Shown: positions 1 through 64,000 of the stretch, piece by piece | Layout: the number at the start of each line of letters is the position of its first letter | Position numbering within the stretch: the stretch's first letter is position 1 | Assembly: GCA_037442085.1 (NCBI GenBank) | Contig: JBBIQY010000003.1 | Coordinates: 27,001 to 91,000 of the forward strand | Source: Anaerolineae bacterium | GTDB taxonomy: Bacteria; Chloroflexota; Anaerolineae; Anaerolineales; UBA6663 | DNA length: 64,000 nucleotides | Direction of reading: 5' to 3' | Program-made: the position numbers and the translations under genes | The notes under the pieces: model-generated | Seen by the model: only the letters and a program-made list of their open reading frames with translations | What the model was told of the DNA's origin: nothing | Databases searched by the model: none

Positions 1-892
1 CATAGGGGCGCAGCGCGATCTTCTCCGGGCGGACAGCCACAAAGACCGATTGGCCGCTGAACAGCGACCCGTCGGACTCGGCATACGCCGTCAACCCGCC
101 GTTGAGCAGCACCTCCACCTGTCGCCCGTGCTGATGAATCACCTTGCCCTCCAGCAGGTTGGTCTCGCCGATGAAGTCGGCCACGAACTTGCAGTTGGGC
201 CTCTCGTAAATCTCGTGCGCCGGACCGACCTGCAGCACGCGCCCGCCGCTCATCACGGCGATACGGTCGCTCATCGTCAGCGCCTCTTCCTGATCGTGCG
301 TCACGTAAATGAAGGTGATGCCGACCTCGCGCTGGAGGCGCTTCAGCTCCAGTTGCATCTCCTTACGCAGCTTGAGGTCGAGCGCGCCCAGCGGCTCATC
401 GAGCAACAGCACCTCGGGGTGATTGACGAGGGCGCGGGCCAGGGCCACGCGCTGCTGCTGGCCGCCGGACATTTGCCGGGGCCGCCGCTTCTCGTAGCCG
501 GGCAGGCGTACCATCTCCAGCGCCTGCTTCACCCTCTGCTCGCGCACCGACTTTTCGACGCCCTTCATCTCCAGGCCAAAGGCTACGTTCTCGCCGATGG
601 TCATGTGTGGAAAGAGCGCATAGTTTTGAAAGACGGTGTTGACCGGGCGCTGGTAGGGCGGCGTCTGACCCATGGGGCGGTCGTGGATGTAAACCTCGCC
701 CTCGGTGGGCAACTCAAAGCCGGCGATCATGCGCAGGCTGGTGGTCTTGCCGCAGCCGGACGGGCCGAGCATGGAGAAGAACTCGCCATCGCGAATCTGA
801 AGGCTAACGTTCTTGACGGCGCTGACGATCTCGCCGGACGGGCCTGGGAAGCGCTTACTGACGTCGCGCAACTCAACGGCGTATTGGGGCAT
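1..892 (-). CDS. ABC transporter ATP-binding protein (PotA / spermidine-putrescine type), C-terminal end cut by window edge
   Basis: Absent from the ORF track because it runs off the window. Manual reverse translation from ATG (892-890) gives [17 protein letters not shown]. Walker [14 protein letters not shown] lies at rc ~741-780 and the ABC signature [17 protein letters not shown] at rc ~421-480. SD-like GGGAGAA sits upstream. The listed + ORF 50..928 is its antisense shadow. Confidence 0.85.
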
Positions 893-921
893 CAGTTCTC
901 CCGGCAGGTGGACTGCGCGGT

Positions 922-949
922 ATTCTAAAACATTCTGCGGTCGAGTCAA
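922..949 (-). promoter_or_regulatory. Sigma70-type promoter P1 for the ABC ATPase operon (TTGACT - 16 nt - TAGAAT)
   Basis: On the minus strand, -35 TTGACT is at 949..944 and -10 TAGAAT at 927..922. The predicted TSS is ~915, about 23 nt upstream of the ATG at 892, with an SD in between. Confidence 0.55.
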
Positions 950-992
950 TGACGGGCCCGCTACAGACGCATGCGGGGCCGCCAAGCGCGGT

Positions 993-1020
993 ATTCTAAA
1001 ACATTCTGCGGTCGAGTCAA
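993..1020 (-). promoter_or_regulatory. Sigma70-type promoter P2, identical tandem copy 71 bp upstream of P1
   Basis: Same TTGACT-16-TAGAAT inside the second 36-bp repeat copy. Confidence 0.45.
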
Positions 1021-1091
1021 TCGGCGGAAAGTATTGTGGGCAGGCCGCCCGGGCGAATGGTTATCCGGATCACGGGAGTATAATTGTGGAT

Positions 1092-1370
1092 ATGGCAACT
1101 CCAGCCCGAAACAGCGGTGCCAAACAACGCCGGCAACGCCTCAACACAGCTCTGGAGGAAATACTTCATTGTCTCCTCGCGCACTATGCGCCGAAGCGCG
1201 TGATCCTTTCCGGCTCGCTTGCGCATGAGACCGTGAGCGAGTGGAGCGACCTGGACCCGGTCATCATTAAGAAAACCGACCAGCCTTTTATCCGGCGCTT
1301 GCGCGAGGTGGCATTGCTTTGCCGCCCGACCGTTGGGGTGGATTTTCTTGTGACGCAACAACTGCTCTAG
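1092..1370 (+). CDS. Nucleotidyltransferase-domain protein (MNT-like), apparently C-terminally truncated
   Basis: VILSGSLAHETVSEWSDLDPVII resembles the GSxAxGxxxxxSDxDL motif of minimal nucleotidyltransferases. The ORF ends at VDFLVTQQLL, where family members normally continue. It stops 3 nt before lgt. Confidence 0.45.
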   Translation: MATPARNSGAKQRRQRLNTALEEILHCLLAHYAPKRVILSGSLAHETVSEWSDLDPVIIKKTDQPFIRRLREVALLCRPTVGVDFLVTQQLL

Positions 1371-1373
1371 CCG

Positions 1374-2171
1374 GTGAGCAGAACGGTTTTCATGTTCCCC
1401 GTCCTTGCCCAACTCGGCCCGGTCACGGTCTACACCTACTCTATCCTCCTCAACCTCGGACTGGCGCTCGGGCTGGCCTGGCTGTACGTCGCCGCGCCGG
1501 CGGAGAAGAAAAGCCGCTGGCTCGACCTCGGCCTGGCGGCCATCGTCGGTGGGCTGATCGGCGCGCGGCTGGTTTACGTTATCATCCACAGCGCGTACTA
1601 CGCCACGAACCTGGCCGAAGCGCTGATGATCTGGCGCGGCGGGCTGTCATGGGTCGGCGCGGTCGCCGGGGCGCTGCTTGGTGCGCGCGGGTGGGCGAGC
1701 CGCCTGGGCGAACCGCTGTTGCCGGTGCTGGATGCAGCGGCCTTGCCCCTCACGCTGTTGAGCGCACTGACCTGGGGCGGCTGCCTGGCCGCCGGCTGCG
1801 CTTACGGCGCAGAGGTCGCGCCCGGCCAACTACCGGCCTGGTTCGCCCCCGCCGCGCCCGACCTGTACGGCCTGCAAGTCCCACGCTGGCCGACGCAGGC
1901 GCTGGGCGTGGTCTGGGGAGCGTTCTCCGTGTTCGTCATGTTTGGGCTGCGGCGGCAACGCTGGCCGGCGGGCGCGCGTGGACTGTACGCGCTCGGCCTG
2001 GTGGCCCTCGGCGCATTTTTTCTCGGATTGGTGCGTGGCGACCCGATGCCGCTCGTCGCCGGCTTCCGGCTGGATGTGATCGGGAGCGCGGTCGTGCTGA
2101 TCGTGGCGGCGACGGCCTGGGCGCTGCGCGTGCAACGTGGTACACCTATCGTGGCGGAGGGCCGCGACTAG
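1374..2171 (+). CDS. lgt: Prolipoprotein diacylglyceryl transferase family protein
   Basis: Polytopic 265 aa. GGLIGARLVYVI and IWRGGLSWVGAVAGALLG resemble conserved Lgt blocks. GTG start. Confidence 0.7.
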   Translation: MSRTVFMFPVLAQLGPVTVYTYSILLNLGLALGLAWLYVAAPAEKKSRWLDLGLAAIVGGLIGARLVYVIIHSAYYATNLAEALMIWRGGLSWVGAVAGALLGARGWASRLGEPLLPVLDAAALPLTLLSALTWGGCLAAGCAYGAEVAPGQLPAWFAPAAPDLYGLQVPRWPTQALGVVWGAFSVFVMFGLRRQRWPAGARGLYALGLVALGAFFLGLVRGDPMPLVAGFRLDVIGSAVVLIVAATAWALRVQRGTPIVAEGRD

Positions 2172-2218
2172 ACGTGCGCCGCCCGCTCGCGACTGCCACT
2201 CGTTGCTGATTTCTCGTT

Positions 2219-3094
2219 ATGCTGACCGTCGGCCTCGCTCAGATCAAGACCAAGCTCGGCGATGTGCGCGCCAACCTGGAAAAGCACCTGGCCTTCATCG
2301 AGGAGGCCGCCAGGCAAAAGGTCAACATCCTCATTTTTCCGGAGTTGTCGCTCACGGGCTACGTCTTGCAGGATTTGGCGCCGACCGTCGCGCATCGCCC
2401 TCTGGCCGACGATGTGATCTTCAGCCAGTTGCTGGCCGCCTCGCGTGCGCGTGATATTGACCTGATGGTCGGTTTCGTGGATGAGGACCAGCGCAACCGC
2501 TTCTTCATCGGCGCGGCCTATCTCTCCCGGGGCAGCGTCGTTCACGTCCATCACAAGGTCTACCTGCCCACCTATGGCCTGTTCGACGAGGGCCGCTTCT
2601 TCGCCTGGGGCGATACGGTGCGTGCCTTCGACACGCGCTTTGGGCGGTTGGGGATGCTGATTTGCGAGGATTTCTGGCATGCCTCGGCGCCCTACCTGCT
2701 CTGGCTGGACGGTGCGGACGTGATGTTGTTCGCTTCGGCCTCGCCTGGGCGCGGGCTGAACGCCGGCGAGACCCTCGAAAGCACGCGCTGGGTGGAGCAC
2801 GTCTTACGCGCCTACGCCAGCCTGTTCACCAATTTCGTTTGCCACACCAATAAGGTCGGCTTTGAAGACGGGCTGAATTTCTGGGGCGGCTCCATCGTCT
2901 TCGACCCGAACGGCGATCAGGTGGCTCAAGCCCCGTACTTCGAGGAGGGGTTGACCGTGGCGCAGCTCGACCTGAACCAGTTGCACCGCACGCGCGCCCG
3001 CCTGCCGCTGCTGCGCGACGAGCGCCACGCGTTGGTGGCCCGTGAGATCAGTCGCATCATCTCCGGCAACGCCGGAGCCAGAGACAAAGGATAA
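2219..3094 (+). CDS. Carbon-nitrogen hydrolase (nitrilase superfamily), candidate glutaminase partner of NadE
   Basis: LIFPELSLTGY (catalytic Glu block), KVYLPTYG (Lys block), MLICEDFWH (catalytic Cys block). Confidence 0.8.
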   Translation: MLTVGLAQIKTKLGDVRANLEKHLAFIEEAARQKVNILIFPELSLTGYVLQDLAPTVAHRPLADDVIFSQLLAASRARDIDLMVGFVDEDQRNRFFIGAAYLSRGSVVHVHHKVYLPTYGLFDEGRFFAWGDTVRAFDTRFGRLGMLICEDFWHASAPYLLWLDGADVMLFASASPGRGLNAGETLESTRWVEHVLRAYASLFTNFVCHTNKVGFEDGLNFWGGSIVFDPNGDQVAQAPYFEEGLTVAQLDLNQLHRTRARLPLLRDERHALVAREISRIISGNAGARDKG

Positions 3095-3110
3095 AGGATC
3101 AGGAGAGACT

Positions 3111-3536
3111 ATGGACAAGCAAACGTTGATCAACAAGCTGAATGAGGACCTGGCCGGCGAGTTGAGCGCCATCATCCAGTACCTCACCTACGCGGCCAAG
3201 GCCAACGGCCCGTTCCGCCCACAATTGGTGCAGTTCTTCATGTCGGAAGTGCCTGGCGAACAGGGCCATGCGCAATTCCTGGCCAACAAGATCGTGGCGC
3301 TGGGCGGCGAGCCGGTAACCACGCCGCGCCCGGTGCCGCCGGCGCACACCAACCGCGAAATGCTGGAAGCCGTGCTGGCCGCCGAGACCCGCGCGCTGGC
3401 CGACTACACGCAACGCGCGGAGGACGCCGCCGCCTTCGGCGACAAAGGCCTGCAGGTGCAGCTGGAAACCATCGTCCTGGACGAGACCGGCCACAAGGAG
3501 GAGACCGCGCGCATCCTGCAAGAGTGGCCCCTGTAA
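3111..3536 (+). CDS. Ferritin-like / bacterioferritin-family protein
   Basis: AGGAG SD at 3101-3105 followed by ATG 3111. LNEDLAGELSAIIQYLTY, EQGHAQFLANKIVALGG and LDETGHKEE fit a four-helix-bundle di-iron pattern. Confidence 0.7.
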   Translation: MDKQTLINKLNEDLAGELSAIIQYLTYAAKANGPFRPQLVQFFMSEVPGEQGHAQFLANKIVALGGEPVTTPRPVPPAHTNREMLEAVLAAETRALADYTQRAEDAAAFGDKGLQVQLETIVLDETGHKEETARILQEWPL

Positions 3537-3564
3537 GAATGTTGGATTGGGGATTGCGGATTGC

Positions 3565-3632
3565 GGGTTTGGCGAAGGCAATGCCTTCGCCAAACCCGGA
3601 TCAAACCGCCGGGGCGAAGTTTAGCGATAAGC
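3565..3632. repeat. Palindromic intergenic repeat, family 2, copy 1 (core GGCGAAGGCAATGCCTTCGCC)
   Basis: About 70 bp matches the reverse complement of 62945-63012 with few mismatches. A perfect hairpin GTTTGGCGAAGGCA/TGCCTTCGCCAAAC is at 3567-3595. Confidence 0.8.
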
Positions 3633-3682
3633 TCTAAATAAGCCCTTCCGCAATCGGAAACCGAAGGTCAGCAATCAAAAAA

Positions 3683-4504
3683 ATGGGCGCGCTGGACATC
3701 AACACCGACTTGGCCCGCCGCATCCTGACGAGCTTCCTCCGTGAGGAGATCACGCGCGTCGGGCGGCAGCGGGCCGTGGTCGGCCTTTCCGGCGGGGTCG
3801 ACTCGGCGCTCGCCTGCTATCTGGCTGCCGAGGCGCTCGGGCCGCAGAACGTGCTGGCGGCGCGACTGCCATATCGCACCTCGTCGCCCGAGTCGCTCGA
3901 ACATGCGCAATGGTGCATCGAGGCGCTGGGCGTCCAGTCTGTGACGATCCCCATCACCGAGATGGCCGACGGCCTGATTCGCCATGAGCCGGATATGAGC
4001 AACACGCGGCGCGGCAACATCCTGGCGCGCTGCCGCATGATCGTGCTCTACGACCAGTCCGAAGCCTTCGACGGGCTGGTGGTGGGCACCGGCAACAAGA
4101 CCGAGATCCTGCTCGGCTACAGCACGTTGTATGGCGACGCCGCACACGCTCTCAACCCACTCGGCGATCTGTACAAGACGCAGGTGCGCCAGCTTGCGCG
4201 CGCCGTCGGCGTGCCTGCCGCCATCATTGACAAAGCGCCAACCGCCGACCTGTGGCCCGGCCAGACCGACGAGGGCGAGATGGGCCTGACCTACGCGCGC
4301 GCCGACCAGTTGCTCTACCTGCTGGTGGATCAGCGCTACAAACCGGAGGAGGCCGTGGCCGCCGGCTTCGAGGAGGCGTTCGTGCGTCAGGTGGTCGAGC
4401 GCCTGCGCCGCAACCACTTCAAGCGCGTCATGCCGCTCGTCGCCAAGCTCAGCAACCGCACCGTCGGCTACGACTTTTTGTATCTGAGAGACTGGGGAAC
4501 CTGA
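3683..4504 (+). CDS. nadE: NAD+ synthetase (single-domain NadE type)
   Basis: PP-loop GLSGGVDSA. NKTEILLGYSTLYGD. 273 aa with no fused CN-hydrolase domain. Confidence 0.9.
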   Translation: MGALDINTDLARRILTSFLREEITRVGRQRAVVGLSGGVDSALACYLAAEALGPQNVLAARLPYRTSSPESLEHAQWCIEALGVQSVTIPITEMADGLIRHEPDMSNTRRGNILARCRMIVLYDQSEAFDGLVVGTGNKTEILLGYSTLYGDAAHALNPLGDLYKTQVRQLARAVGVPAAIIDKAPTADLWPGQTDEGEMGLTYARADQLLYLLVDQRYKPEEAVAAGFEEAFVRQVVERLRRNHFKRVMPLVAKLSNRTVGYDFLYLRDWGT

Positions 4505-4685
4505 ACGAAAAAGAAAATGACGAACGAAGAATGAAAAGAGGGGACGACTGTGCAAAGCAAGAAACGTGATATTCGGGAACGGGCGTTTGTATCTGGCGAC
4601 CGGGTGGTGAACCCGGTTAACACAGTAACCTCCACGTTCCCTCCGTTCTCATTCCACATTCTTCATTTCATGTTCTTCATTCTGC

Positions 4686-5930
4686 ATGGCCTTCATCGCT
4701 CTCTCTCATCGCAACTTCCGACTGCTGTGGTTTGGGCTGCTCATCTCGATGTCCGGCTCGATGATGCGCAACGCCGCGATTCTGTGGCACGTCTCACTGC
4801 TCGTACCGGAGGAGCAGAAGGCGCTGGCGCTGGGCGGGGTCGGGCTGGTGCGCGTCATCCCGATCATCGTCTTCTCCTTTATCAGCGGCGTGGTCGCCGA
4901 CGCGCTCGATCGGCGTCGCGTGATGCTCGTCACCAACGCGGCTATGCTGGTCGTCTCGGCGACGCTGGCCGCGATCACGCTGACCGGCCTCCAATCGGTC
5001 TGGGCCGTCTACGCGCTGGCTGCCCTGGGAGCCGCCATCGGTTCCTTCGACGGGCCGGCCCGCCAGGCGCTGTATCCCACGCTCCTCCCCCGCGAGCATC
5101 TGCCCAACGCCATCAGCCTCAACTCCCTCATGTTTCAGACAGCCTCCGTCATCGGGCCGTTGATTGGCGGCGCGATCATCGCCGCCGCGGGTGTGGCCTG
5201 GGTCTACGTCTTCGATGTGGCCTCGTTCGTCTGTCTGCTCGCCTCGCTCCTGCTCATGCGCCATCTGCCGCAGCGAGTGGCCAGCGAGCGCAGCCCGCTC
5301 AGCCTGCGTGCGGGCCTGGAGGGGCTGAAGTGGGTGTTTGGCCAGCCGCTCATCCGCTCGTCCATGCTGCTGGATTTTTTCGCCACCTTCTTCGCCTCGG
5401 CCACGGCGCTGCTGCCGATCTTCGCTCAGGACATTCTGGACGTCGGGGCGCAGGGGTACGGCGTACTGGTGGCCGCTCCTGCCCTCGGCGCGATGCTGAC
5501 CAGCGCGGCGATGGTGCCGCTGGTCGAGCGCCTCGAACAGCGTGGGCGCGTGCTCTTCGCCGCTATCGGCGTGTACGGCCTGGCCACCATCGTCTTCGGC
5601 CTCTCCACCGCGTTCTGGCTGACCTTTGCCTGTCTGTTCGTCACCGGCGCGGCGGACATGGTCAGCACGGTGCTTCGTAACATCATCCGCCAGTTGAACA
5701 CGCCGGACGGGCTGCGCGGGCGCATGACGAGTGTAAACATGATATTCTTCCTGGGCGGGCCGCAATTGGGCGAGTTGGAAGCCGGGCTGGTGGCGCAGGC
5801 CTTCGGCCCGGTGGTCTCGGTGGTGTCCGGCGGCGTCGCTTGCCTGTTGGCAACGGCCTGGATTGCGTGGCAGACGCCGCAACTGGTGGCGTATCGGCGC
5901 GAGGCACCCGCACCGGCAGCGGCAGACTGA
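4686..5930 (+). CDS. MFS transporter
   Basis: 414 aa, ~12 hydrophobic segments. The ADALDRRRVML loop motif is typical of MFS_3/EntS-like exporters. Confidence 0.8.
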   Translation: MAFIALSHRNFRLLWFGLLISMSGSMMRNAAILWHVSLLVPEEQKALALGGVGLVRVIPIIVFSFISGVVADALDRRRVMLVTNAAMLVVSATLAAITLTGLQSVWAVYALAALGAAIGSFDGPARQALYPTLLPREHLPNAISLNSLMFQTASVIGPLIGGAIIAAAGVAWVYVFDVASFVCLLASLLLMRHLPQRVASERSPLSLRAGLEGLKWVFGQPLIRSSMLLDFFATFFASATALLPIFAQDILDVGAQGYGVLVAAPALGAMLTSAAMVPLVERLEQRGRVLFAAIGVYGLATIVFGLSTAFWLTFACLFVTGAADMVSTVLRNIIRQLNTPDGLRGRMTSVNMIFFLGGPQLGELEAGLVAQAFGPVVSVVSGGVACLLATAWIAWQTPQLVAYRREAPAPAAAD

Positions 5931-6000
5931 GTTCGCCTCGCGCTGCCCCACTTTCCGCCCAGCCAATTTGAAACGTCCGCGCAATTTGTGGCTGCCGCCC

Positions 6001-6903
6001 ATGAAACGTGTCGTCTCGGTTAGTCTCGGTTCCTCGCAGCGGAACAAGATCGTCGAGCTGGACCTGCTCGGCGAGCGCGTGCGGTTAGAGCGGGTCGGCG
6101 TGGACGGCGATATGCGCCGGGCCGCGGCGCTCTTCCGCGACCTGGATGGGCAGGTGGATGCGCTGGGCCTGGGCGGCGCGGACCTGGGCCTGCGCGTGGC
6201 GGGGCGCTGGTTCCCGCTCTACTCCGTGCAGCCGCTGGTGCGCGGCGTGACGCGCACTCCCGTCACCGACGGCACAGGATTGAAGAACACGCTCGAACGC
6301 CGCATCGCGCCGGCCATCGAGGCGCAGTGCGGGCCGGTGACGCCGCGGCGCGTCTTCTTCACCGGCGGGGCGGACCGCTGGGGGATGACGCTCTCCTTTC
6401 ACGAGGCGGGCTACGAGCACATCTTCGGCGACTTGATGTTCGCGCTCGGCCTGCCGCTCCCCATCCGCAGCTTACGAACGGCGAAAGCCCTGGCCGCGCT
6501 GACGCTGCCCATCATCGGCCGCCTGCCGTTCACCTGGGTGTATCCCATCGGCAACAAGCAGGAGCAGTGGACGCCGAAGTTCGGGCAGTGGTATCACTGG
6601 GCGACGGTGATCGCCGGCGACTGCCATTACATCAAACGCCATCTGCCCGCGCGGCTCGACGGCCAGATCATCTGCACCAATACCACCACACCGGACGATG
6701 TCGCGCGCTTTCGCGCCGTGGGGGCGCGCTGGCTGGCAACCACCACACCCGTCCTCGAGGGCCGCTCCTTCGGCACGAACCTGCTTGAGGCCGCGCTCAT
6801 CGCCGCCAGCGGCCGGCGCCGGCTCCTGAGCGACGCCGAGCTCGAAGCGCTGATTGATGAGCTGCATTTGCAGCCAAGCTTTCAAAAGTTGAGCAGAGAG
6901 TAG
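6001..6903 (+). CDS. Conserved hypothetical protein
   Basis: Start chosen at ATG 6001 (MKRVVSVSLGSSQRNK...) to avoid overlap with the MFS gene. I recall similar N-termini being annotated quinate 5-dehydrogenase-like, but this is unverified. Confidence 0.55.
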   Translation: MKRVVSVSLGSSQRNKIVELDLLGERVRLERVGVDGDMRRAAALFRDLDGQVDALGLGGADLGLRVAGRWFPLYSVQPLVRGVTRTPVTDGTGLKNTLERRIAPAIEAQCGPVTPRRVFFTGGADRWGMTLSFHEAGYEHIFGDLMFALGLPLPIRSLRTAKALAALTLPIIGRLPFTWVYPIGNKQEQWTPKFGQWYHWATVIAGDCHYIKRHLPARLDGQIICTNTTTPDDVARFRAVGARWLATTTPVLEGRSFGTNLLEAALIAASGRRRLLSDAELEALIDELHLQPSFQKLSRE

Positions 6904-6937
6904 AAAATAGCGGCCGAAGGCCGCTTGCCACTCGCCA

Positions 6938-7744
6938 ATGTTGACCCAACCCTACGTTGACACGCTCCTGGTCGCCGGCGGTGTGCCCGACCCTAACGAT
7001 CCGCTCTACCCGCTGACGCGGGGCCGGCCCAAGGCCCTGCTCGAACTGGCGGGCAGGCCAATGATCCAATGGGTGCTCGACGCGTTGAATGCGGCGCAGA
7101 CTGTGCGCAACGTGATCGTAGTTGGCCTGGACGAGGCGGACCTGGGCGCCGACCTGGCTCGCCGCTCCAGGCCGCCCATCTGCCTCCCCGCCCAGGACAG
7201 CCTCCTTGATAACCTGGTTGCCGGCGCGGAACGTGCGCGCGCGGTTGTGTCGCCCCCCACCCACCTGCTGGCTATGAGCAGCGACATTCCACTCATTACC
7301 CCCATGGCGGTTGACTGGGTGGTTCATACCGCGCTGGAAACCGACCATGACGCTTACTACACCGTCATCCCGGCCGAGGCGATGGAACGCCGCTTCCCCG
7401 GCGCACGGCGCAGCTACTTTCGACTCAAAGAAGGCCGCTTTGCCGGCGGCGACCTGCATGTGATCGGGACGCCGGTGTTCAGCAGCTATAATCCCGGCTG
7501 GCGCAACATCCTGGAGGCACGCAAAAACTCGCTGCGCATCGCCTCCCTGGTCGGCTTCGACGCCTTCCTGCGGCTTGCGTTCGGGCAGGCCGGCATTGCT
7601 TGGGCGGAGCGGCGCGTGCGTGAGCGGCTCGGGCTGAACGGCCGCCTGCTCATCTGCCCCTACGCCGAGGCCGGGATGGATGTGGATAAGCCGAACCAGT
7701 ACGAACTGGTGAAGAAAGAGTTGGAAGAAAAGAGTAGAAGGTAG
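6938..7744 (+). CDS. Nucleotidyltransferase (MobA-like NTP-transferase domain) protein
   Basis: LLVAGGVPDPNDPL...GRPKALLELAGRPMIQWVLDAL matches the N-terminal sugar/nucleotide transferase fold motif. Confidence 0.65.
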   Translation: MLTQPYVDTLLVAGGVPDPNDPLYPLTRGRPKALLELAGRPMIQWVLDALNAAQTVRNVIVVGLDEADLGADLARRSRPPICLPAQDSLLDNLVAGAERARAVVSPPTHLLAMSSDIPLITPMAVDWVVHTALETDHDAYYTVIPAEAMERRFPGARRSYFRLKEGRFAGGDLHVIGTPVFSSYNPGWRNILEARKNSLRIASLVGFDAFLRLAFGQAGIAWAERRVRERLGLNGRLLICPYAEAGMDVDKPNQYELVKKELEEKSRR

Positions 7745-7804
7745 AGCGCCGAGGCTGATTCGAATGGATTCGCGCAATGCGCTGAAAAAGATTCGGAGCT
7801 CAAT

Positions 7805-8350
7805 TTGATTCGCACTTTGTTGGAAACCGACGCGCGGCTGTCGGAAAGGTTGAGCATTGCCGAGAGGCCTGGCCCGTTGCGCAACCTGGCCGCCTTCCTG
7901 GCGCACTCGGGCGACTCGTGGTTTTGGGGCCTCGGCCTCCTGCTGGTGTGGGCCCTGGGTGACGCCGGTTGGAAGTACCGGGCCGTCGTACTCTTCGTCG
8001 CCATCGCCCTCACGGCCATCATCGTCCAGGCCATTAAGGGGCTGGTGCGCCGCCAACGCCCACCGGGCGAGTGGGGGGCCATCTACCGCAACGCCGATCC
8101 GCACTCCTTCCCCTCCGGCCACGCCGCGCGGGCCATCATGCTGGCCATACTCGGGCTGGCGCTCGGCCCGCCCTGGTTGGCGTTGATCCTGTGCATGTGG
8201 GGGCCGCTCGTCGCGCTGGCTCGTGTGGCCATGGGCGTGCACTACCTCTCCGACGTTGCGGCGGGCGCGGCCCTCGGCGTGCTGTTCGGGCTGTTCTTCG
8301 GCGGGACTCAGACGTTGCTCGCGCCATATTACAACCGGCTAGTGTGGTGA
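7805..8350 (+). CDS. PAP2-family phosphatase (membrane)
   Basis: KxxxxxxRP (KGLVRRQRPP), SFPSGHAA and VAMGVHYLSDV form the canonical PAP2 tripartite motif. The start codon (TTG 7805) is uncertain. Confidence 0.85.
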   Translation: MIRTLLETDARLSERLSIAERPGPLRNLAAFLAHSGDSWFWGLGLLLVWALGDAGWKYRAVVLFVAIALTAIIVQAIKGLVRRQRPPGEWGAIYRNADPHSFPSGHAARAIMLAILGLALGPPWLALILCMWGPLVALARVAMGVHYLSDVAAGAALGVLFGLFFGGTQTLLAPYYNRLVW

Positions 8351-8364
8351 GGAAGGGCTAAAAG

Positions 8365-9204
8365 ATGGGCGTCCTCTACCTCGTCGCCACGCCCATCGGC
8401 AACCTGGAGGACATCACCGCCCGCGCCCTGCGGGTGCTGCGTGAAGTCAGCCTGATCGCCGCCGAGGATACGCGCCACACGCGCGGCCTGCTCACCCACT
8501 TCGACATCCACACACCGCTCACCAGCTACTTCGAACACAACAAGCTGACCAAGCTGGACGCCATCCTGGCCGCACTCAAGACCGGCGACGTGGCGCTGGT
8601 GTCCGACGCCGGCATGCCCGCGCTCTCCGACCCCGGCTACGAGCTGGTGCGCGCGGCGCTGGCGGCCGGCCACACCGTTATCCCGATCCCCGGCCCGTCG
8701 GCGATCATCGCGGCCCTGGTCGCCTCGGGGCTGCCGACCGATGCGTTCGTGTATCTCGGCTTCCTGCCGCGCAAAGACGGCGAACGCCGCCGTCTGCTCG
8801 AGTCGCTGCGCGCCGAGCCGCGCACGCTCGTCGCCTTCGAGTCGCCCCACCGCCTGCTCGCTTCCCTGGACGCGATCCGTGAGACGCTCGGCGACCGGCG
8901 CGTGGCCGTGGCGCGCGAGCTGACCAAGCTGTTCGAAGAGATTTACCGCGGCACGGCCAGCGCGGCGCGCGCCTACTTCAGCGCCAAAGGTGTCGCCGGC
9001 GAGATCACGCTCGTCATTGCCGGCGCAGCGGGGTCGCCGGCAGAGCGGTGGGATGAGGCTCGTGTGCGAGTCGAGCTCAACCGGCTTCTGGCCGAGGGCC
9101 TGAAGCGCAAAGAGGCTGCGAAGCAAATCGCCGAACGCGCCGGCTGGCCGACGCGCAAGGTGTACCACATCGGGAAGCAAGGGGAGACCGACGAGCCTGG
9201 TTGA
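8365..9204 (+). CDS. rsmI: 16S rRNA (cytidine1402-2'-O)-methyltransferase
   Basis: LYLVATPIGNLEDITARALRVL...AAEDTRHT is the characteristic RsmI N-terminus. Confidence 0.9.
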   Translation: MGVLYLVATPIGNLEDITARALRVLREVSLIAAEDTRHTRGLLTHFDIHTPLTSYFEHNKLTKLDAILAALKTGDVALVSDAGMPALSDPGYELVRAALAAGHTVIPIPGPSAIIAALVASGLPTDAFVYLGFLPRKDGERRRLLESLRAEPRTLVAFESPHRLLASLDAIRETLGDRRVAVARELTKLFEEIYRGTASAARAYFSAKGVAGEITLVIAGAAGSPAERWDEARVRVELNRLLAEGLKRKEAAKQIAERAGWPTRKVYHIGKQGETDEPG

Positions 9205-9235
9205 GCACCGAACCCGTTATCCAGGCTGCTGCCAG

Positions 9236-9268
9236 GCCCTCGGTTATGCCAAAACCGGGGGCTTTTTT
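9236..9268 (+). terminator. Intrinsic terminator downstream of rsmI
   Basis: 10-bp stem GCCCTCGGTT/AACCGGGGGC (one G-U pair), 7-nt loop, then TTTTTT at 9263-9268. Confidence 0.75.
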
Positions 9269-9412
9269 ATGACACGAATCCTTTTCATCCCTCACTCGTT
9301 TATATCGGCGTGGAGGCTGTGTTTTCTCGGGTCACGGCCCATAATGCACCCGGCATGAATCCTTTTGCGCGCTCGCCCGTTCTCCCTGATGAACGCGCTG
9401 TGACTGGAGGCG

Positions 9413-10061
9413 TTGATGAGTGACGCCCAACTCGTCGCAGCGGCGCAGCGAGGCGAGATGCAGGCGCTGGGCGCGCTGTACGATCAGCACCACGAAGCCC
9501 TGTTCCGTTACCTGTGGGCGCGCGTGGGCGAGCGACAATTGGCCGAGGACCTAACCGGCGATGTGTTCATGCGGATGCTCGACGCGCTGCCGCGGCCGTA
9601 TGCCGAAAATTGTGTAATTCGGCCTGTAGGCGCGGGTCTGAGAGCCGCGCCTACGAAATTACACACAAATCGGCAAACCGCCCCTGCCGCGCTATCAGCC
9701 CTCTGCCGCGCCGTTCCGCGCCTGGTTGTATCGCATCGCCCGCAACCTGCTGATTGACTACTACCGCCGGGCCGAGCATCGCGCCCACGCGCCGCTGCAC
9801 GAGGCCGACGGCCAGGCCGCGCCCGAGCCGGACCCCATCATCCTCGTTGATCAACAACTTTCCGTGCAGCGTCTGCATCAGGCTCTGGCCATGCTCGACG
9901 AGACACAGCGTGAAATCGTAACGTTGCGCTTTATCTCCGGCCTTTCACTTGAAGAGACGGCCAACGCGCTCGGCAAAACCGAGGCCGCCGTCAAAGCCCA
10001 TCAGCATCGCGGCCTGCTTGCGCTGCGCCGCGCCCTCGCGGAAGAACAGGTGCCGCTATGA
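9413..10061 (+). pseudogene. ECF-type sigma-70 factor interrupted by a 97-bp insertion (frame 2 to frame 0)
   Basis: The two track ORFs (9413..9757, 9726..10061) are the N and C halves. Deleting 9595-9691 joins ...DVFMRMLDALPR to YQPSAAPFRAWLYRIARNLLIDYYRR, a normal region 2. Region 4 (LRFISGLSLEETANALGKTEAAVKAHQHRGL) is intact. Confidence 0.8.
9595..9683. mobile_element. 89-bp MITE-like palindromic insertion flanked by 8-bp direct repeat CTGCCGCG
   Basis: CTGCCGCG occurs at 9587-9594 and 9684-9691. The imperfect terminal inverted repeats are TGCCGAAAATTGTGTAATTCGGCCTGTAGGCGCGG and CCGCGCCTACGAAATTACACACAAATCGGCA. It has no coding capacity. Confidence 0.75.
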
Positions 10062-12655
10062 TCGAGAACCGTCTGCAAGACCGTTTAGCCCGGCTCGAAG
10101 CCGGCGCGGCGCTGGAAACCGCGCTGGCCGATCTGCCCCGCGAGGAAGCCGACCTCGTCCGGCTGGCGGCGCAATTGCGCGCCCTGCCACAGCCGGCGCG
10201 CGATTCGAGCACGGTGAATGCACAGCGCGCGCGCCTGCTGCGCGTCGCTCAACAACGGCGGACGACCATCGCTCCAACGCCAACGAAGAGCATGCCACGC
10301 TGGCTCTGGCCGGTGGCCGCCGTTGCCGGCATAACGGTCGTCCTCTTCCTGTGCGCGGCACTTGTGCTGGGCGGCGGTGCATTGTGGTGGAATGCCGGAG
10401 CGCGCGGCGTGACGCAGAACCCGACGCCCGGCGCCCTCCCGATTATCCAGGCAACGCCGATCCCGGTCGTGGTGGCCACACCCGATGCCCAGACGGCGCT
10501 GCTGGAAGATGTCCAGGGACTGGTGGAAGTGCAGTCGGCGGGAGAGGCCTGGAAAGCGGCAGGCACGGGCGCGCCGGTGCAGGCCGGACAGCGTGTGCGC
10601 ACCGGCGCGTTCTCCAGCGCAACGCTTGTGTTTTACGATGGCAGCCGCGCCCGCCTCGGCCCGAACACCGATATTGCCGTGGACGCGCTCGACGCGCCGC
10701 GCTCCGGCCGGCGCCTCATCCGGCTGACACAGACGACCGGTGAGAGCGATCATGATGTCGCGAAATCTACCGCGCCCGATTCACAGTACGAAGTCGCCAC
10801 ACCCTCCGGCGTCGGCGCGGCGAAGGGGACGGCCTTCCATGTCTCGGTGACGGCGGCCCTCATCCGCTTCGCCGTGAGCGAGGGCGTGGTGGCTGTCACC
10901 AACGTCAACGTGACGGTGATCGTCGTCGCCGGCCACGTCAGCGTCATCCCGCTCAACCAGCCGCCGGCGCCGCCCCTGCCGCGCTTCAGCGGCGAAGGCG
11001 AGGTGCAGGAGATTTCGCCGGGCGCCTGGCGTATCGCCGGCCAGTCGCTGGTCGTCACCGCTGAGACATCGCTCTTCGGCGAGCCACAGGTCGGCGACTG
11101 GGTCGCCTTCGAGGGTCGAGTCCTGCCCGACGGTACACACGTTGCCGACCGGATCATGCTACTGCGCCGGGCCATCGGCAACACCCTCACCTTCATCGGC
11201 GTGGTGGAGGCGATGAGCGCAGAAGTCTGGACGATCTCCGGGCGCGCGGTGCACGTGGCCGGCGCAACGATCGAGGCGGGCCTCACCGTCAGCGATACCG
11301 TCACGGTCACCGGCCTCATCAGACCGGACGGCATGCTGCAAGCACTCGCCATCCGCCGCCTGCCTGCGGGGAGCAGCGAGACGTTTACGCTGATCGGCGT
11401 ATTGCAGACGAAGGGCGATCCGGTCTGGACCGTCTCCGGCATCACCTTCACCGTCACACCAAGCACCACCCTCGACGCCGGCCTCGCCGTCGGCGACAGC
11501 GTGCGCGTAACCGGCGTGATCTCGGATGGCCAGCGCCTGGCGACCGCCGTTCAGCGCCTGAGCGCCGGCGTCGGCAGGTTCGAGTTCACCGGCATCGTCA
11601 TCAGCACCGACCCGTGGAACGTCAGCGGCGTCACCTTCACCACCAACGCCGAGACGGAGATTGACGCCGGCATCCGGGTTGGGAACCGCGTCCGCGTGAC
11701 GGGGCGCATCCTGCCGGATGGGACGCGGCTCGCTACCGAGATCGAGCAGCTCGACGACGGGCGCCGGCACGCCATCACGTTCACCGCCCGCGTCGAACGG
11801 ATTGATCCCTGGGTCGTCGGCGGTGTCACGCTCACGGTGGATAGCAAGACCAAGATCGAGGGCGTCATCCGCGTGGGCGATTGGGTCACGGTGAAGGGCA
11901 ACCTGCTGCCCGATGGCACCGTGGTAGCGAAAAAGATCCGGCGCGTCGCGGTGGGCGGCGGTTGCACGTCGGTCACCGTCATCGTCGTCGGCCTCAACGG
12001 CAACACGCTCACGCTGAGCGACGGGCGAACGCTCACGCTGGATGGTTCGATCACGGTAACCGGCCAGCTCAACCCGGCCAGCGTCGTTGTCGTGCAGACC
12101 TGCGCCCGCGACGACGGCGGCCAGGCCGTCGTCGCCATCATCGTTATCTTCCAACTCGAAGGGATACCCACCGCTACGCCTGCCCCGCCCTCCGGCTGTG
12201 CGCCCTTGCTGGTGATCGTCAACGGCCAGGTCAACCTGCCGGGCGGCAGCCTTGTCTCGGTCGGCGGCCACGACTTGCGGCTGGAACTGAAAGACAAGAA
12301 GAAGGACGAGTCCGAGATCAAGATCACCGGGCGAACCGACAAATGGGAAGTGAGGGTCAAAGTCAAGGACGACAAGATCGAGATCAAATCCAAAGGCTCC
12401 ATCGCCGTGAGCGGGGCCGGCAAGTACAACGCCGGCAGCGCGCTGACCGTGCAGGCGTGTGTCGGGCCGAACGGCCTGGTGATTGTGGTCAACGGCATCG
12501 CTCCCACAGGGGCGCCGACCACCGGGGCCGGCGGCCAGGTGACGCTCTGCCACATCCCGCCAGGCAACCCGGGCAAGGCCAAGACCATCACGGTGGAAGC
12601 GGCAGCGGCGGCGGCCCATCTGGCCCATGGCGATACGCTCGGACCGTGCCCGTAG
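10058..12655 (+). CDS. Anti-sigma-factor-like membrane protein: N-terminal cytoplasmic helix, TM, FecR-like domain, 5 DUF5666-like repeats, Cys/His C-terminal module
   Basis: ATGA overlap with the sigma gene stop. TM segment WLWPVAAVAGITVVLFLCAALVLGGG. FecR-like VQAGQRVRTGAFSSATLVFYDGSRARLGPNT. Five repeats of the form W.(I/V)SG....V......(D/E)AG..VGD.V.V.G...PDG...A..I. C-terminal LCHIPPGNPGKAKTITVEAAAAAAHLAHGDTLGPC. Confidence 0.75.
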   Translation: MIENRLQDRLARLEAGAALETALADLPREEADLVRLAAQLRALPQPARDSSTVNAQRARLLRVAQQRRTTIAPTPTKSMPRWLWPVAAVAGITVVLFLCAALVLGGGALWWNAGARGVTQNPTPGALPIIQATPIPVVVATPDAQTALLEDVQGLVEVQSAGEAWKAAGTGAPVQAGQRVRTGAFSSATLVFYDGSRARLGPNTDIAVDALDAPRSGRRLIRLTQTTGESDHDVAKSTAPDSQYEVATPSGVGAAKGTAFHVSVTAALIRFAVSEGVVAVTNVNVTVIVVAGHVSVIPLNQPPAPPLPRFSGEGEVQEISPGAWRIAGQSLVVTAETSLFGEPQVGDWVAFEGRVLPDGTHVADRIMLLRRAIGNTLTFIGVVEAMSAEVWTISGRAVHVAGATIEAGLTVSDTVTVTGLIRPDGMLQALAIRRLPAGSSETFTLIGVLQTKGDPVWTVSGITFTVTPSTTLDAGLAVGDSVRVTGVISDGQRLATAVQRLSAGVGRFEFTGIVISTDPWNVSGVTFTTNAETEIDAGIRVGNRVRVTGRILPDGTRLATEIEQLDDGRRHAITFTARVERIDPWVVGGVTLTVDSKTKIEGVIRVGDWVTVKGNLLPDGTVVAKKIRRVAVGGGCTSVTVIVVGLNGNTLTLSDGRTLTLDGSITVTGQLNPASVVVVQTCARDDGGQAVVAIIVIFQLEGIPTATPAPPSGCAPLLVIVNGQVNLPGGSLVSVGGHDLRLELKDKKKDESEIKITGRTDKWEVRVKVKDDKIEIKSKGSIAVSGAGKYNAGSALTVQACVGPNGLVIVVNGIAPTGAPTTGAGGQVTLCHIPPGNPGKAKTITVEAAAAAAHLAHGDTLGPCP

Positions 12656-12796
12656 CCTTCGCCCAATGTTGAAACATCGAGCTGACACTGGGACGCCCGC
12701 CGAAGCGGCCCGGGGCCAGATGGCTGAGTCCGTCGCCCTCGAATTTCCGCTCCGGATCCGGCCCGGGCTCAAATTCAGAAATCCTCGCTGTCTGCG

Positions 12797-12911
12797 GGGT
12801 GCAATCCAGATTTTTGGCCGCCCTTCGACTGCGCGCCGCTCAACGAGCGGCGCTCTCCTGAGCGAAGCCGAAGGATCAGGGCGCAGCCTGCCAAACAATA
12901 GAAATGCACCC
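12797..12911. repeat. Palindromic intergenic repeat, family 1, copy A (115 bp)
   Basis: GGGTGCAATCCAGATTTTTGGCCGCCC ... GCGCCGCTCAACGAGCGGCGC ... GGGCGCAGCCTGCCAAACAATAGAAATGCACCC. About 93 percent identical to copy B. Termini are GGGTGCA/TGCACCC. Confidence 0.9.
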
Positions 12912-12972
12912 CTGTCCGCCGGGAGGGTAGCGGCGTGGCGGCTTTAGCGCTATCATCCCAACGGTCAATTTC

Positions 12973-13710
12973 ATGCCGCCGCGCCGCGCACTCTATTGTC
13001 TATTTGCAATCGTTCTCAGCGCCTGTTCGCCCCTGGCAGGCCCCTCACCCACAGCCAGCCGCTCGCCCGCTGCCCCTTTGTGCACCATGTCCACCGCCCG
13101 CCCGCTCCGCTTCCTGGCCCTCGGCGACTCGTACACCATCGGTGAGGCAGTGGACGCGGCGGAACGCTGGCCGGTACAGCTGACCGGCTTGCTGCGTGAG
13201 CGCGGCCTTGAGATCGAAGACCCGCTCATCGTCGCCCGCACCGGCTGGACGACGGACGAGTTATCTGCCGGCCTCGACGCGGCAAACCCACACGGTCCCT
13301 TCGATCTGGTCTCGCTCCTGATCGGCGTCAACAACCAATATCGCGGGCGCGACCTGGAGGAATACCGGCGCGAGTTTGCGGGCCTGCTTGATCGCGCGCT
13401 GGCGTTCGCCGGCGATCAGCCGGGCCGCGTGCTCGTGCTCTCGATCCCGGATTGGGGCGTCACCGGTTTTGCGGAGGGGCAGGACCGCAGCCGGATTGCG
13501 CGGGAGATTGACGCCTTCAACGCCGTGAACGCCGAAGAAACGCGCCGGCGCGGCGCGCGCTACGTGGATGTGACGCCGATCTCGCGTCGCGCCGCCACGG
13601 AGAGCGGCTGGGTGGCCGGCGACAACCTGCATCCCTCCGGCCGGATGTATGCCGCGTGGGCGCGGCTGGCCCTGCCGGAGGCCTGTGCCGCGCTCACCGG
13701 CCAGCGCTGA
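12973..13710 (+). CDS. SGNH/GDSL hydrolase lipoprotein
   Basis: Lipobox LSAC. Block I LGDSYTIGE, block III GVNNQYRG, block V DNLHPS. Confidence 0.85.
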   Translation: MPPRRALYCLFAIVLSACSPLAGPSPTASRSPAAPLCTMSTARPLRFLALGDSYTIGEAVDAAERWPVQLTGLLRERGLEIEDPLIVARTGWTTDELSAGLDAANPHGPFDLVSLLIGVNNQYRGRDLEEYRREFAGLLDRALAFAGDQPGRVLVLSIPDWGVTGFAEGQDRSRIAREIDAFNAVNAEETRRRGARYVDVTPISRRAATESGWVAGDNLHPSGRMYAAWARLALPEACAALTGQR

Positions 13711-13746
13711 CTGCACGCCTCATCCATTTACGCTAAAATTGGGCTG

Positions 13747-14712
13747 ATGTTCGCCAAAGCGCTACAGCGGGTGCAAGAGACGCTCAACCAACGGGCCGAC
13801 GAGATTCAGCACGATTTCATCACCGTCAGCGAGCAGCTGAAGACATACCCGCGCCGCATTCAGGAAGCAGACGCCGAGGGGCGTGCGACCCTGCAGGCCG
13901 AGCAGGCGGCGCTGCTGGAACGTCAGAAGCAATTAGCCGAAGAGATCAACCTGTGGCGCGACCGAGCGCGCGCCGTGCTGCGCCAGCCGGACAACGACAA
14001 GCTGCGTGCTTTTCTCAGCGAACTGCAGATGGCGGAGATCGAGCCGGTGCGCGCTGCTGCCGGGCGTGCGCTGTTCGTCATGGATGCGCCTACCGCCGAG
14101 CTGGAGAAACTGGCGGAGGAACTGGCGTCACCGGTGGCCAAATCCAACACACCCGCCGGCCGTCTGATCGAGCGCGCCTGCACCGAGTACGATCTGCGCG
14201 TCGTCGACTCCAAAGCGCGACGAGCGGCGGCGGTCGAGTTCGCCAACCGGCCCGGTATGTTGGCCGACGACGCGGCGCTGGCCGAGCTGGAAGCCGCCCT
14301 TCAACACCCCGACCCGCTCGCCCGCGAGACCATCACCCAGACCGTCATCCAGTTGCATCGCCTGCGCGCCATGCGCCTGGCCGACCTGGACGTCGGGCAC
14401 AACTCGGTGCGCCGTCTGCGCGAGATCAAGGATCCGGCGGTCGTGCCCGTCTTCATCGAGGTGCTCAAGAACCCACGCACCGGCTTCGTGAACGGGGAGA
14501 ATGGCCCGGTGGAGGCGGACAACGCCCGCACCCGCCGCGTGGCGCTGGGCGGGCTGGTGGAGTGGCACACGCCCGAGGCGCAACAGGCGCTGCGCCAGTG
14601 TCAGTTCGATCGCGATCCGCAGATTGTAAAACTGGCCGCCGTGGCGCTGGAGATGTATCCCGGCGAGTGGCGCGGCCCAACGCCTGAGACGCATAAAGCG
14701 CCGCCCAGCTAG
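13747..14712 (+). CDS. Hypothetical protein (coiled-coil N-terminus, HEAT-like C-terminal repeats)
   Basis: 321 aa. The heptad-rich Q/E/A/L N-terminal third suggests a coiled coil. VPVFIEVLKNPR...RRVALGGLVEW...DPQIVKLAAVALE resembles HEAT/PBS-lyase repeats. TAAAAT lies 7 nt upstream of the ATG. Confidence 0.6.
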   Translation: MFAKALQRVQETLNQRADEIQHDFITVSEQLKTYPRRIQEADAEGRATLQAEQAALLERQKQLAEEINLWRDRARAVLRQPDNDKLRAFLSELQMAEIEPVRAAAGRALFVMDAPTAELEKLAEELASPVAKSNTPAGRLIERACTEYDLRVVDSKARRAAAVEFANRPGMLADDAALAELEAALQHPDPLARETITQTVIQLHRLRAMRLADLDVGHNSVRRLREIKDPAVVPVFIEVLKNPRTGFVNGENGPVEADNARTRRVALGGLVEWHTPEAQQALRQCQFDRDPQIVKLAAVALEMYPGEWRGPTPETHKAPPS

Positions 14713-14790
14713 GCGATCGCCTCCAATCGGAGATTCACAAAAACGCTTTCCGAACCGCCGTGCCCCTGTCGCGCAACGCGCTGCGGTTGG

Positions 14791-15768
14791 CTAGGTGGTG
14801 ATCAACAGCAGCATGTCCTCGATGAGGCGGTCGAATTCCCCGACCGTGCTCGCCGTCAGCAGCGGCACGCGCAGCTCGGCCTCATTGGGCAGGCCGTGCA
14901 GGTACCTGGCGGCGTGCTTGCGGAAGAGCACCAGTCCGAGCTTCGGCCCATAAAACTCCAGGTTGAGCGCCAGGTGGCGGCGCATCAACGCGATCTTTTC
15001 CTCGAGCGTCACCTGCTCTCGATCCTTGCCCGCAAAAATCCACGGGTTGCCGATGGCGGCCCGCCCGATCATCACGCCGTCGCAGCCGGTGTGGGCGCGC
15101 ATCCGGGCGATATCGGCCACACGCTTCACATCCCCATTGCCGATCACCGGGATGCGCACGGCCTGCTTCACTTCGGCAATCGCATCCCAATCCGCGTTGC
15201 CGCCGTAGCCCTGCGCCCGCGTGCGGCCATGCACGGCGACCAGGCTTGCGCCGTTGTCCTCCAGCCGCTTCGCGTTCGCCACATGGTTACGGCTGGCCTC
15301 GTCCCAGCCCAAACGGATTTTGCCGGTCACCGGCAGCCGGAGCGCCCGTGAGAGGCGCGCGAAGAGCGTTTCCAGCTTATCCGGGCAGCGCAACATGCCG
15401 GCGCCGGCTCCGCGCTCGGAAATGCTTTTCACGTAGCAACCCAGGTTGATATCAATGATGTCCGGCGCGGGCTGCCTCTCTTGCAGGCGCAGCGCCACGC
15501 GCACGATCTGGTCCACATCATGGCCGTAGATCTGAAAGGTCATAGGCCGCTCGACCCGCGGGTCGAACTCCAGCTTACGCCAGCATTTGGCGTCGCGGCG
15601 CTTCGTGGCAGCCAGTTCCTCCACGTTGACGAACTCGGTATACGACATGGCGCTGCCCAGCTCACGGCAGATCAGCCGGAACGGCAGGTCCGAAAATCCA
15701 TCCATCGGCGAGAGGCTGGCCGTGCCGTAGATGGGCAGGTCACGCACGAAGAAAGCGGGTAAGCTCAT
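14791..15768 (-). CDS. tRNA-dihydrouridine synthase
   Basis: LSPMDGFSDLPFRLICRELGSAMSYTEFV and the conserved TIM-barrel blocks (DINLGC, HGRTRAQ). Start set at MSLPAFF (ATG 15768). Confidence 0.85.
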   Translation of the reverse strand: MSLPAFFVRDLPIYGTASLSPMDGFSDLPFRLICRELGSAMSYTEFVNVEELAATKRRDAKCWRKLEFDPRVERPMTFQIYGHDVDQIVRVALRLQERQPAPDIIDINLGCYVKSISERGAGAGMLRCPDKLETLFARLSRALRLPVTGKIRLGWDEASRNHVANAKRLEDNGASLVAVHGRTRAQGYGGNADWDAIAEVKQAVRIPVIGNGDVKRVADIARMRAHTGCDGVMIGRAAIGNPWIFAGKDREQVTLEEKIALMRRHLALNLEFYGPKLGLVLFRKHAARYLHGLPNEAELRVPLLTASTVGEFDRLIEDMLLLITT

Positions 15769-15789
15769 GCCGGAAATGCTATCACACGA

Positions 15790-15822
15790 CGACAACAGAA
15801 AGCCCCGGCTCAACACCGGGGC
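15790..15822 (-). terminator. Intrinsic terminator downstream of the HU gene
   Basis: On the minus strand: GCCCCGG-tgttgag-CCGGGGC followed by TTTCTGTTGT. Confidence 0.65.
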
Positions 15823-15853
15823 GCTGGCGCAGGCGAAGGGCGGACAGGCTTCG

Positions 15854-16162
15854 TCAGACCGCGTCTTTGAGCGCTTTGACGGGACGGGCCTTGACGACCT
15901 TGCGGGCGGGCTTGGCCTTGAAGACGGCCGGCTCTTTGGTGGAGGGGTGGATGCCGGTGCGCTCCGGCACGGCGGGCTTGTTGACGACCACCAGCTTGAG
16001 CAAGCCGGGGATGGTCACTTCGCCGCCGCCGCGCTTGCTCAGTTGATGCATCACGACTTCGTTCATCGCCGCGAGCGCCGCGCCCGCTTCCTTCTTCGAG
16101 ATGCCGGACTTTTCCGCCACAGCGGCCACGAACTGGGATTTGCTAAGTCTGTTTTTTGCCAT
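15854..16162 (-). CDS. hup: HU-family DNA-binding protein with Lys-rich C-terminal tail
   Basis: SKSQFVAAVAEKSGISKKEAGAALAAMNEVV...IPGLLKLVVVNKPAVPERTGIHPSTKE is the canonical HU/IHF fold. SD GAGGGAGAG. Confidence 0.9.
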   Translation of the reverse strand: MAKNRLSKSQFVAAVAEKSGISKKEAGAALAAMNEVVMHQLSKRGGGEVTIPGLLKLVVVNKPAVPERTGIHPSTKEPAVFKAKPARKVVKARPVKALKDAV

Positions 16163-16218
16163 CGGTTCTCTCCCTCGGTTGGAATGATTGGATGGCCCGC
16201 TACTCTAGCGCAAAACCC

Positions 16219-18231
16219 CTAAAATGCAAGCAAATCCGCCATTTTCTGGCGGATGGCGGGCGCGTCCGGAACGAGCGCGCGCATGAGCCCGACGTTGTAG
16301 GGGATGGGGCAATCGGGCACCGCCAGGCGCTGCACCGGCGCATCCAAAAACTGAAAGGCTGCGTCAGCCAGGAGGGCGGCGATCTCGGCGCCGAAGCCGG
16401 CGGTCAGGTTATCCTCGTGGACGATGAGGCACTTGCCCGTGCGGCGCACCGAGGCCAGCACCGTTTCGCCATCCCAGGGACGGATAGTGCGCAGGTCAAT
16501 GATCTCGACGCGGCCCGCGAACGGTTGCGCGGCCTCCAGGCAGCGGTACACCATCTCGCCCCAGGTCACCACCGTCAGCTCGTCACCGCTTTGCACGGTC
16601 GCTGCGATGCCGAAGGGCAGCACATAGTCGTCGCCGGGATACGGGCGGCGCGCCGGCGCCGTATCCAGCAGCGAGCGATGTTCGAAGAAGAAGGTCGGGT
16701 CGTCGCCGCGCAGGGCGGCGCGCAGCAGCCCTGCCGCATCGGCGGCGTTGGAAGGGAAGGCAATGCGCCAGCCGATGAGGTGCGCGAAGATAGCCTCGCC
16801 GTTGACGGTGTGGAACGGGTCGTTACTGCGCTTGCCCAGGCCGACCGGGCAGCGCACTACCACCGGCGCGCTGAACTTTCCCGCCGTGCGCCAGCGCACC
16901 CAGCCGATGGTGTTGACCGACTCCATCGCCGGGTCCACGTACTTGCGAAACTGGATCTCCGGCGCGGGCCGCAGGCCGGCCAGGGCCAGGCCGTAAGCGC
17001 GGCCGATGATCCCCTCTTCGGAGAGCGAGGTATCGAAGACGCGCTGCCGCCCGAACTTGCGCTGCAGGTCGAGCGTGGCGCCGTGTACGCCGCCCTTCGA
17101 CCCCACATCCTCGCCGAAGACGAGCAGGCGCGGTTCGCGCGCCAGCTCGGTCTCCAGCACGCGGCGCACGGCGTCAATCAAATTGATGCGCGGGCCGGCG
17201 GTCTCGGGCGCGGGGAGTGGGCTCTGAGCCGCGGCCTGCGACTCTGCCGGCGCAAAGACGAAGTGTGCGGCGGTCTCCGGCGCCGGGTCGGGCCGGGCCT
17301 CGGCCTCGGCCAGCGCTACCCGCACCTCCGCCTCCACTTCCGCCTCCAATGCCTCCCAGTCCAGGTGCATTAACTCGCTGAGGTAGCGACGCAGGTGGCG
17401 CAGCGGGTCGCGCGACTCTTCTTCAGCGCGCTGCTCGGACGATTTGTACGCCTGCGTATCGGTGATGGAGTGGCCGGCCAGACGCGGCACAGTGAGGCGC
17501 AGCAGACACGGACCATGGCCGGCGCGCACGTAACTCACCGCCTCCTGGATGGCGCCTAGCGTCTCAGTGGGTAGGACGCCGCTGGCCTGCAGAATGTGGA
17601 TGTTCCGAAAGGCGGAAAGGTTGTCCGCGATGTTGGCGCCAGGTGTCTGATATGCGGCGGGGACGGAGATAGCGTAGCCGTTGTCTTCGATGACGAACAG
17701 GTGCGGCAGTTGGAGCGTGGCGCTGATGTTGAGCGCGGCCCAGAAGCCGTTGGCGGCGGTGGAGCCATCGCCGCCGTGGGAGAGCGCCAGCGCGCCGCGC
17801 CACTCCACCGCGCCGAGCACGTCGTGATGATAGACAATGGCCTGCGCCCAGCCGGCGGCGGGCGAATACTGCGCGCCCACGTCGCCGGGCGTGGGCAGAA
17901 GGGTGGGGCCGCCCCGGCTGCGCATCGAGTGCAGCACGCCGGCGTCGCGTCCCTCTGAAGCACTGCCGGATTTCGCCAGGCTGCCGGCAAACGCCTCAGC
18001 GGGGGTCAGGCCGACGGTGAGCGCCAACGCCCGTGAGCGGTAGTAGCCGAAGATGCCGTCGTGGGGGTGGGTGAGCGCCAGGCCGAGCAGCACCTGCGAC
18101 AGCTCGTGCCCGCGTGCCGAGAACTGGTAGGCAACCTTGCCCGCCGGAGCCAGCTCCTTCTCCTCGATCAAGTCCATCCAGCGCGAGGTGAGCGCCAGCC
18201 GGGCGACGCGGAGCCAGTCTATGTTTGGCAT
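16219..18231 (-). CDS. 2-oxoacid dehydrogenase E1 component, fused alpha+beta subunits (TPP-dependent)
   Basis: 670 aa. The N-terminal half has the E1-alpha TPP-binding region (SHGGDGSTAANGFWAALN). The C-terminal half has the E1-beta/transketolase pyrimidine-binding block (RVFDTSLSEEGIIGRAYGLALAGLRP). Confidence 0.85.
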   Translation of the reverse strand: MPNIDWLRVARLALTSRWMDLIEEKELAPAGKVAYQFSARGHELSQVLLGLALTHPHDGIFGYYRSRALALTVGLTPAEAFAGSLAKSGSASEGRDAGVLHSMRSRGGPTLLPTPGDVGAQYSPAAGWAQAIVYHHDVLGAVEWRGALALSHGGDGSTAANGFWAALNISATLQLPHLFVIEDNGYAISVPAAYQTPGANIADNLSAFRNIHILQASGVLPTETLGAIQEAVSYVRAGHGPCLLRLTVPRLAGHSITDTQAYKSSEQRAEEESRDPLRHLRRYLSELMHLDWEALEAEVEAEVRVALAEAEARPDPAPETAAHFVFAPAESQAAAQSPLPAPETAGPRINLIDAVRRVLETELAREPRLLVFGEDVGSKGGVHGATLDLQRKFGRQRVFDTSLSEEGIIGRAYGLALAGLRPAPEIQFRKYVDPAMESVNTIGWVRWRTAGKFSAPVVVRCPVGLGKRSNDPFHTVNGEAIFAHLIGWRIAFPSNAADAAGLLRAALRGDDPTFFFEHRSLLDTAPARRPYPGDDYVLPFGIAATVQSGDELTVVTWGEMVYRCLEAAQPFAGRVEIIDLRTIRPWDGETVLASVRRTGKCLIVHEDNLTAGFGAEIAALLADAAFQFLDAPVQRLAVPDCPIPYNVGLMRALVPDAPAIRQKMADLLAF

Positions 18232-18241
18232 GTGAAGTTAC

Positions 18242-18715
18242 TCAGGAACCAGCCGGCCGGCTGAGCATCAGCACCGACCACTTTCCGGTCTGGCAGACCT
18301 CGCCGTTCTGGTTGACAACGCCGATTTTGATGGTAACGCTGCCGCCGCCCAGGCGCGGGATGGCGCGGGTCTCGATCACCTCCAGCTCAGCGTGCACGGT
18401 GTCGCCGAAGAACACCGGCTTGCTGAACTTCCACTCGGTGATCTCGCGAAAGGCCAGCACCGTGCCCTCCATCACGCCGGTGCGGGTGATCAGGCCGGAG
18501 ATGATGGCCATGACGCATAGCCCGTGCGCGATGCGCTGGCCGAAGGGCGTCGTCGCCGCGTAGGCGGCATCCGTGTGAATCTGATTGTAGTCGCCGGAGA
18601 GACCGGCGAAGGCGACCACGTCCGCTTCGGTGACGGTGCGCGGCGTGGAAACGACCTTCTGACCGATCTCAAACTCTTCAAAGTACATACCGCGCTGGGC
18701 GGGGGGCAGAGGCAT
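18242..18715 (-). CDS. MaoC-like (R)-specific enoyl-CoA hydratase / dehydratase
   Basis: FAGLSGDYNQIHTD...FGQRIAHG is the hot-dog fold hydratase motif. SD AAGGAG, with TATAAT further upstream (rc of 18741-18746). Confidence 0.85.
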   Translation of the reverse strand: MPLPPAQRGMYFEEFEIGQKVVSTPRTVTEADVVAFAGLSGDYNQIHTDAAYAATTPFGQRIAHGLCVMAIISGLITRTGVMEGTVLAFREITEWKFSKPVFFGDTVHAELEVIETRAIPRLGGGSVTIKIGVVNQNGEVCQTGKWSVLMLSRPAGS

Positions 18716-18794
18716 GGTGGTGCTCCTTGTCAGTGGGCCGATTATATTGTGTGTCGCGTGTTCCGCTCATATCTCACGGAGCACGCAACCCAAG

Positions 18795-19442
18795 CTAGCC
18801 GGTCTCCTCCAAATCCACAAACCGCCATCTCGCCGCTTCATCCTGCACCTCGCCGATCAGCGCCAGCGTGCGCTCGAACTCGAAGACGGTGCGCTGGCGG
18901 GCAGCTTCGAAGGCGAGGGGGAAGAGCGGGCCGGCAACGAGGCTGTCCAGGTTCATCACGGCGTGCGAGTCGGCGGGTAAGGTGCGTTTGAGCCAGGGGC
19001 GGAGAGCCGGGAGGTAATAAAGCAACTCTAGCGGCAGGTACACGCGCGCGGCAAACAGGCGCGGGTGCTTGAGCAACGCCGGGTCGAGGGCGTTGATGCC
19101 CGCCTCCCCCGCCCCACTCTCCCGCCGGGAGCGGAGATGATCTTCTGCCCATAGACTCACGTAGTTGGTGTGTGCGTAAAAGTCCTGGGCAACGTGGGTG
19201 AGGCGGCCAAACGCGGCCCAGGCTTCAGCCGGGTCGGTCGCGCGGGCGGCCTCGGCCCGGCATGTCTCGAGGTAGGCCAACGCTTTGGGGATGTCTTCGT
19301 CGCAGTGATACTCGGGATGGAAAAGCAGGCCGCGCCAGCCGTCCTGCCCGAGATTGGCGCGGGTGATGGCTTGCAGGGCGCGCGCCGAGACGCACTTGCC
19401 GAGAGCGCGCTCGAGCAGGTCAACGTGATAGCCGGCATCCAT
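18795..19442 (-). CDS. Hypothetical protein with His-rich Het-C / zinc-phospholipase-C-like motif
   Basis: HPEYHCDED ... GRLTHVAQDFYAHTNYV. The H..QDFY.H.NY pattern is reminiscent of Het-C/zinc-PLC folds. Weak call. Confidence 0.4.
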   Translation of the reverse strand: MDAGYHVDLLERALGKCVSARALQAITRANLGQDGWRGLLFHPEYHCDEDIPKALAYLETCRAEAARATDPAEAWAAFGRLTHVAQDFYAHTNYVSLWAEDHLRSRRESGAGEAGINALDPALLKHPRLFAARVYLPLELLYYLPALRPWLKRTLPADSHAVMNLDSLVAGPLFPLAFEAARQRTVFEFERTLALIGEVQDEAARWRFVDLEETG

Positions 19443-19509
19443 AGGGGATAGGTGGGGCCATAAACGCGCGGATTTGCTCTTGACCGAGAGGATGACCGAT
19501 GATTGATGA

Positions 19510-20163
19510 CTATGGCCCGACGGTGATCAAGTCCTTGATCTGCTCGAACGTGGCCGGGCCGATACCGCGCACATTCTGAATGTCCTGGATCCGTTTGAAG
19601 TCACCGTTTGCCGTGCGGTAGTCAATGATGCGCTGGGCGATGGCCGGGCCGATGCGTGGCAGGGTCTCCAGCTCGGCCCGCGTCGCGGTGTTGATGTTGA
19701 TCTTTGCGCCGCCGGCCGGCAGGCTCAGGCTGCGGCTCGGGGCGGGCGTCTCGCTCGGCCCGACTGTGGCGGTGGGCTGCGGCGTGGGTGAAGGCGTGCC
19801 CGGCCCGACCGTCACGGTCGGCGGGAGCGGCGTGGCAGTCGGCGGAATCTCCGGCACGTTGACGCGGTCGCCATCTTGCAGCAACTGCGCCAGGTTCAAG
19901 CCCCGCAGGTCCGCGTTGGGCAAAGCGCCGCCGGCGGCTTGCAGTGCGTCTTCCACGATGCTGCCGCGCGCCAGCGCATACACGCCGGGCGTTGCCACTG
20001 CACCCAGCACGTACACGCGCACCGGCGCGGGCGTCGGCGCTTCGGCGAGAGTGACCGGCTGGCCCGGCGGGCGACGCGCGGCCACTAACAGGATACCGGT
20101 CACGGCCAGCGCTAGCCCGAGTCCATACAACACTCCATAGATGAAACGGCGATCAATCCCCAT
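19510..20163 (-). CDS. comEA: ComEA-family DNA-binding protein (TM, SLBB-like domain, Pro/Thr linker, helix-hairpin-helix)
   Basis: C-terminal ININTATRAELETLPRIGPAIAQRIIDYRTANGDFKRIQDIQNVRGIGPATFEQIK is the classic ComEA HhH2. Confidence 0.9.
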   Translation of the reverse strand: MGIDRRFIYGVLYGLGLALAVTGILLVAARRPPGQPVTLAEAPTPAPVRVYVLGAVATPGVYALARGSIVEDALQAAGGALPNADLRGLNLAQLLQDGDRVNVPEIPPTATPLPPTVTVGPGTPSPTPQPTATVGPSETPAPSRSLSLPAGGAKININTATRAELETLPRIGPAIAQRIIDYRTANGDFKRIQDIQNVRGIGPATFEQIKDLITVGP

Positions 20164-20200
20164 CGCCCCGCTCCTGAGTCATAGGCCGGTATCTGGCGCG

Positions 20201-20208
20201 ATTATAAT
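20201..20208. promoter_or_regulatory. Palindromic ATTATAAT: shared -10 for divergent comEA and MFS promoters
   Basis: TATAAT reads on + at 20203-20208, 8 nt before ATG 20217 with no SD. It reads on - at 20206-20201, about 35 nt before the SD-preceded comEA start. Confidence 0.45.
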
Positions 20209-20216
20209 GCACTACC

Positions 20217-21386
20217 ATGCCTACCCTGCTATTGCTGCTCGCCTATCTCGGCTTCGTCAGCCTCGGCCTGCCGGATGCCACGCTCGGCGTAGTCTGGCCC
20301 TCGCTGCGCACGACGTTCGGTCTGCCGCAGGCCGCGCTGGGTATCGCGCTGATAGCGGGCAGCGCGGGCTATGCGCTCTCCAGCCTCAACTCCGGCGTAA
20401 TTATCAGACGGCTGGGCGTGGGCAGCCTGCTCGCCGCCAGCACGGTGCTGATGGCCTTCGCCCTCGCGGGTTACAGCTTTGCAGTTTCGTGGCCGATGTA
20501 TCTGGCGTGCGCATTCGGCGCGGGCATCGGCTCCGGGGCGATTGACACCGGCCTCAACACCTACGCCGCCAACCACTTCAGCAGCAAACACATGAACTGG
20601 CTGCACGCCTGCTACGGCGTCGGCGCGACGCTCGGCCCGATCGTGATGACGGCGGTGCTGAGCGCCGGGCTGATCTGGCGCTGGGGCTTTGGCCTGCTGG
20701 CCGTGAGCATGACTGCGCTGGGCGCGGCCTTCTCGTTCACGCGCCGCCTGTGGGATGACTCGCCCGCGCTGGCTGCGCAGCCCGCGCAACGCGGCGACCG
20801 CCGCCGGCTGCTGAGCGCGCTGGCGCCCTGGCTTCAAATCCACGTTTTCTTCATCTACACCGGCCTCGAGGTGACGGCAGGCCAGTGGAGCTTCACGCTG
20901 CTGACCGAGTCGCGCGGCGTGGACTTGACGACGGCGGGCTTGTGGGTGAGCGCGTACTGGGGCAGCCTGACGGTGGGCCGATTCCTGCTGGGCGGCATCG
21001 TCGAGCATGTGGGCCTGGAGCAGCTGATCGGGCTGAGCCTGGCGGGCGCGGTGATCGGCGCGGCGCTGCTGGCGGCGCGGCTCTGGCCGACGCTCAACGC
21101 CTTCGGCCTGGCGCTGCTCGGCTTCTCGCTCGCGCCCATCTTCCCGTGCCTGATGTCGCTGACGCCGCTGCGCTTCGGCGCGGCCAACTCCCTGCACCTG
21201 GTAGGGTTCCAGACGACGGCGGCGATGCTCGGCGCGCTCAGCTTACCGAGCCTGGCCGGCCTGCTGGCGCAGTCGTTCAGCCTGGAAGCGGTGGCGACGC
21301 AGTTGGTCGTCGTCGCGCTGCTGCTCACGGCCCTGAACTTTGCCCTGCGCGCCCTGCTCCGCCGACCTGCTCTGCAAGAAACGTAG
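20217..21386 (+). CDS. MFS transporter
   Basis: 389 aa, 12 predicted hydrophobic helices, typical MFS composition. Confidence 0.8.
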   Translation: MPTLLLLLAYLGFVSLGLPDATLGVVWPSLRTTFGLPQAALGIALIAGSAGYALSSLNSGVIIRRLGVGSLLAASTVLMAFALAGYSFAVSWPMYLACAFGAGIGSGAIDTGLNTYAANHFSSKHMNWLHACYGVGATLGPIVMTAVLSAGLIWRWGFGLLAVSMTALGAAFSFTRRLWDDSPALAAQPAQRGDRRRLLSALAPWLQIHVFFIYTGLEVTAGQWSFTLLTESRGVDLTTAGLWVSAYWGSLTVGRFLLGGIVEHVGLEQLIGLSLAGAVIGAALLAARLWPTLNAFGLALLGFSLAPIFPCLMSLTPLRFGAANSLHLVGFQTTAAMLGALSLPSLAGLLAQSFSLEAVATQLVVVALLLTALNFALRALLRRPALQET

Positions 21387-21492
21387 GTGACTGTCACTGG
21401 GCGTCCAGCTTTCCAATGATCACGCTCTTATCGCCCATTGACGGTCACCTGTAGCCCATCATCCTCTCACTCCGTCACCCTTCCACCTCGGC

Positions 21493-22221
21493 ATGATTGG
21501 CCTCGGCACCCTCCTCAACGTCCTCACCGTCCTCATCGGCGGGCTGCTCGGCGCGCGCTTTAGCGAACGCCTGCCGCCCCGCGTGCGCGAGAGCGTCATC
21601 AACGTGCTCGGCCTGTTCACCATTGCCTACGGCCTGAGTCAGTTCTTCGCCACACAAAACTCGCTCATCACCCTAGGCAGTGTGCTCGTCGGCGGGCTGC
21701 TGGGGGAGTGGTGGCGGATCGAGGCACAGTTGCAGAAGCTGGGCGCGTGGCTGGAGGCGCGCTTCGCCCGCAGCGGCTCGAGCGAAGCAACCGCGCGCTT
21801 CATCCGCGGCTTCGTCACCGCCAGCCTGGTGTTCTGCGTCGGGCCGATGACGATCCTGGGCTCGTTCGAAGATGGGCTGACGGGGAACTTTCAGACGCTG
21901 GCGATCAAGTCGGTGCTGGATGGCTTTGCGGCGCTGGCCTTCGCTTCGTCGCTGGGGATCGGCGTGATGTTCTCGGCGCTGGTCATCTTTCTGTACCAAG
22001 GCGCGCTGACTCTGCTGGCCGTGCAGGCGCAGGCCGTGCTCACCGCGCCAATGATTGCGGAGATGACGGCGGCGGGCGGCCTGTTGATCATGGGCATCGG
22101 CTTTGGCGCGCTGCTGGAGCTGCGGCCCATCCGCGTGGCGAACTACCTGCCCGCGCTCGTCATCGCGCCGCTGATCGTGGCCGCGCTCACGGCGCTGGGG
22201 ATTCCGCTGAGTCCGCGTTAA
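21493..22221 (+). CDS. DUF554-family membrane protein
   Basis: MIGLGTLLNVLTVLIGGLLGARF...INVLGLFTIAYGL resembles YdfK/DUF554 N-termini. Polytopic. Confidence 0.7.
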   Translation: MIGLGTLLNVLTVLIGGLLGARFSERLPPRVRESVINVLGLFTIAYGLSQFFATQNSLITLGSVLVGGLLGEWWRIEAQLQKLGAWLEARFARSGSSEATARFIRGFVTASLVFCVGPMTILGSFEDGLTGNFQTLAIKSVLDGFAALAFASSLGIGVMFSALVIFLYQGALTLLAVQAQAVLTAPMIAEMTAAGGLLIMGIGFGALLELRPIRVANYLPALVIAPLIVAALTALGIPLSPR

Positions 22222-22346
22222 CGCAAATGACCAATGCATAGGCGTTACGCAGTTGAACCGCGAAGACGCCAAGAACGCGAAGGAATCTCATTGATTTTGA
22301 CATCGCAGCTTCAGAAGCCCAGCGCTGTATATTGACCAACCACCCA

Positions 22347-23414
22347 TCAGGTCTCAATCGAAATCGCCACGCCCTGCCCCCTCACCCACCCCACAAACGC
22401 CCCGGCTTCCAGCGCCTGCGCCGGGGCCAGCACGCCGCGCTTGTCGTAGCCCTCAGCCAGCAGTTGCTGCGCGGCGTAGGCGGCGATCTCGGCGGTCAGG
22501 CCGTACGGGTCCGCGCCGCGCGCGGTGACGGTGCGCGTCCCGTGCGCGTAAGTCAGTTCCACCTGAACGACGAAGCGCGAGGCGTGGAACGAGTCCTCGG
22601 GTGGAGGCGGCATCAGGTAGCGGAAGGAGAGCGCCGTCAGCGCGCCGAGCGGCGAGCGCAGCAGCACACTGACGAGGGGCAGCAAGCCGGCGGCCACGCC
22701 CGCCCAGCGCCGCGAGACGGCCAGCCAGGCCTGCACGTCGCTCACCTTCAGATGTGCGGGCACGGTCACGGCTTCACAGCTCGGGAAGGCCAGCGCGCGG
22801 TAGGGGCGTCCGTTGATCTCCCCACCGCGCACCGCGCCGCCCGGCAGGCCGCGCACCCACTTCCTGCCGCGATACGCCAGCCACGATTGTGCAAAGGTCT
22901 TGAGCGCCGAGAGCCGTGTACCGTAACTCACCACGCCGCCCGGCAGCACATACACCACGTCCACCGCGCGCAGCGGTTGCGGCAGGTCGCGGGCGGCCAC
23001 TGACGTCAGACAATCGGCAATCGCCACCTCGAAGGCGCAGGCCGGCACGAGCGCCGCGCCCGTCTGCCGCGCCAGCGCGTCGTACTGGCGCAGGCGGTAG
23101 GCGTAGCTCAACTCGTTGGTCAGATCGAGGTAGTGGACGCCGTACGTCGCGGCCAGGCGCGCCACCGGCTCGCCCAGATCGGTGAACGGCCCGGCGCAGT
23201 TGATCAGCAGGCGCGTGTTCTGGAAGAGGGACGGCAGAGTAGCCGGCGCGGCGACATCGGCAGTGAGGGTGGCGGGCCTGGAGGCGAGCGACCCGGCGAG
23301 CGCGGCGAGCTTCTCCGGCGAACGGCCCGCCAGGCGGAACGGCAGGCCCGTGCGGTCGAGCACGCGCGCGACCCGTTGACCGGTGTAACCGGTTGCGCCG
23401 AAGACGACGACCAT
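22347..23414 (-). CDS. Saccharopine dehydrogenase-like NAD(P)-binding protein
   Basis: N-terminal Rossmann VVVFGATGYTGQRVARVL. The size and C-terminal domain are consistent with the family. Confidence 0.65.
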   Translation of the reverse strand: MVVVFGATGYTGQRVARVLDRTGLPFRLAGRSPEKLAALAGSLASRPATLTADVAAPATLPSLFQNTRLLINCAGPFTDLGEPVARLAATYGVHYLDLTNELSYAYRLRQYDALARQTGAALVPACAFEVAIADCLTSVAARDLPQPLRAVDVVYVLPGGVVSYGTRLSALKTFAQSWLAYRGRKWVRGLPGGAVRGGEINGRPYRALAFPSCEAVTVPAHLKVSDVQAWLAVSRRWAGVAAGLLPLVSVLLRSPLGALTALSFRYLMPPPPEDSFHASRFVVQVELTYAHGTRTVTARGADPYGLTAEIAAYAAQQLLAEGYDKRGVLAPAQALEAGAFVGWVRGQGVAISIET

Positions 23415-23427
23415 CAGTTAATGGCGA

Positions 23428-24378
<951 letters not shown>

Positions 24379-24957
24379 TTACGCCAGAGGTTGGGCGGCA
24401 GCGTTGGCTTCGGCCAGTGCGCGTTGCCAGTCCTCGCGCAGCACCCCCATCACAATCGTGTCGCGGTACACGCCGTTGTAAAAGTTCGCCTGGCGCAGCC
24501 GGCCCTCGATCAGGAAGCCGACCTTCTGATAGCTGCGGATGGCGCGCTCATTGTCCGAGTAGACGTGGAGTTGGACGCGGTTGAGGTTGAGCGTGTAGAA
24601 GCCCCAAGCCACCAGCGTCTGCATGGCGTCGGTGCCGAAGCCCTTGCCCCAGTACTCGCGCGCGCCGATCAGGATGCCGACCGTGCCGACGCGATGGCGC
24701 CAGTCAATATCCCGGTAGCCGCACGAGCCGATGTGCACCCACGGCCCGACGGCGTCCGCCGGCCCGGCTTCGATGGCCCAGGTCTGTTCGCTGCCCTGGC
24801 CCAGGTTGCGCTCGAACCAGCGCTCCTCCTGCACCTGGCCATAGGGCACAGGCATATCTAGGTAAGAGCGCAGCTCCGGATCGGCAAGCCACTTGACGAA
24901 GCGCGGCAAATCATCTTTTTCGATCGGGCGCAGGCGAACGCGTTGGCCGAGGATCAT
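24379..24957 (-). CDS. GNAT N-acetyltransferase (RimJ/RimL-like)
   Basis: GILIGAREYWGKGFGTDAM...LNRVQLHVYSDNERAIRSYQKVGF. The stop abuts the prs start codon. Confidence 0.85.
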   Translation of the reverse strand: MILGQRVRLRPIEKDDLPRFVKWLADPELRSYLDMPVPYGQVQEERWFERNLGQGSEQTWAIEAGPADAVGPWVHIGSCGYRDIDWRHRVGTVGILIGAREYWGKGFGTDAMQTLVAWGFYTLNLNRVQLHVYSDNERAIRSYQKVGFLIEGRLRQANFYNGVYRDTIVMGVLREDWQRALAEANAAAQPLA

Positions 24958-25034
24958 GACGGATCAGGCTCCTGAACAAATTCGGCGAATCATGATTGAT
25001 GACTGATGATTTTCAGTCATCAGTCATCATGACA

Positions 25035-25976
25035 TCAGTCATCCGTTTTCAATAATTCTCTCACAGCCGAGGTTGGGTCAATTTCGCGCGCCTGAAGTTT
25101 ATCCAGTACGTCGCTCAGTTGTCCATTCCCCAGCCGGTTAACAAGGCGCAAGAAAAGCGTCTCGCGCAGACGGAGTTCCAGTTCGGTGCGCAACCGCTCG
25201 CGCTCCCGCTGCTGCCAGGCGCCGGAGGCGCGCAGAAAATCACGGTGGGCATTGACGTGATCGAGCAACTCGCCGACGCCCCGGCCTGTGGTGGCGACGG
25301 TTTGCACAATCGGCGGCAGCCAGCCGGCCTCGGCATGGGCGCTGCGGCCGATCTCCAGTGAGGCGCGCAGCGTGCGCAGCGCCGCCTCGGCGCCGGGCCG
25401 GTCGGCTTTGTTGAGCACCAGCACATCGGCGATCTCCAGGATGCCGGCCTTGAGGCCCTGCACCTCGTCGCCCAGGCCGGGCGCCTCCACGACGAGCGTG
25501 GTGTGCGCCATGCGGGCGATGTCCACTTCGGTCTGACCGGCGCCCACCGTCTCGACGATGACGCGCTGAAAACCGGCGGCGTCCAGCACGCGGGCTACAT
25601 CGGCCGTGGTGCGCGCCAGCCCGCCGAGCGCGCCGCGGCTGGCCATCGAGCGGATGAACACGCCCGGGTCGCCGGCCAGGTCGCGCATACGGATGCGGTC
25701 GCCGAGCACCGCGCCGCCGCTGAAAGGGCTGGTCGGATCCACCGCCACCACGGCCACGGTCTCGCCGGCGCGGCGCAGGGCCTTGGTCAACTCATTGACC
25801 AGGCTGCTCTTGCCCGTGCCCGGCGCGCCCGTCACGCCGATGACATGTGCACGGCCGGTGTACGGGAACAACCTCGTTAGCGCCTCGTCGGCGAGCGGCG
25901 TCAGATTCTCAACTTGCGTAATCAGGCGGGCCAGGGCGCCGCGTTCGCCGGCCAGGATAGGCGCAGGGTCGAACAT
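25035..25976 (-). CDS. meaB: Methylmalonyl-CoA mutase-associated G-protein chaperone
   Basis: GVTGAPGTGKSSLV P-loop, ETVGAGQ, LNKADR. These are the ArgK/MeaB signature blocks. Confidence 0.9.
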   Translation of the reverse strand: MFDPAPILAGERGALARLITQVENLTPLADEALTRLFPYTGRAHVIGVTGAPGTGKSSLVNELTKALRRAGETVAVVAVDPTSPFSGGAVLGDRIRMRDLAGDPGVFIRSMASRGALGGLARTTADVARVLDAAGFQRVIVETVGAGQTEVDIARMAHTTLVVEAPGLGDEVQGLKAGILEIADVLVLNKADRPGAEAALRTLRASLEIGRSAHAEAGWLPPIVQTVATTGRGVGELLDHVNAHRDFLRASGAWQQRERERLRTELELRLRETLFLRLVNRLGNGQLSDVLDKLQAREIDPTSAVRELLKTDD

Positions 25977-26177
25977 GAGGGGAAGAGGCGACAGGTGAAG
26001 GGAAAAGGGCCAGGGGCCGTCTTAACTATCCGGGTTGCGCTTAGCGTTAAGCGATTGAAGGGTCGCCGTCAGGCCGCCGATGATACGACCCAGTGTCTCC
26101 ACGCGTTGGGTAATTATGGCTTCCGGCAGCAGACGCTTCATCCGCTTCTCTCCCTTTTATCATGCGCTGCACCAGCC

Positions 26178-26600
26178 TCACCTGTCCCCTGCCCCTTGTC
26201 CTTTGACCCTCGTTACCCTTTTCACCGCCTCCACCACGGCCTCCATGCTCGTGCCGGGGCCAAAGACCTCGGCCACGCCCATCTGCCTGAGCTTGGGGAT
26301 GTCCTCATCTGGGATGATGCCGCCGAGGAAGACGGGCACGTCGCCCTGGCCGTTGGCGCGCAGCAGCTCCAGCACGCGCGGCGTGAGCGCCATGTGCGCG
26401 CCCGACAGGATGGACAGGCCGACCACATCCACATCCTCCTGCAGCGCGGCCTCGGCCACCATCTCCGGCGTCTGGCGCAAGCCGGTGTAGATCACCTCCA
26501 TACCGGCGTCACGCAGCGCACGCGCGATCACTTTTGCGCCGCGATCGTGGCCGTCCAATCCGGGTTTGGCAACCAACACGCGAATTTTCTGCTCGGGCAT
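26178..26600 (-). CDS. Methylmalonyl-CoA mutase small subunit (stand-alone B12-binding domain)
   Basis: [29 protein letters not shown] contains the DxHxxG cobalamin-binding motif. 140 aa. Confidence 0.9.
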
Positions 26601-26690
26601 GGGCTTGTCGTGAGTCGGAGCAGCGGTCAGGCTGGGGATGATGTGAATGGGATTATACCCTAAGTCTAACGCGCCTTTGAAAGTTGGCGC

Positions 26691-26719
26691 TTGTCCTGCG
26701 CCGGACGCACGCCTAGAAT
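26691..26719 (+). promoter_or_regulatory. Sigma70-type promoter TTGTCC - 17 nt - TAGAAT placed 6 nt before the kinase ATG (leaderless)
   Basis: -35 at 26691-26696, -10 at 26714-26719, ATG at 26726. There is no SD. Confidence 0.5.
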
Positions 26720-26725
26720 CAGGCT

Positions 26726-29700
26726 ATGTCGCAGGCCATTCCGCTAATGGAAGCCAAAGACAAGGCCGCTCAGCCGGTGAATTGGGTTGACCGCGCCTTA
26801 CAAATCGTCGTGCTGGCGACATTGCTTCTCACGGTCGCCATGTACGCCGCGCTGCCCTTCCTGGCCGTGGGCTGGAGCCAGCGACCGTTTATCGGCGCCT
26901 TCGTCGAACAGGGGATGATCTTCAACCGCGTCGGCGATCCGACGGACCCCAACTGGGGTGCGCGCGGCGTAGTGCCTTCGGGCAGCCGCTTGCTGGCGGT
27001 GGAGAGCGTCCCGGTGCGCAACTCTGCCGAGCTGGGCGCGCAACTGGGGGGGCACCAGGCCGGCCAGACGGTCCGCCTAGACGTGCAACTCCAGACCGGC
27101 GAGCTGCATTCCTACTCTGTTCGCCTGAGCGTCTTCCCTCTGGTTGATTTTGGCCGGCATTTCGTGGCGCCCTATCTGGTCGGCTTTTTGTACCTGGCGG
27201 TGGGGGTGTGGATTTTCCGGCTGCGCAGCGCCGAGGCGGCGGGGCGGGTCTTCGCCTTCAGCTGCGCGCTGGCGGCCATCGGCGTGGGCGCGCTCTTCGA
27301 TATGTACACTACGCACTGGTTCGCCTGGGCCTGGACGATGGCGCTGCCCAATGTCGCGGCCGCTATCCTCACCCTTGGCTTGCTGTTCCCCGAGCCGGCG
27401 CGTTTCGTCCGCCGCTACCCGCGCTCGCGGTTGAGCGCCTTCCTCCCCAGTCTGGCCGCCGGGGCGCTTGGCGTCTACCTGCTCTACGCGCCGGGCGTTG
27501 ACCCGTACGCGCACATCAGTGTTTGGCAATGGAGCTACTACGCCATCGGCCTCAGCCTGCTGTTCTTTGTGGGGATGGCCTTTTATCGCTGGCAGACAGC
27601 GCCGTCGCCCACCGCGCGTGAGCAGGGCCGTGTCATCTTCATCTTCACCCTCATTGGCTTTGCGCCGCTGGTCGCCTGGGTTCTGCAAACGGCGCTCTCC
27701 GGCAACGTCATCCCGATTGACCCGCTGCTCAACCTGCTGCCGCTGGTGTTCTTCCCGTTGTCGGTGGCCTATGCCATCCTGCGCTATCGCGTCCTCGATC
27801 TGGACGCCACCGTGGGGCAGGCGCTGGTGTACGGGGCGGTCGGCCTGGTGACGATCGTCGCCTATAGCCTGATCATCGCCGGGCTGAGCCTGATCGCCGG
27901 CCAGGCCGTTGCCGCCGATGACCCGCTGGCCATCGGCCTGATCGTCTTTCTGCTGGTCCTGCTGTTCAACCCGCTGCGCGAACGCCTGCAGCGCTTCATC
28001 AATCGCACCTTCCTGCGCGGGTCGCGCTCCTCCGCCGAGGCGCTGGAGACGTTCGGCCATGAGCTGACACGCGCCTCCGGCCTGAGCGACATCGCCGCTG
28101 CTCTGACACAGAACATCCAGGACGTGCTGCGGCCCGCCCACCTGCATCTCTTCGTCTACGATACGCTCAACGACGACTATGGCGCGCTGCCGGATCGGCT
28201 GGGCCAGATTACGACCGAGATCCGCTTCGGGCGCGACGGCCCGCTGGCCACCTACCTGGCCGAAGAGCGCCGCGCCGTCTTCCTCACCGCGGATCGGCCA
28301 CTGCCGCCGCGCCTGCAGCGCGACCGGGCGCGCATGGCGGTGCTGGGCTCCGAGTTGTTCATGCCCATGGCCGGGCAGAACAACCTGGCCGGCTGGCTGG
28401 CCATCGGCGCCAAGCTCTCCGGCGAGCCGTTCAGCAGCAACGACCTGCGCTACCTCGAGTCGCTGGCCGATCAGGCGGCCCTGGCCATCGAGCGCGCCTC
28501 GGTCATCAACGACCTGCAGCGCCGCGTCAAGGAGCTGAATGTCGTCAGTCAGATGTCGCAGGCCGTGTCCTTCACCACCGCCTACGATGACCTGCTGGAG
28601 CTGATCTATGCGCAGACCAGCAAGCTGGTGGATACGCGCTATTACTACCTGCTGCTTAAAGATCGCGCCGGCGTGCTGCGTTACGCCTTCTTTGTCGAGA
28701 ACGACGAGCGCCTGAACGAGCGCGAGAACGAGCCGGCCCCACTGGACACCGGCCTGGAGAGCGAAATCCTGCGCACCGGCCAGCCCATCCGCACCAGCGA
28801 ATACGTCGAGGAGTGTCACCGGCGCGGGGTGCGGCCCGGCGCGCGGCCCTTCCGCGCCTGGATGGGCGTGCCGCTCAACGCCGGCGCGGCCACGCTGGGC
28901 GCAATGGTCGTCGCCGCCACCGACCCAACGGTGACCTACACGGAGGACCAGCTCAAAGTTTTCTGGACCATCGCCGACCAGGCCGCCTCGGCCATCACCA
29001 AGGCGGAATTGTTCCAACAGGCCGAGCAGCGCGCGCGCCAGTTGCAGACGCTCAACGACATCAGCCTGGCCATCGCTTCCACCCTGGAGCTCGACCTGGC
29101 GCTGGAGATGATCGTGCAGAGCGCGACGAAGATCTTGAACTGCGAGGCCGGCAGCCTGTATCTGACCGATCCGGAGACAGGCGAGTACGTCTTCCGCGTC
29201 GCCACCGGGCCGGCGGGCCGCCATCTGGTGGGCACGCGCCTGCCGCCCGGCCAGGGTCTGGTCGGCGAGGCGATCGAGTCCGGCAACGCCGTCATCCGCA
29301 ACGACGCCCGGCATAGCCCGCGCTGGCACAAGGCCACCGATCAGACCACCGGCTTCAACACGCGCTCGATCATCACCGTGCCCTTGCGCGTCAAGGGAAA
29401 ATCCATCGGCGCGATTCAACTTCTCAACAAACGCGACGGCTCACCCTTCGACGACGAGGACCAAAACCTGCTGACGGCCTTCGCCACGCCGGCTGCCGGC
29501 GCCATCGAGAACGCGCGCCTGTTCACGCAGACCGATCAGGCGCTGGCGGCACGCGTCGAGGAGCTCTCGGTGCTGCAACGCATCGGGCGCGAGTTGAACA
29601 CCACGCTCGACGCCTGGCGCATCACCGAGATCGCGCTGGCCTGGGCACGGCGCATTACCGGCGCGCCCGCCGGCTGGGTGGGCCTAGTGCGCGAAACCGG

Positions 29701-30862
29701 CATTCACGTGCTGGCCGTGGACGGCTACGACGAGGCCGGCGCCAAACTTCTCAATCAGTTGCTGCCGCTGGATGCGGACGTGCCCGGCCTGGTGCTGCGG
29801 ACGCAGGCCGTGCACCTGGCGCGCAACGTCGCCGCCGATCCGCACTATCTGCCGCGGCGCGACGCCACCCGCTCACAGTTAACGGTGCCCATCCAGCGCG
29901 AAGCGGAAGTGCTCGGCCTGATCACGCTGGACGCCGACGCGCCCGACGCGCTGACCGACGACCATGCCGCCATCGTGACCCGCCTGGCCGATTTGGCTGC
30001 CATCGCGCTGACCAACTCCCGCCTGTACGCCGAGGTGCAGGCCGCCAACCTCGCCAAGAGCGACCAGATGGCTTTTGTCGCGCACGAGCTGAAGACGCCG
30101 ATGACGCCCATCAAAGGCTGGGCCGACATCCTGCTGACCGGCGGAGCCGGGCCGCTCAACGACCTGCAGAAGCAGTTCCTCGGCATCATCCGCAACAACA
30201 TCGAGCGCATGGCCACCATCGTGCAGGACATTGACTTCGCCGCCAAGCTCGAGGCCGGTAAGATGCGCCTCGACCTGAAACCCGTCTCCTTCAAGGCGGT
30301 GATTGACGACGTGGTCAACACCTCACGCTCGGTGATCGAGAACAAAAAGCAGACGCTGGTGCTGGACGTGCCCGCTGAGCTGCCGCCGGTCTGGGCCGAC
30401 TACGTGCGCACGGTGCAGATCTTGACCAACCTGATATCGAACGCGCACAAGTACACCCCCGAGGGCGGGCGCCTCACCCTGCGCGTGCGCCGGACGACCA
30501 ACCCCTGGCTGGCCGAGAACCCGCCCGGCGAGACCGCGAGTGAGTCCGCGGATGGCACAGCCGACCCCGGCGCATCTGGCAAGCCGGTGGAAGTGCTGCA
30601 CGTCTCGGTCCAGGACACCGGCATCGGCATCGCGCCCGAAGATCAGAAGAAGCTCTTCCAAAAATTCTTCCGCGCCAACGATCACCTGGCCCGCGAGATG
30701 GCCCCCGGCACCGGCCTGGGCCTGACTATCGTCAAAAACCTGGTGGAGATGCAGGGCGGGCGCATCTGGGTGGAGAGCGAATTCCGCAACGGCAGCACCT
30801 TCCACTTCACGTTGCCGCTGGCCCCGGCGCGCGCCAAAACCGCGCCGCTCAAGGCGGTGTGA
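26726..30862 (+). CDS. Large multidomain sensor histidine kinase (extracytoplasmic PDZ-like region, ~8 TM, multiple GAF domains, HisKA, HATPase_c)
   Basis: 1378 aa. The hydrophobic block covers ~aa 150-430. There are three or four GAF-like segments. H-box FVAHELKTPMTPIKGW. N-box/G-boxes LISNAHKYTP, DTGIGI, GTGLGLTIV. Confidence 0.85.
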   Translation: MSQAIPLMEAKDKAAQPVNWVDRALQIVVLATLLLTVAMYAALPFLAVGWSQRPFIGAFVEQGMIFNRVGDPTDPNWGARGVVPSGSRLLAVESVPVRNSAELGAQLGGHQAGQTVRLDVQLQTGELHSYSVRLSVFPLVDFGRHFVAPYLVGFLYLAVGVWIFRLRSAEAAGRVFAFSCALAAIGVGALFDMYTTHWFAWAWTMALPNVAAAILTLGLLFPEPARFVRRYPRSRLSAFLPSLAAGALGVYLLYAPGVDPYAHISVWQWSYYAIGLSLLFFVGMAFYRWQTAPSPTAREQGRVIFIFTLIGFAPLVAWVLQTALSGNVIPIDPLLNLLPLVFFPLSVAYAILRYRVLDLDATVGQALVYGAVGLVTIVAYSLIIAGLSLIAGQAVAADDPLAIGLIVFLLVLLFNPLRERLQRFINRTFLRGSRSSAEALETFGHELTRASGLSDIAAALTQNIQDVLRPAHLHLFVYDTLNDDYGALPDRLGQITTEIRFGRDGPLATYLAEERRAVFLTADRPLPPRLQRDRARMAVLGSELFMPMAGQNNLAGWLAIGAKLSGEPFSSNDLRYLESLADQAALAIERASVINDLQRRVKELNVVSQMSQAVSFTTAYDDLLELIYAQTSKLVDTRYYYLLLKDRAGVLRYAFFVENDERLNERENEPAPLDTGLESEILRTGQPIRTSEYVEECHRRGVRPGARPFRAWMGVPLNAGAATLGAMVVAATDPTVTYTEDQLKVFWTIADQAASAITKAELFQQAEQRARQLQTLNDISLAIASTLELDLALEMIVQSATKILNCEAGSLYLTDPETGEYVFRVATGPAGRHLVGTRLPPGQGLVGEAIESGNAVIRNDARHSPRWHKATDQTTGFNTRSIITVPLRVKGKSIGAIQLLNKRDGSPFDDEDQNLLTAFATPAAGAIENARLFTQTDQALAARVEELSVLQRIGRELNTTLDAWRITEIALAWARRITGAPAGWVGLVRETGIHVLAVDGYDEAGAKLLNQLLPLDADVPGLVLRTQAVHLARNVAADPHYLPRRDATRSQLTVPIQREAEVLGLITLDADAPDALTDDHAAIVTRLADLAAIALTNSRLYAEVQAANLAKSDQMAFVAHELKTPMTPIKGWADILLTGGAGPLNDLQKQFLGIIRNNIERMATIVQDIDFAAKLEAGKMRLDLKPVSFKAVIDDVVNTSRSVIENKKQTLVLDVPAELPPVWADYVRTVQILTNLISNAHKYTPEGGRLTLRVRRTTNPWLAENPPGETASESADGTADPGASGKPVEVLHVSVQDTGIGIAPEDQKKLFQKFFRANDHLAREMAPGTGLGLTIVKNLVEMQGGRIWVESEFRNGSTFHFTLPLAPARAKTAPLKAV

Positions 30863-30911
30863 GATAATCGTTTCGATAAACCCTTCCCTGAACGTTGCAC
30901 GGGATACTGCG

Positions 30912-32183
30912 GTGAACGAAGCTACAGCCCTCACTCTGAACAAACGAGCTTTTTTGAGCCAGGTGTTCGTCGGGCTGACGCCCGACGAGGTGGAGGAGAT
31001 GGCGCGTGTGACGCGTGCGCACACCTATCCGCCCGGCCACTTCCTGTGCGCCGAAGGCGCGCATGAGGAGGTGTTCTACATCATCGCCCACGGCGTCGCC
31101 GAGATCACCAAGAAAGTCACCGAACACGAGGAGCGCAAACTGCGGGAGGTGGGCGAGGGCGATTTCGTCGGCGAGATGGCGCTGATCCAGAACGCGCCGC
31201 GCGCGGCCAGCGTGCGCACGCTGACGGACTGCACAGTGCTGGAGATGGCCAAGGCCGACTTCGAGGCCATGCTCAGCCGCAGCCCGCACATGGCCCTCAA
31301 CATCATCCGCACCACCCTCAATCGGATGCGCCAGAACGACCAGATGGCGATCCAGGACCTGCGCCGCACCAACCGCGTGCTGGCCCTGCTCGACCGCAAC
31401 AAGCTGGAGTTCATCCAGGTGGCCGCGCACGAATTGCGCACCCCGCTGACGGTGATGAAGGGCTACCTCAACGTGATGAAGCTCGACCAGACTATCCGCA
31501 GCAACCCGCAACTGCGGGAGGTGCTGGACGGCCTGAGCAAAGGTACCGACCGCCTGCACGAAATCGTCAACACCATGCTCGACGCCAGCCGGGTGGAGGG
31601 CGAGCTGCGCCTGGCGCTCGTGCCGGTGCCGCTGCGCAGTGTGGTCAACGACATCGCCAACCGTGTGCAGAAGGAGGCCGCCGACCGCCAGCTCAACGTG
31701 AGTGTGGAACATGCCGCCGACACGCCCCTGATCCATGGCGACCCCACCCTCATCCAGAAGGCGCTCTTCCACATCATCATCAACGCCTTCAAGTACACGC
31801 CGGATGGCGGCACCATCACCATCCGCACGCGGCCCGTGACGCTGGCCGACGGCCGGCCCGGCGTAGAGATCGCCGTTACAGACACCGGCATCGGCGTGGC
31901 GGACGAGCACAAGGAACTGATCTTCGAGAAGTTCTATCAGGTCGGCTCGGTGGCTCTGCACTCTTCCGGCAAGACGACGTTCAAAGGCGGCGGGCCGGGC
32001 CTGGGCCTGGCGATTGCCAAAGGCGTGGCGCGCGCGCACGGCGGCCGAATCTGGGTGGAAAGCCCCGGCCATGACGAGACAACCTGCCCCGGCAGCACCT
32101 TTTACCTTCATCTGCCGATCCAGCCGCCCGCCAACCCGCCTCCCGGCAATGGAACCAGCCCGCTGCGTAAATTGCCGCAGTGA
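30912..32183 (+). CDS. Cyclic-nucleotide-binding domain histidine kinase
   Basis: The cNMP-binding motif is GDFVGEMALIQNAPRAASV. H-box VAAHELRTPLTVMKGY. HATPase blocks IINAFKYTP, DTGIGV, GPGLGLAIAK. GTG start. Confidence 0.85.
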   Translation: MNEATALTLNKRAFLSQVFVGLTPDEVEEMARVTRAHTYPPGHFLCAEGAHEEVFYIIAHGVAEITKKVTEHEERKLREVGEGDFVGEMALIQNAPRAASVRTLTDCTVLEMAKADFEAMLSRSPHMALNIIRTTLNRMRQNDQMAIQDLRRTNRVLALLDRNKLEFIQVAAHELRTPLTVMKGYLNVMKLDQTIRSNPQLREVLDGLSKGTDRLHEIVNTMLDASRVEGELRLALVPVPLRSVVNDIANRVQKEAADRQLNVSVEHAADTPLIHGDPTLIQKALFHIIINAFKYTPDGGTITIRTRPVTLADGRPGVEIAVTDTGIGVADEHKELIFEKFYQVGSVALHSSGKTTFKGGGPGLGLAIAKGVARAHGGRIWVESPGHDETTCPGSTFYLHLPIQPPANPPPGNGTSPLRKLPQ

Positions 32184-32240
32184 GCGCGCAGCAGGCGCGC
32201 AGCGAGCGAAACAGGGACGGGTGACGGTGACCGACAAACA

Positions 32241-32271
32241 AACGCGCCCCTCGCAATGCGAGGGGCGCGTT
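32241..32271. terminator. Bidirectional terminator hairpin between convergent kinase and htpG genes
   Basis: Perfect 14-bp stem AACGCGCCCCTCGC/GCGAGGGGCGCGTT with a 3-nt loop. A T-rich tract follows on the minus strand (TTTGTTTGT). Confidence 0.7.
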
Positions 32272-32318
32272 GAGTCTCCCGCTCACGCTTCACGCCCGAC
32301 TCATCATCCTCCGCCCCG

Positions 32319-34184
32319 TTACCTGCGCACCGCCGCCGCCACCAGCGCCTGAATCCGCCCGACCATCTCGGCCGGGTTGGGGTGCAGGCCCTCGATCAGC
32401 AGGCCGTTGGCGTAGAGCTGCTCGATGGCATCTGCCACCAGCGCGTCCGAGTCCCCCGCCGCCAGCCGCGCCGACAGGTCTTTGATCAACGCGTGCTTCG
32501 GGTTCAGTTCCACAATGCGTTTCGGCACGCTGTACGCTTTGTCGAGGAACCGGCGCACACGGTCCATCTCGGCGTCACGCGCATCGGGCGGGGCGACCAG
32601 GCGCAGCGGGCTATCCACCAACCGGTCGGAGGCGCGGACGTCGGTGATGCGTTCGCCGAGCTGGGCCTTGAAGCGCGCCAGCAACGCCTCCAATTCGGAT
32701 TGTGGCAACGCGTCGGCGTCCGGCTTATCTACGGCCCTCTGCGGCGCCTCGACCTCGGCGCTGGCCGCGTTCTTCAATGGAAAGCCCTCGTAGTTTTGCA
32801 GGCCGGCCAGCACAAATGAGTCGAGCGTGTCGGTGAGGAACAGCACCTCGAGCTTTTCGCGGCGGAAGTAATCGAGGTGCGGGCTGCGCGCCGCCGATTG
32901 CAGGTCATCGGCCAGCAGATAGTAGATTTCGCGCTGCTCGGGCTTCATCCGCCCGGTGTACTGCGCCAGCGAGATCAGCTCACCCTCGGCCGTCTGTGAA
33001 GACGCGAAGCGCAACAGCGGCTTGAGCTTGTCGCGCGCCTGGGGGTCGGTAGCCAGGCCTTCCTTGATGAACGCGCCATAGGTCTTCCAGAACGTTGCGT
33101 ACTTCTCCGGATCCTTGGCCGCCAGTTCCTTGAAGGTCTCGATGACTTTATGGGTGACGGCGTTGCGCAGGCGCTCGATCATCTTGTTGCCCTGCACCGT
33201 CTCGCGGCTGACGTTGAGCGGCAGGTCTTCGCTCTCCACCACGCCCTGCATAAAGCGCAGATAGTTGGGCAGCAGGTCTTTGCTGTACTCCTGGATGAGC
33301 ACCTTGCGCGAGTAGAGCTTGAGGCCGGGCTCCTTACGCAGGCTGAACAGGCCCGGCTCGGCCTTGGCCGGCGCAAACAGGAGCGCGTAGATCTGCATGG
33401 GCGAGTCGGTGTTGAGATGAACACGCAACAGCGGCGCCTCGAAGTCCAGCGTCAACTGGCGGTAGAAATCGTTGGCGGCCTCGTCGGTGATCTCGGTGCG
33501 CGGCAACCGCCAGATGGGCGTCTGCCGATTGACGGCTTTCTCCCCGAGGTAAATAGGGAATGAGATGAAGTCCGAGTGTTTGTGGATGACCTGCTCCAGC
33601 CGCCAATCCTCGGCAAACTCTTTGGCATCCTCTTTGAGCTTGATGAAGATATCCACGCCGCGCGTCTCTTTGGTAGCCGGCTCGAGCGTGTAGCGGTCTT
33701 CGCCGGTGCAGACCCATGTCCAGGCGCTGGCCGCCGGGTCCCACGAGCGGGCCGTTACGCGCACCTCTTCCGCCACCATGAACACGGAATAGAAGCCGAC
33801 GCCGAACTGGCCGATGATCTCGGCAGCTTTTTTGCCTTCGCTCAACGACTTCAGAAACTCCTTCGCGCCGGAGTGGGCGATGGTGCCTAGGTTCTCCACC
33901 AATTCTTCGCGCGTCATCCCCACGCCGGTATCGCTGACGGTCAACGTCCGCGCGTCTTTGTCGGCCGTCAGACGGATAGCCAGTTCGGCGTCCGGGTCGA
34001 GCAGGTTGGCGCCGGTCAGCTTCTGATATTGCAGGCGGTGCAACGCATCGGAGGCGTTGGAGATCAACTCGCGCAGGAAGATCTCTCGCTCCGTGTAGAG
34101 CGAGTGGATGAGGATATCGAGCAGTTGCCGAATTTCAGCTTTGAAGGGGACGGCTTCGGAAGCAGATACGGTCTGGTCGGTCAT
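32319..34184 (-). CDS. htpG: Molecular chaperone HtpG (Hsp90)
   Basis: FKAEIRQLLDILIHSLYTEREIFLRELISNASDAL and GQFGVGFYS. Start moved to ATG 34184, which is preceded by GAGGTGAGG. Confidence 0.95.
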   Translation of the reverse strand: MTDQTVSASEAVPFKAEIRQLLDILIHSLYTEREIFLRELISNASDALHRLQYQKLTGANLLDPDAELAIRLTADKDARTLTVSDTGVGMTREELVENLGTIAHSGAKEFLKSLSEGKKAAEIIGQFGVGFYSVFMVAEEVRVTARSWDPAASAWTWVCTGEDRYTLEPATKETRGVDIFIKLKEDAKEFAEDWRLEQVIHKHSDFISFPIYLGEKAVNRQTPIWRLPRTEITDEAANDFYRQLTLDFEAPLLRVHLNTDSPMQIYALLFAPAKAEPGLFSLRKEPGLKLYSRKVLIQEYSKDLLPNYLRFMQGVVESEDLPLNVSRETVQGNKMIERLRNAVTHKVIETFKELAAKDPEKYATFWKTYGAFIKEGLATDPQARDKLKPLLRFASSQTAEGELISLAQYTGRMKPEQREIYYLLADDLQSAARSPHLDYFRREKLEVLFLTDTLDSFVLAGLQNYEGFPLKNAASAEVEAPQRAVDKPDADALPQSELEALLARFKAQLGERITDVRASDRLVDSPLRLVAPPDARDAEMDRVRRFLDKAYSVPKRIVELNPKHALIKDLSARLAAGDSDALVADAIEQLYANGLLIEGLHPNPAEMVGRIQALVAAAVRR

Positions 34185-34262
34185 GGGCCTCACCTCGGGA
34201 CGACATCAGGTGCGCCCAATTTATGCCGGAAATATTAGAGGAATGCAAGCGGCACGATAACA

Positions 34263-34312
34263 GACGACGCACCCCAAACAGACTTTACCGTCGTTCTTTG
34301 GGGTGCGTCGTC
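34263..34312 (-). terminator. Hairpin downstream of the SIMPL gene
   Basis: Perfect 16-bp inverted repeat GACGACGCACCCCAAA/TTTGGGGTGCGTCGTC with an 18-nt loop. Confidence 0.5.
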
Positions 34313-34336
34313 CTGGAGAAATGTATCGGCGAGAGT

Positions 34337-35077
34337 TTACCGGATTTCGTAGACGACGTTCACCTGGATATTGACCTGCAACTGGCCGGTGGCGACGGGC
34401 ACCGACGGGGCTGCTTCGGCGGCGAGGGCGCGATCGAAGGCCAGTGGGACAGGTGGGGCGAAGCTGAACGACTCGCTGATAGAGATCGGGCTGCCCAGGG
34501 TGACGCCGGCCGCCTTTGCCAGTTGCTCGGCGCGGGCGCGGGCGTCGGCCATGGCCTGGGTGCGGGCCTCGGCCTCCAGCGTCGCCGGGTCGGCCACGCC
34601 GAACGAAATCCCGTAGACATGGTTTGCGCCGGCGGCGAGGGCCTCGCTCAGCACCGTGCTCAGCTTACTCAAGTCGCGCACCGTGACGGTCAGGGTGTTG
34701 TCCACGTAATAGGTGGTGGTGTCTTTTTGTTGGCCGGTCACGGGGTCGTAATCGCGCTGCGGGCTGACGGAAAAATTGCTGGTCTGCAAGTCCTTATCTT
34801 CGATGCCCAGCGCTTTGAGGGCGGTCAGGATGGCGTCGGCGCGCTGGTTGTTTTGCGCTATCACCTGCCCCAGGTCGGGGCCGTTGGATTGAACGCCGAT
34901 CTGAATGGTGGCGAGGTCGGGCTGGCCAAAGGCCTGGCCGCTGCCGCTGACGGCAATGGTGTTCCGGGTCTGGCCGGGTTCTCCGCCGGTAGCCACCGGG
35001 GTCGCGCAGGCCGTAAGCAGGCTCAGGCCGAGCACGCCCGCCAGCACGGCGGATTGGAATCGCTTAAGTGTCAACAT
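34337..35077 (-). CDS. SIMPL-domain (DUF541) lipoprotein
   Basis: Start at ATG 35077 with AAGGAGA SD. Lipobox LLTAC. IQIGVQSNG...YYVDNTLTVTVRD...GANHVYGISF resembles 26-kDa periplasmic immunogenic protein/SIMPL. Confidence 0.75.
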   Translation of the reverse strand: MLTLKRFQSAVLAGVLGLSLLTACATPVATGGEPGQTRNTIAVSGSGQAFGQPDLATIQIGVQSNGPDLGQVIAQNNQRADAILTALKALGIEDKDLQTSNFSVSPQRDYDPVTGQQKDTTTYYVDNTLTVTVRDLSKLSTVLSEALAAGANHVYGISFGVADPATLEAEARTQAMADARARAEQLAKAAGVTLGSPISISESFSFAPPVPLAFDRALAAEAAPSVPVATGQLQVNIQVNVVYEIR

Positions 35078-35199
35078 GGTGTGTCTCCTTGGTGATTTCA
35101 ACATCACACAGGAGACGGTCTGAGGCTTGGGGAGGTTCCGGAGGGTGGCGGCAGCTTTTCCTGCCTCGAATTTCGCGAATGAATGAGAGCGGATTTTTC

Positions 35200-36264
35200 T
35201 CAACTTGAGCCGCGTTTTGCGATCTGCTTTTCCTGTTCCAGCAGGCGGCGCTTGCGTTCCAGGCCCCAGCGATAACCGCGCAGCTTGCCATCCTCGCCGA
35301 TGATACGATGGCAGGGCACGACCAGGGCCGTGGGGTTGACGGCGCAGGCACGGGCCACGGCGCGCACGGCCCCGGGATTGCCGAGCGCTGCGGCCACTTC
35401 CGAATACGAGCGCGTCTCACCAAACGGGATGCGGCGCAGCTCTTCCCAGACTCGGCGCTGAAAAGCCGTGGCGCGCACATCGGTAGGCAGGTCGAGGTGA
35501 GGCTGCTCGCCGCGCAGGTACTCCAGGATGGCGCCGAGCCACTGTCGCAATCTTGGTTGATCGCTCTGCAGCGTCGCCGCGGCGAACTCGTTCCGCAGTT
35601 CGGCCTCCAGCGCGCGCGGCGAATCGCCGAGCTTGACGGCGCAGACGCCTTGAGGCGTGGCGGCCACCAGCAGCCAGCCGAGCGGCGACTCGCTGATGAC
35701 GTAGCCGATCTCAGCCGCCGCGCCGCCAGCCTGGTAACAGGCCGGGGTCATCCCTAGCAGCGGCGACTCGTAAAGTTGGCTCAATCCGTTGAAGCCGGCT
35801 TTGAAAGCGGCCGTCGTCACGGTATTGCCGTCACGTAATTCATCCTTGAAGCGTTGGAGGCGCAGTGCCAGGGTGTATTGTTTGGGCGTCACGCCTACCA
35901 GCTGTTTGAATGTGCGCTGGAGGTGAGAGGGGCTGAGGTGAAACTGCCGCGCCAGTTCGGCCAACGTGGGCGGATCCGCGGGATGCGCTTCCAGGGCGCG
36001 GCAGACGCGTCGCATGAGGTCGAGGTTCGCCTCGTGTGGGATGAGCGCATCCGGGCGGCAGCGCTGGCAGGCGCGGTAGCCGGCGATCTCGGCCTGCTCC
36101 GGGGCGGCGAAGAAGACGACGTTCTCCGGCCTGGGGCGGCGCGCGGGGCAAGACGGCTTACAGTAGATGCCGGTGGTGCGGACGCCAAAGACAAACCGAC
36201 CGTCGTACAGCGCATTACGATCCAGGATGATCTGCCAGCGATGGGTATCGGAGAGTGTGGTCAT
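35200..36264 (-). CDS. ada: Bifunctional Ada-type regulator: Ada Zn-binding + AraC HTH + O6-methylguanine-DNA methyltransferase
   Basis: GIYCKPSCPARRP is the Ada Cys4 motif. AraC HTH LAELARQFHLSPSHLQRTFK. The MGMT active site is VPCHRIIG. Confidence 0.9.
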   Translation of the reverse strand: MTTLSDTHRWQIILDRNALYDGRFVFGVRTTGIYCKPSCPARRPRPENVVFFAAPEQAEIAGYRACQRCRPDALIPHEANLDLMRRVCRALEAHPADPPTLAELARQFHLSPSHLQRTFKQLVGVTPKQYTLALRLQRFKDELRDGNTVTTAAFKAGFNGLSQLYESPLLGMTPACYQAGGAAAEIGYVISESPLGWLLVAATPQGVCAVKLGDSPRALEAELRNEFAAATLQSDQPRLRQWLGAILEYLRGEQPHLDLPTDVRATAFQRRVWEELRRIPFGETRSYSEVAAALGNPGAVRAVARACAVNPTALVVPCHRIIGEDGKLRGYRWGLERKRRLLEQEKQIAKRGSS

Positions 36265-36314
36265 GCCGCTACAGTAACACACCGCGCAGCAGCGGGCTAT
36301 CGGTTTCTTGCGCT

Positions 36315-37094
36315 TCAATCGCCGGCTGGAACGGACAAGCCGTTCATCCCAGCCGTTGAGAAAAGGCTGGTTTGTAGCAATTCGTCAATCGTGTGGATGA
36401 CCAGGCAGCCCGGCTCGGGGAAAAGGCCGCGCGGGTCATAGAGCACGGGGTGCAGGCCCGCGCCGCGCGCGCCCTCGATATCGGCGTAGTAGTTATCGCC
36501 CACATAGACAGCCTCGGCGGGCGCGCAGTTCGCCAGCGCCACAGCTTTTTGGAAAATCTCGGGCGCAGGCTTCCACGCGCCGGCCTGGCCGGCGGAGAGC
36601 GTGAAGTCAAACAGGCCGGTGAGGCCCAGTTCGGTCACCAGGCCGTCGAGCGCGTCGGTGCGGTTGCTAACCAGTCCGACCGTGTAGCCGGCGGCGCGCA
36701 CGCGGCTGAGAGTCGGGCGTACGTCGGCGGGCACGTGGTTCACCGGGTGATAGCGGTCGGTGAACATCCGGTTGATTTGCGCGGCCAGCGCGCCGGCGTC
36801 GCCGCCGAGCTCCAGGGCGAGGATCTGCCGCTCCGAGTAACGCTTCCAGAACTCCGGCGTATCTGCGCCAAAGGCTTCGATGTCCTCCTTCAACTCCGGC
36901 GCGATGGACCAGTAGTAGTGCGTCCAGCGCTCGCCGTGCGCCCGGCGCTCCGCGGTGAGCGGATAGCCCAGCTCTTCCAGAAAACTGATAAAGGTGGCGT
37001 AGCCTTCCGGCTCGTTGTGGCGCAGCGTGCCGTCGAGGTCGAACAGGACCGCGCGCAGCGGCGGCGCTGCTGCAATTTCAGGCTTCGTCGTCAT
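36315..37094 (-). CDS. HAD-family hydrolase
   Basis: Motif I FDLDGTL, motif II VSNR, motif IV VGDNYYADIEGA. Confidence 0.8.
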   Translation of the reverse strand: MTTKPEIAAAPPLRAVLFDLDGTLRHNEPEGYATFISFLEELGYPLTAERRAHGERWTHYYWSIAPELKEDIEAFGADTPEFWKRYSERQILALELGGDAGALAAQINRMFTDRYHPVNHVPADVRPTLSRVRAAGYTVGLVSNRTDALDGLVTELGLTGLFDFTLSAGQAGAWKPAPEIFQKAVALANCAPAEAVYVGDNYYADIEGARGAGLHPVLYDPRGLFPEPGCLVIHTIDELLQTSLFSTAGMNGLSVPAGD

Positions 37095-38406
37095 CGGCTT
37101 TGGCTTCGGCGGGGCGGCTGACCAGCTTGTAGCCGCGGCCGCGTTGAGTGAGCAGATACCGCGGGCGCAGCGGGTCCGGCTCGATCTTGGCGCGCAGGCG
37201 GCTGACCAGCTTCTCGATGCGGGCGTCGTCCACCCGATCCAGGTATTGTCCGCCCCATACTGCTTCGACGATCTGCTCTTTGGTCGTGAGCCGGTCCTGA
37301 CGCTGGTAGAGCAATTGCATCAGCCGGTATTCCAGGTCGGTGAGGACGGTGACCTTGACGCCCTCGATCCAGACTTCTCCGGCCTCTTCATCCACACGTA
37401 CGCCGAGCTGCGCCTGCTCGGGCAGCGCGGTCTGGTGGCGGACGAAGGCGGCGAACAATTCGGAGAAGAGACGGCCGTCGTCGCCGAGCAGGCCGAAGGC
37501 GTTGAGGCGCGCGCGGTCGTGCGGGGTGAGGCCGTCGTCGGGATGAGTCACCAGCATCTTCAGCGCAGCCTGTTCGTCGGGGCGCAGCTGGTTCCAGAGC
37601 TTCAGGCACTCGGCGCGAACATTCGGGTCGTTGGCATAGTTCTCGGGCTGGTGTTGTGCGGCGTGCGTCAGCACGTGCAGCAGGCCGAAGTGCCCGCCGG
37701 CGGCGGCCAACACCTCACGCTGCGTCTCCGGCGACAGGCGTTCACCCCCCACGCTCCGCAGGACGCGGCGCGCGTCGGCTTCGGAGAGCAGGCGCAGCGG
37801 CAGCACGTTGACGGTGAACAACTCGGCGAATTCGTTTTCCGGGCGGAAAGCCGGGTCGGTCAGCGGACGTGTGGTGGCAGTGACGTAAGCCAGGCGGCTC
37901 TGGAACTTATCTTTAAGTGCGCGCAGGTTGAGCAGGGTGCGATCTTCGAGGGCGATGTAGACTTCGTCGAACTCGTCGAACACCAGCACGACGTTGCGCT
38001 CCAGCAGGGTGCAGGCATCGGAGATCGCGTTATTGAACGCCAGCGAGGCCTGAAAGGCCGAGGCGGCGGTAGTGATGCGAGTGTGATGCTCGCGCAGTTG
38101 ATTGACCAGCGCTGGCGCAACCTGCGGATCGTGCTCCAGCGCTTCGATGAGCGAGCGCACGACCACTTCAAAAAAACCGGCGGCGGTCAGCTCCACGACG
38201 CGATTACAATCCACATACACCAACACGCCGGGCTGGCCGGCCAGGCGAGCATACTCGGCCAGGTTCGCCGGCGACGGCAGTGTGCGCAGCAACGGGCTCT
38301 TGCCGGTGTTGCTCAAGCCATAGACAGCGGCGCACTCGGAGCGCGCCAGGAAGCTGAGGAGTTGCGTGACGTAAGTCTGGCGGAGCGTTGGCAGAGAAAC
38401 CGACAT
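37078..38406 (-). CDS. P-loop ATPase fused to C-terminal OmpR/PhoB-type winged-helix DNA-binding domain
   Basis: Walker A GLSNTGKSPLL, Walker B VVLVFDEFDE. The C-terminal LTDLEYRLMQLLYQRQDRLTTKEQIVEAVWG...RIEKLVSRLRAKIE...LLTQRGRGYKLV is a trans_reg_C pattern. Confidence 0.7.
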   Translation of the reverse strand: MSVSLPTLRQTYVTQLLSFLARSECAAVYGLSNTGKSPLLRTLPSPANLAEYARLAGQPGVLVYVDCNRVVELTAAGFFEVVVRSLIEALEHDPQVAPALVNQLREHHTRITTAASAFQASLAFNNAISDACTLLERNVVLVFDEFDEVYIALEDRTLLNLRALKDKFQSRLAYVTATTRPLTDPAFRPENEFAELFTVNVLPLRLLSEADARRVLRSVGGERLSPETQREVLAAAGGHFGLLHVLTHAAQHQPENYANDPNVRAECLKLWNQLRPDEQAALKMLVTHPDDGLTPHDRARLNAFGLLGDDGRLFSELFAAFVRHQTALPEQAQLGVRVDEEAGEVWIEGVKVTVLTDLEYRLMQLLYQRQDRLTTKEQIVEAVWGGQYLDRVDDARIEKLVSRLRAKIEPDPLRPRYLLTQRGRGYKLVSRPAEAKADDDEA

Positions 38407-38502
38407 GGGGCTTTATCGGGAGAACACGCCGGCAGCAGGCTGAGCACACAACTCGGCGGAGTACGCTCAGAGCGCGAATGCGCCGGGCTGATTATCCAGA
38501 AA

Positions 38503-38547
38503 TCGAATGAAAAAGAAAAGGCCAGTGATGGACAGCCATCACTGGCC
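38503..38547 (-). terminator. Intrinsic terminator ending the eight-gene operon
   Basis: On the minus strand: GGCCAGTGATGG-ctgt-CCATCACTGGCC followed by TTTTCTTTTTCATT. Confidence 0.8.
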
Positions 38548-38612
38548 TGAGGCTCGACGTTCAGCCACGGGCGACGCACTCCGGAATCGCGTCGCCCAGC
38601 CCCTCGGGCCGA

Positions 38613-39287
38613 TCAGCGGAGGCTTGCGCGCAGGTAACGCAGGATGAGCACGACGCCGATCAAACCGGCGGCGAGCGCCACCATCCCCGGCACGCCGAAA
38701 TCATCCAGGAAGCCGGTGTTGGAGAGCGCGGACCGCGTGGCAGTCGCGGTCGCCGTGGCAGCGTCCGGCGTGCGCGTCAGCGCGCCGACGAGTGGTGTGG
38801 GCGTGGGCGTGCCCGGACCTACGCCGCCAATGCGCGTGGGCGTGGCCGTGCCGACGCCGCCGCCACCGCCCGCCTCAGGAGTGCCAGGCGTGGGGGCGAG
38901 GGTGGGCGTGTCGGTGGGCAACGGCGTGGCAGTGGGCGTGTCGGTCGGCAGCGGTGTGGGCGTGTCCGACGGCATGGCCGCAGCGGTCGCCTCCGCGTTG
39001 GCGGTCGCCTGCTGGGCGACGGCGGCGCGCGTCTGCTCGGCCAGGATCATATCGTTGGTCGCGATCACAGCGGCGTTCGTCGCCTCGCGTGCGGCGACCT
39101 CGGTAGCGCGAGCGTTGCGCTGGCCCGGCAGCACCAGGAAAGCGAAGGCCAGTATCGCGATGAGGATCAGCACGCCCAGGCCTCCCAGAGCCGCCAAAAT
39201 GATGAGAAAGGTGCGATTCGAACCGGTCTCTTCGGGCGGGGCCGCCTCGTCCTCGAAGTTCTCCGGTCTTGGGTCGTCCGTAGCCAT
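38613..39287 (-). CDS. Thr/Pro-rich bitopic membrane protein with LPXTG-like C-terminal signal (LSNTG)
   Basis: SD AAGGAGA. N-terminal TM FLIILAALGGLGVLILIAILAFAFLVL. PTPLPTDTPTATPLPTDTPTLAPTPGTPE linker. The C-terminus is LSNTG, a ~24-residue hydrophobic stretch, then RYLRASLR. Confidence 0.65.
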   Translation of the reverse strand: MATDDPRPENFEDEAAPPEETGSNRTFLIILAALGGLGVLILIAILAFAFLVLPGQRNARATEVAAREATNAAVIATNDMILAEQTRAAVAQQATANAEATAAAMPSDTPTPLPTDTPTATPLPTDTPTLAPTPGTPEAGGGGGVGTATPTRIGGVGPGTPTPTPLVGALTRTPDAATATATATRSALSNTGFLDDFGVPGMVALAAGLIGVVLILRYLRASLR

Positions 39288-39350
39288 AATCGTCTCCTTA
39301 AGCCGTCTGTTGTCGCTGGCAATCCAAGGGACGCGACACGGCCCTGTAGA

Positions 39351-40433
39351 TTACTCCAAGAGCTCCAAATTTGCGAACGGCACGGTGACGGTGGTGCGCC
39401 CCGTTTTCGTGTCGTCGAGCGCTACGGCGGCCACCGGCGCGCGCACACCGTTGGGCAGAGTCACCGCGCGCTCGCTCAGGCTGACGATGTTCCCGATCCG
39501 GCCGCGGTCCGGGCCGCGCAGGATGCGCACGCGTTTGCCTTCGGCCAGCGTGTTGCCTTCCGGCGGCAGGGCCGGCGGCACCGAGGGCGAGGGCAATAGT
39601 ATGAGGGCTTCGGGCCGCGCGCCGGTGAAGCGATTGGTGAGTTGGGCGTTGAGCCAGACTTCGCGGCCGGAATTGCCGGCCAGCAGGTTGTAGGCGGGCT
39701 CGGAAAAACCCTGCGTGTGAAACCCCTCGGCGATCATGACAGGGAAGGGTAAAGCCCGGAGCAGGGGCAGTTGCTCGGCGGGCGCGCTGCCCAGGATCAG
39801 GCCACGCACACCGATCTCCTGTAACGACTTGAACAAGCTGGTCTCGTCCACCCAGCCGGCGGCGACGATCGCGCCGCTCAGCGAGAGGTCGAGTCCGGCA
39901 GCCGGCAGGACCGCGCCGGGCGTCGTCCCCAGTAACCGCAACACCGAGAAGCTCTCCTGGCCGTTGCCCCAGATTCCTTCGAGCAAGGCGCCGGTCGTCT
40001 CGATGACGGCTCCACGGCCCGGCACGGTGTTAACAACCTCGCCCGACAAACCGGCGCGCAGCTCCAGCGGTGAGAGGGCGGCGAACAGCGCCTTGCCTTC
40101 CGAGAGCAGCGCCAGGCGCCCGTCTACGGGTGAGACCACCGGTTGATCCACCAGCCCCAACAGGGTTTTGCGTCGCGCCACCGGCTCGCCCTTTTTCACG
40201 ACATCGCCCTCCTGTTTGAGCAGATAGGGGCCGAGGCGGTCGCCGGGCACGCCGAGCAAACGCGAGAGGTCAACCAAACGGTAGTATTCGAGTTTCTCTG
40301 CCTGGGCGATCACGTCACTGGAGTCCACCCGCTGGCCGGGGCGGATGACTACGTCGCCGCGCATCGGCAGCAAGCGCTCACGGCGCAGCGTGGCAAGTAG
40401 GGTGATGTGACTGGTGGGGGGGATGTATGGCAT
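39351..40433 (-). CDS. Hypothetical protein with lipoyl/hybrid-barrel-like N-domain and KOW-like C-terminal motif
   Basis: GDVVKKGEPVA...VVSPVDGRL resembles biotinyl-lipoyl/HlyD-type hybrid motifs. GKRVRILRGPDRGRIGNIVSL resembles a KOW motif. I recognise no family. Confidence 0.6.
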   Translation of the reverse strand: MPYIPPTSHITLLATLRRERLLPMRGDVVIRPGQRVDSSDVIAQAEKLEYYRLVDLSRLLGVPGDRLGPYLLKQEGDVVKKGEPVARRKTLLGLVDQPVVSPVDGRLALLSEGKALFAALSPLELRAGLSGEVVNTVPGRGAVIETTGALLEGIWGNGQESFSVLRLLGTTPGAVLPAAGLDLSLSGAIVAAGWVDETSLFKSLQEIGVRGLILGSAPAEQLPLLRALPFPVMIAEGFHTQGFSEPAYNLLAGNSGREVWLNAQLTNRFTGARPEALILLPSPSVPPALPPEGNTLAEGKRVRILRGPDRGRIGNIVSLSERAVTLPNGVRAPVAAVALDDTKTGRTTVTVPFANLELLE

Positions 40434-40526
40434 AAGCCTAGCCCAAGGTCACAAGAGTCGCAGGCGGAGAAGTAATGAGTCGTAAGACACCGATACCGAA
40501 CGACGATGCAAGAGCTGTGCCGCTGC

Positions 40527-42302
40527 TCAGGCGCCGGCCAGTTTCCACCACCAGCGTTGAACGGCCCCGAGGCGTTGCGCCTCGGCGGCGGGGAGGGTTA
40601 GCGGGCGGCCACGGCCATCGAGGATCAGGCCGACCGCGCCGCCGTCCACGTCAATTGGGCGGGCGCGCGCCCGGCCCGGGCCGGCGCCAACGTCCACGCC
40701 GGGGCGGGGCTTGAGGGTCAATTTGCCGGTCTGACCGGTTGGGAGCGGCAGCACCTCGATTGCACCTGCCCTGACCTCGACGGTGGAGGTCTTTTGATTG
40801 GCGTCCACGAGGGTGGCTGTGCCCAGCAGTGCGCCTTCGGCGGGCGGCGTCTGGCTGACCCACGACACGGCAACGCCCAGCCGCATGAGCGCATCGGACT
40901 CGAGCACCTGCACGGAGGCCAACGCATTCGCCGAGGCCAGAGCACCCAGCGCGGCCAGGGCATGATGACGATCCAGGAACAGGTCCGTCACACCGATGGG
41001 CTGTACGGCGTCGAGCAGAACCAGCGCCGCCGCGCCGGGGCTGGGTGTGCGGCCCAACGTCGCGCCGCCGCCGATCAGCACATCTACATAGGGGAGGAGG
41101 TCGGGCCGCAGGTTGGGCGCGGTTGTCGGCCATGTGGAGCGCGCGCGTTTGAGCGCGCCGGCCAGCGCCAGCCGCGCCAGCGCCAGTTCGCGCTGCAGGT
41201 CTTCGACCTCGACCGGTATGGTGAACGGATATGCTGCGCGCCACAAGCCAAACTCACGCACTTCCGGTTCGGTCAGCGGGTGCGGCGTCCAACGCGCAAA
41301 ATCGGTCCAGGGCTGGCCGGCGAGGGTGGTTTGTGCACTCAGACCTACGCCCAGGTCGGTCGCCACGGTCAGGAACAGCTCCCCGCCGAAGGCCGCGGCC
41401 ACCGAGGTGGAGGCCGAGCCAACATTGACGCTGAGCACGCCGCGCGGCGTGTTGAGCATCCGGCTGAGGAAGCGAACCATTTGGCCCTCGGCCTGTGCGG
41501 TCGGGTACATGTGCCCGGCGGCGTAATGGTCGAGGTCGGCCAGCCCGCCGATGTGGCGGGCGCGCAAGGATTTGACCAACTGGCCGAGCGCGGCCCGGCT
41601 GGCCTCCAGGTTGTTGTGGTTCAACTCGGGCTGTACGTTGGGGCCAGCATAGAATCCGGCCAGCCCACTGAGCATCTCGCCGAGGCGCGCCTGCAGCGCC
41701 TGGTTGCCGGTGAAGAACACTGCCGGGCGCTGGTCGTCCGGCAGCAGGAAGGAGGCGACGCCGACGGTTTCGGCCAGCTTGAGCAGCGCAGATTGTGCGC
41801 CGCCATCCGTGCCGCCGGCCAGCACAATCACCTCGGGCCGCGCTTTGACGATGGCCTCGATCTGCTGTTCCTGCTTGCGCCGATCCACTAAGCTGAGGGT
41901 GTCGAGCACGACCAGGTAACAGGACTCGGCCAACCGGCGTGCGTAGCGCACGGAGGCCTCCGGCAACAGGCCGACCAGCACGGTTTTGAGCGGCGCGCCC
42001 GCGCTGAACGTGGCGACGAAGGTATCGCAGCCCTGACCCTCGCTATTGACAGGCATGATCAGCCGGGCGGTGCTGTCCAGCATCTGCCGGCCGGTGATGG
42101 TCTGCAATTGCCCAAGCGCGTGGCGCAGGCCCTCGGAGGCGTCGTGAAAGGGCGGCGCGCAGGTGGAGGGCGCCTCACCCACGGCCACCAGCCGGAACTG
42201 GCCCTCGACGACGTCGAAGAGGAGCACGCGAGTGTTGGCGGCGCCGAAATCGGCGGCCAGGATAGTTTCGGCGCGGTAAGGCTGAGCAGTGGCTGCAGAC
42301 AT
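40527..42302 (-). CDS. GlmL/MutL-type ASKHA (actin-fold) ATPase family protein
   Basis: Start at MSAATAQ (ATG 42302). Phosphate-1-like ILAADFGAANTRVLLFDV. EVIVLAGGTDGG is the hallmark GGTDGG block of glutamate mutase L / EutA-like proteins. 591 aa, longer than typical GlmL. Confidence 0.65.
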   Translation of the reverse strand: MSAATAQPYRAETILAADFGAANTRVLLFDVVEGQFRLVAVGEAPSTCAPPFHDASEGLRHALGQLQTITGRQMLDSTARLIMPVNSEGQGCDTFVATFSAGAPLKTVLVGLLPEASVRYARRLAESCYLVVLDTLSLVDRRKQEQQIEAIVKARPEVIVLAGGTDGGAQSALLKLAETVGVASFLLPDDQRPAVFFTGNQALQARLGEMLSGLAGFYAGPNVQPELNHNNLEASRAALGQLVKSLRARHIGGLADLDHYAAGHMYPTAQAEGQMVRFLSRMLNTPRGVLSVNVGSASTSVAAAFGGELFLTVATDLGVGLSAQTTLAGQPWTDFARWTPHPLTEPEVREFGLWRAAYPFTIPVEVEDLQRELALARLALAGALKRARSTWPTTAPNLRPDLLPYVDVLIGGGATLGRTPSPGAAALVLLDAVQPIGVTDLFLDRHHALAALGALASANALASVQVLESDALMRLGVAVSWVSQTPPAEGALLGTATLVDANQKTSTVEVRAGAIEVLPLPTGQTGKLTLKPRPGVDVGAGPGRARARPIDVDGGAVGLILDGRGRPLTLPAAEAQRLGAVQRWWWKLAGA

Positions 42303-42309
42303 GAACGGA

Positions 42310-42963
42310 TCAGGCGCCGGACAGGAACGGCGTGATGAACTCCCACAAAAAGTTGACGCGCTCGGCGAGATAGGCGACGCTGCCCGCGAGCGCGCCGGCA
42401 TAGATAACGCCGAAGGTGACGCCGATGAAGAACTGCCCGGCCAGCGCCACGGCGCGGATCAGGGCAGACTGTTGCGCCGGCGCATTGGCCCGCGCGCGGG
42501 CGCCGTAGTGAAAGGCCAGCAAGGTGCAGGCCGCGCCGATAAAGATCAGGGCGTTGCTGGCGAGTTGATCCAGCTCGCCGCCCAGCGCGAACCAGGTGGC
42601 CTGAGTCTGAGGGAGGAGCGTGCCGGTGATCGCGCCACCGACGGCGACCGCTGCACCCAAACCAACCAGGTAGGCCAGCGGCAGGCGGCCAAGGTTGAAG
42701 CCGCTGGAGAACATCCTGAGCGCCAGCAGTGCGGCCAGCATGAGACCAACGACCGTCACCCACAGCGACCCGCCGCCGGCGAGCAATTGCGGGACGAACA
42801 CATCTAGCGTCACGGTGACGACCACAAAGCCGGCGACCGCCCCGATAAACAAGTGCAGCGCAATCCGATAGAACGGGTTGTCGCCGATGAGGTAACTCAG
42901 CACCATCAGCGTCAGCACGAAGGCGGCTGCGCCGCCGATCACGTCAGCCGATAAGCCGGTCAT
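42310..42963 (-). CDS. Polytopic membrane protein, unknown family
   Basis: 217 aa, ~6 hydrophobic helices. ATGA overlap with the upstream gene. Confidence 0.65.
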   Translation of the reverse strand: MTGLSADVIGGAAAFVLTLMVLSYLIGDNPFYRIALHLFIGAVAGFVVVTVTLDVFVPQLLAGGGSLWVTVVGLMLAALLALRMFSSGFNLGRLPLAYLVGLGAAVAVGGAITGTLLPQTQATWFALGGELDQLASNALIFIGAACTLLAFHYGARARANAPAQQSALIRAVALAGQFFIGVTFGVIYAGALAGSVAYLAERVNFLWEFITPFLSGA

Positions 42964-45620
42964 CGGGCCTTACCCCGGCGCGTCTGCGCCAGCGCGCGCA
43001 GCAAGCCGTGAATGAGATTGCCAAAGAAGAGCAGGCCGGCCACGGTCAACAAGCCGACGCCGAGCATATCCCAGCGGCGGCTCCACGCCGGGCGCTCCCG
43101 CTCCACGGCGAACACGCTGCCGCCCAGCGTGTCGTACTGCATGGCCGCCGCCGGCCCGCCGAGGAAGCCGGCAATCCGCGCGTCGCCGCCCTCGGAATAG
43201 GGACGCACCAGCGGCGCGGCGCTGGCGCTGGTCACGAGCACGAGCTTCGGCGCGACGCCCCGTGTCTGCTCCACCCAGGCGCGTGCGCCGTCGGGGGTGT
43301 GGCTTAGGACGATGACGGCGCCGAAGTCGTTGAAGGATTGGACACCGCTGAGCAACGCGGTCTGCCAGAGGTCGCCGCTGGCAGGCGTGCCCATACGCGC
43401 CACAGAGCGCGGGTCCTGGATCAATTGCCGGATGCCGAGCGGCCCGCCCGGCAGAAAGCCGAGGTTGAGGTAGTGGACGCCGCGCACGTAATCGTTGATG
43501 CGGCCCCGCGCCGCGCCGGTCAGCCGCGTCAGTTCGTCTTCGGCGACGCCGGCCCCAGTGATTTGTGTGCTGACGCCGACGATCATCAGCCCGCGCCGGA
43601 TGAGGTGACCTACCACCACATCGGCCAGCGGCGTCATCTCGCCAGCCTGGCCGGGTTCGTAATCGAAGGCTACGAGCACAGGCCGAGCGGCATCGAGCGT
43701 ATTGATCGTCTCGAAGGCGCGGGCCACTTCGGCGGGCGCGGTGCGCGGCATCGGGAACAGGCCTTCGAACGGGCCAAAGCCGGGCAAGGTTAGCAGCAGG
43801 CTGAGGAGCAATAGGGCAGTGACCAGCCAGCGTTCCCATGGCCAGCTGCTGAGCGCGCGCCGCGCTTTGACGACCTGGGCCGGCGCTTCAGTGGCCACCA
43901 GTTTGGTGAGGAGGGCCGCCTGCCGTGACTGAGCGTCGGTGTAATTCAACAGGTGAATGTTTGTGGCACTCTTTCCGGGCAGCACGACGCTGGGTTCGGC
44001 GCGCAAGACGCCGCGCAACCCGCCCAGCACACCTACAGACTCCAGGTAATCGTCAGTCTCACGCTCCAGCCCGGTCGGTGCGACATCTACTGGACGCATG
44101 GCCTCCAGCCAACTGGGCAAGTCGGCCTGGGCCAATTCGGCGGGCGGCGCGGCCGGAGGGGCAACCTCGGCTTCCGGCTCGGCGACCGCTTCCGGCTCTT
44201 CACGAAGCGAGGCCAGCCAGTCCGGCTCGGTCTCCAAGACGGACGGCGCGGTTGTGCTGGCGGGTGGTGTCTCCGAGACGACCGGCTGCGGCGCTTCGGC
44301 GGTGGGCACGGTTGGAGCCAGTTCGCCCGTCATCTTCCGGAGCCAGTCCGGCAGTTCGCCCTTTTCCAACCCGGCGACTTCCGGCATCACCGGCGCAGGG
44401 GGAGGCGGCGCCTCCTGGGGTGTAACGCCGGTGTAACCCGGTGTAACGGCTAGCGGCGTGAGAGCAGCCGTCAGCGGGCCGGTGGCGGCCTTGAGCCAAT
44501 CCGGCAACCCCTCGGGTTCGGGCGGCGCGGGCGTGGGTGTTGTCGGCTGCGCCGGCTCGCCGGCTAACATGCCGGTAGCGGTCCGGAGCCAGTCCGGCAA
44601 TTCGCCGGCAGCCGGCTCGGCGCTTGGCGTGGGCGCGTCGAGTGACCCGGGCGCCTTGCGCAGCCAGTCGGGCACTTCTTCTTCAGGCGATCCGGGTTCG
44701 ACGGGCTGGCTGGGCGGCGGGGCCGGGGGCGTGAATGGCGCGGGCGCATCGAGCGACCCGGTCGCCTTGCGCAGCCAGTCGGGCACTTCTTCTTCGGGCG
44801 ATCCGGGTTCGATGGGCTGGCTGGGCGGCGGGGTTGGAGGCGTGAATTCGGTGATGAAGGGGCCGGTCGCGGTTCGCAGCCAATCCGGCAGGTCGGCGCC
44901 AACCGGCTCAGGCTCGGTTGAGGTCGTAAAAGGCTGAGGCGTTACAGGGGGCTGTGCGGGCGCAAGATCTGCGGGCGCGACGCTTTGCAGCCAGTCCGGC
45001 ATCTCGCCGGTGGCGGGTGCAGGCGGAGGCGCGGGTGGAACCGGCATGCCGCCCGTCGCGCCCAACGACTTGAGCCAGTCCGGCAAGGCATCGCCGACGT
45101 TTTCGGCAGTCGTAAATGCGCCGGTGTCCCTCACCGGAGCAGTGCCGGGTAGAGGCATCGTATCGAGCTGATCAGGGGGCACGCCGACGGGGCCGGTCGC
45201 GCCCAACGACTTGAGCCAGTCCGGCACAGGTTCCTTGGGTTCATCGGCAATGGGCGCAGTGGCGGGGCCAAGAGGCGAGGTTGCTTCGGAGGGCAGTTGC
45301 CCTGTGCTTGTCTTCAACCAATCGGGCACATCGTCAGACGAGGCCGCTCCCTGGCTGACGCCGCCCAGGGATTTGAGCCAGTCCGGCACATCGTCGGCTG
45401 GGGATGGCGCCTGTCCGGCCAGTTCGCCGGTGGCCGTCTTCAGCCAGTCTGGGACAGACTCGGACGCGGGTTCGCTTTGGAGCCGGTCGGGCGGCTCGGC
45501 CGCTTCACCGCCAGAGGCGGGCGGCATGGCGGTTGTCTTGAGCGGCCGCTCACAATACTGGCAGAGGTCGAGAAAATCAGGGTTGGGTTTGCCGCAGTGC
45601 GGACAGCGCAGGACGGCCAT
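42960..45620 (-). CDS. Zinc-ribbon protein with 13-14 PDWL repeats, then TM - ~300-aa domain - TM
   Basis: Start at MAVLRCPHCGKPNPDFLDLCQYCERPL (CxxC...CxxC). It has 13 copies of (V/L)PDWL(K/R) plus one PSWL, embedded in Pro/Ala/Thr-rich linkers. TM segments are WLVTALLLLSLLLTL and MLGVGLLTVAGLLFFGNLIHGLL. Confidence 0.75.
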   Translation of the reverse strand: MAVLRCPHCGKPNPDFLDLCQYCERPLKTTAMPPASGGEAAEPPDRLQSEPASESVPDWLKTATGELAGQAPSPADDVPDWLKSLGGVSQGAASSDDVPDWLKTSTGQLPSEATSPLGPATAPIADEPKEPVPDWLKSLGATGPVGVPPDQLDTMPLPGTAPVRDTGAFTTAENVGDALPDWLKSLGATGGMPVPPAPPPAPATGEMPDWLQSVAPADLAPAQPPVTPQPFTTSTEPEPVGADLPDWLRTATGPFITEFTPPTPPPSQPIEPGSPEEEVPDWLRKATGSLDAPAPFTPPAPPPSQPVEPGSPEEEVPDWLRKAPGSLDAPTPSAEPAAGELPDWLRTATGMLAGEPAQPTTPTPAPPEPEGLPDWLKAATGPLTAALTPLAVTPGYTGVTPQEAPPPPAPVMPEVAGLEKGELPDWLRKMTGELAPTVPTAEAPQPVVSETPPASTTAPSVLETEPDWLASLREEPEAVAEPEAEVAPPAAPPAELAQADLPSWLEAMRPVDVAPTGLERETDDYLESVGVLGGLRGVLRAEPSVVLPGKSATNIHLLNYTDAQSRQAALLTKLVATEAPAQVVKARRALSSWPWERWLVTALLLLSLLLTLPGFGPFEGLFPMPRTAPAEVARAFETINTLDAARPVLVAFDYEPGQAGEMTPLADVVVGHLIRRGLMIVGVSTQITGAGVAEDELTRLTGAARGRINDYVRGVHYLNLGFLPGGPLGIRQLIQDPRSVARMGTPASGDLWQTALLSGVQSFNDFGAVIVLSHTPDGARAWVEQTRGVAPKLVLVTSASAAPLVRPYSEGGDARIAGFLGGPAAAMQYDTLGGSVFAVERERPAWSRRWDMLGVGLLTVAGLLFFGNLIHGLLRALAQTRRGKAR
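44632..44853. repeat. Tandem 111-bp duplication inside the PDWL-repeat gene
   Basis: 44632-44742 versus 44743-44853 are ~93 percent identical. They encode PPPSQP(I/V)EPGSPEEEVPDWLRKA(T/P)GSLDAP... twice (37 aa each). Confidence 0.9.
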
Positions 45621-45621
45621 T

Positions 45622-46290
45622 TCAATCCCCGTAGGGCCGGTCCAGGATGAGCAGCACGCGCAGGCCGGCGGCGACGATGCCGAGCGCGATGCCGAGCAGC
45701 AGGCCGCGCCCGCCGCCAACGGCCAGCACCTGTGAGAGCAGCGCCCAGACCGCGCCTCCCGTCGAGGTGAGCGCTTCCGGCAAGCCGGCCAGCATGGGTG
45801 CCAGGCTGGCTAGCGCCACCACCGCCGTCAACAAGAAGACGACCGAAGCCAGGGTCAGCGAACGCTTCAACACACGCAGGCCGGCCAGGGTCAGCAGCAC
45901 AGCCAGCAGCGCAGAGAGCGCGGCGCTGACCGGCGCGATGATGGGCTGATACACCCAGGTCTGCAAGGCTTCCGCCGGGACGAGATCGGGGGCCGTATCA
46001 CCTCGGGCGAGCAGGCCGACCACCAGGGCGAACAGGAAACCGATCACGACAAAAATGCCGTACCAGCCGCCGGGCTGGCTGAACAGGCGCGTGAGGTGGA
46101 CGCGCAGCAGATTGACTGCGCCGGCCCAGACTGCCACGGCGGCGAGCAGGCTGCCAATCGCCAGCAGCGGCGCAGACAGGCCGCGCAATTCGGGCAACAG
46201 GTCGGCGAAGAAATAGCCCACCAGAGTCACCAGCCCGACGCCGACGGCGACGGCGGTGAGGAGGATGTTCCAAGGCGAGGAAAACTTCAT
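45622..46290 (-). CDS. Polytopic membrane protein, unknown family
   Basis: Start at MKFSSPWNILL (ATG 46290, ATGA overlap with the upstream stop). ~6 hydrophobic helices. The stop is 1 nt before the next start. Confidence 0.65.
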   Translation of the reverse strand: MKFSSPWNILLTAVAVGVGLVTLVGYFFADLLPELRGLSAPLLAIGSLLAAVAVWAGAVNLLRVHLTRLFSQPGGWYGIFVVIGFLFALVVGLLARGDTAPDLVPAEALQTWVYQPIIAPVSAALSALLAVLLTLAGLRVLKRSLTLASVVFLLTAVVALASLAPMLAGLPEALTSTGGAVWALLSQVLAVGGGRGLLLGIALGIVAAGLRVLLILDRPYGD

Positions 46291-47036
46291 GGCTGCCCCA
46301 GGAACGCCTGCAGGGTCGTCCAGACAATCCCGGCCAGCATGGCGCCAACGATCAGCCAACGCATGACATCTTGCGTGCGCAGGCTGGCGACGTGCTCGGG
46401 CGCGCGGCTGAGGTAAGCGCCGGCGGAGTACACGTCCTCGCCGAGGAGGGCGTGCTCGGCGGCGGCGAACAATATCGCCTGGCCCGTGACGTTGTCGCTG
46501 CCGGCGAGGGTCGGCGCACCGGCCCGCTGGCCAGCCTCGGCAAGCAGTGCGACCTCCGCCCCCACCGAGCCGACGAAGACCGAACCGGCGATGGCCTCAT
46601 CCTTGACCACAGCCGTCAACGCGCCGTTGAACGAGAGCGGTGACAGGCCGACGACGCGCGCAGCGTCATCGCGATACTGCTCACCGGCATTCTGCTGGCG
46701 ATAGGCCTGCCGCACTAAATCCTGCGCCAGCAGCGCAGTCGCGCCATCTGCCGTCGTGATCACCGGCGGCTTATCGCTGACCACCGTCACCGCTGCCACC
46801 TGGCTGACGGTGTTCAGGCCGGCCAGGAGCGTGGCCGTATCCGGCTGGCCGAGCACACCGTGGCCAAGCGAAAGATGCAGCCGCCGGCCCGACTCGACCG
46901 CCGCGCCGATAACGTCCGGCAACTGCTTCCACACTGCCACCTCGCGCAGCCCGGCGTTGCGCGCACCCTGGCGGCGGGTGAGCACGACAAAGAACCCAAG
47001 CAGCGCGATGAAGACGAGCAGGACGAGGAGGCTCAT
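46287..47036 (-). CDS. Bitopic membrane protein (N- and C-terminal TM around ~200-aa alpha/beta-like domain), unknown family
   Basis: TM segments LLVLLVFIALLGFFVVL and WLIVGAMLAGIVWTTL. ATGA overlap with the upstream gene. Confidence 0.65.
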   Translation of the reverse strand: MSLLVLLVFIALLGFFVVLTRRQGARNAGLREVAVWKQLPDVIGAAVESGRRLHLSLGHGVLGQPDTATLLAGLNTVSQVAAVTVVSDKPPVITTADGATALLAQDLVRQAYRQQNAGEQYRDDAARVVGLSPLSFNGALTAVVKDEAIAGSVFVGSVGAEVALLAEAGQRAGAPTLAGSDNVTGQAILFAAAEHALLGEDVYSAGAYLSRAPEHVASLRTQDVMRWLIVGAMLAGIVWTTLQAFLGQP

Positions 47037-47275
47037 GATTCGGTCAATTGTTGCGCCAACCGTCGCGCGGCCTGCGGGTCTTCGAGCGTCAGTGCCAGGG
47101 CCGTCAGCGTCTCGCCGGCGGCGAACAGGCCGGCAACGGGCGTCAGCGCGTGCAGGGCCTGCGCGCCCAGAAAGGTCAGCGGCCCGCCAGTTTCCAGGAA
47201 GGAGGCCGCCAGCCCATTCAGCCCGAGAGCTTTGAGTCGGTGCACCCAGGGCGTGAGCGGCGCGGCAGTGGACAT
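47033..47275 (-). CDS. Small hydrophobic protein (80 aa), first gene of the operon
   Basis: ATG 47275 is chosen over GTG 47293 because the promoter -10 lies 8 nt upstream of it. Confidence 0.5.
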   Translation of the reverse strand: MSTAAPLTPWVHRLKALGLNGLAASFLETGGPLTFLGAQALHALTPVAGLFAAGETLTALALTLEDPQAARRLAQQLTES

Positions 47276-47283
47276 TAAGGGCG

Positions 47284-47312
47284 AGTGTAGCACAGAGACT
47301 TTTTCAGGACAA
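47284..47312 (-). promoter_or_regulatory. Sigma70-type promoter TTGTCC - 17 nt - TACACT, 8 nt before the first ATG of the operon (leaderless)
   Basis: On the minus strand, -35 is at 47312..47307 and -10 at 47289..47284, with ATG at 47275. It has the same TTGTCC -35 and 17-nt spacing as the kinase promoter at 26691. Confidence 0.5.
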
Positions 47313-47412
47313 ACAACCCACCCGAAGGATGCACGTTATGTGCCACGTTGCGCCGAGGGCGGTGGTCACAGCACTGAAATTCTACTGCCACCCCAACCGG
47401 CGGCGCAAGCAA

Positions 47413-47510
47413 GGGTGCATTTCTATTATTTGGCAGGCTGCGCCCTTCGACTGCGCGCCGCTCAATGAGCGGCGCTCCGCTCAGGGCGGCCAAAAATCTG
47501 GAATGCACCC
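47413..47510. repeat. Palindromic intergenic repeat, family 1, copy C (98 bp, rearranged/shorter variant)
   Basis: GGGTGCATTTCTATTATTTGGCAGGCTGCGCCC-TTCGACTGCGCGCCGCTCAATGAGCGGCGCTCCGCTCA-GGGCGGCCAAAAATCTGGAATGCACCC. The arms are swapped relative to A/B, and the central hairpin is conserved. Confidence 0.85.
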
Positions 47511-47583
47511 CGCAAGCAACGATTGGTTGCAAAGCGGGTTTTGTATTACAGTCCGCGTCCACCGCTCCACACCTACCTGGGCC

Positions 47584-48492
47584 ATGCACCGACACCTCCT
47601 CATCTTCAACCCGAACTCCGACCGGGGCCGTTCCGGCCAGAAGGCGTCCGATCTGCGCGCGATGGTCGAGCGCCTGGGCGGCGCGGACTGGCGCGGCACC
47701 GAGTATCCCGACCACGCGGCCGAGATCGCAGCTCAGGCCGCCGGCTATGAGACCGTGGTCGCGCTCGGCGGCGACGGCACGGTGCACGAGGTTGTCAATG
47801 GGCTGATGCAAATCCCCGCCAGCCAGCGACCTCGGCTGGGCATCGTTCCCATCGGCTCCGGCAACGATTTCGCCTTCGCGGTCGGCGTGACGCTGAAGAA
47901 CCCGCAAGAGGCGGTGCGCCGCGCCCTCACCGGGACGGCGCGTGCGGTGGATGTGGCGGAGATCGTGGACAACCACGTCCGGCGCGAGTACTTCGTCAAC
48001 ACCTGCGGCCTGGGCTTCGATGGCGCCATCAACATCCGCAGCCGCGAAATCCCGTTTCTGCAGGGCTTCCTCATGTATCTCACTGCCGTGCTGCAATCCA
48101 TCGCCCTCAACTTCGAAGCGCCGCACCTGAAGGTGCAGTACGACGGCGGCGAGATTGACCAGAACATCATGATGCTGACGGTGGGCAACGGCCCGCGGGA
48201 GGGCGGCGGCTTCATCACCACGCCCATGTCGAAAGTGGACGACGGCCTCCTCGACTTCATCTACATCCATCAGCTCACGCGCCTGCGCTTGCTGCAACTG
48301 CTCCCCAAGGTGATGAACGGCTCGCATATCCATGAGCCTGACATCACCATCAAACAGACCACGCATCTGATCATCGAGTCCGACCGCGCCCTGCCCATCC
48401 ACACGGATGGCGAACTGTTCGCGCCGTATGAGGCCAACGTCCGCCGCGTGGAGATCAACCTGTATCCGCAGGCCCTGCAAGTGGTTACCTGA
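47584..48492 (+). CDS. Diacylglycerol/lipid kinase (YegS/DAGK catalytic domain family)
   Basis: LLIFNPNSDRGRS... and VVALGGDGTVHEVVNGL (the GGDGT motif). Start at ATG 47584. Confidence 0.85.
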   Translation: MHRHLLIFNPNSDRGRSGQKASDLRAMVERLGGADWRGTEYPDHAAEIAAQAAGYETVVALGGDGTVHEVVNGLMQIPASQRPRLGIVPIGSGNDFAFAVGVTLKNPQEAVRRALTGTARAVDVAEIVDNHVRREYFVNTCGLGFDGAINIRSREIPFLQGFLMYLTAVLQSIALNFEAPHLKVQYDGGEIDQNIMMLTVGNGPREGGGFITTPMSKVDDGLLDFIYIHQLTRLRLLQLLPKVMNGSHIHEPDITIKQTTHLIIESDRALPIHTDGELFAPYEANVRRVEINLYPQALQVVT

Positions 48493-48607
48493 CGATGGTC
48501 ACCTGACGGCGGTCACCTGCTAGCCGTTTCCGTGTTGCGTGTTTCCTCCGTCGGGCTCGGCCACGCTTTCCTGGGAATCGTGGAAAATTGGGGTGGGTGA
48601 AGGAAAG

Positions 48608-50269
48608 ATGCCACCCCTGGAGCGTGTCTTCGCCGATTACGACCCCGGCCTATTGCGCGTCATCGCCGGATTGTGGGGTCTGGAGTTGACCGGGCCCAAC
48701 CAGCGCGAGGCCGCGGCGCAATTGAGCCAGTGGCTGCGTGACCCGGATCGCGTCAGCCGGTGCCTGGCCGAGCTGCCGGCAGAGGCGCGCGCCGCGCTGG
48801 AGGCCGTGCGTCGCGCCGGTGGTCGCTTGCCGCTGGCGCGCTTTGCCCGCACACACGGCGAGGTGCGCGCCATGGGGCCGGCGCGCCGCGAGCGCGAGCA
48901 ACCGTGGCGCGTGGACCCCTCGCCCGCCGAAGCCCTGTGGTACCGCGCCCTCACCGCGCACGGCTTCTTCGAGAGCGAGGGCGGCCCGCAGGAATTCGTC
49001 TTCATCCCTGAAGACCTGCTCAAGTTCATCCCGAACCTGCCCGAGCCACCCACGCCGCCGCCCGGTCAGCCGGCCCCCGCGCCCGAAACCTTCGCGCCTG
49101 CCGAACCTTACCTGGCCGACGACCTGGTCACGCTGCTGGCTTACGCCCAGATCACGCCGCTCAAGCTCGAGGGCGGAACGCTGACGACGCGCCTGCCCGT
49201 CGCTGTGCGGCGCTTCCTGCGCGTACCGGAGGGCCTGGACCTGTGCTTCCAACTGGCGCTCGACCTCAAGCTGCTGAGCGACACGCCCCTCAAGCCCGAC
49301 CCGGCCAACGCCGCCCCTTTCCTCGACTTGTCGCGCGCCGCCCAGACGCGCCGACTCGCGGACGCCTGGCGCGCCTCGCCCAACTGGAACGACCTGCGCC
49401 GGATGCCCGGCCTGACTTTCGAAGGCGTTAACTGGCGCAACGACCCCGTCATCGCGCGCGAGGCCATCCTGAAACTGCTAGCCGATATACCCCCGGACAA
49501 GTGGTGGTCGCTCGATGCGTTCGTCGCTGCCGTCAAAGCGCACGCGCCCGATTTCCAGCGGCCTGCCGGCGACTACGACTCGTGGTACATCCGCGACTCA
49601 GCGACCGGCGACTATCTGCGCGGCTTCGAAAACTGGGAGCGCGTGGACGGCGCGCTGGTGCGCTGGCTGGTGACGGAACCGCTGCGCTGGCTGGGCCTAA
49701 TCGAGGTCGGCGGGCAGATAGGAACAGCAGCGGAACGGGCGTTTCGCCTCACCCTCGCCGGCCACGCCTTCCTGCGCCGCGAACCGGCGCCAGCTGACGC
49801 GGCCAAGGGCGCTCGCGTGCACATCGGCGCGAACGGCGTGCTGCGCGTCCCGCTTGCTCTGAAGCCGCGCGACCGCTTTCGTGTGGCGCGCATCGCCAAG
49901 TGGTTGGGCCTGGCAGAGGGAGAATATCTCTACCGCCTCACGCCCAGTTCGCTCAAACGCGCGGCGAAGCAGGGCATCCCATTGGAGCGCGTGGTGGACT
50001 TCCTGCGCGCCATCGCCGACGAACGCGGGCTGCCGCCGGCGTTGCACGGCGCGCTGCTGCGCTGGTCGCGGCGCGGCGCGGAGGCGATGCTCAAAGAGAC
50101 GGTGGTGCTCCGCGTGAAAAGCGCCGAGCTGCTGGAGACGCTGAGGCGCACGCCCAAGCTCAATGACTACCTCGGCCAACCCCTCGGCCCGACCGCCGTC
50201 GAAATCCGGCGCGACGATCTGGAGCGGGTGCGCGACCTGCTGGCCGAGTTGGGCCTGCTGACGGATTGA
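48608..50269 (+). CDS. Hypothetical protein, possibly XPB/Ssl2-N-terminal-like (helicase-associated) domain protein
   Basis: GAAGGA SD before ATG 48608. Repeated winged-helix-like segments. The C-terminal GIPLERVVDFLRAI...LKETVVLRVKSAELLETL... resembles the family as I recall it. Unverified. Confidence 0.4.
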   Translation: MPPLERVFADYDPGLLRVIAGLWGLELTGPNQREAAAQLSQWLRDPDRVSRCLAELPAEARAALEAVRRAGGRLPLARFARTHGEVRAMGPARREREQPWRVDPSPAEALWYRALTAHGFFESEGGPQEFVFIPEDLLKFIPNLPEPPTPPPGQPAPAPETFAPAEPYLADDLVTLLAYAQITPLKLEGGTLTTRLPVAVRRFLRVPEGLDLCFQLALDLKLLSDTPLKPDPANAAPFLDLSRAAQTRRLADAWRASPNWNDLRRMPGLTFEGVNWRNDPVIAREAILKLLADIPPDKWWSLDAFVAAVKAHAPDFQRPAGDYDSWYIRDSATGDYLRGFENWERVDGALVRWLVTEPLRWLGLIEVGGQIGTAAERAFRLTLAGHAFLRREPAPADAAKGARVHIGANGVLRVPLALKPRDRFRVARIAKWLGLAEGEYLYRLTPSSLKRAAKQGIPLERVVDFLRAIADERGLPPALHGALLRWSRRGAEAMLKETVVLRVKSAELLETLRRTPKLNDYLGQPLGPTAVEIRRDDLERVRDLLAELGLLTD

Positions 50270-50370
50270 GCGACGGTAATCGTCACGCATTTGCACACAT
50301 GACGACGAAGGGGGGAAAAGAAGCCGCATCGAATTCCACGAATTAGCGCGAAAGATGCGGGGGCACTACA

Positions 50371-50430
50371 ATTCGCGTCCATTCGCACCCATTCGCACTC
50401 ATTCATTCCCATTCATGCTCATTCGTGATT
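50371..50430. repeat. Six tandem 10-bp units ATTC(G/A)(C/T)NNYC immediately upstream of galK
   Basis: The units are attcgcgtcc attcgcaccc attcgcactc attcattccc attcatgctc attcgtgatt. The last unit overlaps a TTAAAT -10-like box 7 nt before ATG 50442. Confidence 0.85.
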
Positions 50431-50441
50431 AAATCAAACTC

Positions 50442-51617
50442 ATGAACGACCTTCTCATCCGCCTCACCGACACCTTCGTCCGCATCTATCAGGAAGCGCC
50501 CGCCTTCATCGTTCGCGCGCCGGGCCGCGTCAACCTGCTCGGCGAGCACGTGGATTACAACGCCGGCTGGGTGCTGCCCATCGCCATTGACCGCGCCGCT
50601 TATGTAGCCGCCCGCGCCGTGGAGAGCGCGCACGTCACCATCCATGCGCCGGATGTGAAAGATCAGGTCATCTTCCCTCTCAGTCAACTGGAAAACAAAC
50701 GCGACGTGCGCCGCCAGCCCCTCAAGAACTGGGCGAAGTATGCCGCCGGCGTCGCCTGGGCGCTCCAACAACGCGGCCTCAACACGGCCCCGCTCGACGC
50801 CGTCATCGCCTCCGACGTGCCGCGCGGCGCGGGCCTCAGCTCGTCGGCGGCGGTGGAGGTGGCTTACGCGGTGACGTGGCAGAAGATCGGCGGCTGGTCG
50901 CTGCCCCCGCTGGAACTGGCGCTGACCTGCCAGAAGGCGGAGAACGCCTACGTCGGCGTCAACTCCGGCATCATGGATCAGTTCGCCTCGGTCTGCGGGC
51001 GCGCCGGTCACGCCCTGCTGCTCGACTGCCGCTCCCTGGAGTGGCAGACCGTGCCCATGCCGCCCGACATCGCCGTGGTCGTGGCCGATACGATGGTGCG
51101 CCGTGAGTTGGGGTCGAGCGAGTACAACGTGCGCCGCGCACAGTGTGAGGCAGCCGTGAAGGCTCTCGCCGGCCCCCTGCCCGGCATCCAGGCCCTGCGC
51201 GACGTCTCCCTGACGGATTTCAACGCGCACGCCCACATGCTGCCCGAGGTCGTGGCAAAGCGCGCGCGCTACGTGGTAGAGGAGTGCGACCGGATGCAAC
51301 GCGCGCCGGCGCTGTTGCGCGCCGGCGACGCCGCCGGCTTCGGCGCGTTGATGAACGAGTGCCACGTCGGCCTGCGTGATTTGTACGAGGTCTCGTGCAA
51401 AGAGCTGGACGTGATGGTGACCATCGCGCAAAGCCTGCCGGGCTGCTACGGCGCGCGGCTTACCGGCGCGGGCTTCGGCGGCTGCACGGTCAACCTGGTG
51501 GCCGCCGCCGCCGCGGAAGACTTCAAACGCGAACTGGCCGCGCGGTACGCCAGGGCCACCGGCAAGACGCCCGAAATCTACGTCTGCCAGGCGGCGGACG
51601 GGGCGCGCGTGCTCTGA
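50442..51617 (+). CDS. galK: Galactokinase
   Basis: GRVNLLGEHVDYN is the galactokinase signature. GAGLSSSAA is the GHMP motif. Confidence 0.92.
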   Translation: MNDLLIRLTDTFVRIYQEAPAFIVRAPGRVNLLGEHVDYNAGWVLPIAIDRAAYVAARAVESAHVTIHAPDVKDQVIFPLSQLENKRDVRRQPLKNWAKYAAGVAWALQQRGLNTAPLDAVIASDVPRGAGLSSSAAVEVAYAVTWQKIGGWSLPPLELALTCQKAENAYVGVNSGIMDQFASVCGRAGHALLLDCRSLEWQTVPMPPDIAVVVADTMVRRELGSSEYNVRRAQCEAAVKALAGPLPGIQALRDVSLTDFNAHAHMLPEVVAKRARYVVEECDRMQRAPALLRAGDAAGFGALMNECHVGLRDLYEVSCKELDVMVTIAQSLPGCYGARLTGAGFGGCTVNLVAAAAAEDFKRELAARYARATGKTPEIYVCQAADGARVL

Positions 51618-51730
51618 CTCCCTCTGCCTCGTGATATTTCCCCGCTTCCATTCGCGCTCATTCACGCTTCTTCTTCGCGGCGGCTTTAACGGCTTGCGCT
51701 CACGCTCATTCGTGTTCATTCATAGCCGCT

Positions 51731-52750
51731 TTGTCCACTACCCTTCGGGTACAATCTCGGCCCGTGCTGTATTGTCTTTCTCTTCCCACGCCCTTCCCCG
51801 TCGGCCCCGTCAACGTGTATCTCTCGGAAAGCGGGCCGCTGACGCTGATTGACACCGGCCCCAAGTGGGACGAGTCGCGCGCGGCGCTGGAGGCCGCCCT
51901 CGCCCAGCATGGCCATCGCCTCGAGGACATTCGCCAGCTCATCCTGACGCACCATCACGTAGATCACGTCGGGCTGGCCGGCGAGATCGCGCGTCGCTCC
52001 GGCTGCGAGGTGCTGACACACCCTTACAACACGCCCTGGCTGGTGGACTATGCCGCCGAGCGCGCGCGACATCTGCCGTTCTTCCACCGCATCTGGGAGG
52101 AGAGCGGCGTGCCGGCGGACATCCTCGCGCAGATGGAGGCCTCCGGTGCCAGCATGCCCAAATGGGCCGACCCGGTGATCCCGACGCGCGAAATCGCCGA
52201 GGGCGATACGCTGACGATCAGCAACGCGACCTGGCGCGTCTATCACACACCCGGCCACGCCGGCGGCCTTATTTGTCTGTGGGAACCGGGCACGCGCACG
52301 CTGCTCGCCAACGACCATTTCATCCGCGACATCTCGTCCAACCCCATCCTCGAGCCGCCCAGCACCATGAACGGCCCGCGCCCCAAGCGCCTGGTGGAGT
52401 ACCTGTGCCACATGCGCCGCATGGCCGACCTCCAACCGGCGCGCGCCCTGCCCGGCCACGGCGACGTGGTCGAAGATGTCGCCGGGTTGGTGCGCCATCG
52501 CCTCGCCTTCCACAGGCGGCGCAAGGAACGCCTGCTGAAGATGCTGGCCGACCAGCCGCAGACGTTATGGGAGCTGACCGAGGCCAGCTTCGGCAGCCGC
52601 CTGAGGCACGGCATGGATTGGTTCCTCGGCTGCTCGGAAATCCTCGGCCATCTGGATCTGCTGGAGGCAGATGGCGCCGTCAGGCCGGTACGCCAGGGCA
52701 AACTGGTGAAATGGACGATGGTGACCCCGGAACGCGAGGCCGTCCGCTGA
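51731..52750 (+). CDS. MBL-fold metallo-hydrolase
   Basis: LTHHHVDHVG is the HxHxDH motif, with later HTPGH. The true start may be GTG 51764, which lies 8 nt after TACAAT (51750-51755). Confidence 0.8.
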   Translation: MSTTLRVQSRPVLYCLSLPTPFPVGPVNVYLSESGPLTLIDTGPKWDESRAALEAALAQHGHRLEDIRQLILTHHHVDHVGLAGEIARRSGCEVLTHPYNTPWLVDYAAERARHLPFFHRIWEESGVPADILAQMEASGASMPKWADPVIPTREIAEGDTLTISNATWRVYHTPGHAGGLICLWEPGTRTLLANDHFIRDISSNPILEPPSTMNGPRPKRLVEYLCHMRRMADLQPARALPGHGDVVEDVAGLVRHRLAFHRRRKERLLKMLADQPQTLWELTEASFGSRLRHGMDWFLGCSEILGHLDLLEADGAVRPVRQGKLVKWTMVTPEREAVR

Positions 52751-52779
52751 CCCCTGGCTGGTTGCCGTTCGGCGACGGA

Positions 52780-53961
52780 TCAATTGAACGCCTGTATCCC
52801 CGTCTGGGCACGGCCCAGGATCAGCGCGTGGATGTCATGCGTGCCCTCGTAGGTGTTTACAGCCTCGAGGTTCATACAGTGGCGGATGACGTGGAACTCG
52901 TCGCTGATGCCGTTGCCGCCGTGCATATCGCGCGCCAGCCGCGCCACCTCCAGCGCTTTGCCACAACTGTTACGCTTGACGAGGCTGACCATCTCCGGCG
53001 TGGCCTTGCCCTCATCCATCAACCGCCCGACGCGCAGCGCCCCTTGGAGGGCTAACGTGATCTCGGTCTGCATATTCGCCAGCTTCAATTGAATGAGTTG
53101 ATTGGCGGCCAACGGGCGCCCGAACTGTGTGCGCTCGAGCGTGTAGCGGCGCGCGGCGTGCCAGCAAAACTCCGCTGCGCCCAGCGCCCCCCAACTGATT
53201 CCATAGCGCGCTTTGTTCAAACAGCCGAAAGGCCCTTTCAGTCCGGCCGCGCCCGGCAACAGATTCTCGTCCGGCACGAATACGTCGTCCATCACAATCT
53301 CGCCGGTGACGCTGGCGCGCAGGCTGAACTTGCCCTCGGTCTTGGGCGTGCTCAGGCCGGGCATGCCGCGCTCGAGGAGGAAGCCGCGGATCTCGCCGGC
53401 GTCGTCCTTGGCCCACACCACCGCCACGTCGGCGATGGGCGAGTTGGTGATCCACATCTTGTTGCCGTGCAGGCGATAGCCGCCCGGGACTTTGCGCGCG
53501 CGGCTCTCCATGCCGGCGGGGTCGCTGCCGTGGTTCGGCTCGGTCAGCCCGAAACAACCGACGATCTCGCCGGTGGCAAGGCGCGGCAGATACTTCTGGC
53601 GTTGGGCCTCGGTGCCATAGGCGTAAATCGGATACATGACCAGCGAGCTCTGCACGCTCATTGCGCTGCGATAGCCGCTATCCACGCGCTCCACCTCGCG
53701 GGCGATCAGGCCATAGGCAACGTGGTTCAGCCCCGCACCCCCGTACGCCTCCGGTAAGGTGGGGCCGAGAAAGCCCAGCTCGCCCATCTCGTACAGGATG
53801 GCGCGGTCGAAGGTTTCGTGCCGGTTGGCCTCGAGGATGCGCGGCATAAGCTTGTTCTGGCAATACTTGCGGGCGGTGTCGCGCACCGCCCGCTCCTCGT
53901 CGCTCAGTTGCTCCTCGAGCAGAAACGGGTCATCCCATTTGAAGGCGGGTGATTGGGACAT
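52780..53961 (-). CDS. Acyl-CoA dehydrogenase, glutaryl-CoA dehydrogenase-like
   Basis: [41 protein letters not shown] and C-terminal YEGTHDIH are typical of GcdH-type ACADs. Confidence 0.85.
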
Positions 53962-54091
53962 GGCGCTCAGGTCCTGTCAGGGTGTGCGGGATGGCCTGAT
54001 TATAAACACGCGAGGGATGCCCTCACAGCCCCGGCTCCGGCAAGCGGAGCTGGTGCGCCGAAGCCGATAAAGCGAACGGCCAGGCCGCCGA

Positions 54092-54206
54092 GGGTACATT
54101 CCAGATTTTTGGCCGCCCTTCGACTGCGCGCCGCTCGTTGAGCGGCGCTCTCCTGAGCGAAGCCGAAGGATCAGGGCGCAGCCTGCCAAATAATCGAAAT
54201 GCACCC
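54092..54206. repeat. Palindromic intergenic repeat, family 1, copy B (115 bp)
   Basis: Near-identical to copy A. The central hairpin loop is inverted (GTT versus AAC). Confidence 0.9.
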
Positions 54207-54277
54207 GCCGCCGACGGATTGATTGCATCCTGGCCGCTTTCCCGCTATCATCGCAACAACCCACCAAGGGCAAGTGA

Positions 54278-55060
54278 ATGTACGACTATAAGGCATTGTT
54301 CGACCTGACCGGCAGATCGGCGCTGGTGGTAGGGGCGGGCAGCGGCATTGGGCAGGCAGCCGCGCAAGGGCTGGCCGCCTTCGGCGCGCGCGTGTTCTGC
54401 GGCGACGTGAATGCGGCGGCGAACGCGGAGACCGCGGCGGCGATCACCGGGGCCGGCGGGTGGGCCGCCACCCTGGCGCTCGACCTGAACGACCCGGCCA
54501 GCCTGGCCGCCGCGCTGGCCGAGACCGGCGCCGTGGACGTTTTCGTCTGCACGCCCGCCATCAACGTCCGTAAGCCCCTGCTCGAGATCAGCGACGACGA
54601 GTTCGACCGCGTGGTCAACCTCAACCTCAAAGGCACGTTCCGCGCTCTCAAGACTTACGGTAGGGCGATGGCCGAGCGTGGGCGCGGCAGCCTGATCACC
54701 TTCGCCAGCATCCGCGCCCAGGTGGTGGAGCCGGGACAAGGGGTGTACGCGGCAACAAAGGCCGGCATTGTGCAGATGTGCCGCGCGCTGGCCGCCGAGC
54801 TGGGGCCGCGCGGTGTGCGTGTCAACGCCATCGCGCCCGGCGTGGTGGAGACGCCGCTCACTGCGCCCATCAAGAGCCGGCCGGAGTGGTACGCGGCCTA
54901 CGCCGGCAAGAACGCGCTGGGCCGCTGGGCGCAGCCGCACGAGCTGGTCGGGGCGGTGCTGCTCCTGGCCTCCGATGCCGGCACCTACATCACCGGCTCC
55001 GTGCTTCTGGTGGATGGCGGCTGGACGGCGATAGATGGACGTTTCACACCGCCTCTGTAA
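54278..55060 (+). CDS. SDR-family oxidoreductase
   Basis: VVGAGSGIGQAAA is a TGxxxGxG-like block. YAATKAGIVQM is the YxxxK catalytic motif. Confidence 0.9.
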   Translation: MYDYKALFDLTGRSALVVGAGSGIGQAAAQGLAAFGARVFCGDVNAAANAETAAAITGAGGWAATLALDLNDPASLAAALAETGAVDVFVCTPAINVRKPLLEISDDEFDRVVNLNLKGTFRALKTYGRAMAERGRGSLITFASIRAQVVEPGQGVYAATKAGIVQMCRALAAELGPRGVRVNAIAPGVVETPLTAPIKSRPEWYAAYAGKNALGRWAQPHELVGAVLLLASDAGTYITGSVLLVDGGWTAIDGRFTPPL

Positions 55061-55124
55061 GGCATGAGGATGAAAGCGGAAAGCTGAATCTCTCATCCTT
55101 CTGCCTTCAGCCTTCAGCCTTCGA

Positions 55125-56900
55125 ATGCCCCCCCTCCTCCGCCTCGAGAACGTCCATCACACTTACCTGCCGGAGCGGTCCGCGCCGGTACCGGCGCTGT
55201 GCGGCGTAAGCCTGACGGTGCACACCGGCGAGTACGTCGTCATCCTCGGGCACAACGGCTCGGGCAAATCCACGCTGGCCAAACACCTCAACGCGCTGCT
55301 GCTGCCGACGCAGGGCGAGGTCTGGGTGAAGGGCTGGAACACCAAAGAGCGCAGGCACCTGCACCACATCCGCTCCACGGTCGGCATGGTCTTTCAGCAG
55401 CCGGATAATCAATTCGTCGCCACCATCGTCGAAGAGGACGTGGCCTTTGGCCCGGAGAACCTCGGCGTGCCGCGCGAGGAGATCGTGCGGCGGGTGGACT
55501 GGTCGCTCGACCGGGTGGAGATGAGCCGGTATCGGCACCGCGCCCCGCACCTGCTGAGCGGCGGGCAGAAACAGCGCGTGTGCATCGCCGGCGTGCTGGC
55601 GATGCGGCCCGAGGTGCTGGTGCTCGACGAAGCGACTGCGATGCTCGACCCGCTCGGGCGGCGCGAGGTGGTAGAGGTGGCCAGGCGGCTCAATCGCGGC
55701 GAAGGCGTGACCGTCGTCGCCATCACCCATCACATGGACGAGGCCATCGAGGCCGACCGCGTGATTGTGCTGGAGGCCGGCCGCATCGCGCTCGAGGGGA
55801 CGCCGCGCGAGGTCTTCCGACAGGTGGAGCGGCTGCACGAGCTTCAGATGGACGTGCCGCAGGTGACGCAACTGGCCGGCGCGCTGCGCGAACGCGGCCT
55901 GGCAATGCCGGACGTGCTGACCGTCGCGGAGTTTGTGAGCGCGGTGCGCGCCCTCGCCCCGGAGGCGCCGCGGCCCTCGCCCAATGGGAGCCCGGCAGAC
56001 ACCCCCCCTCCCGGAGAAGGGCCGGCGGCGAGAGGGCCCATCATCCGCGCCGAAGGCCTGACTCATTTCTACATGCGCGGCACCCCCCTCGAAGTGAAGG
56101 CCATTGACGGCGTGAACCTCGAGGTGCAACCTGGCGAAGTGCTCGGCATCATCGGCCATACCGGCAGCGGCAAGAGCACGGTCATTCAACATTTCAACGG
56201 ACTGATGCGCCCACACGGCGGGCGCGTCACCGTGTTCGGCCAGGACCTGAGCGACCCGAAGCTGGACGTGCTGGAGATCCGCAAGCGCGTCGGGCTGCTG
56301 TTCCAATCGCCCGAAGCGCAGTTGTTCGAGCAATACGTCGGCGACGACGTGGCGTATGGCCCGCGCAATTTGAAACTCTCCAGGGAAGAGGTGCGCGAGC
56401 GGGTGCGGCACGCGCTGGACGCGGTCGGCCTGCCGTTCGAGGCGTTCAAGGACCGCATCACCTTTGGGCTGAGCGGCGGGCAGATGCGGCGCGTGGCGCT
56501 GGCCGGGGTGCTGGCGCTCGAGCCCGAAGTGCTGGTGCTCGACGAGCCGACCGCCGGCCTCGACCCGCGCGGGCGCGAACAGTTATGGGAGCTGATCCTC
56601 AGGCTGCGCAAAGACCGCCACATCACGCTGATCGTCATCTCGCACAACATGGAAGAGCTGGCGCGCGTCTGCGACCGGCTGGTGGTGATGGCCGACGGCC
56701 AGGTGGTGATGACGGGCACGCCGCGCGAAATCTTCGCGGACGCGCCGCGGCTGCGCGCGCTGGGCCTGGGCGTGCCTGACATCACCGAAGCCTTCGCGCA
56801 ACTGTGGCCCGACCTCGGGCCGGTACTGACCGTGGCTGAAGGTTTGGAGATATTGACGGGAAGGATCGAACCGCAAAGACGCGAAGGGCGCTGGGAGTAA
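55125..56900 (+). CDS. ecfA: ECF transporter ATPase, fused EcfA1-EcfA2 (two ABC domains)
   Basis: Two Walker A motifs (GHNGSGKST, GHTGSGKST), two signatures (LSGGQKQRV, LSGGQMRRV) and two Walker B motifs (LVLDEAT, LVLDEPT). Confidence 0.9.
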   Translation: MPPLLRLENVHHTYLPERSAPVPALCGVSLTVHTGEYVVILGHNGSGKSTLAKHLNALLLPTQGEVWVKGWNTKERRHLHHIRSTVGMVFQQPDNQFVATIVEEDVAFGPENLGVPREEIVRRVDWSLDRVEMSRYRHRAPHLLSGGQKQRVCIAGVLAMRPEVLVLDEATAMLDPLGRREVVEVARRLNRGEGVTVVAITHHMDEAIEADRVIVLEAGRIALEGTPREVFRQVERLHELQMDVPQVTQLAGALRERGLAMPDVLTVAEFVSAVRALAPEAPRPSPNGSPADTPPPGEGPAARGPIIRAEGLTHFYMRGTPLEVKAIDGVNLEVQPGEVLGIIGHTGSGKSTVIQHFNGLMRPHGGRVTVFGQDLSDPKLDVLEIRKRVGLLFQSPEAQLFEQYVGDDVAYGPRNLKLSREEVRERVRHALDAVGLPFEAFKDRITFGLSGGQMRRVALAGVLALEPEVLVLDEPTAGLDPRGREQLWELILRLRKDRHITLIVISHNMEELARVCDRLVVMADGQVVMTGTPREIFADAPRLRALGLGVPDITEAFAQLWPDLGPVLTVAEGLEILTGRIEPQRREGRWE

Positions 56901-56950
56901 CGCGCAGGTCTTGCCTTCTTTGCGCTCTTTGCGGCTTCGCGGTAATTTCT

Positions 56951-57841
56951 ATGTCTGAATTTCAACACGAGATGCAACCCTGGCCGGCGCTGGCCCCGTA
57001 TGCGCGCCAGGTGCAGCTGCGCTCCGGGCTGACGCTGTTTGCCTTCGAGGCCGGTGCGCGCGAAGCGCCGTCGTTCGTGCTCCTTCACGGCCTCGGCGAC
57101 GAGGCCGATACCTGGCGACACGTGCTGCCCCTGCTGGCCGAGCGTCATCATGTCGTCGCGCCCGATCTGCCCGGCTTCGGCCGCAGCGACCGGCCCCGCC
57201 GCACGTACACGCTCGCCTTTCTGCGCGACACCGTCGTGGAATTGCTGGATGCGCTTGACCTGCCGGCGGCGGGATTGATCGGCCACTCGCTCGGCGCGGC
57301 CCTCGCCCAACTGGTCGCGCTCGAACAGCCGGCCCGTGTGCGCGAGTTGATCCTAGTCAGCGGCTCACTGACCTCGCGAGCGCAGAAGCTCAACCCGGTG
57401 ATTCTGCAGATGGCGCTGCCCGTCCTCGGCGAGCGGCTGTACAACGCCCTGCGCGCCGACCCGAACGCCGCCTACGAGTCGCTGCGCCCGTTCTATGGCG
57501 ACCTCGACGCACTGCCCGAAGAAGACCGCCGCTTCCTCTACCAGCGCGTCAACGAGCGCGTGTGGAGCGACGGCCAGCGCCGCGCCTTCCTCTCCATCCT
57601 GCGACAACTGGTCTGGAGCCTGCCGCTTCGGCAAAAGCAGCTCGAGGCCCGTCTCGCGAAACTCACTACGCCGACCCGCGCCGTCTGGGGCGAGCGCGAT
57701 GCTGTCAACTCGGTCGAGAGCGGCCGCGCCCTCATCGCCGTGCAGCCCGGCGCGACGCTCACCGTGCTACCGGGCGTTGGGCACAACGTGCAGCAGGAAG
57801 CGCCGGCGGAGGTAGTGAAGCTCGCAACCCGTAACGGATGA
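56951..57841 (+). CDS. Alpha/beta-fold hydrolase
   Basis: LLHGLGDEADTW and the nucleophile elbow GHSLGA. Confidence 0.85.
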   Translation: MSEFQHEMQPWPALAPYARQVQLRSGLTLFAFEAGAREAPSFVLLHGLGDEADTWRHVLPLLAERHHVVAPDLPGFGRSDRPRRTYTLAFLRDTVVELLDALDLPAAGLIGHSLGAALAQLVALEQPARVRELILVSGSLTSRAQKLNPVILQMALPVLGERLYNALRADPNAAYESLRPFYGDLDALPEEDRRFLYQRVNERVWSDGQRRAFLSILRQLVWSLPLRQKQLEARLAKLTTPTRAVWGERDAVNSVESGRALIAVQPGATLTVLPGVGHNVQQEAPAEVVKLATRNG

Positions 57842-57850
57842 CCTGTCACC

Positions 57851-59158
57851 ATGATCTCGCCGCTGGAGCAGCAAGTCCTCGACCGCCTCGACGACGCCGA
57901 GCTGATTCGCTGGGTGCAGGAACTGACGCGCATCCCCAGCGTCTGGAAGCCGGAGACCGGCGAGGGCGAGGAGGCCGCCGCGCGCTGGGTCGAGGCCCGC
58001 TGCCGCGAGATCGGGCTGGAGACTCACTTCGAGTTCGTCGCGCCGGGCCGACCCAATGTCATTGCCATTTACACGACCGCAGACGGCGGACGGCAGGCGG
58101 CCAAAGGTTCGCCGTCCGCCATCCCCGGCCGCACACTCATGTTCGAAGGCCACACCGATGTCGTCACTGAGGGCGACCCGGCGCTGTGGACCGACCCACC
58201 GTTCAGCGCCACCCTCCGCGACGGACGCATCTATGGGCGCGGGGCCAACGATATGAAGGCCGGGCTGGTCTGCGCATTGGCCGCGCTCAAAGCCATCAAG
58301 CAGAGCGGCGTCCGGCTCAACGGCAATGTTGTGCTCGGCGCGGTGTGCGACGAGGAGGGGCGGATGCTCGGCATCAAACACTTCGTCGCGCGCGGCTGGG
58401 CCGATACGGTGACCGCCGCCATCATCTGCGAGCCGGAGGAGAATCACCTCTGTCTCGTGCAAAAGGGCGTCATGTGGATTCGGTGCGTGATCCGCGGCGT
58501 GATGGCGCACGGCGCGATGCCGCTCACCGGCGTCAACAGCACTTATCCGCTCGCCCGTTTCCTTACCGCCGTGCACGCTCTCGAGGAGCGCGAGATCGCA
58601 CGGCACGGCCAGCACGAGCACCTCGGCCAGCCGTCCATTACCCCCACCATCGTGCAATCGCCGGCCCGCGGCGCGGGCGAGCCGCAGAACAACGTCATGC
58701 CCGGCGCGGCTGAGTGCGTGCTCGATTTTCGCTTGATCCCCGGCCAAAGCCCGGAGCAACTCGCCGAGCAGACCGAGCAACTGCTGCGCGCGACCTGTGC
58801 AGTGGACGAGCGACTCAAATACGAGATCGAAGTGCTCGAAGTGCGCCACCCGACGAAGACCGACCGCGCCGAGCCGGTGGTGGCCGCATTGGCTTCGGCG
58901 TACCGCGACCTGACGGGGAGCGAACCCATTTATGGCGGCGTGCCCGGCTCCACCGACGGCACCATCCTCAACGCGCGCAAGGGCATCCCGATTGTGACCT
59001 GCGGCCCCGGCGACATCCACATCCCCCACCACATTGACGAGTGGGTGAGCGTCGAGGAAATCAAACAAGCCGCGCGGCTGTATGTGCTGGCGGCGCTGCG
59101 CTACCTGGGCGTGGCGGGAGATGGGCAAAGCAAGGAAAAGAAGGAAACCGACGAATGA
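57851..59158 (+). CDS. M20-family metallopeptidase (ArgE/DapE/succinyl-diaminopimelate desuccinylase-like)
   Basis: GHTDVV, GRGANDMKAG and CDEEG are the canonical M20 metal-ligand blocks. Confidence 0.85.
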   Translation: MISPLEQQVLDRLDDAELIRWVQELTRIPSVWKPETGEGEEAAARWVEARCREIGLETHFEFVAPGRPNVIAIYTTADGGRQAAKGSPSAIPGRTLMFEGHTDVVTEGDPALWTDPPFSATLRDGRIYGRGANDMKAGLVCALAALKAIKQSGVRLNGNVVLGAVCDEEGRMLGIKHFVARGWADTVTAAIICEPEENHLCLVQKGVMWIRCVIRGVMAHGAMPLTGVNSTYPLARFLTAVHALEEREIARHGQHEHLGQPSITPTIVQSPARGAGEPQNNVMPGAAECVLDFRLIPGQSPEQLAEQTEQLLRATCAVDERLKYEIEVLEVRHPTKTDRAEPVVAALASAYRDLTGSEPIYGGVPGSTDGTILNARKGIPIVTCGPGDIHIPHHIDEWVSVEEIKQAARLYVLAALRYLGVAGDGQSKEKKETDE

Positions 59159-60138
59159 ACGGGACGTTGACGGACATCCCCGGCCTGCGGGTTGGGCATT
59201 GGACAAATCTTGATGCGGCGACCGGCTGCACGGTGATTTTGTGCTCTGAGGGCGGGGCGGTGGCGGGGGTGGATGTGCGCGGCTCGGCGCCCGGCACGCG
59301 CGAGAACCATCTGCTCAACCCGGTGAACTTCGTGCAGCGCATCCACGCGTTGCTGTTTGCGGGCGGCAGCGCCTACGGCCTCGCCGCCGCCGACGGCGTG
59401 ATGCGCTGGCTCGAGGAGCACGACCTCGGCCTCGATGTCGGTGTGGCGAAAGTGCCGATTGTGCCGGCAGCCGTCATCTTCGATCTGGGAACCGGCGATG
59501 CCCGGACGCGGCCCGATGCGGCCGCCGGTTACGCGGCCTGTGAGTGCGCGAGCGATGAGCCGGTGGCGCAGGGCAACGTCGGCGCGGGCACGGGCGCAAC
59601 GGTCGGCAAGGTGTTGGGGTTTAATCATGTGACGAAGGGTGGGCTGGGCTCGGCCAGCCGGCGGCTGAGCAGCGGGCTGATCATCGCGGCGCTGGCGGTC
59701 GTGAATGCGTACGGCGAAGTGATTGATCCGAAGACGAACGAACTGATCTCGGGTGTGCGCAACCCGTTGGGCGAGGGCTTCGTGCCCGCCGTGCAGATGA
59801 TGGAACGGGTCTTCGGGCAGACATGGCAGGGACTGGCGAACACCACGCTGGGCGTCATCGCCACCAACGCCGCGCTCAGCAAGGCCGAGGCCACCAAGAT
59901 CGCGCAGATGGGCCATGACGGGCTGGCGCGCGTCATCCGCCCCATTCACACCATGTTCGACGGCGACACTGTGTATGCACTTTCCGCCGGCGATCAAAAA
60001 GCGGATGTCAACCTCATCGGCGCGCTGGGTGCAGAGGTGCTGGCCGAGGCCGTGGTCAACGGCGTGCGCGCGGCGGAGGGCCTGGCCGGTGTGCCGGCGG
60101 CGAAAGATCTGCCGGCGGCGAAGGATGTACAGAGCTGA
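59155..60138 (+). CDS. P1/DmpA-family aminopeptidase (S58)
   Basis: ATGA overlap with the M20 stop. LTDIPGLRVGHWTNLDAATGCTVIL...VDVRGSAPGTRE is typical of L-aminopeptidase/D-esterase family proteins. Confidence 0.8.
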   Translation: MNGTLTDIPGLRVGHWTNLDAATGCTVILCSEGGAVAGVDVRGSAPGTRENHLLNPVNFVQRIHALLFAGGSAYGLAAADGVMRWLEEHDLGLDVGVAKVPIVPAAVIFDLGTGDARTRPDAAAGYAACECASDEPVAQGNVGAGTGATVGKVLGFNHVTKGGLGSASRRLSSGLIIAALAVVNAYGEVIDPKTNELISGVRNPLGEGFVPAVQMMERVFGQTWQGLANTTLGVIATNAALSKAEATKIAQMGHDGLARVIRPIHTMFDGDTVYALSAGDQKADVNLIGALGAEVLAEAVVNGVRAAEGLAGVPAAKDLPAAKDVQS

Positions 60139-60175
60139 CGGGTTTTGAAAATCTGTCAGGTCTACGGTCGAGATC

Positions 60176-61024
60176 ATGGCTGAAAACTTCGAGCTGCTCC
60201 GCAACGTCACCATCGGACAATACATCCCGACCGGCTCGGTGATCCACCGGCTCGACCCACGGGCGAAGTTGGTCGCCATGGCCTTGCTGATCACAGCATT
60301 CACCCTCACACTTTCGGCGCCGTGGTCGTTGTTGTTGCTGGCCGTGGTGTTTGTCGTCGCCCGGCTATCGCGCATTCCACTGACATACCTCTGGCGCGGG
60401 CTGTTGCCGGTGCTGCCCTTGCTGGCATTGATCTTTGCGCTACAGGTCATCTTTCGCGGGCGGCTAGATCAGCAAAGCCCGGTGGTCTTCGAGTGGTGGT
60501 TCCTGCGATTGACGGCCGGCAGCTTGCAACTGATCACTATCATCGCCATTCGGCTGGTGGCCTTTATTTTTCTACTGAGTTTGCTGACGCTCACCACCAC
60601 CACCACCCATCTGACACACGGTCTTGAACATCTGCTGGCGCCATTCCGGCGGCTGGGCTTCCCCGCACACGAGGTGGCGTTGGTGCTCGCCATTGCCTTG
60701 CGGTTTGTGCCGACGCTCGTCGAGGAGCTGGATCGCGTCGCCAAGGCTCAGGCCAGCCGGTGCGGCCGCACCGGTGCAACCAACCGCTGGCGGCCAGATC
60801 AGACGGCACGCGCCCGGTTGCCGCTTATTGTGCCGTTGTTTCTGAGTGCGTTACGACGGGGCGAGGATTTGATCCTGGCGATGGAAGCGCGGTGTTACGT
60901 GAGCGGCGCACACCGCACGCGGCTGGTGCAATTACGCAGCGGCCCGCTGGATTGGGCAGCGGTCGCCATCAGCGCGGCTTTGGTGGTCATCGTGTGGTGG
61001 GCCGAGTCGGGTTTATTCCGATAA
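60176..61024 (+). CDS. ecfT: ECF transporter transmembrane (T) component
   Basis: Polytopic. It carries the conserved ALRFVPTLVEE...A...R coupling-helix (AxRxF) motifs. Confidence 0.8.
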   Translation: MAENFELLRNVTIGQYIPTGSVIHRLDPRAKLVAMALLITAFTLTLSAPWSLLLLAVVFVVARLSRIPLTYLWRGLLPVLPLLALIFALQVIFRGRLDQQSPVVFEWWFLRLTAGSLQLITIIAIRLVAFIFLLSLLTLTTTTTHLTHGLEHLLAPFRRLGFPAHEVALVLAIALRFVPTLVEELDRVAKAQASRCGRTGATNRWRPDQTARARLPLIVPLFLSALRRGEDLILAMEARCYVSGAHRTRLVQLRSGPLDWAAVAISAALVVIVWWAESGLFR

Positions 61025-61064
61025 CGCAGTCCGGCGTTGTCGCGAATCACAAGGAGTCAACCTC

Positions 61065-61634
61065 ATGCAACTCTCAACCCGCAGCATCGTAGTGGCCGGC
61101 GTGTTGCTGGCCGTCGCCATCGTGTTGGCGGTGACGGGCCTGGGTTACTTTCCGGTGCCCAACATCTCCGACTCGGCGACGATCATGCATGTGCCGCCGA
61201 TCATCGGCGGCGTACTGGAAGGGCCGTTGGTGGGCGTGCTCGTGTCGGCAGTCTTCGCCGTTGATGCTTACATCCGCTTTGGGGCGTTGTTTACCGGCGC
61301 GCCCGCTTATCTGCCGTTTCTGATCCTGTTCTTCCCGCGTCTGCTGATCGGCGTCGGAGCTTGGTTCGCGTACGATCGCCTGAAAGGGGGGAACGAGATC
61401 GTGGCGCTGACCGTAGCCGGCATCGCCGGCACGCTCACCAATACCGTGTTAGTGGTGGGGCTGGCGCTGATTTTCTGGGACTCCATCCCGGCGTTTCAGG
61501 GCGTGCCGCGCGAGGCGTTTGTCGTCAGCGTCATTCCACAGGCTATTTTCGAAACGATCCTGGCCGCCATCGTCACCGTCGCCGTGGTTGCAGCGTGGAA
61601 ACGCCTGCAGACACGCGGCGGCTCGTCCGTCTAG
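61065..61634 (+). CDS. ECF transporter substrate-specific (S) component, substrate unknown
   Basis: AAGGAG SD. 189 aa, ~6 TM. The IMHVPPIIGGVLEGPLVG block resembles S-component loop-1 motifs. Confidence 0.65.
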   Translation: MQLSTRSIVVAGVLLAVAIVLAVTGLGYFPVPNISDSATIMHVPPIIGGVLEGPLVGVLVSAVFAVDAYIRFGALFTGAPAYLPFLILFFPRLLIGVGAWFAYDRLKGGNEIVALTVAGIAGTLTNTVLVVGLALIFWDSIPAFQGVPREAFVVSVIPQAIFETILAAIVTVAVVAAWKRLQTRGGSSV

Positions 61635-61645
61635 CTTCAGGCAAA

Positions 61646-61688
61646 CCGGTGAGCGCGCTCGTCGGCCGGGCCTGGGCGCGCTCACCGG
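61646..61688 (+). terminator. Hairpin downstream of the ECF S-component gene
   Basis: Perfect 13-bp stem CCGGTGAGCGCGC/GCGCGCTCACCGG with a 17-nt loop. There is no T-tract, so the call is uncertain. Confidence 0.4.
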
Positions 61689-61837
61689 CTCGCCTCCATA
61701 TCTCCATCTCCCCGTTTCCAGGCCCCTATCCAGCTCACCTCCCGGCACGACCCTTGCACCCTCGAGCGCGTTGAGTTGCGCGCCGTATGTGAGTGCTATA
61801 CAATCCCGCGCAGTTCAGAAATCGTTAGGAGAAGCGC

Positions 61838-62884
61838 ATGACGACCTCCAACTCGTCCGGTCTCGTCGGCGGCCTGGAACGCCAGCCCTGGTTATTAGCG
61901 GCCACTGTGGGCGTGGTTGCTTTCCTGGCCGGCTGGATGTTGATGGGCTGGGTCATCTGGCCCGTAGAATGGGTGGACGCCGACGTGGCCTACCTGCGCC
62001 GTGATTTGCAGGAAGACTACGTGAAGCTGGTGGCCGCCCAGTATGCGGCAGACACCAACACCGAGGCCGCCGTGCGTCGCATCGCCGGCCTCGGCCCGAA
62101 GTGGCGCGAGATCCTCGACGGCGTCGCCGCAACAGCGCAAGGCCCGGACCAGGTGCGCGTAATACAGTTGAAACAGGTGGTGGATGTGTTGGCAGCAAAT
62201 AACCAGATGCCGACCATCGCGCGCGGGCCGGGCAGCGGAAGCCCGCTGGGCAACCTGCTCCTGCCACTGGTGGGTTGTCTGCTGGTCGCGGCGGTCGTCC
62301 TGGGCGCCGGGATCTTCTACCTGCGCAGCCGAGGCTCGGGCGCGAGCATGGCCCGGCCCACGTCGGCGCGGCCTGCCGGGACCATGCCCGATTTCGTGCA
62401 GCCCACCCTGACGCCCGAAGCGCCGACCGCTGCCGGCCCGCAGTCCATCGCCCGCTTCATGACCACCTACACGCTCGGCGACGATGCCTACGACGACTCA
62501 TTCAGCATTGACGGCCCCGACGGCAATTTCCTCGGCGAGTGCGGTATGGGCATCTCCGAAACCATCGGCGTCGGCGACCCCAAGAAGGTCACCGCCTTCG
62601 AGGTCTGGTTGTTCGACAAGAACGACATCCGCACGGTGACCAAGGTCATCATGAGCGAGCACGCCTTCCGCGACGAGGCGCTCAAGAGCCGGCTGGCGGC
62701 AAAAGGCGAGCCGGTGCTGGCCGCGCCCGGCGATACCCTCAGCCTGGAGACGGCCACGCTCAAGGTGACGGCCCGCGTGGTGGACATGGCCTACGGCGGC
62801 GGCGCGCTGCCGCCCTCCAGCTTCTTCGAGCGCATGACGATCGAGTTACAGGCCTACCGCAAGACCGCGTCCGTGCCCGCCTGA
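61838..62884 (+). CDS. Hypothetical membrane protein (two TM, C-terminal soluble domain)
   Basis: AGGAGA SD, with TATACAAT upstream. TM segments are WLLAATVGVVAFLAGWMLMGWVIW and LLLPLVGCLLVAAVVLGAGIFYL. I recognise no family. Confidence 0.6.
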   Translation: MTTSNSSGLVGGLERQPWLLAATVGVVAFLAGWMLMGWVIWPVEWVDADVAYLRRDLQEDYVKLVAAQYAADTNTEAAVRRIAGLGPKWREILDGVAATAQGPDQVRVIQLKQVVDVLAANNQMPTIARGPGSGSPLGNLLLPLVGCLLVAAVVLGAGIFYLRSRGSGASMARPTSARPAGTMPDFVQPTLTPEAPTAAGPQSIARFMTTYTLGDDAYDDSFSIDGPDGNFLGECGMGISETIGVGDPKKVTAFEVWLFDKNDIRTVTKVIMSEHAFRDEALKSRLAAKGEPVLAAPGDTLSLETATLKVTARVVDMAYGGGALPPSSFFERMTIELQAYRKTASVPA

Positions 62885-62898
62885 CCCAAATGACGACG

Positions 62899-62941
62899 GA
62901 ATCGAAACCGACCCGGCATTAGACCGGGTCGGTTTCGATTC
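62899..62941. terminator. Strong hairpin between convergent genes
   Basis: 18-bp stem GAATCGAAACCGACCCGG/CCGGGTCGGTTTCGATTC with a 7-nt loop. Confidence 0.6.
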
Positions 62942-62944
62942 GGG

Positions 62945-63012
62945 TTTATCTCCGAACTTCGTCCTGGACGGTTGATCCGGGTCTAGCGAAGGCGATGCCT
63001 TCGCCAGACCCC
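62945..63012. repeat. Palindromic intergenic repeat, family 2, copy 2 (inverted relative to copy 1)
   Basis: GGTTGATCCGGGTCTAGCGAAGGCGATGCCTTCGCCAGACCC matches the reverse complement of 3565-3610. The match extends over the CGAAGTT..GATAA segment. Confidence 0.8.
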
Positions 63013-63030
63013 TCGGTTTAGAGGTAGCCT

Positions 63031-63552
63031 CTAGGGCGCTGTTCCACGCACCCAGCGCTCCAGCACAATGCGCGTCGAGGCAAATGCCAGCTCCGCCGGC
63101 AATTGGTCGCGGGGAAAGTAGCGCGCTTCATCGGCGTCGTCACCCGCCGCGAGTTCACCGGCGACGACCACCGCGCGGTAGACGATCAGGATGTCCGCCC
63201 CCTCCACTGCTTCGCTCTTGGCGATCACGTCGAGCAGCGCACTGACGCGCACGCGCAGGCCGGTTTCCTCGAACGTCTCGCGCTCCGCCGCGCGGGCCGG
63301 GGGCTCGCCCGCGTCCACGAAGCCCGCCGGCAGCGACCACTTGCCGCGCTCCGGGTCGCTTTTGCGCCGGATCAGCAGCACCTGCCCGTCGCGCTCCACC
63401 AGCGCGCAGACGGCCACTTTTGGATCGAGGAAGTGGATGTGATCGCAGGCCGGACAGACGGGCCGCACCGCGCCGTACCTCTCGCGATAGTCCATCGCAC
63501 TACCGCAGCGCATACAGAACTTGACGGCAGCCGTGCGGGCATCCAGGGTCAT
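63031..63552 (-). CDS. NUDIX hydrolase with N-terminal zinc ribbon
   Basis: CMRCG...CPAC zinc ribbon. Nudix box GKWSLPAGFVDAGEPPARAAERETFEETGL. Start set at MTLDART (ATG 63552). Confidence 0.85.
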   Translation of the reverse strand: MTLDARTAAVKFCMRCGSAMDYRERYGAVRPVCPACDHIHFLDPKVAVCALVERDGQVLLIRRKSDPERGKWSLPAGFVDAGEPPARAAERETFEETGLRVRVSALLDVIAKSEAVEGADILIVYRAVVVAGELAAGDDADEARYFPRDQLPAELAFASTRIVLERWVRGTAP

Positions 63553-63648
63553 GAACTCGATCTTAAACGAAAACGAACGGCGCACGCGAGCGCTTGGCGT
63601 TCGACGGCCATTCGTTTCTTCGCTCGATTTCGCTGAACATCCGGCCCC

Positions 63649-64000
63649 TCAGCGACGCCGAGCCAGCCAGGTGGTGAGGGCCAGGATGAGGGTGATGACG
63701 CCCAAGACCACTGCGCCAAGGGCGAGCGGCGACAGTGCTGGCGCCGGCGCCGCCTGCTCCGGGGCACTGGCAACGCCGGGCAAGAACAGTTGCTGGTCGG
63801 TTGAGAAGGGCGCGGGCGTCTCTGTGGCTGCCTGTGCCAGACCGGACTCGGCGGCGGGCGTAGCAGCGTCGGTCGCTGCAGCATCGGTGGTCGTGCGCGC
63901 CAGGGGCAGGCTTTCCCCAAACGGGGTCTCGGTGAGCGCGCTCCCTTCCGTGAGCGCATGTTCCTCCGCCAGCGCCTCTGGCGGGGCAGCCGCTCCCGGT
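63649..64000 (-). CDS. Partial CDS (N-terminus outside window): Ala/Thr/Pro-rich protein with C-terminal TM anchor and RRR tail
   Basis: Manual translation of the minus strand has no stop to the window edge. It reads ...TETPAPFSTDQQLFLPGVASAPEQAAPAPALSPLALGAVVLGVITLILALTTWLARRR-stop (TGA at 63651..63649). It is absent from the ORF track because the start lies outside the window. Confidence 0.45.
   Translation of the reverse strand, partial: PGAAAPPEALAEEHALTEGSALTETPFGESLPLARTTTDAAATDAATPAAESGLAQAATETPAPFSTDQQLFLPGVASAPEQAAPAPALSPLALGAVVLGVITLILALTTWLARRR

Follow-up and report, generated by a model that had tools for sequence, protein, structure and literature searches.

A very recent MITE insertion very probably inactivates an ECF sigma factor gene in an uncultured Anaerolineales bacterium

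In the window, the whole stretch of 64,000 nucleotides from an Anaerolineae bacterium that was analysed here (contig JBBIQY010000003.1 of assembly GCA_037442085.1), the gene of an ECF sigma factor is interrupted by an 89-bp MITE. Our analysis indicates with high confidence that this is a very recent insertion, mobilised in trans, which inactivates the sigma gene and uncouples the translation of its partner gene. The MITE represents a new family; its kind and its effect, insertional inactivation, are well known, and the case reveals no new mechanism. The merit of the case lies in the unusually direct evidence of recency. The features of the locus are as follows (window positions).

9416..9594, plus strand: 5' part of the ECF sigma gene, codons 1-59 and 2 nt; start ATG at 9416, TTG at 9413 also possible; Sigma70_r2 positions 1-38 of 71
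9587..9594, no strand: left target-site duplication CTGCCGCG; octamer single in the empty-site alleles
9594..9682, plus strand: 89-bp MITE core GGCCGTAT...AAACCGCC; 62 full-length copies; hairpin with z = -5.5
9626..9654, no strand: central GC-rich hairpin with GTAG start, like a GTAG-tagged REP; inverted repeat, 14-nt arms, 93%
9684..9691, no strand: right target-site duplication CTGCCGCG; octamer single in the empty-site alleles
9692..10061, plus strand: 3' part of the ECF sigma gene, frame from 9693, stop codon TGA at 10059-10061; eight orthologues collinear
9416..9757, plus strand: present broken reading frame, 59 native residues and 54 read through the MITE and out of frame; stop codon at 9755-9757
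10058..12655, plus strand: 865-aa membrane protein with FecR domain and five DUF5666 repeats (Pfam); start overlaps the sigma stop codon (ATGA)

The assignment to the ECF sigma factors, made in an earlier note from the letters of the DNA, was upheld by Pfam. The 59 codons in front of the element match positions 1-38 of the 71 positions of the Sigma70_r2 profile, and the 122 codons behind it match positions 41-69 of the same profile, followed by Sigma70_r4_2, Sigma70_r4 and Sigma70_ECF. The earlier note had placed the split between regions 2.1 and 2.2; its location inside region 2 stands, and in place of that finer boundary the profile gives a break between positions 38 and 41. In silico excision of 97 bp united both frames and gave exactly the peptide that had been quoted before. 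The restored sigma factor comprises 182 aa, the same length as the intact allele in assembly GCA_034434215.1, and with sigma-2 and sigma-4 domains only and a size within about 180-200 aa it belongs to the ECF (group 4) sigma-70 factors. In the occupied allele translation quits the sigma frame after residue 59, and a protein with both domains cannot be made. The claim that both halves are undegraded also proved right, as they show 100% nucleotide identity to the intact allele of GCA_034434215.1.

Among 40 relatives, orthologues with 60-70% identity were present in 8 genomes, two from the same genus, five from the same family and one from the same order. All of them are uninterrupted, consist of a single frame and align with the restored protein free of gaps at the junction. 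The extra segment is therefore no insertion domain common to the orthologues.

The gene of the 865-aa protein is intact, and the ATGA at 10058-10061 joins the stop codon of the sigma gene to its start codon, in agreement with the coupling described earlier. The protein contains the FecR domain and the DUF5666 repeats, and no canonical anti-sigma domain was among its Pfam matches. A homologue with 44-59% identity also follows the sigma gene in 8 of the 8 orthologous loci, and we regard this membrane protein as a putative anti-sigma factor or sensor partner. On the other side of the sigma gene, a terminator-like hairpin with a T-tract (9234-9264) is located 3' of the upstream TP_methylase (RsmI-like) gene; because of this hairpin the sigma operon is probably a transcription unit separate from the TP_methylase gene. 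Scanning positions 9150-10150 for promoters and terminators revealed no sigma-70-like promoter, and no promoter-like site in the element; the hairpin at 9234-9264 was the one useful feature it brought up.

The octamer CTGCCGCG that had been reported on both sides of the 89-bp hairpin element was verified at 9587-9594 and 9684-9691; a third copy is present by chance at 9703-9710. The length of 89 bp holds as well, and only the position had to be corrected: the block conserved over the 62 genomic copies, GGCCGTAT...AAACCGCC, spans 9594-9682 and starts 1 bp to the left of the claimed 9595-9683. In this family register the flanks agree at 7 of 8 positions, or the duplication has 7 bp with one extra C. 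Whichever register is used, the net gain from the insertion is 97 bp, since the empty-site alleles contain a single CTGCCGCG. Folded as a single strand, the element reaches -51.6 kcal/mol compared with -33.5 ± 3.3 for shuffled sequences (z = -5.5), and none of 200 shuffles folded as well as this near full-length hairpin. Long imperfect inverted repeats, another claim of the earlier note, were found in the form of a 36-nt inverted repeat with 75% complementarity, and the whole length pairs in the fold. The two ends agree with each other at 21 of 32 positions without gaps (the 22-mer end is GGCCGTATGCCGAAAATTGTGT), and the inner stem is formed by 14-nt arms at 9626-9639 and 9641-9654, which are 93% complementary. 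The sequence of this central hairpin, GTAGGCGCGG ... CCGCGCCTAC, begins with GTAG. The element lacks a reading frame, as had been noted; 89 bp are too short for a protein-coding ORF.

To count the copies, the element was compared by BLAST with the genome to which the window belongs (3.76 Mb in 158 contigs, 65% GC). This search, which the earlier note had proposed, revealed 62 full-length copies, 60 of them identical and two with one SNP at position 25. Together with several truncated copies they are spread over 51 contigs. Exact flush direct repeats border 40 of the 62 copies, with 8 bp in 26 cases, 7 bp in 8 and 9 bp in 6; in some of the remaining copies the repeat is offset by 1-3 bases, and in 7 there is none. 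A strong target motif was not seen among the insertion sites. The GTAG hairpin occurs 64 times in the genome, nearly always within the MITE. The pattern of dispersed copies with flush duplications of 7-9 bp is far beyond chance. Small, with a length inside the MITE range of about 70-300 bp, non-coding, with inverted ends and target duplications, dispersed, and mobile as judged from occupied and empty sites, the 89-bp element is confirmed as a MITE.

A protein search with the C-terminal half of the sigma factor identified an intact relative of 182 aa with 96% identity. This protein is encoded on eight metagenome contigs of a sister lineage (~95% nucleotide identity), which carry the empty site. 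Six of the eight contigs were read; each comes from a different sample (JGI 3300010938, 3300003890 and four Logan runs), and their gene order is that of the window. In place of the MITE they contain a single CTGCCGCG, with about 95% identity on either side. Between the restored sigma factor and the allele of the sister lineage 177 of 182 residues are identical, with a dN/dS of 0.13, and the corresponding value for the 865-aa gene is 0.29; these values suggest no sign of decay in either gene. The sister lineage also differs from the window by indels unrelated to the MITE. Near window 950-1350 it has an additional fasciclin gene and an additional NTP_transf_2/HEPN pair, and at window 4621 about 300 bp are extra, with a gene of the 23S_rRNA_IVP family. 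At the neighbouring MITE site of the window's contig (C3:22402) the sister sequence is no guide to emptiness, as its contig becomes divergent and stops short of that site.

An even closer empty site was found in GCA_034434215.1, an assembly that was reached through exact matches to the 865-aa protein, which is identical there, and to a neighbour protein of 279 aa. Its contig DAOTZK010000142.1 aligns with the contig of the window over 12,657 and 3,118 bp (15.8 kb) with 0 mismatches. The MITE is absent, the 8-bp target is common to both alignment blocks, and the sigma gene forms an uninterrupted ORF of 182 aa. An empty site in a background without any mismatch marks the insertion as very recent and as a presence/absence polymorphism of a single clone. 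Of the two readings that the earlier note had left side by side, a very recent insertion or a reversible switch, the first is thereby borne out. Since the path of the occupied allele leads into a repeat with 62 copies, an assembler can take the empty path even where it is that of a minority.

These data also bear on the question of whether the MITE was mis-joined into a sigma gene that is intact in the true genome. The assembly is fragmented into 158 contigs, the relatives are MAGs, the element is a repeat with many copies, and a second assembly of the same clone lacks it, all of which could be expected from an artefact. On the other hand, mis-joining would not create a perfect duplication of an octamer of which the empty allele has one copy, and forty other copies show the same kind of duplication. 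Moreover, the independently built Logan contig SRR11582161_26738 starts inside the MITE and is 100% identical to window 9656-12834; the right-hand junction of the occupied allele is therefore present in an independent assembly. An assembly artefact is thus extremely unlikely.

If the MITE entered and left the sigma gene by precise excision at the 8-bp repeats, the ECF regulon would vary in phase and the intact allele would be a revertant. ON and OFF cells would then coexist in a clonal population with respect to an envelope-stress or sensor regulon, and perhaps also to further genes into which the MITE has inserted. Two alleles in one background with 0 mismatches over 15.8 kb would fit such a reversible switch, as would a very stable palindrome between perfect 8-bp direct repeats, an arrangement which favours slipped-strand deletion. 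Insertion and excision of IS256 have been reported as a mechanism of phase variation in staphylococci. However, the empty site is ancestral according to the sister lineage and the eight orthologues, and since the empty state is ancestral, excision is not needed to explain it. In addition, no footprint or intermediate was seen, and the same MITE hits unrelated genes and has no strong target motif, as one would not expect of a dedicated switch. MITE copies lie in genes only about half as often as random sites do, as expected for deleterious insertions. Switching is for these reasons very unlikely, and we take the empty allele as the probable ancestral state and not as the product of an excision from the sigma gene.

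The MITE family has undergone a recent burst, as shown by the identity of nearly all full-length copies, and other genes were hit too. A gene of a DAO-type FAD oxidase is split by an identical copy at C4:14925 (Pfam DAO 3-93 and 113-353), and a gene of the enolase superfamily by an identical copy at C88:13706 (MR_MLE_C 3-83 and 91-218). For the copy at C88:13706 a target duplication could not be recognised, and the profile match lacks about 7 positions across the junction. A further copy has probably truncated the gene of an M14 peptidase, in which the profile match begins at position 43 just past the element. Judged by a crude codon-usage score, 20 of 60 MITE sites are bordered left and right by open, coding-like sequence of one strand, compared with 61% of random sites; under another scoring scheme the figures were 24 of 62 sites and 76%. 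About one third of the copies, or more, would therefore be genic, about half the random expectation by this crude score, and only three genes were confirmed by their domain halves. The deficit fits either a partial purging of harmful insertions or some preference for intergenic sites.

The depletion in coding sequence is what one would expect of a gene-inactivating element, and it speaks against the production of a functional sigma factor from the interrupted gene. Such a product would require that ribosomes bypass the element by moving from CCG in the left repeat to the same codon in the right one, or that the hairpin is removed at the RNA level. Identical take-off and landing codons are indeed present on either side of a strong hairpin, an arrangement that recalls gene 60 of phage T4. 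But the gap of 97 nt exceeds the known bypass distance about twofold, the data contain no hint of such a product, and Rfam offers no family for the element, as a scan of 9300-10100 gave no match at E <= 1. We consider the probability of this explanation as practically negligible.

In 40 relatives a search for the element gave nothing beyond weak matches to the central hairpin or to a diverged arm, and an exact 31-mer of its left end had 0 matches among 185,579 species genomes. A search with a degenerate end pattern identified related MITEs of 79-100 bp in three Anaerolineales MAGs (H5_CFX5, SAW132 and A05DMB24). They share the terminal block GGCGGTATGTCGA...TTGTGTAATTT with the MITE of the window, several have 8-bp duplications, and most have a central hairpin beginning with GTAGG. 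In contrast, their centres and right arms are diverged and they occur in few copies (6 in the 9-Mb genome of H5_CFX5, compared with 62 here). Since the element itself was not found in the 40 relatives and related elements exist in these three MAGs, the 89-bp MITE is an expansion specific to its lineage, within a MITE superfamily that extends through the Anaerolineales.

No transposase gene was found between MITE-type ends in the assembly, in which the interiors of IS elements are unassembled, so that a partner could be missed. The smallest contig has 2,964 bp, and resident multi-copy IS elements are present only as contig-end fragments. End-like matches outside the full copies were discarded as traces of a partner; they turned out to be only a truncated copy (C156) and MITE copies interrupted by another IS. 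The same applies to two variant end matches in H5_CFX5, which were MITE copies. Neither H5_CFX5 nor A05DMB24 contains an IS256 partner matching the related MITEs, and the IS256-family elements of these MAGs have other ends.

C-terminal parts of an IS256-family transposase (PF00872) are located at four contig ends (C101:107-340, C157, C73 and C136), and this resident element ends with GGTAGTTTGTCAAGTTCTGTGTAAAAGG. A near-identical end is also present in the Anaerolineae MAG A05DMB24. IS256 generates duplications of 8-9 bp and has inverted repeats that contain TTGTGTAAAA. The two ends of the MITE agree with the end of the resident element at 18 of 32 and 20 of 32 positions (shuffle p = 2e-4 and 5e-5) and share the pattern GG..GT.TG.C.A...TGTGTAA, although this amounts to only about 60% similarity. 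As the duplications have 7-9 bp, with 8 bp as the commonest length, and the ends are similar, an enzyme of this family is the best candidate, and we infer that the MITE was most likely moved in trans by an IS256-family DDE transposase.

A second multi-copy element of the genome, named IS 'X' here, was rejected as partner, since its ends (TAGGAGTTACGC...) are unrelated and it is itself inserted into MITE copies. It was observed at 11 contig ends (C141, C140, C110, C109, C98, C97, C81, C40, C22, C36 and C7), with the end TAGGAGTTACGCACTTGCC, an ORF starting with MNPPKCDELDYIHFLIA and an unassembled interior. Its target sites are the AT-rich arms of three 89-bp MITE copies (C81, C40 and C22) and otherwise AT-rich sites.

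A distinct MITE-like element of 115 bp with the ends GGGGTGCA...TGCACCCC is located at window 12797-12911, just 3' of the 865-aa gene. Near-full-length copies number about 20 in the genome, mostly with 91-97% identity. The 95% sister lineage lacks the element and has about 8 bp (CTGTCTGC) in single copy; GCA_034434215.1 has it, and the contig there ends within the element.

Target duplications together with terminal inverted repeats characterise elements moved by DDE transposition, as opposed to REPINs. This distinction is relevant, as the 89-bp element could instead be a repeat of the REP/REPIN type moved by a RAYT tyrosine transposase, by which the sigma gene would still be inactivated. GTAG-tagged REPs have been described in Chloroflexi among other phyla (PMC3733652), and the central palindrome of the MITE likewise starts with GTAG. 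Hairpins with about 90% similarity also occur in several relatives. In the MITE, however, the hairpin lies between 30-nt inverted repeats that are bordered by target duplications of 7-9 bp, and in this genome it is nearly confined to the MITE. Furthermore, no Y1_Tnp/RAYT gene (PF01797) was found in the genome, which is 97% complete. The lack of a RAYT gene and the target duplications argue for a DDE-type transposition, and the REPIN route is highly improbable.

As a MITE the element joins a list of bacterial families that includes Correia/NEMIS of Neisseria, RUP of Streptococcus pneumoniae and Nezha of cyanobacteria (PMC3733652). Like these, it is small and non-coding, has inverted ends, a target duplication of fixed size, a stable hairpin and many near-identical copies, is polymorphic in presence and absence and inserts within or beside genes. 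It differs from them by its new sequence, its GTAG-tagged central hairpin and its host, an uncultured member of the Anaerolineales (Chloroflexota).

Taken together, the data point to a non-autonomous DNA transposon that entered region 2 of the ECF sigma gene in its loop-coding part, copying its 8-bp target and adding 97 bp. The translationally coupled FecR/DUF5666 partner gene would thereby be deprived of the ribosome traffic from upstream. The knockout seems to be tolerated, which suggests that the ECF sigma factor is dispensable under the prevailing conditions. For annotation, the "genes" of 111 aa and 114 aa at this locus together represent one split sigma gene, and similar split pseudogenes are confirmed for at least the DAO-type oxidase and the enolase-superfamily protein. 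The 62 MITE sites provide a natural set of markers to follow strain dynamics in the source communities. We have before us an active MITE family in mid-burst in an uncultured member of the Anaerolineales, with one polymorphic insertion that disables a regulatory gene within a single clone.

What the first reader, a model, noticed from the sequence alone, without database searches (positions are those of the whole stretch)
44060..45620. CxxC...CxxC zinc ribbon followed by 13-14 copies of a (V/L)PDWL(K/R) motif
The N-terminal ~520 aa of the 886-aa protein is a zinc ribbon (CPHCGKPNPDFLDLCQYC). It is followed by PDWL(K/R)(T/S/K)(A/L)(T/G)G cores spaced 20-45 residues apart in Pro/Ala/Thr/Glu-rich, probably disordered linkers. 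The invariant Asp-Trp-Leu suggests a short linear motif bound repeatedly by a partner, giving multivalent recruitment. Partners could be the adjacent ATPase or the 360-aa protein. I know of no characterised function for this repeat.
Basis: seen in the sequence. Interest (0 to 1): 0.7.

Follow-up and report, generated by a model that had tools for sequence, protein, structure and literature searches.

The report
Repeated PDWL docking motif on membrane protein
A membrane protein of a Chloroflexota (Anaerolineae) bacterium carries 14 copies of a tiny conserved peptide motif (acidic-hydrophobic-Pro-Asp-Trp-Leu) on a long, floppy, acidic arm inside the cell; the motif has no Pfam or NCBIfam model and no paper in the held library, it recurs in a second unrelated protein family, and it most likely works as a string of docking sites for a binding partner that is still unknown.

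Summary
The 886-aa protein (window 45620..42960, minus strand) has a 4-Cys zinc ribbon (aa 6-23). After it come 13 exact PDWL and 1 PSWL, 20-51 residues apart. Chance expects 0.015 PDWL, and every Trp of the first 519 residues lies in a motif.

The arm is predicted disordered and strongly acidic. It is followed by a TM helix, a generic alpha/beta domain (inferred to be outside the cell) and a second TM helix.

The architecture is kept in all 120 best of 1714 homologues, which carry Anaerolineales/Chloroflexota labels. The family-wide motif is [DE]-hydrophobic-P-D-W-L-x-x-[LM]. No Pfam or NCBIfam model and no paper in the held library covers it.

The gene sits in a strictly collinear 8-gene cluster in every one of 82 loci where the contig is long enough. 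The cluster holds DUF6754, two 6-TM proteins, a GlmL-like actin-fold ATPase, a KOW protein and an LPXTG wall-anchored protein.

New here: the same motif array, with the same flanks, occurs in a second family (TPR - array - TPR) and in one PKD surface protein, away from this operon. It is therefore a portable short linear motif.

A partner from inside the operon is neither shown nor required. The reader protein remains unidentified.

The parts
42960..45620 (-). g4: 886-aa protein. Order of parts: zinc ribbon, PDWL array, conserved junction, TM1, alpha/beta domain, TM2, basic tail.
   Evidence: ORF and translation. There are 1714 homologues, and all of the best 120 share the C-terminal domain. 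AlphaFold model.
45552..45605 (-). Zinc ribbon CPHCGKPNPDFLDLCQYC (aa 6-23) at the free tip of the arm
   Evidence: Family consensus is CPxCGKPNPxxLxxCQ[YF]C. The Cys are invariant or nearly so. pLDDT is 87-93 with beta strands. Pfam zinc-ribbon models hit only below threshold.
44106..45452 (-). Array of 14 motifs (13 PDWL + 1 PSWL) in an acidic disordered arm. The first bases of the motifs on the minus strand are 45452, 45386, 45326, 45224, 45083, 44999, 44888, 44783, 44672, 44597, 44504, 44351, 44225 and 44117.
   Evidence: Coordinates. Chance statistics. Family logo [DE]-hydrophobic-P-D-W-L-x-x-[LM] from 1553 instances. Arm net charge is -51 here and -65 at the family median. pLDDT is <50 except for local peaks on motifs.
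44625..44847 (-). The only recent tandem duplication (111 bp x 2), giving repeats 8 and 9
   Evidence: Tandem Repeats Finder reports 91% matches. Repeat 9 is absent in relatives P0002 and P0003.
43992..44120 (-). Terminal repeat LPSWLEAMRPV plus the GxLxGLRGVLxAEP junction (aa 501-543). This is among the most conserved segments of the protein, with invariant or near-invariant residues densely packed.
   Evidence: P502, W504, P510, G530, L532 and G534 are invariant. L501, A507, M508, R509, V538, L539 and P543 are at least 90% conserved in 107 sequences.
43773..43838 (-). Transmembrane helix 1 (about aa 595-616)
   Evidence: AlphaFold helix 595-611. Hydropathy peak 598-616. Basic residues precede it (sequence).
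43125..43733 (-). Alpha/beta six-stranded domain (aa 630-832), inferred to lie outside the cytoplasm
   Evidence: pLDDT is >90. The fold search gave only generic Rossmann-like matches at E >= 1.3e-3. No PDB sequence hit. Not homologous to DUF6754.
43005..43073 (-). Transmembrane helix 2 (about aa 850-872), followed by the basic tail RALAQTRRGKAR
   Evidence: sequence.
47033..47293 (-). g1: 86-aa protein, first gene of the conserved cluster
   Evidence: Orthologue upstream of g2 in 56 loci.
46287..47036 (-). g2: DUF6754 protein (TM - domain - TM)
   Evidence: Pfam PF20539, E 3.9e-35. Collinear in 74 loci. Hydropathy.
45622..46359 (-). g3: 6-TM membrane protein. Its stop lies 2 nt before the g4 start.
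42310..42963 (-). g5: 6-TM membrane protein. Its start overlaps the g4 stop.
40527..42302 (-). g6: GlmL/MutL-family actin-fold (ASKHA) ATPase, with a C-terminal beta domain and a basic Trp-containing terminal helix
   Evidence: Pfam PF13941, E 1.8e-58. NCBIfam GlmL score is far below its cut-off. AlphaFold pLDDT 93. The fold search returned hydantoinase/acetone carboxylase beta, PilM, FtsA, reactivases and Hsp70. Nucleotide-binding glycines are conserved. C-terminus RRELxxKW[LI][WY]x[LV]GG.
39351..40433 (-). g7: 360-aa protein, inferred soluble (no clear TM helix), with a KOW motif and a weak barrel-sandwich-hybrid signal
   Evidence: Pfam KOW, E 5.9e-5, just above its cut-off. Collinear in 76 loci.
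38613..39287 (-). g8: TM - Pro/Thr-rich spacer - sortase-type sorting signal (LSNTG here, LPxTG in orthologues)
37078..38406 (-). g9: STAND/AAA_16 NTPase fused to an OmpR-type winged helix. It is a neighbour only in close relatives and is not part of the core cluster.
   Evidence: Pfam. Present in 16 of 82 loci.

Best explanation
PDWL is a portable short linear motif, and g4 is a membrane-anchored scaffold that displays it many times.

Topology (inferred). The zinc ribbon and the roughly 500-residue acidic disordered arm are cytoplasmic. TM1, the alpha/beta ectodomain and TM2 anchor the arm in the membrane. g4 sits among the products of a conserved 8-gene module that runs from the cytoplasm (actin-fold ATPase g6, KOW protein g7) through the membrane (g2, g3, g5) to the cell wall (LPXTG protein g8).

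Motif action (inferred). Each [DE]-hydrophobic-P-D-W-L-x-x-[LM] unit is taken to fold on binding into a one- to two-turn helix capped by Pro-Asp. It would place the hydrophobic residue at -1, Trp, Leu and the +6 Leu/Met on one face, into a groove of a soluble reader protein. Fourteen weak sites on one flexible chain would then give avidity and concentrate many reader molecules at the membrane complex.

Reader (not shown).
- First choice, about 0.2: the actin-fold ATPase g6. This is by analogy with FtsA binding the FtsZ tail and PilM binding the PilN peptide.
- Second choice, about 0.2: the TPR domains of the second family.

Shown: the motif, its conservation, disorder, acidity, portability and gene context.
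For: The motif is real and far beyond chance.

It is conserved across all 120 best homologues, while copy number (3-20 exact PDWL; 4-24 with the relaxed pattern), spacing (median 32 aa, 10th-90th percentile 21-62) and linker sequence vary. In 70%-identical relatives the motif positions are 91% identical and the linkers 60%. Only one pair of repeats is a recent duplication.

AlphaFold gives pLDDT <50 for most of the arm. Short helices fall on motifs at 246-251, 282-285, 344-348 and 503-507. All six 10-residue blocks of the arm with pLDDT >=53 contain a motif.

The arm is 75% disorder-promoting residues and has net charge -51 (family median -65).

Portability:
- A motif-only DNA pattern scan of metagenomes recovered 44 g4-type loci, 19 TPR-type loci and a PKD-TM-tail protein.
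- An array-only protein search of 1.84 billion representatives returned 80 g4-type and 34 TPR-type proteins among 128 new hits.
- The TPR-family logo matches the g4 logo position by position.

Context: g1-g8 are collinear in every one of 82 loci where the contig is long enough.

g6 is a confident actin-fold model. Its structural neighbours include PilM:PilN(1-12), FtsA:FtsN and FtsA:FtsZ-peptide complexes.

No existing model or paper covers the motif.
Against: No binding was tested, and no complex prediction was possible with these tools.

The TPR-family and PKD-family arrays are not next to g6. So operon adjacency, the main argument for g6, does not explain them.

g6 has its own basic Trp-containing C-terminal helix that could take it to the membrane without g4.

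Fold matches of g6 to PilM and FtsA are generic for the superfamily (TM-scores 0.2-0.4), and the best hits are hydantoinase-type enzymes.

Genome-level co-occurrence of g4 with the TPR family could not be established.
Confidence: 0.55

Rival explanations
1. Reader-and-ligand network. The TPR domains of the TPR-array-TPR family are the readers of PDWL. That protein, holding both readers and ligands, would cross-link into a cytoplasmic mesh or condensate. g4 would tie this mesh to the membrane complex.
For: TPR is a peptide-binding fold (established knowledge). TPR modules flank the same motif array in 19 of 120 scan loci and 34 of 128 representative hits. The motif logos of the two families are the same. 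The TPR N-domain is highly conserved, at 60-81% identity among its best 120 homologues. Both families carry Anaerolineales/Chloroflexi labels.
Against: No TPR gene lies in or near the g1-g8 cluster. Presence of both families in one genome was not shown. The PKD-tail protein comes from a 39% GC contig of unknown affiliation. No binding data exist.
Confidence: 0.2
2. FtsZ-tail mimicry. The motif copies the conserved C-terminal peptide of FtsZ (E. coli DYLDIPAFLRKQAD). The array would dock onto the proteins that read that tail (FtsA, SepF and others), placing g4 and its envelope module at the division septum.
For: Seven of the 14 copies in the window match [DE][LIVM]P.[FWY][LM][RK]. Copies 8 and 9 read EEVPDWLRK, against DIPAFLRK in E. 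coli. FtsZ residues I374 and L378, which are critical for ZipA, FtsA and MinC binding, align with the conserved hydrophobic -1 and Leu +3. The FtsZ tail peptide binds weakly on its own, so avidity matters (PMC4117426). FtsZ also places its peptide after a variable disordered linker (PMC12607630). FtsA is an actin-fold protein like g6.
Against: The K/R at +4 is lost in distant family members. Asp at +1 and Trp at +2 are near-invariant here but are not FtsZ features. No Anaerolineae FtsZ tail could be retrieved for comparison. A seven-residue resemblance can arise by convergence.
Confidence: 0.1
3. The motifs need no protein reader. Either they are weak membrane-interface anchors (Trp/Leu amphipathic turns), or they are homotypic 'stickers' in an acidic 'spacer' chain that forms a brush or condensate under the membrane.
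For: The hydrophobic positions -1, +2, +3 and +6 fall on one helical face. Trp favours membrane interfaces (established knowledge). Two of the three architectures place the array next to a TM helix. The g6 C-terminus KW[LI][WY]x[LV]GG resembles known membrane-targeting helices and also DWLxxLGG.
Against: The motif window -3..+8 has mean net charge -1.75, and the arm is -0.12 per residue. That should repel anionic bacterial membranes. The helix is only 5-7 residues long. Near-invariance of Pro and Asp is hard to explain by lipid contact. The TPR family has no TM segment.
Confidence: 0.1
4. The repeats are units of a folded repeat domain (solenoid or LRR-like), not linear motifs.
For: One database hit (P0461) carries LPDWL inside a true leucine-rich repeat of an LRR-Roc-COR protein.
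Against: In g4 the spacing varies from 20 to 51 aa. The linkers are 75% disorder-promoting residues. pLDDT is <50. Copy number changes between close relatives. In P0461 the period is fixed and the context is LxxLxLxxNxL, which g4 lacks.
Confidence: 0.02

Closest known systems
FtsZ C-terminal linker plus conserved C-terminal peptide, read by FtsA, ZipA, SepF, MinC, SlmA and ZapD
   Same: A short, helix-forming peptide of the form acidic - hydrophobic - Pro - x - aromatic - Leu - basic sits on a variable disordered linker. Single peptides bind weakly and polymers gain avidity. One of the readers is an actin-fold protein (PMC4117426; PMC12607630).
   Different: FtsZ has one copy at its extreme C-terminus, and multivalency comes from polymerisation. 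Here 3-20 exact copies lie in one chain anchored to the membrane. Asp and Trp are near-invariant here but not in FtsZ. Binding is untested.
PilM-PilN and FtsA-FtsN pairs (actin-fold protein bound to the short cytoplasmic peptide of a bitopic membrane protein of the same operon)
   Same: An operon-encoded actin-fold ATPase lies next to a membrane protein with a cytoplasmic N-terminal peptide region. PilM:PilN(1-12) and FtsA:FtsN(1-29) structures are among the fold neighbours of g6.
   Different: PilN and FtsN have a single N-terminal peptide and no repeats. g6 belongs to the GlmL/MutL family rather than the PilM/FtsA family. The other cluster genes show no match to pilus or divisome families.
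CsoS2 of alpha-carboxysomes and similar bacterial disordered scaffolds with repeated short motifs (from my own knowledge)
   Same: A long disordered protein carries many copies of a short conserved motif, which bind a folded client multivalently and organise an assembly.
   Different: The motif, client and cellular context are all different. g4 is an integral membrane protein, and its client is unknown.
MamJ-MamK of magnetotactic bacteria (from my own knowledge)
   Same: An acidic repetitive adaptor protein is encoded beside an actin-fold protein.
   Different: MamK is a demonstrated filament former, whereas nothing shows that g6 polymerises. There is no sequence relation.
Zinc-ribbon families (Pfam DZR PF12773, Zn_Ribbon_1 PF13240, DUF7575 PF24460)
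   Same: An N-terminal CxxC...CxxC module. Homologues carry precomputed hits to these models.
   Different: The window protein scores below every gathering threshold. The family has its own tight consensus, CPxCGKPNPxxLxxCQ[YF]C.

Membership tests
Zinc ribbon (Pfam DZR / Zn_Ribbon_1 / Zn_ribbon_3 / DUF7575) | Two CxxC knuckles about 10-20 residues apart, forming a small beta ribbon | tested here: met
   C6, C9, C20 and C23 are present. They are invariant or at least 90% conserved in 107 sequences. pLDDT is 87-93 with strands.
Zinc ribbon (Pfam DZR / Zn_Ribbon_1 / Zn_ribbon_3 / DUF7575) | Score at or above the Pfam gathering threshold | tested here: not met
   Best hit is DUF7575 at 17.2 bits against a cut-off of 28.5. 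DZR scores 15.7 against 27.3. Several homologues do carry precomputed hits.
FtsZ C-terminal peptide class of motif | Sequence pattern [DE]-[ILV]-P-x-[FY]-[LM]-[RK] | tested here: inconclusive
   Seven of 14 window copies match a relaxed form that allows Trp. Family-wide the basic residue at +4 is only 36%. The reference sequence is DYLDIPAFLRKQAD.
FtsZ C-terminal peptide class of motif | Single copy at the extreme C-terminus of a tubulin-fold GTPase | tested here: not met
   The copies are internal and multiple, in a protein with no tubulin domain.
FtsZ C-terminal peptide class of motif | Binds FtsA, ZipA or SepF | not testable with these tools
   No complex prediction or binding assay was available. 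No FtsZ or FtsA of this lineage lies in any held sequence.
GlmL/MutL family (g6, the proposed partner) | Match to Pfam PF13941 over its full length | tested here: met
   E 1.8e-58 over profile positions 1-448 of 450.
GlmL/MutL family (g6, the proposed partner) | Equivalog of the glutamate mutase accessory protein GlmL (NCBIfam cut-off; neighbourhood of mutase genes) | tested here: not met
   NF040745 scores 78.5 bits against a cut-off of 475. The neighbours are membrane proteins, not mutase subunits.
PilM/FtsA-type actin-fold peptide binders (g6) | Actin-like two-lobed fold with conserved phosphate-binding glycines | tested here: met
   pLDDT 93 and pTM 0.92. PilM and FtsA hits at E 2e-7 to 1e-5. 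D18, G20, T24, G163 and G164 are conserved.
PilM/FtsA-type actin-fold peptide binders (g6) | Closest structural relatives are PilM or FtsA, and the partner peptide is bound in their groove | tested here: inconclusive
   The best hits are acetone carboxylase / hydantoinase beta subunits (E 1e-10). TM-scores to PilM and FtsA are 0.23-0.43. Peptide binding is not testable here.
Leucine-rich repeat | Fixed period of about 22-24 residues with LxxLxLxxNxL | tested here: not met
   Spacing is 20-51 aa and there is no LxxLxL context. Contrast P0461, a true LRR that contains LPDWL.
Known anti-phage defence systems (PADLOC) | Any cluster protein matching a defence model | tested here: not met
   No hits, apart from one non-significant hit for g8 at E 0.0097.

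The most novel reading that the evidence does not exclude
PDWL arrays are the ligand half of an undescribed motif-reader system of Anaerolineae and perhaps of other lineages. A single conserved cytoplasmic reader would recognise the same peptide on a membrane-anchored envelope machine (g4), on a soluble TPR scaffold and on the tail of a surface protein. In this way it would build a multivalent, possibly condensate-like layer that couples the cytoplasm to a wall-spanning complex, for example at the septa of these filamentous bacteria.
Probability: 0.15. Interest if true: 0.8.

Novelty: new variant of a known kind. Interest (0 to 1): 0.6.

Why it matters
Short linear motifs and disordered scaffolds are well mapped in eukaryotes but poorly catalogued in bacteria. 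Here a sharply defined, strongly conserved motif is used in at least two unrelated protein families of a large, environmentally abundant and mostly uncultured class, the Anaerolineae. No model or paper in the held library describes it.

The motif flags an uncharacterised 8-gene module that seems to span the cytoplasm, the membrane and the cell wall. That module is present in every one of 82 loci where the contig is long enough.

A peptide this small and this invariant makes the partner directly findable by pull-down or complex prediction. Finding it would give a first handle on what this module does.

One practical point: a plain regular-expression search for PDWL also returns true leucine-rich repeats and tandem-DNA artefacts, so any census must check the context of each hit.

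Tried and rejected
- Pfam, NCBIfam and PADLOC scans of all nine cluster proteins gave no model for the repeat, and the cluster is not a known defence system.
- Literature searches for PDWL, DUF6754 and Anaerolineae with actin-like/MutL found nothing relevant.
- I asked whether the g4 C-terminal domain is a paralogue of DUF6754 (g2). hhalign gave 4.7% probability, so this was rejected.
- The fold search of g4 against PDB returned only generic Rossmann-like matches at E >= 1.3e-3. The PDB sequence profile search returned nothing.
- g7 matched the CW_7 cell-wall-binding repeats of Cpl-7 lysozyme at E 6.8e-10. This is one 30-residue stretch counted three times against identical target repeats (per-stretch E 0.3-0.4), so it is not significant.
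- I looked for FtsZ in the window and in all 200 or so loci, to compare its tail with the motif. None was present.
- I tried to show that g4 and the TPR family occur in the same genome by contig look-ups. The hits came from different assemblies, so the question stays unresolved.
- The first related-loci attempt, with the full-length alignment, failed because no stretch was conserved enough. It succeeded with the C-terminal alignment.
- I considered folding a peptide-g6 fusion but did not attempt it.
- There are no tRNA or Rfam features anywhere in the window.


Full report
**Observation.** The gene is on the minus strand, from ATG 45620 to the stop at 42960, and encodes 886 aa. The ORF list offers an upstream TTG (45719), but all homologues begin MAxxRCPxCGK, so the ATG is the start.

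Residues 6-23 form a four-cysteine zinc ribbon, CPHCGKPNPDFLDLCQYC. From residue 57 to 505 there are 13 exact PDWL and one PSWL, 20-51 residues apart. From the composition of this stretch 0.015 PDWL are expected. The maximum in 100,000 shuffles was 2. All 14 tryptophans of the first 519 residues lie in the motifs. A fifteenth, decayed copy (PPDRL, aa 43-47) aligns with GPDWL in close relatives.

At the DNA level only repeats 8 and 9 are a recent duplication (111 bp x 2, 91% identical, 44625-44847). The other copies have diverged.

**Anatomy of the protein.** An AlphaFold model was built with 107 homologues.
- The zinc ribbon is confident, with pLDDT 87-93.
- Most of residues 31-557 have pLDDT <50.
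- Short helices fall on motifs at 246-251, 282-285, 344-348 and 503-507. All six ten-residue blocks of the arm with pLDDT >=53 contain a motif.
- After the arm come a helix (562-578), a transmembrane helix (595-611) and a confident six-stranded alpha/beta domain (630-832, pLDDT >90).
- The protein ends with a second long hydrophobic helix (843-885) and a basic tail.

The alpha/beta domain has no specific relative. Foldseek against PDB gives only generic Rossmann-like hits at E >= 1.3e-3, and a profile search of PDB sequences gives nothing.

The arm has net charge -51 (family median -65, about -0.12 per residue). It is 75% Pro/Ala/Glu/Ser/Thr/Gly/Asp/Gln.

Three features point to one topology. 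The N-terminus is a zinc ribbon with no signal sequence, basic residues precede TM1, and basic residues follow TM2. I therefore infer that the arm is cytoplasmic and the alpha/beta domain lies outside the membrane. This topology is inferred, not shown.

**Conservation.** A search of 5.8 billion proteins gave 1714 homologues at E <= 1e-3.
- All of the best 120 share the C-terminal domain.
- Nearly all have the same ribbon, CPxCGKPNPxxLxxCQ[YF]C.
- All carry 3-20 exact PDWL (4-24 with the relaxed pattern [PAS][DES]W[LMIV]).

A logo from 1553 instances gives, by position:

| Position | Residues |
|---|---|
| -3, -2 | Asp/Glu (65% at -2) |
| -1 | Leu/Val/Met/Ile (73%) |
| 0 | Pro (93%) |
| +1 | Asp (81%) |
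| +2 | Trp |
| +3 | Leu/Met (94%) |
| +6 | Leu/Met (54%) |

Spacing has a median of 32 residues, with a 10th-90th percentile range of 21-62.

In relatives that are 70% identical overall, motif positions are 91% identical and linkers 60%, and copy number differs between them. One of the most conserved parts of the protein is the last copy together with the junction that follows it: LPSWLEAMRPV ... GxLxGLRGVLxAEP, aa 501-543.

This pattern is that of a short linear motif array, not a folded repeat. The core is invariant, the linkers drift, the number and spacing are variable, and the chain is disordered.

**What is known about it.** No Pfam or NCBIfam model covers the repeat, and only sub-threshold zinc-ribbon hits appear. 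PADLOC finds no defence family. Full-text searches for PDWL and DUF6754 found nothing relevant.

**Gene context.** The gene is the fourth of eight tightly packed genes on the same strand.

| Gene | Product |
|---|---|
| g1 | 86 aa |
| g2 | DUF6754 (TM - domain - TM) |
| g3 | 6-TM protein |
| g4 | this protein |
| g5 | 6-TM protein |
| g6 | GlmL/MutL-family actin-fold protein |
| g7 | 360 aa with a KOW motif |
| g8 | TM - Pro/Thr spacer - sortase-type signal |

The g8 signal reads LSNTG here and LP[ASNDT]TG followed by a hydrophobic segment and ARRLR in orthologues.

Two distant homologues have the same order. A scan of one genome per species confirmed 153 relatives. In the 80 kept, the order g1-g8 is collinear wherever the contig allows: g4 and g5 in 82 of 82 loci, g6 in 79, and g3, g7 and g8 in 76 each. 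Record titles name Anaerolineales, Anaerolineae or Chloroflexota almost throughout. A few odd labels, such as Methanosarcinales, look like binning or labelling errors.

The STAND-winged-helix gene g9 is a neighbour only in 16 close relatives. The window sequence comes from a subsurface metagenome, with relatives in hot springs.

**The neighbouring ATPase.** g6 matches Pfam MutL over its full length (E 1.8e-58) but is far below the NCBIfam GlmL cut-offs (78 bits against 475). It has no mutase genes nearby, so it is not a glutamate mutase accessory protein.

Its model is confident, with pLDDT 93 and pTM 0.92. Fold neighbours, in order, are:
- acetone carboxylase / hydantoinase beta subunits (E 1e-10);
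- PilM, including PilM:PilN(1-12);
- FtsA, including the FtsA:FtsN and FtsA:FtsZ-peptide complexes;
- diol dehydratase reactivase;
- Hsp70.

All have low TM-scores of 0.2-0.4. Phosphate-binding residues are conserved. The C-terminus is a conserved basic helix with an invariant Trp, RRELxxKW[LI][WY]x[LV]GG. From my own knowledge this resembles the membrane-targeting helices of MinD and FtsA.

**The key new result: the motif is portable.** I scanned metagenome contigs with a DNA pattern that encodes only three spaced copies of the motif. The 120 loci returned were classified as follows:

| Class | Loci |
|---|---|
| g4 family, with operon genes alongside | 44 |
| Second family, TPR - array - TPR | 19 |
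| Other | 13 |
| Chance or out-of-frame matches | 44 |

The second family has:
- an N-terminal TPR domain of about 280 aa;
- an acidic disordered region with 5-16 copies of the same motif;
- often a second repeat, DDA[IL]AWLE[SG]LAAKQGA..EEL;
- in some members a helix-hairpin-helix domain;
- a C-terminal TPR module.

Its motif logo equals the g4 logo position by position. Its neighbours are housekeeping genes (pyrimidine nucleoside phosphorylase, NDK, UDG, QueA), and no g1-g8 gene is nearby. Its homologues are labelled Anaerolineales or Chloroflexi.

One 1899-aa protein on a 39% GC contig (L124) has a different architecture again. It carries a T4SS-pilin-like N-terminal segment, PKD domains and a TM helix. 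After the TM helix comes an acidic Asn/Glu-rich tail with eight hydrophobic-PDWL-K copies.

An independent search used only the arm (aa 31-520) against 1.84 billion representative proteins. It gave 206 hits at E <= 1e-3. Of the 128 new sequences among the best 150, 80 have the g4 C-domain and 34 the TPR domains. The remaining 14 are fragments, two divergent g4 proteins, and one LRR-Roc-COR protein in which LPDWL is part of a folded leucine-rich repeat. That last protein is a false positive, and a warning for regular-expression censuses. Within the g4 loci the motif occurs only in g4.

**Mechanism.** I conclude that PDWL is a portable cytoplasmic short linear motif.

The hydrophobic positions -1, +2, +3 and +6 fall on one face of a short helix that Pro-Asp would cap, and AlphaFold places one-turn helices there. 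The acidic flanks (mean charge -1.75 for positions -3 to +8) and the polyanionic arm argue against binding to anionic membranes. They argue for insertion into a groove of a protein.

That complex itself appears to reach from the cytoplasm to the wall.

These steps are inferred. What is shown is the motif, its selection, disorder, charge, portability and context.

- For g6: strict co-conservation with g4, a cytoplasmic location, and membership of a fold in which PilM and FtsA bind short peptides of membrane or cytoskeletal partners.
- Against g6 as a private partner: the same array sits in proteins encoded elsewhere, and g6 has its own likely membrane anchor.
- The TPR domains of the second family are an equally good candidate, since TPR is a peptide-binding fold placed beside its putative ligand. 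I could not show that both families occur in the same genome.

A third lead is the FtsZ tail. The E. coli sequence is DYLDIPAFLRKQAD, with I374 and L378 critical for ZipA, FtsA and MinC binding and weak affinity as a free peptide (PMC4117426). It follows a variable disordered linker (PMC12607630). Copies 8 and 9 here read EEVPDWLRK, and seven of 14 copies fit [DE][LIVM]P.[FWY][LM][RK]. However, the basic position is not conserved family-wide, and no FtsZ of this lineage was available for comparison.

I put about 0.55 on the general mechanism, a multivalent docking array read by a protein. Within it I put about 0.2 on g6, 0.2 on TPR, 0.1 on FtsZ-tail readers, and the rest on g7 or an unknown factor. 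Reader-free models (membrane contact or homotypic stickers) get about 0.1, and a folded repeat about 0.02.

**Comparison with known systems.** In how it works, the array resembles three known cases: FtsZ's linker-plus-tail, the PilN-PilM and FtsN-FtsA peptide pairs, and disordered multivalent scaffolds such as CsoS2.

It is a member of none of them.
- It fails the positional and domain criteria of the FtsZ tail.
- g6 fails the GlmL equivalog criteria and is not specifically PilM- or FtsA-like.
- The arm fails the LRR criteria.

The only family it can be filed under is the generic zinc ribbon, for residues 6-23, and even there it is below the Pfam thresholds.

**Verdict.**
- It is a real, strongly selected repeat motif with no Pfam or NCBIfam model and no paper in the held library.
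- The partner is unknown and probably not confined to the operon.
- The motif marks an uncharacterised 8-gene envelope module, present in every examined locus where the contig is long enough, and a second TPR scaffold family.
- Novelty: a new variant of a known kind, namely bacterial disordered scaffolds with repeated short linear motifs.
- Interest: 0.6.

Noticed in passing
window 38613-39287 (-), g8; orthologues in L004-L081: The last gene of the cluster ends in a sortase-type sorting signal: LSNTG here, canonical LP[ASNDT]TGF followed by a hydrophobic segment and ARRLR in orthologues. It also has an N-terminal TM helix and a Pro/Thr-rich spacer. The cluster therefore probably includes a protein covalently anchored to the cell wall.
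   Followed up: partly
L093, L114, L121, L147, L151, L158, L175, L193 (complete ORFs); L203-L205: A second protein family, TPR domain - PDWL array - TPR domain, labelled Anaerolineales/Chloroflexi. It carries another repeat, DDA[IL]AWLE[SG]LAAKQGA..EEL, and in some members an HHH_3 domain. It keeps synteny with a pyrimidine nucleoside phosphorylase gene upstream and ndk downstream.
   Followed up: partly
L124 985-6681 (+): A 1899-aa protein on a 39% GC contig. It has a T4SS-pilin-like N-terminus, several PKD domains and a TM helix. After the TM helix comes an acidic Asn/Glu-rich tail with eight hydrophobic-PDWL-K copies. This is the same motif in a third architecture and probably in another lineage.
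   Followed up: partly
window 40527-40580 (-), C-terminus of g6: The actin-fold protein ends in a conserved basic helix with an invariant Trp, RRELxxKW[LI][WY]x[LV]GG. It looks like a MinD/FtsA-type membrane-targeting helix and also resembles the DWLxxLGG of the g4 motif.
   Followed up: no
window 39906-39995 (-), g7 aa 147-176: The stretch TGALLEGIWGNGQESFSVLRLLG resembles a CW_7 cell-wall-binding repeat of phage Cp-7 lysozyme. The whole-sequence E of 6.8e-10 is inflated by three identical target repeats, and the per-stretch E is 0.3-0.4.
   Followed up: yes
P0461 (representative library hit): An LRR-Roc-COR protein whose leucine-rich repeat consensus itself contains LPDWL at a fixed period. 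A regular-expression census for PDWL occurring 5 or more times would wrongly include it.
   Followed up: yes
L203-L205 and proteins P0247, P0277, P0309, P0339, P0356: On Mb-scale MAG contigs the TPR-array genes are called as truncated products of 335-471 aa, which end in out-of-frame sequence or are followed by separately called gene fragments. The same family reads as intact ORFs of 948-1430 aa in other metagenome contigs. This suggests frameshift errors in the repeat region.
   Followed up: partly
L011 (JAIWHF010000017.1), L063 (DYDH01000037.1): Contigs carrying the full g1-g8 cluster are titled 'Methanosarcinales archaeon' and 'Herpetosiphon sp.'. Mis-binning or mislabelling is likely.
   Followed up: no
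window 37078-38406 (-), g9: A STAND/AAA_16 NTPase fused to an OmpR-type winged-helix DNA-binding domain lies directly downstream of the cluster. It does so only in the window's close relatives, 16 of 82 loci.
   Followed up: partly
window 1-64000: No tRNA gene and no Rfam family at gathering threshold in the whole 64 kb. G+C is a uniform 63-70%.
   Followed up: yes
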